26,716 nucleotides of DNA from an uncultured Nitrososphaerota archaeon (GCA_964636085.1 CAZWPQ010000012.1:15001-41716); one strand, 5' to 3'; shown: positions 1 through 26,716, numbered from the stretch's first letter. Numbers and translations are program-made. The notes: a model not told the origin generated them from the sequence alone.

Positions 1-2
1 CT

Positions 3-302
3 TCTTTAGAGCTAATACTTGAGATAGGGATCGATAACATTCATACAAGAAATAGAAGACTTATCAAAGAGTTGAGAGAAAAGCTTTTGGAATTCAAAAG
101 TATCAGGATATGCACTCCCATGGACTCTCCATCGTCCATATTTCTAATAAAAATTGCGAATCATAAAAGAGCTTTAGAGGAACTAAGGAAACAGAGGATA
201 ATTGTTTCACATAGAGCAGGGGGACTAAGAATATCTCCCCATTTCTACAATAATTACGACGATATAGACGCATTGGTCACAATACTTGAGGGATCCTCCT
301 AA
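3..302 (+). CDS. Class-V PLP-dependent aminotransferase / cysteine desulfurase-like protein, C-terminal fragment (5' partial)
   Basis: Frame is open from position 3 (SLELILEIGIDNIHTR...) to TAA at 300-302. It ends with the class-V motif RAGGLRISPHFYNNYDDIDAL. Confidence 0.85.
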   Translation, partial: SLELILEIGIDNIHTRNRRLIKELREKLLEFKSIRICTPMDSPSSIFLIKIANHKRALEELRKQRIIVSHRAGGLRISPHFYNNYDDIDALVTILEGSS

Positions 303-321
303 GCGTAGATAGTTTCTTATC

Positions 322-337
322 AAAAAATCTTATATAG
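322..337 (+). promoter_or_regulatory. Putative archaeal BRE/TATA promoter
   Basis: A-run (AAAAAA) followed by TTATATAG about 25-30 nt upstream of ATG 360. GGTGTGGTG RBS-like element sits just before the ATG. Confidence 0.45.
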
Positions 338-359
338 ATATATGGTAGAGGTGTGGTGC

Positions 360-2195
360 ATGAAAAAAGGTTTGCCTATATTTGTTATATCTCTATTTGT
401 CTTACTTTGTGTTTCTAGCTTATTTTACTTTCCAGATGCTGTGGATAATCCTGGACACACTCGCCATAAAGTATATGAGGGAGACTATACCCTGTCTCTT
501 CTGGATAAATCAGCATCGAGTGCCAGGGATGAAATAATTATACTATTAAATAAGACAATAGGAGTATTAGAAAATTTATCTTGGGATCCAGTATATGGTG
601 GTTATTACCTAGAATTTAATTCTTCGGGACCTGTTGATGATCGTAAGATCCTTTTTACTTTGGGATCTTCGATTGGAAGCTACGCCCTAATGTACAACTT
701 GACAAATAATGGGACATATCTACAGCTAGCCTATAGGGATATGGATTGGATCGATAGTTTCATACATAACGGTTACTATTATCTTTACTTTTATCGAAAC
801 TTTTCGTCTCCATCAATCCCGCATCTAGGCTATAGTGCAACGGGATATAATACATTAGGAGGTCTGCTAAACGTAATTTTAGGTTTGTCATACTTGTATA
901 ACATAACTGGAAACGTTACAGTTTTAAATAGAATGGAAAGTATGTGGAGCTATGTTTATAATAACTTCTGGGATAATAATTATGGGGGCCTACATGGTCT
1001 ATCAGATGTTGGAGATTATGTTAAAGGTTCTGGGACTCTCGGTTTATATGTATATTTAAGTTATATTTTGTACAAAATAACTAATAATTCTACGTACTTT
1101 AATACGATCAACGATTGTATAGTAGCTTTGGAAAAAATGTGGTATTCGGGTTTCCTTCACAGCTATAACGATGACTTCTCGATTTATAATTCATATAGAT
1201 TCGGTCCAATTAATGTCTTCTTGTATCCTTTATTGGCATATGCCACCGCTTATGCTATAACGGGCAATGAATCGTATCTCGATCGTATAGATACTCTAAT
1301 AAACTACATGTTGACCTATGACTATGACGATACATATGGTGGTCTATATTTTAGGTTGGACACAGATTATACACTTCTTGATGATAGAAAACAAATATAT
1401 TCTCACGGAGCGCTATTAATCTCTCATGTTTTACTTACTCGTGTGTTCGATATTAACATTAGTGAGAATATGTATAATTTGGTGATAGAGGTAAAGGATA
1501 TCCTGATGGATAAGATAAGTAAGTCTGTATACTTGCCAACATATTATACATCAGACTGGAGCATGGTTTATTCAGAGGGTCGATCAAAGGAATCATTCGT
1601 AGCGATGCTAGGTTTAGCATATCTATGCAGTATGTATGATGTATCCCCTCCAATCATAGAGGAGATAGGTCATGAGGTACTTGAATACAGAATTAAGATA
1701 TACGCAAAGATAACGGATAGGAGTCCAATAGAAAATGTTACCCTTAGTTGTCTATATAACATTACAGACACATGGTATAGAACAGTGATGTCAATAAATA
1801 ATAGTGGTTTTTATATCGCATATATCCCAACTCCATTAGCTAATGCTACTATAAGTGTTAATATAACGGCTATTGATGTGTATAAAAATGTAAGAGTTGC
1901 ATCGTATGCATTTGGGTTTGAATTATACTTAGAAAATGTTACCACATTAACCACCACAACAACGGTAGAACAGGAAGTTACAACAACATACATATACAAT
2001 ATAACAACAACGGTATTCTCCGCCATAAACCGCACAGTCAATCAAACAATAACCTCGATCTATAGTTTTGCCACTACAATTATTAGAGAGAACGTTCTAA
2101 CTACAGTGATGATTCCGATGGTAGTATTGGTAGCGATAATTGTTGCGGCAATATTTGCAACTAAACGCAAACCCCAATATGAAAGTATAAGCTAG
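360..2195 (+). CDS. Secreted, C-terminally membrane-anchored six-hairpin (alpha/alpha)6 protein of the AGE-epimerase/GH76-like superfamily, with Ig-like domain and Thr-rich linker
   Basis: Signal peptide MKKGLPIFVISLFVLLCVSS (ATG 360 preferred to 342 because of the RBS). Repeated W/Y-D-x-x-Y-G-G motifs (WDPVYGGYY, WDNNYGGLH, YDDTYGGLYF). DVSPP...AIDVYKN Ig-like unit, TTLTTTTT linker, hydrophobic C-terminal helix followed by KRK. Many N-x-S/T sequons. Confidence 0.7.
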   Translation: MKKGLPIFVISLFVLLCVSSLFYFPDAVDNPGHTRHKVYEGDYTLSLLDKSASSARDEIIILLNKTIGVLENLSWDPVYGGYYLEFNSSGPVDDRKILFTLGSSIGSYALMYNLTNNGTYLQLAYRDMDWIDSFIHNGYYYLYFYRNFSSPSIPHLGYSATGYNTLGGLLNVILGLSYLYNITGNVTVLNRMESMWSYVYNNFWDNNYGGLHGLSDVGDYVKGSGTLGLYVYLSYILYKITNNSTYFNTINDCIVALEKMWYSGFLHSYNDDFSIYNSYRFGPINVFLYPLLAYATAYAITGNESYLDRIDTLINYMLTYDYDDTYGGLYFRLDTDYTLLDDRKQIYSHGALLISHVLLTRVFDINISENMYNLVIEVKDILMDKISKSVYLPTYYTSDWSMVYSEGRSKESFVAMLGLAYLCSMYDVSPPIIEEIGHEVLEYRIKIYAKITDRSPIENVTLSCLYNITDTWYRTVMSINNSGFYIAYIPTPLANATISVNITAIDVYKNVRVASYAFGFELYLENVTTLTTTTTVEQEVTTTYIYNITTTVFSAINRTVNQTITSIYSFATTIIRENVLTTVMIPMVVLVAIIVAAIFATKRKPQYESIS

Positions 2196-2225
2196 CATGG
2201 CTAGGGGTATTAATTAGACTCTTAC

Positions 2226-2232
2226 TTTTTTT
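2226..2232 (+). terminator. Possible archaeal oligo-T terminator
   Basis: T7 run about 30 nt after stop 2195, in the gap between two convergent genes. Confidence 0.35.
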
Positions 2233-2256
2233 ATACCAATACTTAGTGTTGCTTTT

Positions 2257-3006
2257 TTACATATCTGCGATTCTAAGGATTATCCCAATGTTAATAAATA
2301 CGTGTAGATAAGACAATACGGCAATTATGATGAGTGTCTCAAGATATAGGCCTAGTATGCTACCAATAAATATTATGAACAGCCTAACATCCCTTGTGGC
2401 TATGGGCATGCCGCCAATAGCTCGAGGATCCACACCCATGGATGATTCGCAACGCGCCCTAAAGTAACTGACAAGGATGGAACCAGATAGTGCCATAAAC
2501 ATTATAAACATTAACATGTCAATCCTATACTTAGTACATAATTCTTTCAATGTATAAATAGAGAAACAGGTAAGTACTAAGACATCTACGATTCTATCCA
2601 TTATGGAGTCTAAAAGTGCCCCAAATTTACTCTGCTTATTAAGCATACGGGCGATTTCGCCATCGATCCCGTCAATAATTGATGCTATCTGAACAGCAAT
2701 ACCCGCGATTATAGGGGCGTTTAAAAGATAAATAAGAGCCGAGGCAATACCAAATAGGGATACGGCAATGGTTACTTTGTTGGGAGAAACATCCCCAAAT
2801 TTAGAAACAATGAATCTGGATATCGGGGCCGATAATCTCCTGTTAATATACCTAGATACAAGACCATCCGTAGGTTTACCCAAGTGCTGTTTTTTAGCAA
2901 TACTTTCATGGGTGCTATCGTGCTGGTTTTGTATTATGGATCTATGAATGATCGCTATGTCATCATCGCCTGCATTTACCTGGGTTTTCTGAGGCATATG
3001 GCCCAC
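2257..3006 (-). CDS. CDP-alcohol phosphotransferase, di-myo-inositol-phosphate phosphate synthase (DIPPS)-like
   Basis: Signature DGIDGEIAR-x-SKFGALLDSIMDRIVD and SPNKVT. The N-terminal KPTDGLVSRYINRRLS and C-terminal ATRDVR segments are typical of DIPPS domains. Confidence 0.85.
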   Translation of the reverse strand: MGHMPQKTQVNAGDDDIAIIHRSIIQNQHDSTHESIAKKQHLGKPTDGLVSRYINRRLSAPISRFIVSKFGDVSPNKVTIAVSLFGIASALIYLLNAPIIAGIAVQIASIIDGIDGEIARMLNKQSKFGALLDSIMDRIVDVLVLTCFSIYTLKELCTKYRIDMLMFIMFMALSGSILVSYFRARCESSMGVDPRAIGGMPIATRDVRLFIIFIGSILGLYLETLIIIAVLSYLHVFINIGIILRIADM

Positions 3007-3267
3007 CCCTATATGAATATTGACGCGAGAATAACAGCAAAAATGCTATCACTCCAGTACTTTCTAATTGTATGACGTTTTATAAAGTAGAACATATTAG
3101 GGACTCTCTCAATCAATTTTTATGAGGTTTTGACACATTTGCATGTGATATCCCAAGATTTTGAGTGGATGAGATCTAAACATAGGTTTTATAAGTGGAG
3201 TTTGGAATACTTTATAGAATCTTTACACGGTTTTTGATTATTTTACTGCTTTTCCCAGCCCCTATTA

Positions 3268-6200
3268 TTGGTGCTCGCAACGCGGTGGATATTGGTACTG
3301 ATGTTACTACTGGCCTTGACTCCAAGCCCAAATTTTAATGCCCCTAGAAAGGAAGAGAGTGAGAGTCATTTTGGTATAGATGAAGGCAAAACATATGCTA
3401 TATTAGCTGGTAGGCTATATAAAACTATAATGCATGAGCGAGTAATTCACTTGAAAGTGCTTGGATATCAGGAAGAAACGGGATGGATGGATCCATACTA
3501 TCGGCTTGCGGCTTACTGGGCCCCCACAATATATCAGTACACCTATAGTTACTACACGAAGGGTGATTATATAACGAGCTTTAATTATGATGGAGATTGG
3601 GTAGGTAATAATAATTGGGAAAATCTAGAAAGCTACAGTCAACTTTGGGCCCATGTATATTATGCAGTTATGGAAACAGAAACCCATTACTTTATCTTCT
3701 ATATGCTATTTCACCCACGTGATTGGAGTGCCGCGTTGCCTTATTTTGATGAGCATGAGAATGATATGGAGGGAGCAATGCTTGTAATATCTAAGGATGG
3801 AACAAAGTATGGTAGTCTCTTAATTATGGAGACGAGGGCGCATACAGATTTCTATCAATATAGTAGTGATCCAAACATAACTTCTGGGAGTGATGATGTG
3901 GATGGTCCTATAGTTTGTGACGTATATAGGCCCTGTCTGTATGTGGAGGCTCAAGGACATGGGGTTTATGGAGATGCTGATAGGGTAGATAATTTGTATT
4001 CATATGATGGAATTATAACATATAGGTTCGAAAATAACAATACAGAATACCCCACAAGCGGAGATGATGAGAATGTATCCTACGCGCTTCTATCAATCCT
4101 AAAATTTTTGTGGCCCAGAAGATATGATATGGGTGATGGGAGTACGTATGATCAACCATTCCTGTACCAAGGTGCTAGATTTTCGTTTGTTAATGAAATA
4201 CCAGCGGCCTTTGATGGCGATAACGGGAGTGGGGACGATAAAGCAAATCCTCCATGGGGGATGGATGATGGAAATGATGGAGATGTGTATCAAGGAGACT
4301 GGTTTTTTGATCCCGCATACACAGTCTATACGCATCTTATAATTCCATATAATTTCTCCCTAAACTATACCTATAATCCCTATCTAATTGAGGAAGGCCC
4401 CGAATTCAATCCACCCGTCATTGATGTCTATTCGCCACAAAGTTATGAATATGTGCTTGATAGCAATGTTAACATCTCATGGAATGTTAGTGATGAATTC
4501 GACATTTTTAACATTTCCGTTTATATCGATGGAAATATTATATACACAGGCAAATCGAAGGGATACAATGAGATACATGTGGGACTAAGCGACGGCAAGC
4601 ATGCCCTGAATATATGTGCGGTTGATATTTGGGGAAACTATAGATGGGTATACAGGGAGTTCTATGTCGATACAAAACCACCAATATTAGATATTTTAGA
4701 TCCTAAAAATAATAGCTATCACAATGCATCCGAGATAACCATAGAATGGTCAACATGGGATGAGAATGGAGTGGAAAGAGTTGAGATCTATGTGGATAAC
4801 TCACTCTATGATACTGTTCCTGGGAGCGTAACTAATTATGAGGTCAGTGTAGGGGAGGGGCAACATATCATTCGTTTGGTATCTTGGGATAATGCAGGTC
4901 GAAGTAGCGAGGAGATAGTAAATATAATCACGGATCTCACGCCTCCCAGTATTGATGTGTTATCCCCCGAAAATAATAGCCAAATGATGTATGATGACAA
5001 CGTTACTATAAAATGGAATGCTTCGGATAATCAAGGGATAGATCATTACGAAGTCAGGATAGATAATCAATCCTGGATAAACGTATATAAGAATGAAAGT
5101 ATAGAGTTTTTTAACCTATCTCTCTATAATCACGTCGTATATATAAAGGCCATAGACTTGGCAGGAAACATAGAAGTGGCGATGGTTAATTTCTCTCTGA
5201 ATCCATCGGAGCCCATACTAACTAATGCGAATGAAAACGCCAGCGTAGCGATAATTTCTGCTTCAGATATAGTGATGTGTTGGAGCATTGAAGGAGACTA
5301 TGATCACGTAGAACTAATCATCGATAATAGTGAGGTAATTGATGTTGGGAAAAGAACAAACTATGTATTTAGAAACCTTGGAGAAGGCCTTCACAATATA
5401 ACCATACGTGTGTTCTACCCTGCGGGCGATTGTATCAATAAAACATACAGAATTATGGTGGATCGATCTCAACCTCAAATATATTCTCTTTCATGCACAC
5501 CGGTAGATGCTACTGACAATAATACTGTAATAAGATGGGAGGCGTCGGATGGGTTGTCTGGAATAGAGCACTATGAAATTAGGATAGATTCTGGAGCTTG
5601 GATATTTGTTGGGAACAATACAGAATTTATCCTCGATGCAAGCGGTCTACAGGATGGCTATCACCTAATTATACTGCGGGCATACGATATGGCTGGAAAT
5701 GTCGCCCAGAGAGCAATGATACTTATAGTAGATAGAATAGCCCCAACGATAGAGATATTGCATCCTCAAAACAATACATACATCGCATCGAGAACAATAG
5801 TGATATCGATTAGGGCTACTGATAATATGGGTATTAGAGCCGTTGAGATCCTGCTAAATAACTCGCTAGTCCTTAAGGCAGTATTTGTAGAAACGATAAC
5901 GATAGAGAATTTAAGCGATGGGAACAATATACTTACTGTCAAAGTGTATGATTACGGGGGGAACGTTGAAGAGAAAAAAATAGTTTTTGATATAGACACA
6001 ACACCACCAAATCTTAGAATTATTGCTCCGAGGGACACAGAACAAATAAATGGGTCTAGCATGGATGTAGAATGGACATGCGACGAGGAATGCACATATT
6101 ATATAAGACTTGATGACTCAGAATGGATATACAATGAAAACAAAACATTCTACACATTCTACAATGTAGGGCAAGGAGTACACGTAATATATGTAATCGC

Positions 6201-6600
6201 CAAGGACAAAGCCAATAATACTATATGTCAGACAACAATTGTTGTAGTAGAGCCGCAAGAAAAAAGGCATTATGACGTACTAGGTAGAGTTTATCTGGGC
6301 GGAAATCATTCAATAAGTATTGTTGCTAATGACATTGCAAACAGGACGGCGAATGCTACGAGAAGATTTGCTATTGATCTTTCCATAGAGCTCATGGTTC
6401 CTTGTGCGGATAATGGCTCTTGGATAAATAGGAGCTGGACAAGTATATCTTGGACAATATATGGCTACATTTGGAGGGGCATCACTATTGGTGTATATCT
6501 TACGCTCCCAATGATAACCATATTGTTCCCTAAGAATAATAGTGTAATTGAGACAAACACAAGCACTATGGTTGTGAAGCTTAGGCTCACGCTCCAGTAA
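3268..6600 (+). CDS. Large secreted/surface protein: N-terminal NPP1/Vps62-like domain plus tandem Ig-like repeats
   Basis: Signal peptide RWILVLMLLLAL. Head has LAAYWAPTIYQ, YFIFYMLFHPRDW, EHENDMEG and YVEAQGHG. Seven D-x-x-P-P...G-x-H-x-I-x-x-x-A-x-D-x-x-G-N Ig-like repeats follow. Confidence 0.75.
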   Translation: MVLATRWILVLMLLLALTPSPNFNAPRKEESESHFGIDEGKTYAILAGRLYKTIMHERVIHLKVLGYQEETGWMDPYYRLAAYWAPTIYQYTYSYYTKGDYITSFNYDGDWVGNNNWENLESYSQLWAHVYYAVMETETHYFIFYMLFHPRDWSAALPYFDEHENDMEGAMLVISKDGTKYGSLLIMETRAHTDFYQYSSDPNITSGSDDVDGPIVCDVYRPCLYVEAQGHGVYGDADRVDNLYSYDGIITYRFENNNTEYPTSGDDENVSYALLSILKFLWPRRYDMGDGSTYDQPFLYQGARFSFVNEIPAAFDGDNGSGDDKANPPWGMDDGNDGDVYQGDWFFDPAYTVYTHLIIPYNFSLNYTYNPYLIEEGPEFNPPVIDVYSPQSYEYVLDSNVNISWNVSDEFDIFNISVYIDGNIIYTGKSKGYNEIHVGLSDGKHALNICAVDIWGNYRWVYREFYVDTKPPILDILDPKNNSYHNASEITIEWSTWDENGVERVEIYVDNSLYDTVPGSVTNYEVSVGEGQHIIRLVSWDNAGRSSEEIVNIITDLTPPSIDVLSPENNSQMMYDDNVTIKWNASDNQGIDHYEVRIDNQSWINVYKNESIEFFNLSLYNHVVYIKAIDLAGNIEVAMVNFSLNPSEPILTNANENASVAIISASDIVMCWSIEGDYDHVELIIDNSEVIDVGKRTNYVFRNLGEGLHNITIRVFYPAGDCINKTYRIMVDRSQPQIYSLSCTPVDATDNNTVIRWEASDGLSGIEHYEIRIDSGAWIFVGNNTEFILDASGLQDGYHLIILRAYDMAGNVAQRAMILIVDRIAPTIEILHPQNNTYIASRTIVISIRATDNMGIRAVEILLNNSLVLKAVFVETITIENLSDGNNILTVKVYDYGGNVEEKKIVFDIDTTPPNLRIIAPRDTEQINGSSMDVEWTCDEECTYYIRLDDSEWIYNENKTFYTFYNVGQGVHVIYVIAKDKANNTICQTTIVVVEPQEKRHYDVLGRVYLGGNHSISIVANDIANRTANATRRFAIDLSIELMVPCADNGSWINRSWTSISWTIYGYIWRGITIGVYLTLPMITILFPKNNSVIETNTSTMVVKLRLTLQ
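4405..6255 (+). repeat. Array of about 7 Ig-like protein-domain repeats within the surface protein
   Basis: Repeats start at FNPP, DTKPP, DLTPP, NPSEP, DRSQP, DRIAP and DTTPP. Each is about 85-90 aa with W-x-A/V-S-D and A-x-D-x-A-G-N-like motifs. Similarity is at protein level only. Confidence 0.75.
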
Positions 6601-6613
6601 GCGAACGATAAAA

Positions 6614-6880
6614 TTAAAGTCCCCTATATGCTTCCCTACGGTGTCGAATATAGTATACTGTTATGACTTTATTCCCTTCGTCTACATGGTATATTATTCG
6701 GTAATCTCCTATACGTATTCTAAAAAACTTTTCGGTTTTAGTTATCTTTCTTACTCCACGAGGATACGGATTGTCCCTTAGGGACTCTATAATCTCCAAT
6801 ATCCTGCGTATAAACTCTCGAGGAATCTTATTAAGATCTTTCTCAGCAGATCTCTTCCACACTATACTATAAGACTCCAC
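6614..6880 (-). CDS. relE: RelE/ParE family type II toxin
   Basis: YSIVWKRSAEKDL...NPYPRGVRKI...FFRIRIGDYRIIY...IRHRREAY. Overlaps the upstream antitoxin by 14 nt. Confidence 0.92.
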   Translation of the reverse strand: MESYSIVWKRSAEKDLNKIPREFIRRILEIIESLRDNPYPRGVRKITKTEKFFRIRIGDYRIIYHVDEGNKVITVYYIRHRREAYRGL

Positions 6881-7076
6881 GCTCCTTTAGCCTCTTTTTA
6901 ATCTCCTCAAAGGAAACCGTAGGTTCATCTCTCCTCTCAGCAATAACCGCAAGGTCGTGAAGATCTTCTAGAAGCTCATTATACTCGTCAATGGGTACAA
7001 CAACCGCGATCTTATTCCCAGAAGCATCAACAATATACTGTACCTCAGAACCACGAATCCTCGCCCGAGAAGACAA
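6867..7076 (-). CDS. Antitoxin of the RelE-type TA pair (Phd/YefM-like/RelB-type)
   Basis: 69 aa: QYIVDASGNKIAVVVPIDEYNELLEDLHDL...SFEEIKKRL. TTG start after GGTGTGGTG RBS. Lies directly upstream of relE. Confidence 0.85.
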   Translation of the reverse strand: MSSRARIRGSEVQYIVDASGNKIAVVVPIDEYNELLEDLHDLAVIAERRDEPTVSFEEIKKRLKERGVL

Positions 7077-7536
7077 CGCACCACACCCATGTATTCAAAT
7101 AAAAAACACAAGAATAAATATTAAAAAATGTCGCAAAAGAACATAGCTACCGAGGGTGCGCCCAAATTTTTTATTTTTAATGCAACCACTGGTATTCCTA
7201 GACACAATGTGGGCTGACATCGATTTGAAAATAAACGCAGACACAAAAATACACAATAAAAGATGGAAAATCACTTCCGCAAACACCAATAAAACATGGA
7301 TTGGGAATAAGGAATCTTTCAGCAACCGAGATTGGGACATTAAATGCTTATAAGAACATGCTAGCTCGAATTTTGATTGAAGGTGCAGAAGTTGGATCGG
7401 GGGAGTAAGTGTGGTCTCACGATGACAACTTAACACGGTCTATATATCTAGCATCGCGACCAGTATGGGGGTCATAGCCATACTTTTTGATAGATAGAAA
7501 AATTCAAACAATCCAGTAATGAGTGATTTTCTCCTT

Positions 7537-7544
7537 TTTATAAG
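7537..7544 (+). promoter_or_regulatory. Putative TATA box of vapBC
   Basis: TTTATAAG about 36 nt upstream of ATG 7580. Confidence 0.5.
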
Positions 7545-7555
7545 GTATACTAATT

Positions 7556-7569
7556 CATATAATTATATG
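7556..7569. promoter_or_regulatory. Perfect 14-bp palindrome, putative antitoxin operator
   Basis: CATATAATTATATG is its own reverse complement and lies between the TATA box and the vapB start. Confidence 0.5.
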
Positions 7570-7579
7570 GTGTTGGAAA

Positions 7580-7837
7580 ATGGCGATAATTCCCGTAAAG
7601 ATAGATTCGAGTACTGTGAAGCTTATAGATGCTCTCGTCGATTTGGGGATTTTTCGGAGTAGAAATGACGCTATTAGGAGTATGATTGTCAATGGTCTCA
7701 AAACATTTTATCAGCGAGTATTTGACGAAGAAATTATAGAGGTGGCAAAAAAACTGCTGGAGATCAAAGAGCCAATAATGATAGTTTCCACAAAAGAAGC
7801 ATGGGAAATTGTGGCTGAGGAGCGTGATAGGTTTTGA
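7580..7837 (+). CDS. vapB: Ribbon-helix-helix (CopG-like) antitoxin, VapB-type
   Basis: IIPVKID...LIDALVDLGIFRSRNDAIR RHH pattern and EIVAEERDR tail. Stop overlaps the PIN gene start (TTGA). Confidence 0.85.
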   Translation: MAIIPVKIDSSTVKLIDALVDLGIFRSRNDAIRSMIVNGLKTFYQRVFDEEIIEVAKKLLEIKEPIMIVSTKEAWEIVAEERDRF

Positions 7838-8379
7838 GTACAATTTATCTTGATACTTCGGTACTAATAGCAAGTCTTAAACCTAAAGACAAAGACCATA
7901 TTTGTGCTAGGAAGATTCTTGATTCAGGATTAACCAAAAAGATATCATATATAACGGTTACCGAGATGATATCTGTAGTATCCAGACTAATTCAAGCGTG
8001 CCAGATCCAACTAAGTGATGAGGCAAGGGAGTTGTTGGATCCCCTCAGTTTTGACAAAAAGATTAAAGCGATAGTGCTTTACATTATTTTGAGGTACAAT
8101 ATTAATGTCATAGGTTGTCTCGGGGTTGTCCATTCTGGGATTGATCGTGTGGAGCTACCAATCGAGTTTGCTGAAGCAATAAAAATCGCTCCAAAAACTA
8201 GGCTTAAGACGCTTGATAATCTTCATATCGCTACGTTCAAACTTAACAAGAAACCTGAGTGCTTAGATTTCCTAGTAACTGGGGACAGGGATATGCTTAA
8301 CAAAGCTGCCGAGATTAGAGAAATAATAGAAACATTAATACTCTCTCCTGAAGAAGCCAGTAAGAAACTGGTTGTATGA
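7834..8379 (+). CDS. vapC: PIN-domain toxin, VapC-type
   Basis: IYLDTSVL, TVTE, LKTLDNLHIA and LVTGDRD carry the acidic PIN active-site residues. Confidence 0.9.
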   Translation: MSTIYLDTSVLIASLKPKDKDHICARKILDSGLTKKISYITVTEMISVVSRLIQACQIQLSDEARELLDPLSFDKKIKAIVLYIILRYNINVIGCLGVVHSGIDRVELPIEFAEAIKIAPKTRLKTLDNLHIATFKLNKKPECLDFLVTGDRDMLNKAAEIREIIETLILSPEEASKKLVV

Positions 8380-8599
8380 AGTCTAGACTGCTTAGATTTC
8401 TTCCTTTTATGGATTACTAGCCGAATTGTATTTATCAGAGTTTTGACTATTTAAGGGTCAAATAGATATAATGTTGGATAGGATGTAGTCGCTTCATATG
8501 ACTCTTAGATAAAAATAAATGTTGCCAACTATGTTTATGTTTGGAAAGTTTTGGTGACCCAGCACGTCCTAAGGGGTTTTGTCGTAATAGTTACTAGCG

Positions 8600-9697
8600 G
8601 TGGCGATATTGTGGGAATATGGGGGGGAGAAGATCGTGCGGATATTAGAGGCTCTTAGAAAGGGTATAGGTGAGTTGGTTCGAGAATTTGTAAACCTTCC
8701 TCTAGATGAATTCATTGAAATATATTGGAGGCTAGAACCAATCGATATCGAACTTCTGTGTCCCTATAATTCGGCTCTCTTTCCTGTAGAGCCTATAAAG
8801 GAATATAGACTTGATATTCCTAGCGATGCGTTGTCCATAGAGTCAGATATATTGTTGGGGATTTTGAAGGAGAGAGGTTTTTGTGTTGGTTCTATAGACT
8901 CAGGAACATTTATATCGGGCCCGCATCTACTTGTGAATATAGTATTTGTAAATGTGGGGTATTGGTACCTAAATCATGAGAGCGGCTCGGGGGGTAGTGG
9001 TAACTATGCAGAAATGTTTTCATATGCCGGGGAAGGAGAGAGGCCCCAGTTAAAAATAAAGGATGCTGAGATGGTGGCTATAGAGAAGCTGGTAGACAAA
9101 ATGGATGGCAAGCTTAACTTTCTATTTATGGATGAATCTCTGAGCTTGGCATATACGATGTCTTGGAATTCCGAAGATCGTGAAAAAATGGTAAAAAAGA
9201 TATGCGGAATTCTAAATAGTGTGATGGAGAGAGGTGTTATTCCTCTAGGTATATACTACACGCGTGCAGCAGATATCGGCAGAGGTATACTCGCCATGAA
9301 GGGGAAAGAACTACCAATCCTCTCCGATAGAATCCTAATGAATAGAGTCTTAGGTGATGGGGCGCGATCTCCACTTTTTAAGGTTAACTCAAGAGCTCTG
9401 GCTAATAAGTTAAGACTACTAGCATTCTATCTAAAAGTATCTGAAAGGAATGTACTAAGGGTTGAATTCCCAGAATCTATGAGGAGATATGTCGATGACA
9501 TACACCTAGCAGTACTCTCCCACTCGGTATTAGGGGGAGGCTATCCACTAGCATTACAAAGGGCCCATGACCTAGCAGTTATAGGGGGAAGAGAAAGGGA
9601 GGTGATAATTGAGATGTTAAAAAACATGTTAAATCTTCCTAGCGACGAGTATATATATTCTAAAAAATGGATATCGAAGAGGTGTCCAATAATATGA
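8600..9697 (+). CDS. nurA: NurA 5'-3' nuclease
   Basis: VGSIDSG, LFMDESL, RVEFP and GGYPLALQRAHDLA (NurA GYP...AH motif). Adjacent to herA/mre11/rad50. Confidence 0.85.
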   Translation: MAILWEYGGEKIVRILEALRKGIGELVREFVNLPLDEFIEIYWRLEPIDIELLCPYNSALFPVEPIKEYRLDIPSDALSIESDILLGILKERGFCVGSIDSGTFISGPHLLVNIVFVNVGYWYLNHESGSGGSGNYAEMFSYAGEGERPQLKIKDAEMVAIEKLVDKMDGKLNFLFMDESLSLAYTMSWNSEDREKMVKKICGILNSVMERGVIPLGIYYTRAADIGRGILAMKGKELPILSDRILMNRVLGDGARSPLFKVNSRALANKLRLLAFYLKVSERNVLRVEFPESMRRYVDDIHLAVLSHSVLGGGYPLALQRAHDLAVIGGREREVIIEMLKNMLNLPSDEYIYSKKWISKRCPII

Positions 9698-10323
9698 CGT
9701 CTTGGGGAAAGTTGTTTGTAGATAAGAGCAAAGCAGTGGGGGAAGTAGCCGGCGTTGAGGCCGGAAAAATAGAGGTTTTTGTATATCCAGAATACTATCC
9801 AAGAGTCAGAGTGGGATCCGTATTGGCTATAGATTCTGAAGGCAGTAAACCAGTCGGCATCGTGATAAAGCTTGCACACACGGCTCGTCATGCGGGTATA
9901 GTTCCCCTAAGAAAAACAAGGCAAGAGATTAGAAATGCATATCCTGACATAGAAAGATACTATAGGTATGTGTCGACGATAGCATATACGAGTAATATAA
10001 CCAGTGGCAATATAGTCCATGTAAGGACATCCATGCCCAGACTTCATGATTTAGTCTATATAATAGGCTCTAATGATCTTCTCGACGCCTTTTTCAAGCC
10101 AGATGGCGAGTGGAATTTTGATTTTCTAAGGTACTACATAGCAGAGGGGGCCAGCATATTAGAGATAAGAGAGTTCTTCTATACGTACAAAGAATACTTC
10201 CAAGATTATAGAGATGATAAAGAGGAGGTAATATCGAAATTGGTAAGGGTTCTGCTGAGATCCGGCGTATCAAATGTGGCACTCTACATTGAGGAAATAA
10301 TCAATATGTTGGGGTGGGGGTGA
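9694..10323 (+). CDS. Standalone HAS-barrel domain protein
   Basis: VGEV...RVGSVLAI...VGIV...PRLHDLVY HAS-barrel pattern with a helical C-terminal extension and no ATPase motifs. ATG 9694 overlaps the nurA stop (ATGA) and follows a GAGGTG RBS, so it is preferred to 9667. Confidence 0.75.
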   Translation: MTSWGKLFVDKSKAVGEVAGVEAGKIEVFVYPEYYPRVRVGSVLAIDSEGSKPVGIVIKLAHTARHAGIVPLRKTRQEIRNAYPDIERYYRYVSTIAYTSNITSGNIVHVRTSMPRLHDLVYIIGSNDLLDAFFKPDGEWNFDFLRYYIAEGASILEIREFFYTYKEYFQDYRDDKEEVISKLVRVLLRSGVSNVALYIEEIINMLGWG

Positions 10324-10330
10324 CTTAAGG

Positions 10331-12070
10331 ATGCAGAGAAGAATACTGGGGAGAGTAATCTCAGGGAGCGTTAATACTGGAGTTAGTGTGCTTGTTGAGA
10401 AGGGAGAAGTAATAGAGGATTTTCCGCTGGGATCCATAGTGACAATAAATGGTAAGAAACATAAATACCTTGCAATGATAACGAATTCGGGCCTAGATGT
10501 CTCTGAATCCTATGTTGCAAGCCTCATGGGTTCTGATATTCCTAAAAGAATAAGGGATATAACAGTGGAGGCAAGTCGGGACAACATTAGCTCAAAATGG
10601 ATAGAGCTAGCATTGGTCGCTCAGTCACGAGGGGGAGAAACAAAAATAGCTGATACCTTTCCAAGTTTTTACTCAGAGATCGTAGAGACAAGTGAGGAAG
10701 AGATAAGACACTTCTATGGTTACGAGGATAGGAGAGTAAAGTGGAACATAGGAGTACCCAAGACACCTAGGGCGATAAGTGTTGAGGTACCACTAGATGT
10801 CGAAAAACTTATCGAATTGAGTTTTGGTATCTTTGGTAAATCGGGAACTGGCAAGACATTTCTCGGGAATATAATTGCAGGCTACATACTGCTATATGAT
10901 ATGCAGAAAAGCAGGGCATCTCCCTATTCCAAGAGGATAAGAATGCTTATATTCGACATGCACTCTGAATATGGTCTCGAACTAAGAGACAACATGGGGA
11001 ATCCCATAGCGGACGGTGTAGGGAAAATATTTTCAACAATGTTCAAGAGATATACTCCCGATGTAGAATTAGCTAGGACTAGGGGACTACATGAGTTAAG
11101 GATTAACTATAATGAACTTACAATAGAAGACCTCAGACTGATATGTCCAATACTCGGGATAACGCCTACTTTTGTCGCTCATCTATCAGACTATGAAAAA
11201 TACCTTAGGAAACTTCTGGGAGATTATTGGGTTTGGGGTCTCATCATTGATGAGTATATATCTAAAAAACTTCAAAGAACGGAGGAAGGAAGAAAAATCC
11301 TAATGGAAATTCAGCAAAGAACGAGGAAAAATGATTTTAGTGCTCTGAGAAATGAGATATTATCTGGCATCAAGAGTATTGGTGTAGCACTATATACGTC
11401 TTTTGTCTCGCAGACATCAAAACTAAAAGTCTTAGCGGATTATCCATATACCTCGGGCAAGAGCGCCATAGATGACATCGTGGAAAACCTTGTCTCTAGG
11501 GACGGATTAAACATAATCATAAGTCTCGGTAAATATGAGAAGGAGACGCCCCTATATATGATCATTGCTAACCTGATTGCTAGGAGACTAAGGGAGAAAA
11601 TACTGGAAAAAAGCATGCGTGGTGAAGAAATAGAGACGAAAATAGTTATATTTCTAGAGGAAGCCCATAATTTCCTCGGTAAGGAGACATATAGACAGTC
11701 ACCGTTCGGGGCAATAGCAAGGGAAATGAGAAAGAAGGGAGTCATGCTATGTGTGATAGACCAAAAACCAAGTGAACTGGATAGGGACGTTGTAAGTATG
11801 CTCTGGACAAACTTTGTATTCACATTAACTGACAGGAACGATATAGATGCGGCATTGCTAGGTATTCCTCGGCCAGACTTATTTAGAAAAGTCGTTCCAG
11901 TAATGGGCCGAAGGGAAGTACTTATATTTGGCGAGGCAATAAATTTTCCCGTTGTTATACTGGTGAAAGACTATCGTGCTGTGGCTGAATATTTTAAGGA
12001 GATTACAGGAGAGGTAGAGAGAGATATAGACAGGAGGGAGAGTCTGGCGAGGGCCGATGGCTTTATTTAG
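10331..12070 (+). CDS. herA: HerA/FtsK-family DNA translocase/helicase
   Basis: N-terminal HAS barrel (LGRVISGS...PLGSIVTI). Walker A GKSGTGKT, LIFDMHSEYG, Walker B IFLEEAH, IAREMRK, DQKPSEL. Confidence 0.93.
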   Translation: MQRRILGRVISGSVNTGVSVLVEKGEVIEDFPLGSIVTINGKKHKYLAMITNSGLDVSESYVASLMGSDIPKRIRDITVEASRDNISSKWIELALVAQSRGGETKIADTFPSFYSEIVETSEEEIRHFYGYEDRRVKWNIGVPKTPRAISVEVPLDVEKLIELSFGIFGKSGTGKTFLGNIIAGYILLYDMQKSRASPYSKRIRMLIFDMHSEYGLELRDNMGNPIADGVGKIFSTMFKRYTPDVELARTRGLHELRINYNELTIEDLRLICPILGITPTFVAHLSDYEKYLRKLLGDYWVWGLIIDEYISKKLQRTEEGRKILMEIQQRTRKNDFSALRNEILSGIKSIGVALYTSFVSQTSKLKVLADYPYTSGKSAIDDIVENLVSRDGLNIIISLGKYEKETPLYMIIANLIARRLREKILEKSMRGEEIETKIVIFLEEAHNFLGKETYRQSPFGAIAREMRKKGVMLCVIDQKPSELDRDVVSMLWTNFVFTLTDRNDIDAALLGIPRPDLFRKVVPVMGRREVLIFGEAINFPVVILVKDYRAVAEYFKEITGEVERDIDRRESLARADGFI

Positions 12071-13271
12071 ATCTCTAAAAATTGTCCATACGGCCGATTT
12101 CCATCTCGGCAACAGATTTGTTGGTCTAGAGGGCAATAAAGTTGAAGAAATACGGAGAGAGGACATGTATAGAAACCTAGACATAATAGCTAATTACTGT
12201 ATTAGGAATCACATCGACCTCGTGCTGATATCTGGCGATATTTTCCATAGAAGTAACCCAAACCCTAGAGACTTTGTCAGATTCTCTAGCTTTATCGGTA
12301 AGCTTACGGGCAATGGGACATATGTAGTGATTATAGCTGGGAATCATGATAAGCCCAAGATATCAGGCGCAAAAAATCCGCTGGAAGGACTAGTCGAGGC
12401 GGGAGTGCCTAGACTTTATTATTTTCAGCAAGTCCCAAATGAACCATTGATCCTAAGGATTAAGGATAAATTCATTGGAATAGCACCAATACCATACATA
12501 GACCCAACAGTCCTAAAAGCATATGATATACAGATGAGCTATGAGAAATACATGGAGAAATGGATAACATACTTTAGGGATAAGATGTCCGAACTAAACC
12601 TGGACTTTAGAATACTTATGGCACATGTCATGCTTAGGGAAGCAGATCTAACAAAAATACCATCCCTATATGCCGAGGAGCCAAAAATTGGGTATGGCTC
12701 GCTTCACGAAGATTCCTTCGATTATGTAGCTCTAGGCCACGTGCACAAGCCCCAGCAAATTGGTAGAAGAACATATTACTGTGGGTCAATAGAGCGTATG
12801 GCTTTCGATGAGGAAAATGAAAAGAAGGGATTCTATTATCTAGAACTGACAGGTGATGGTGTGCATTCAGAGTTAGTGGAGTTGCCATGCAGACCTATGG
12901 TCACAAGGAAATTAAAGATAGAGTCCATGTCAAGGGATGAGATCATAAATACTTTCAGGAGAATGCAGGATATTCCAAAAAACTGTATTTTGAGGCTTAT
13001 CATAGAAGCAGATAGAGAAATGTGGTCCCTAATAGATGAGCTTAGGGTACGTATTCGTGATATATTACTTACGGGGCTTGGTGTTCTGGGATATTCACTA
13101 AGGAGATCCATAATTGATATACATACCCCAATAAACATAGAGCTGGACACAGAATTTAGTATTAGGAAGAGGGTATTAGAGTACATAGAATCGTTCAAAG
13201 TTGATCCCGAACTCAAGATACGCGCTAAAGAACTCGCCATAAGCATTATGGATGAGGTAATGCTAAGATGA
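12057..13271 (+). CDS. mre11: Mre11/SbcD nuclease
   Basis: Phosphoesterase motifs HTADFHLG, GDIFH, AGNHD, MAH, DYVALGHVH and YCGSIER. Directly upstream of rad50. Confidence 0.92.
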   Translation: MALFRSLKIVHTADFHLGNRFVGLEGNKVEEIRREDMYRNLDIIANYCIRNHIDLVLISGDIFHRSNPNPRDFVRFSSFIGKLTGNGTYVVIIAGNHDKPKISGAKNPLEGLVEAGVPRLYYFQQVPNEPLILRIKDKFIGIAPIPYIDPTVLKAYDIQMSYEKYMEKWITYFRDKMSELNLDFRILMAHVMLREADLTKIPSLYAEEPKIGYGSLHEDSFDYVALGHVHKPQQIGRRTYYCGSIERMAFDEENEKKGFYYLELTGDGVHSELVELPCRPMVTRKLKIESMSRDEIINTFRRMQDIPKNCILRLIIEADREMWSLIDELRVRIRDILLTGLGVLGYSLRRSIIDIHTPINIELDTEFSIRKRVLEYIESFKVDPELKIRAKELAISIMDEVMLR

Positions 13272-15637
13272 AATTGGTGAAGCTAAAAATTGAGAATATA
13301 GCGACATATGAGAAACAAGAAATAGATTTCTCCTCATTGAGATTCCCAGTGTTTGTAACTGGTAAGACTGGGTCAGGTAAAACAACATTATTTGTCGATG
13401 CGATCACGGCTGCGCTCTACGGCAAGGCATATAACGTTGCCAAGCAAGGATTTTACAAAGAACTCATAATGAAGGGAAAGGAATATGGGAGGATCGTGCT
13501 TAGGTTTTATATGAGTGGATGTGAGTATGAGATCTCGAGGACTTTTTATAGGGACTCCTCAAAAAGCCCAACAGTATTTTTGAAGGTGATAGAGAACGGG
13601 GAGGAAAGAGTTGAAACATATAGAAAACAAACAGTAGAGCAGAGAATTTTAAAGATGATAGGGGCGGACTATAATACACTACTAAATTCAGCCATAGTTA
13701 GGCAAGGAGATGTATACCAATTCGTCGAAATGACAGGTGCCAAGCGTAGAGAGCTCTTAATAAATATCTTTAGAATAAGTCTAGACAATCTTAAAGAGGT
13801 TGCCAGGAATAGGCTGAATAAGGTATCTGGAGAGCACCAGAGAATTAGTGGTAGGATTGAGGAAATTGAAAAAATTGTTGCAGATGAGAAAAAATATAGG
13901 GAGGATTTGGAGCACCTAAGGAATGAAAAACCAACTATAATTGCAAAGCTTAATGATCTCAAAAACCAAAAGAGGATTTTGGAAGAAAAACTAGAACAAG
14001 TAAACAATCGATATGGCGAACTCCGACAAAAATTGGAGACGATTCTAGAGTTTGAGCGACAACTACTGGATAAGAAAAGGAAGAGAGAGGAGATAATGAA
14101 AAGCGTCATAGAAATTGAGAAGAAAATGGAGAAATATTCAATCGAAAAAATAGCGTTGGCGGATAGATTTGAAAAAAGCTTGAATGACTATAAGGTAAAG
14201 AAAGAGGGATTGTCAAGGATGAAGAACGAGCTTGAGAGACTTCAGCAATTGCTTGAAAAAAAGAAAAAACTTGAGCAGAAATTACTGGATTATAAAAAAT
14301 TGGAGCACGTAGACGAGCAACTAGCAGAATTAAGGGATCGGAAAGGCGATATAGAGAGGCAGATTGGTGCGCTTCAGTCAAGCATAGAGTCCATAAATGA
14401 TGCCCTGAATAAACTCAAAACCAGTGGTGCAAGATGCCCTGTTTGTGGTTCTGAGTTATCTGAAATGAAAAAACATGAGCGAGAGATTCATCTAAAGCGA
14501 GAGATGGAGCAGCATAAAAAGATGCTCATGGAAAAGAAGTACGAGTTGGCGGAGATAAATAATAGACTTAAAGAGCTAGAAGCCCTATCAAAGAAGAAGC
14601 AAAAACTCGATGGCGAGATTTGTAGACTGCGCGAAGATTTACGTGGTGTCCACATAGACGAAGAACTGGTACGGGAAAAGGAGACAAAGATAAGTGAGGT
14701 TGAGAGTGCAATAAATGCTATTTTGGAAGACATAGCAAGATATACCAATACTAGGGAAATCGGTGAGGCCGAGGCTAGGATAAGAGAGATGCGAAAATTA
14801 AAGGAAAGAATTCCAGAGCTTAAGGAAAAGAAGAGAATCATAAATGAACTAGATGGAGAGATCGAAAGTCTTTCCAAGAAAGTATCCGCCAAAGTCGAGA
14901 TCGAGAAAAATATAGCACAAATAGAGCTAGAGAGGACAAAACTAAGAAATCAGCTGAGCGAAATAAATAAGGAGATATCGAATCTAGAACAGCGTCTAGG
15001 AAAAATCGATGAACGCATATCCTTACTAGAACAGAAGCTAAGTGAAATAGAAGCACTAAAAAAGGATCTTAAAGAATTGAAGAAGAAAAAACAAGAATTA
15101 GAGCTCGACGAGCGTGCCTACGAGTTCCTTATAAAACATATTTTTAGCCAGGGAGCTCTACCCGCCAAATTGCTTGAAGAATATCTACAGTATATTGAAA
15201 ATGATGCAAATGACTACTTGGCAAAATTTGGCCAAGATATAAGGATAAGGTTGATAATTAGGAAAATTAGGGACACGCAAACAGTTGATATAAAGGCATA
15301 TGCTAATGGATATGAAAGGCCTATTGAGACATTTAGTGGTGGAGAAAGAACACTGATAGGGTTCGCAGTTAGGCTCGCCATAGGTAGACTTCTCGCCCGG
15401 ATAAGCTCAATAAAGGAAAAACCAAGATTTTTGATAATTGACGAGGGCTTTGGCCCACTGGATGAGGAATGCAGACATGCCGTAGCAGAAGCCCTATCTA
15501 GGTTGTATGAATCCAGCGAATATGAGCAGATAATTGTGATATCACACCAGCAGGACCTAAAATATCATCCAATATTCAAAACAATAATAGAGGTAGTAAA
15601 AACAGATAACGGCATAAGCAGGGTATTTATAAGATAG
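13268..15637 (+). CDS. rad50: Rad50/SbcC SMC-like ATPase
   Basis: Walker A GKTGSGKTT, Q-loop VRQGD, long coiled coils with central CPVC zinc hook (14435-14446), signature FSGGE, Walker B/D-loop IIDEGFGPLD, H-loop VISH. Confidence 0.93.
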   Translation: MKLVKLKIENIATYEKQEIDFSSLRFPVFVTGKTGSGKTTLFVDAITAALYGKAYNVAKQGFYKELIMKGKEYGRIVLRFYMSGCEYEISRTFYRDSSKSPTVFLKVIENGEERVETYRKQTVEQRILKMIGADYNTLLNSAIVRQGDVYQFVEMTGAKRRELLINIFRISLDNLKEVARNRLNKVSGEHQRISGRIEEIEKIVADEKKYREDLEHLRNEKPTIIAKLNDLKNQKRILEEKLEQVNNRYGELRQKLETILEFERQLLDKKRKREEIMKSVIEIEKKMEKYSIEKIALADRFEKSLNDYKVKKEGLSRMKNELERLQQLLEKKKKLEQKLLDYKKLEHVDEQLAELRDRKGDIERQIGALQSSIESINDALNKLKTSGARCPVCGSELSEMKKHEREIHLKREMEQHKKMLMEKKYELAEINNRLKELEALSKKKQKLDGEICRLREDLRGVHIDEELVREKETKISEVESAINAILEDIARYTNTREIGEAEARIREMRKLKERIPELKEKKRIINELDGEIESLSKKVSAKVEIEKNIAQIELERTKLRNQLSEINKEISNLEQRLGKIDERISLLEQKLSEIEALKKDLKELKKKKQELELDERAYEFLIKHIFSQGALPAKLLEEYLQYIENDANDYLAKFGQDIRIRLIIRKIRDTQTVDIKAYANGYERPIETFSGGERTLIGFAVRLAIGRLLARISSIKEKPRFLIIDEGFGPLDEECRHAVAEALSRLYESSEYEQIIVISHQQDLKYHPIFKTIIEVVKTDNGISRVFIR

Positions 15638-15641
15638 GGAG

Positions 15642-16067
15642 ATGGGTTTGAGAATCCAAGAGGGGGAACTACAAGAAGTCATAGAGGAAGCAAAAAGAAT
15701 AGCCAATAATTGCTATTCTCCCTACTCCAAGATTCGTGTAGTGGCATGCCTAGTATGCGATGAGGGAAAATTCTGGGGTGTAAATGTTGAGAATGCATCA
15801 TATGGACTAACGATATGTGCGGAAAGATCTGCAATCGCTAGCGCTATATCAAATGGCGCCAAAAAATTTTTGTGGATGCTGATATATTCTCCTGACATAA
15901 TCCCCATACCCTGCGGAGCATGCAGACAAGTCATAGCAGAATTCGTAGATGGTGATTTTCCAATAATAGTGGCTACTGGCAAAGAAAAAATCTCAATATA
16001 CAAGTACAGGCTGATCGAATTATTCCCCCACAGCTTTTGTATCCAGAAAAACCATAGACATGTATAG
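15642..16067 (+). CDS. cdd: Homotetrameric-type cytidine deaminase
   Basis: YSPYS, GVNVENASYGLTICAERSA and PCGACRQ zinc motifs. Starts 4 nt after the rad50 stop. Confidence 0.93.
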   Translation: MGLRIQEGELQEVIEEAKRIANNCYSPYSKIRVVACLVCDEGKFWGVNVENASYGLTICAERSAIASAISNGAKKFLWMLIYSPDIIPIPCGACRQVIAEFVDGDFPIIVATGKEKISIYKYRLIELFPHSFCIQKNHRHV

Positions 16068-16175
16068 ATTTCCATGATGCTGATACATATTTGGATATTA
16101 CTTTGTTTAAAAAATGGGTGATGTAGATTTTTTAATAGCCTAGACTATCATCAAGGTAGAGAGTGATGATACCCA

Positions 16176-17744
16176 TTGATGACTAGTCCAGCTCGTGTCT
16201 CCATAAGGGCGATATCCATATATCTTGTTGTTTTGACATCAATGGTTATAGGCGGTATACTATCTGGTCTATCCATAACTGCGCTTATCTGTCTTATCAT
16301 ATTTACTTTGTGCATATTTCTAATAGCAACAGAAATGCTAATTAGGTCTACTGCAGCTTTATTTGGTGCATTTCTTGTTCTAATCGTATTCGTTATAGCG
16401 GGTAGTTATACCCCCTCAGAAATTGTTCATTCATATGTGGAGGTAGATACAATACTTACGTTATTTGGAATAATCATCGTTGCGTCATTAGGCTTAAAAA
16501 GTGGGTTGTTTTATTTTATAGGAATGAAGATAGCGAAAGCTTCAAAGGGGGATCCAATAGTCCTGTATTTTACATTGGCACTATTCACATTTGTATTAAA
16601 CATAATCCTTATCACTGTTGCCGCCATTGTCGTTGTTGTGTCCCTAACATTGGCCATATGCGATATATTAAAAATAGATCCTAGGCCCTATGTAATTATG
16701 GAGATATTCATTGCGAATGTTTCATCTCCGGCAGTCATGATATCATCTGTCCCCAACATTGTAATAGCAGAGAAGGCACCATTATCATACTCATTCTTTA
16801 TAGTCAATCTACTGCCATTCTCAATAATATTTTTTCCCATCAGCATATGGATGCTATATTCCTTATTCCAACCACCAACTGTTGTGGATTTAAGGCGTGC
16901 AATGGCGATCCAAGAAATAGACGAGTGGCTTTTTGTCAAAAATAAGAAGGAATTCTATGTCTCTGGATTATGTATCACTGGGCTAATCGTGGGATTTATT
17001 GTTTGGAGAGAACTAATGGTTATATCGATCCTTTTTGCTGTTATTTCCATGATATTCTATTCGAATCCTGATGCATTACTACATGACGTTGACTGGGACA
17101 CGTTAATATTTTTTGTTGGGTTCTATATCGTTGTTGCAGGCCTATCGCTAACCGGGATTCTAGACAGTATTGCGGATGGGCTCCTAAGAGTGTCTAGAGG
17201 CAACATATATACGCTGATAACATTACTCTTTTGGATCTCTGTAATATTGAGTGGATTTGTAGACAATATCCCCTATGTGCTCGTAATAATACCAATAATA
17301 AAGATACTGGTCTCTACGTCATCATTTGCGCAATTCGAGAGTATTTTATGGATATCCTTAATACTAGCATGCAATATTGGCGGGGGCTTAAACCCCTATG
17401 CATCTCCACAAAACCTACTAGCCCTATCCATGGCTAAGAGGGCGAAGTATCCAATAATGTCTAGGGACTTCTATAAGGTAAGCATAAAATGGACGATTAT
17501 TGGCAGTATATTGGCCTATATTTATCTGATGGTATTCCTAATTACTCCAATTGCGATGTCACGAATAGGTCCAGCAAAGTACATATTATTATTGACGACA
17601 TCCATCGCAATAACTACGATCATATGTCTCCATAAGGCAGTCGGATTAAGAAGGTCTTGGAGGTATCTAAGAGTTGCTATTTCTACACTATCAGTGTCAG
17701 TAAGGAGACTCAAACGGAAACTTTTGGCCTCTGTATCTAGATAA
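16176..17744 (+). CDS. ArsB/NhaD/P-protein (ion transporter superfamily) membrane transporter, paralog A
   Basis: Many hydrophobic segments. TILTLFGIII, DPRPY...E, VDWDTLIFFVGFY, SGFVDNIPY, CNIGGG...QN. Confidence 0.85.
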   Translation: MMTSPARVSIRAISIYLVVLTSMVIGGILSGLSITALICLIIFTLCIFLIATEMLIRSTAALFGAFLVLIVFVIAGSYTPSEIVHSYVEVDTILTLFGIIIVASLGLKSGLFYFIGMKIAKASKGDPIVLYFTLALFTFVLNIILITVAAIVVVVSLTLAICDILKIDPRPYVIMEIFIANVSSPAVMISSVPNIVIAEKAPLSYSFFIVNLLPFSIIFFPISIWMLYSLFQPPTVVDLRRAMAIQEIDEWLFVKNKKEFYVSGLCITGLIVGFIVWRELMVISILFAVISMIFYSNPDALLHDVDWDTLIFFVGFYIVVAGLSLTGILDSIADGLLRVSRGNIYTLITLLFWISVILSGFVDNIPYVLVIIPIIKILVSTSSFAQFESILWISLILACNIGGGLNPYASPQNLLALSMAKRAKYPIMSRDFYKVSIKWTIIGSILAYIYLMVFLITPIAMSRIGPAKYILLLTTSIAITTIICLHKAVGLRRSWRYLRVAISTLSVSVRRLKRKLLASVSR

Positions 17745-17912
17745 GAATATTAAAGGAGTATTCAACGCTGTAGCGACCCCTGACTGTTGTATATGTTGTT
17801 AGTTTTAAGATTCGCATATATTTCCTTTTTTAATGGATGTGTTTCTATTTACGACACTTTGGAATACTGTTCATAATACCCCCTGGGACCATCTGCACCA
17901 TAGACGAGATGT

Positions 17913-26234: not shown

Positions 26235-26716
26235 TTGTCTTCAGCGGAGCTACTATTCAAGTTGGAGAATGTAACGAAAGAGTTTAGCGGAAAACAGGGC
26301 AGAGTTAAGGCCCTCGAAGACATAAGTCTGGAGATAAAGAAAGGAGAATTTGTAATTATTCTAGGGCCAAGCGGTGCTGGTAAATCAACTCTACTAAATA
26401 TAATCGCTGGGATGGATAGGCCTACAAAGGGCAGAATCATATTCTCTGGGAGAGACTATAGCGACCTAGACGAAGAAAAACTAGCCGAGATAAGAAGGGA
26501 AAAATTTGGCTTTATATTCCAAGCCTTTAATCTAATTGATTCCTTAACAGCTTTTGAAAATGTAACTATGCCTGCGATTCCAACAGATCTACCTATAAAA
26601 GAAATCTACGCTAGGGCCGATGAACTATTAGCCGAGATGAAGATCCTAGGAAAGAAACACCGCTTCCCAAAACAACTATCCGCAGGCGAGCAACAAAGAG
26701 TCGCTATAGCTAGAGC
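26235..26716 (+). CDS. ABC transporter ATP-binding protein, LolD/MacB/FtsE type (3' partial)
   Basis: Absent from the ORF track because it runs off the window. TTG 26235 after GGAGGTG. LENVTKEF, GPSGAGKSTLLN, FGFIFQAFNLI, LSAGEQQRVAIAR. Confidence 0.92.
   Translation, partial: MSSAELLFKLENVTKEFSGKQGRVKALEDISLEIKKGEFVIILGPSGAGKSTLLNIIAGMDRPTKGRIIFSGRDYSDLDEEKLAEIRREKFGFIFQAFNLIDSLTAFENVTMPAIPTDLPIKEIYARADELLAEMKILGKKHRFPKQLSAGEQQRVAIAR

Follow-up and report, generated by a model that had tools for sequence, protein, structure and literature searches.

The end-resection gene cluster of an Asgard archaeon was found to contain a fifth conserved gene, located between nurA and herA, whose product is a free-standing paralogue of the N-terminal region of the adjacent HerA, extending up to the P-loop and ending in a helical tail, without the ATPase domain. 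That is, five of the six genes at the locus (nurA, the small gene, herA, mre11 and rad50) form a real conserved unit, and the five-component unit proposed in the initial annotation was thereby upheld, as it recurs in other Asgard families. The window (the whole stretch of 26,716 nt that was analysed, C12:15001-41716) belongs to an assembly that is 83% complete, and the source names of close homologues indicate that it comes from an Asgard archaeon of the order Njordarchaeales (G000 in Table 2).

Six ORFs, all on the plus strand, fill positions 8600-16067 (Table 1). As read from the sequence, nurA and the small gene share an ATGA overlap at 9694-9697, the small gene is followed by herA after 7 nt, herA and mre11 overlap by 14 nt, mre11 and rad50 share a second ATGA at 13268-13271, and rad50 and cdd are separated by 4 nt; the six genes and all junctions given by the initial annotation match the sequence exactly. 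The start of nurA was set at GTG 8600 because the nurA orthologues agree with this codon, and that of the small gene at ATG 9694, not 9667, because the N-termini of the orthologues match the former. No oligo-T run (six or more T) was found on the plus strand between 7801 and 16127, and the T6 listed in Table 1 is the sole such run across 7801-16400. This arrangement is consistent with the six genes being carried on one transcript.

Table 1. Features at the locus, in window coordinates
Feature	Position	Strand	Remarks
Probable promoter region 5′ of nurA	8380..8599	+	220-nt gap after a PIN-domain gene; TATA-like word at ~8512
nurA, divergent NurA nuclease	8600..9697	+	GTG start, 365 aa
Small HerA N-terminal paralogue (HAS barrel, helical insertion, helical tail, no ATPase domain)	9694..10323	+	209 aa
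herA, full-length HerA translocase with its own HAS barrel	10331..12070	+	579 aa
mre11 (SbcD/Mre11 nuclease)	12057..13271	+	404 aa
rad50 (SMC-like ATPase, zinc hook)	13268..15637	+	789 aa
cdd, tetrameric-type cytidine deaminase	15642..16067	+	141 aa
Oligo-T run (T6), candidate transcription stop	16128..16133	+	61 nt past the cdd stop; putative terminator

Family matches and motifs bore out the gene identities initially assigned. The nurA product matches the Pfam NurA family with 35.2 bits (cut-off 21), over the C-terminal part of the model only, and by sequence no match to solved NurA structures was obtained. Residues D100, D178 and H323 are invariant and position 157 is a glutamate in 9 of 11 orthologues; D100/E157/D178/H323 may constitute the D-E-D-H catalytic set, and the conserved acidic and histidine residues that characterize the NurA domain of the archaeal end-resection cluster are present. 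The herA product matches DUF87 with 69 bits and has a Walker A motif at 169-176, D209 and an EEAH motif at 443. In its AF2 model (pLDDT 90.6) the N-terminal barrel has the same topology as the small protein, and the model matches HerA of S. solfataricus (4d2i) with a Foldseek E-value of 9e-25, so that an N-terminal HAS barrel and a RecA-like ATPase with Walker A and B motifs are both in place. The mre11 product scores 97.5 bits against TIGR00619 (cut-off 77.65) with all phosphoesterase motifs (DxH 14, GDxxH 60, GNHD 95, GHVH 227), and the rad50 product matches the AAA_23, SMC_N, SbcC Walker B and Rad50 zinc-hook families with a P-loop at 31-39, CPVC at 390, SGGE at 690 and Walker B at 721; both thus show the motifs of the Mre11 and Rad50 of the archaeal end-resection cluster.

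The small protein has no family match at threshold in Pfam or NCBIfam. Its score against the Pfam HAS-barrel family PF09378 is 14.1 bits, below the gathering score of 25.2, and this family weakly matches 10 of the 31 members of the small-protein family (best E 6e-5). In the AF2 model (pLDDT 87.5) a helical insertion interrupts a beta-barrel, and a helix bundle comes after the barrel. When the model was searched with Foldseek, HerA N-termini ranked first, including that of the T. kodakarensis HerA-NurA complex (9x1m, E 3e-7). An independent all-against-representatives structure search (VIA) likewise placed HerA chains at the top (Z 10.3, 8.6 and 8.2; rmsd 2.1 over 105 residues for the best match), with F1/V1 ATPase barrels ranking after them. 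Furthermore, comparison by hhalign of the 31-member profile with 12 adjacent HerAs gave a probability of 95.6% (E 1e-8), residues 13-178 of the small protein aligning to HerA 4-175, up to the Walker A loop, and in the AF2 models the order of strands and helices, insertion included, is the same in the small protein and the HerA N-terminus. By all three methods (Foldseek, VIA and hhalign) the small protein therefore has a HAS-barrel fold homologous to the N-terminus of HerA. Throughout the family E17 and H118 do not vary; the aligned positions of the window HerA hold other residues. The possibility of a split herA gene was rejected because HerA retains a complete barrel of its own (hhalign, AF2 model); the free-standing HAS-barrel gene besides HerA's own barrel, as called by the initial annotation, was borne out by both the profile and the structure comparisons.

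A profile of the small protein gave strong matches in 17 of 400 Asgard genomes, spread over at least seven family-level groups, and no match in the 135 genomes of the largest family sampled; G004 carries an additional copy truncated at a contig edge. In 14-16 Asgard genomes (Table 2) the gene immediately upstream of herA is the small gene, and this adjacency is kept even where nurA comes after rad50 (L068) or mre11 stands at the start of the cluster (L070). In all 12 complete pairs measured, that of the window counted, the small gene and herA either overlap or have no more than 7 nt between them, a tight coupling that exceeds chance. The exception is G002, where nurA and the small gene are on one contig and herA-mre11-rad50 on another. 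The flanks of the cluster vary by genome (saccharopine dehydrogenase, DHHA1, Sir2, DUF790, NfeD). From these gene contexts, the conserved core consists of the small gene and herA, usually preceded by nurA and often followed by mre11-rad50. Among genomes without the small gene, G098 has the order nurA-herA-mre11-rad50 and G036 mre11-rad50-nurA-herA; in G024, herA-mre11-rad50 lies behind a 402-aa ORF. A leading nurA, initially thought to be unusual, is therefore common in the Asgard phylum, since nurA also comes first in Asgard genomes that lack the small gene.

Table 2. Gene orders around the small HAS-barrel gene ("small") in Asgard genomes where it lies directly 5′ of herA
Gene order	Genomes	Remarks
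nurA-small-herA-mre11-rad50	G000, G006, G008, G013, G020, G083	G008 by spacing
nurA-small-herA	G009, G012	mre11-rad50 12 kb off or on another contig
nurA-small-herA, then contig end	G010, G042	herA partial in both
small-herA	G001, G004, G170	no adjoining nurA found; small gene cut in G004
small-herA-mre11-rad50-nurA	G159	
mre11-rad50-nurA-small-herA	G160	
small-herA-mre11	G305	

In the HerA tree, the HerAs adjoining a small gene form two separate clades that are interleaved with HerAs from loci without it, and a discrete HerA subfamily co-occurring one-to-one with the small gene was rejected on this basis. The trees of the small protein and of HerA share their major groups, namely the Njordarchaeales, a group of G159, G170, G305 and G160, and G013 near bacterial sequences. 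Such broadly matching trees fit a long co-divergence of the two proteins, at moderate support values. HerAs next to the small gene also score higher against the HerA profile than other HerAs (521 versus 351 bits), a gap that is in part circular, since the small-gene-adjacent HerAs were themselves the source of the profile.

Outside this set, a full-library profile search recovered only 34 representative clusters, all of about 200-220 aa, the divergent ones including Baldrarchaeia and a Hecatellales archaeon. A broader profile of the small protein recovered 712 proteins, many of them from Dependentiae/TM6 bacteria and one named HerA-ATP synthase barrel domain protein by its source. Homology between the Asgard and Dependentiae branches extends over the entire chain (hhalign 94.3%, E 1e-7). 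On Dependentiae-type contigs the homologue overlaps the end of an ORF of about 220-270 aa in all 10 loci inspected, and this upstream ORF was RNase HII (rnhB) in the four cases tested; a divergent ORF of about 225 aa lies upstream, LexA-like in the single case tested. A herA gene was present within 7 kb in one of 43 such loci. The HerA encoded there, 4 kb downstream, shows 29% identity over its full length to the window HerA and groups in the tree with the small-gene-linked Asgard HerAs. Moreover, in the protein Atlas, Chloroflexota and Cyanobacteria contribute clusters of similar-looking proteins, about 200 aa long and annotated with Pfam HAS-barrel and DUF8166 (TM 0.77 over 191 residues). 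The distinct machine that was proposed is thus not unique to the lineage, as the small-protein family reaches bacteria.

In the known archaeal clusters the order is herA-mre11-rad50-nurA in Sulfolobales and P. furiosus, and nurA-rad50-mre11-herA in T. kodakarensis and T. barophilus; a 2026 review gives four-gene orders only and calls the Asgard NurA-HerA uncharacterised (PMC13748450). Like the archaeal herA-mre11-rad50-nurA cluster, the window has the four enzyme families clustered and tightly coupled with intact motifs, and its HerA combines a HAS barrel with a RecA-like core and a helical domain. In contrast, nurA comes first and a fifth conserved gene separates it from herA. The window HerA and NurA score about 50 bits where the NCBIfam equivalog cut-offs are 800-970; for Mre11 the best-scoring assignment is the SbcD subfamily, and Rad50, at 789 aa, is short. 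The composition is therefore not that of the four-gene cluster, and the locus is counted as a variant of it because of the fifth conserved gene between nurA and herA.

Within HerA, it is the HAS barrel that NurA binds: in S. solfataricus its deletion from HerA abolishes the HerA-NurA complex (PMC3326311), and in D. radiodurans the six HerA barrels form a pore of ~28 Å and provide the NurA interface (7f6d, PMC9960219). In the two-gene NurA-HerA structures (D. radiodurans 7f6d; T. kodakarensis 9x1l/9x1m) a NurA dimer docks on the ring made by HerA's HAS barrels. The small-protein model matches the HerA N-termini of these complexes, which have two components, whereas at this locus the docking domain has a free copy with a gene of its own, and such a protein is not known from any structure or assay. 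Bacterial proteins about 200 aa long that carry the automatic name "Helicase HerA barrel domain-containing protein" (PF09378, DUF8166 PF26500; Chloroflexota, Cyanobacteria, Dependentiae/TM6) resemble the small protein in length and in the predicted fold of the whole chain; unlike them, the archaeal branch falls below Pfam thresholds and is embedded in an Mre11-Rad50 cluster, whereas in the Dependentiae branch the gene follows rnhB. Neither a free-standing HAS-barrel protein nor the five-gene cluster is described in the literature searched, which also gave no published function for any free-standing HerA barrel protein of about 200 aa. The small protein is thus conserved and, as far as could be found, without a published function, but the enzymes and the overall pathway are well known, so that the advance is incremental.

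Mre11 and Rad50 each occur once in the window's assembly, 83% complete, where a second AAA_23 match belongs to a 1076-aa ORF that we take to be an SMC. NurA-HerA pairs occur at three other places in the same assembly (C1, C71 and C4), and C7 and C28 carry additional HerA paralogues; the small gene and Mre11-Rad50 are absent from all these loci, and the window HerA and NurA are the least canonical by family score among the paralogues of the genome. In HerA anti-phage systems (Sir2-HerA/Nezha, DUF4297-HerA, TdpAB) the barrel face of the HerA hexamer holds an effector. These systems provide good structural matches for both the small-protein and the HerA models, but the window has no Sir2, DUF4297 or TdpB-like effector, the partners being NurA, Mre11 and Rad50. 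PADLOC returned only generic partial HerA and SMC-like matches at the locus, where no effector gene (Sir2, DUF4297 or similar) was found. A defence module was rejected on the grounds of these generic matches and of the sole Mre11-Rad50 of the assembly, and since there is only one Mre11-Rad50 the locus is taken as the main break-repair locus. Between the two possibilities raised by the initial annotation, the main break-repair system therefore stands and a second module acting on foreign DNA does not: the search for a second canonical herA-mre11-rad50-nurA set revealed no second mre11 or rad50 in the assembly at its 83% completeness.

By analogy with the studied systems, we consider it fairly probable that the cluster is the main double-strand-break end-processing operon, in which HerA's barrel face would carry the small protein as a stoichiometric accessory subunit. 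Mre11-Rad50 would recognize and open the DNA end, the HerA hexamer would thread duplex DNA to a NurA dimer docked on the HAS-barrel ring, and NurA would digest the DNA so delivered; the small protein may add a further barrel ring, or enter a mixed one, on this face of HerA, mediating or tuning the docking of NurA. The HerA-NurA interface is its most likely site of action, because it is a free copy of the NurA-binding domain, encoded beside herA and apparently co-diverging with it. We infer physical binding by the small protein, ring formation, an effect on NurA and co-transcription of the operon.

The accessory-subunit role is supported by the five core genes being intact with their motifs while HerA keeps its own barrel, by the match of the small protein to HerA N-termini in two independent structure searches and a profile comparison, by the persistence of the small gene beside herA with shared major groups in the trees, by the HAS barrel being the NurA-binding part of HerA (PMC3326311, PMC9960219), and by the single Mre11 and Rad50 and the lack of an oligo-T run inside the cluster. 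Against it, related Asgard clusters exist without the small gene, the window HerA and NurA are the least canonical paralogues, no fused forms of the small protein were found (itself weak evidence), and the claim of a sole Mre11-Rad50 depends on a genome that is 83% complete. The arrangement in G002, with the small gene next to nurA and away from herA, also runs counter to it and would be better accommodated if the small protein were a decoy or assembly regulator, i.e. if free barrels competed with the HerA ring for the flat face of NurA, which would be held inactive until DNA-loaded HerA displaced the small protein. Exactly the NurA-binding part of HerA has been copied, and in most loci the small gene lies between nurA and herA. 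However, in L068, L069 and L071 the small gene pairs with herA and, where seen, mre11-rad50 separate it from nurA, and the small-protein tree follows the HerA groups. A decoy role seems unlikely, though not negligible.

The Dependentiae-type homologues bear on the matter differently, in that their coupling to rnhB, with herA within 7 kb in a single locus out of 43, speaks against the accessory-subunit role and could suggest instead a general DNA-repair factor, such as a ring or platform for several nucleases, for which adjacency to herA would be one context among others. The end-to-end homology of proteins whose genes overlap the rnhB end and neighbour a LexA-like gene in divergent orientation, and the lack of a nearby herA in 42 of the 43 loci, are in line with this. 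Yet the one locus with a 29% identical HerA 4 kb downstream, which groups with the small-gene-linked Asgard HerAs, indicates that the bacterial HerA partner may simply be unlinked, and the rnhB synteny, seen in one group of related bacteria, may reflect a gene order passed down by descent; a general factor is quite improbable. A bolder version, in which the free barrel protein would form its own DNA-encircling ring as a docking platform, for NurA in Asgard archaea and some bacteria and for RNase HII in Dependentiae, is a speculation to which we give little credence; were it true, it would define an unrecognised class of repair scaffold in both domains, exchanged together with its HerA. Finally, homology to the 5′ part of the neighbouring herA and an in-frame TAG in the G083 copy might be taken to mean that the small gene is a functionless relic, left to decay after part of herA was duplicated in tandem. 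The persistence of the ORF, intact at about 200-220 aa in Asgard families whose copies are now about 20% identical, the invariant, family-specific E17 and H118, the confident fold, a helical tail of its own and the bacterial homologues make such a remnant barely conceivable.

Among known prokaryotes, Asgard archaea stand closest to eukaryotes. The resection cluster of the Njordarchaeales, and that of several other Asgard families, has a fifth conserved gene whose product copies the NurA-holding domain of HerA, and because of it a four-protein reconstitution of Asgard end resection could miss a subunit. Since the small-protein family also occurs in bacteria, its role would bear on a widespread domain of unknown function.

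The last gene of the cluster, cdd, encodes a tetrameric cytidine deaminase by its match to TIGR01354 (121.8 bits, cut-off 113.65), with CAE at 59 and PCxxC at 90. Homologues were found in nine relatives of the order (G001, G003, G005-G011), and in none of the nine is cdd beside rad50: the two genes are on different contigs in G001, G005, G006, G008, G009, G010 and G011, and cdd is elsewhere in G003 and G007. Moreover, none of the related Asgard clusters searched contains cdd. Conservation in relatives, a point on which the initial annotation had treated the two embedded genes alike, therefore applies to the small gene, kept beside herA, and not to cdd. The idea that cdd is part of the machine was not sustained, and it was rejected as a component because its adjacency to rad50 is not conserved. 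A six-component machine, with the cytidine deaminase acting in end processing or on foreign DNA, could be argued from the start of cdd 4 nt past the rad50 stop with no oligo-T between them, but by family score the product is an ordinary deaminase of the tetrameric type, the locus fits no PADLOC defence model beyond the generic HerA and SMC matches, and the gene is apart from rad50 in relatives and absent from every related cluster, which makes such a machine highly improbable. For the same reason of spacing, 4 nt after the rad50 stop without an intervening oligo-T, cdd is probably co-transcribed here; it is an ordinary pyrimidine-salvage gene, a local passenger at the transcript end in the window's genome only.

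Neither Mre11-Rad50 nor the small barrel gene is present at any of the three additional NurA-HerA gene pairs encoded by the same genome outside the window, or at the two HerA paralogues that stand there without NurA. Moreover, with canonical HerA models both of these unpaired HerAs (contigs C7 and C28) outscored the Mre11-Rad50-linked HerA.

Coordinates of the additional NurA-HerA and HerA genes and of the genes flanking the cluster
Feature	Coordinates	Location	Remarks
NurA-HerA gene pair	G000:C1:117396-119611	own genome, outside window
NurA-HerA gene pair	G000:C71:990-3076	own genome, outside window
NurA-HerA gene pair	G000:C4:53963-56102	own genome, outside window
HerA paralogue	G000:C7:61804-62541	own genome, outside window	without NurA
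HerA paralogue	G000:C28:8017-8697	own genome, outside window	without NurA
PIN-domain protein gene, 181 aa	7834-8379	window	same strand as nurA, 220 nt upstream of it
Tandem pair of genes for CitMHS-family transporters, both of 522 aa	16176-19481	window	after cluster

The small gene was parted from herA in a single case, that of G002, a genome of the same genus, in which nurA and the small gene adjoin a convergent DUF790 gene (L017:3719-6496) and herA-mre11-rad50 lie on a separate contig (L160:7059-10135). In Dependentiae/TM6-type bacteria, a homologous small barrel gene overlaps the end of the gene upstream of it (L096:5505-7591 and some 40 further bacterial metagenome loci, L072-L151), which was rnhB (RNase HII) in all four loci tested, and is adjoined by a divergent ORF of about 225 aa that proved LexA-like, with S24 peptidase and HTH, in the one locus tested. 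This bacterial neighbourhood has a repair flavour, without herA.

In G083, a more distant Asgard genome, the nurA-small gene-herA-mre11-rad50 cluster is intact apart from one in-frame TAG in the small gene (L067:9410-9943; G083:C17:21412-21945). This TAG may stem from faulty sequencing or mark a pseudogene, or the codon may be recoded.

As for the genes flanking the cluster, tblastn returned no match to the PIN-domain protein of the window in the nine related loci searched. On the other side, rad50 is immediately followed by a DHHA1-domain (RecJ/NrnA-like) gene in one relative (L015:3481-4446) and by a Sir2-family gene in another (L018:16107-16754), so that the slot held by cdd in the window is occupied by differing genes across lineages.
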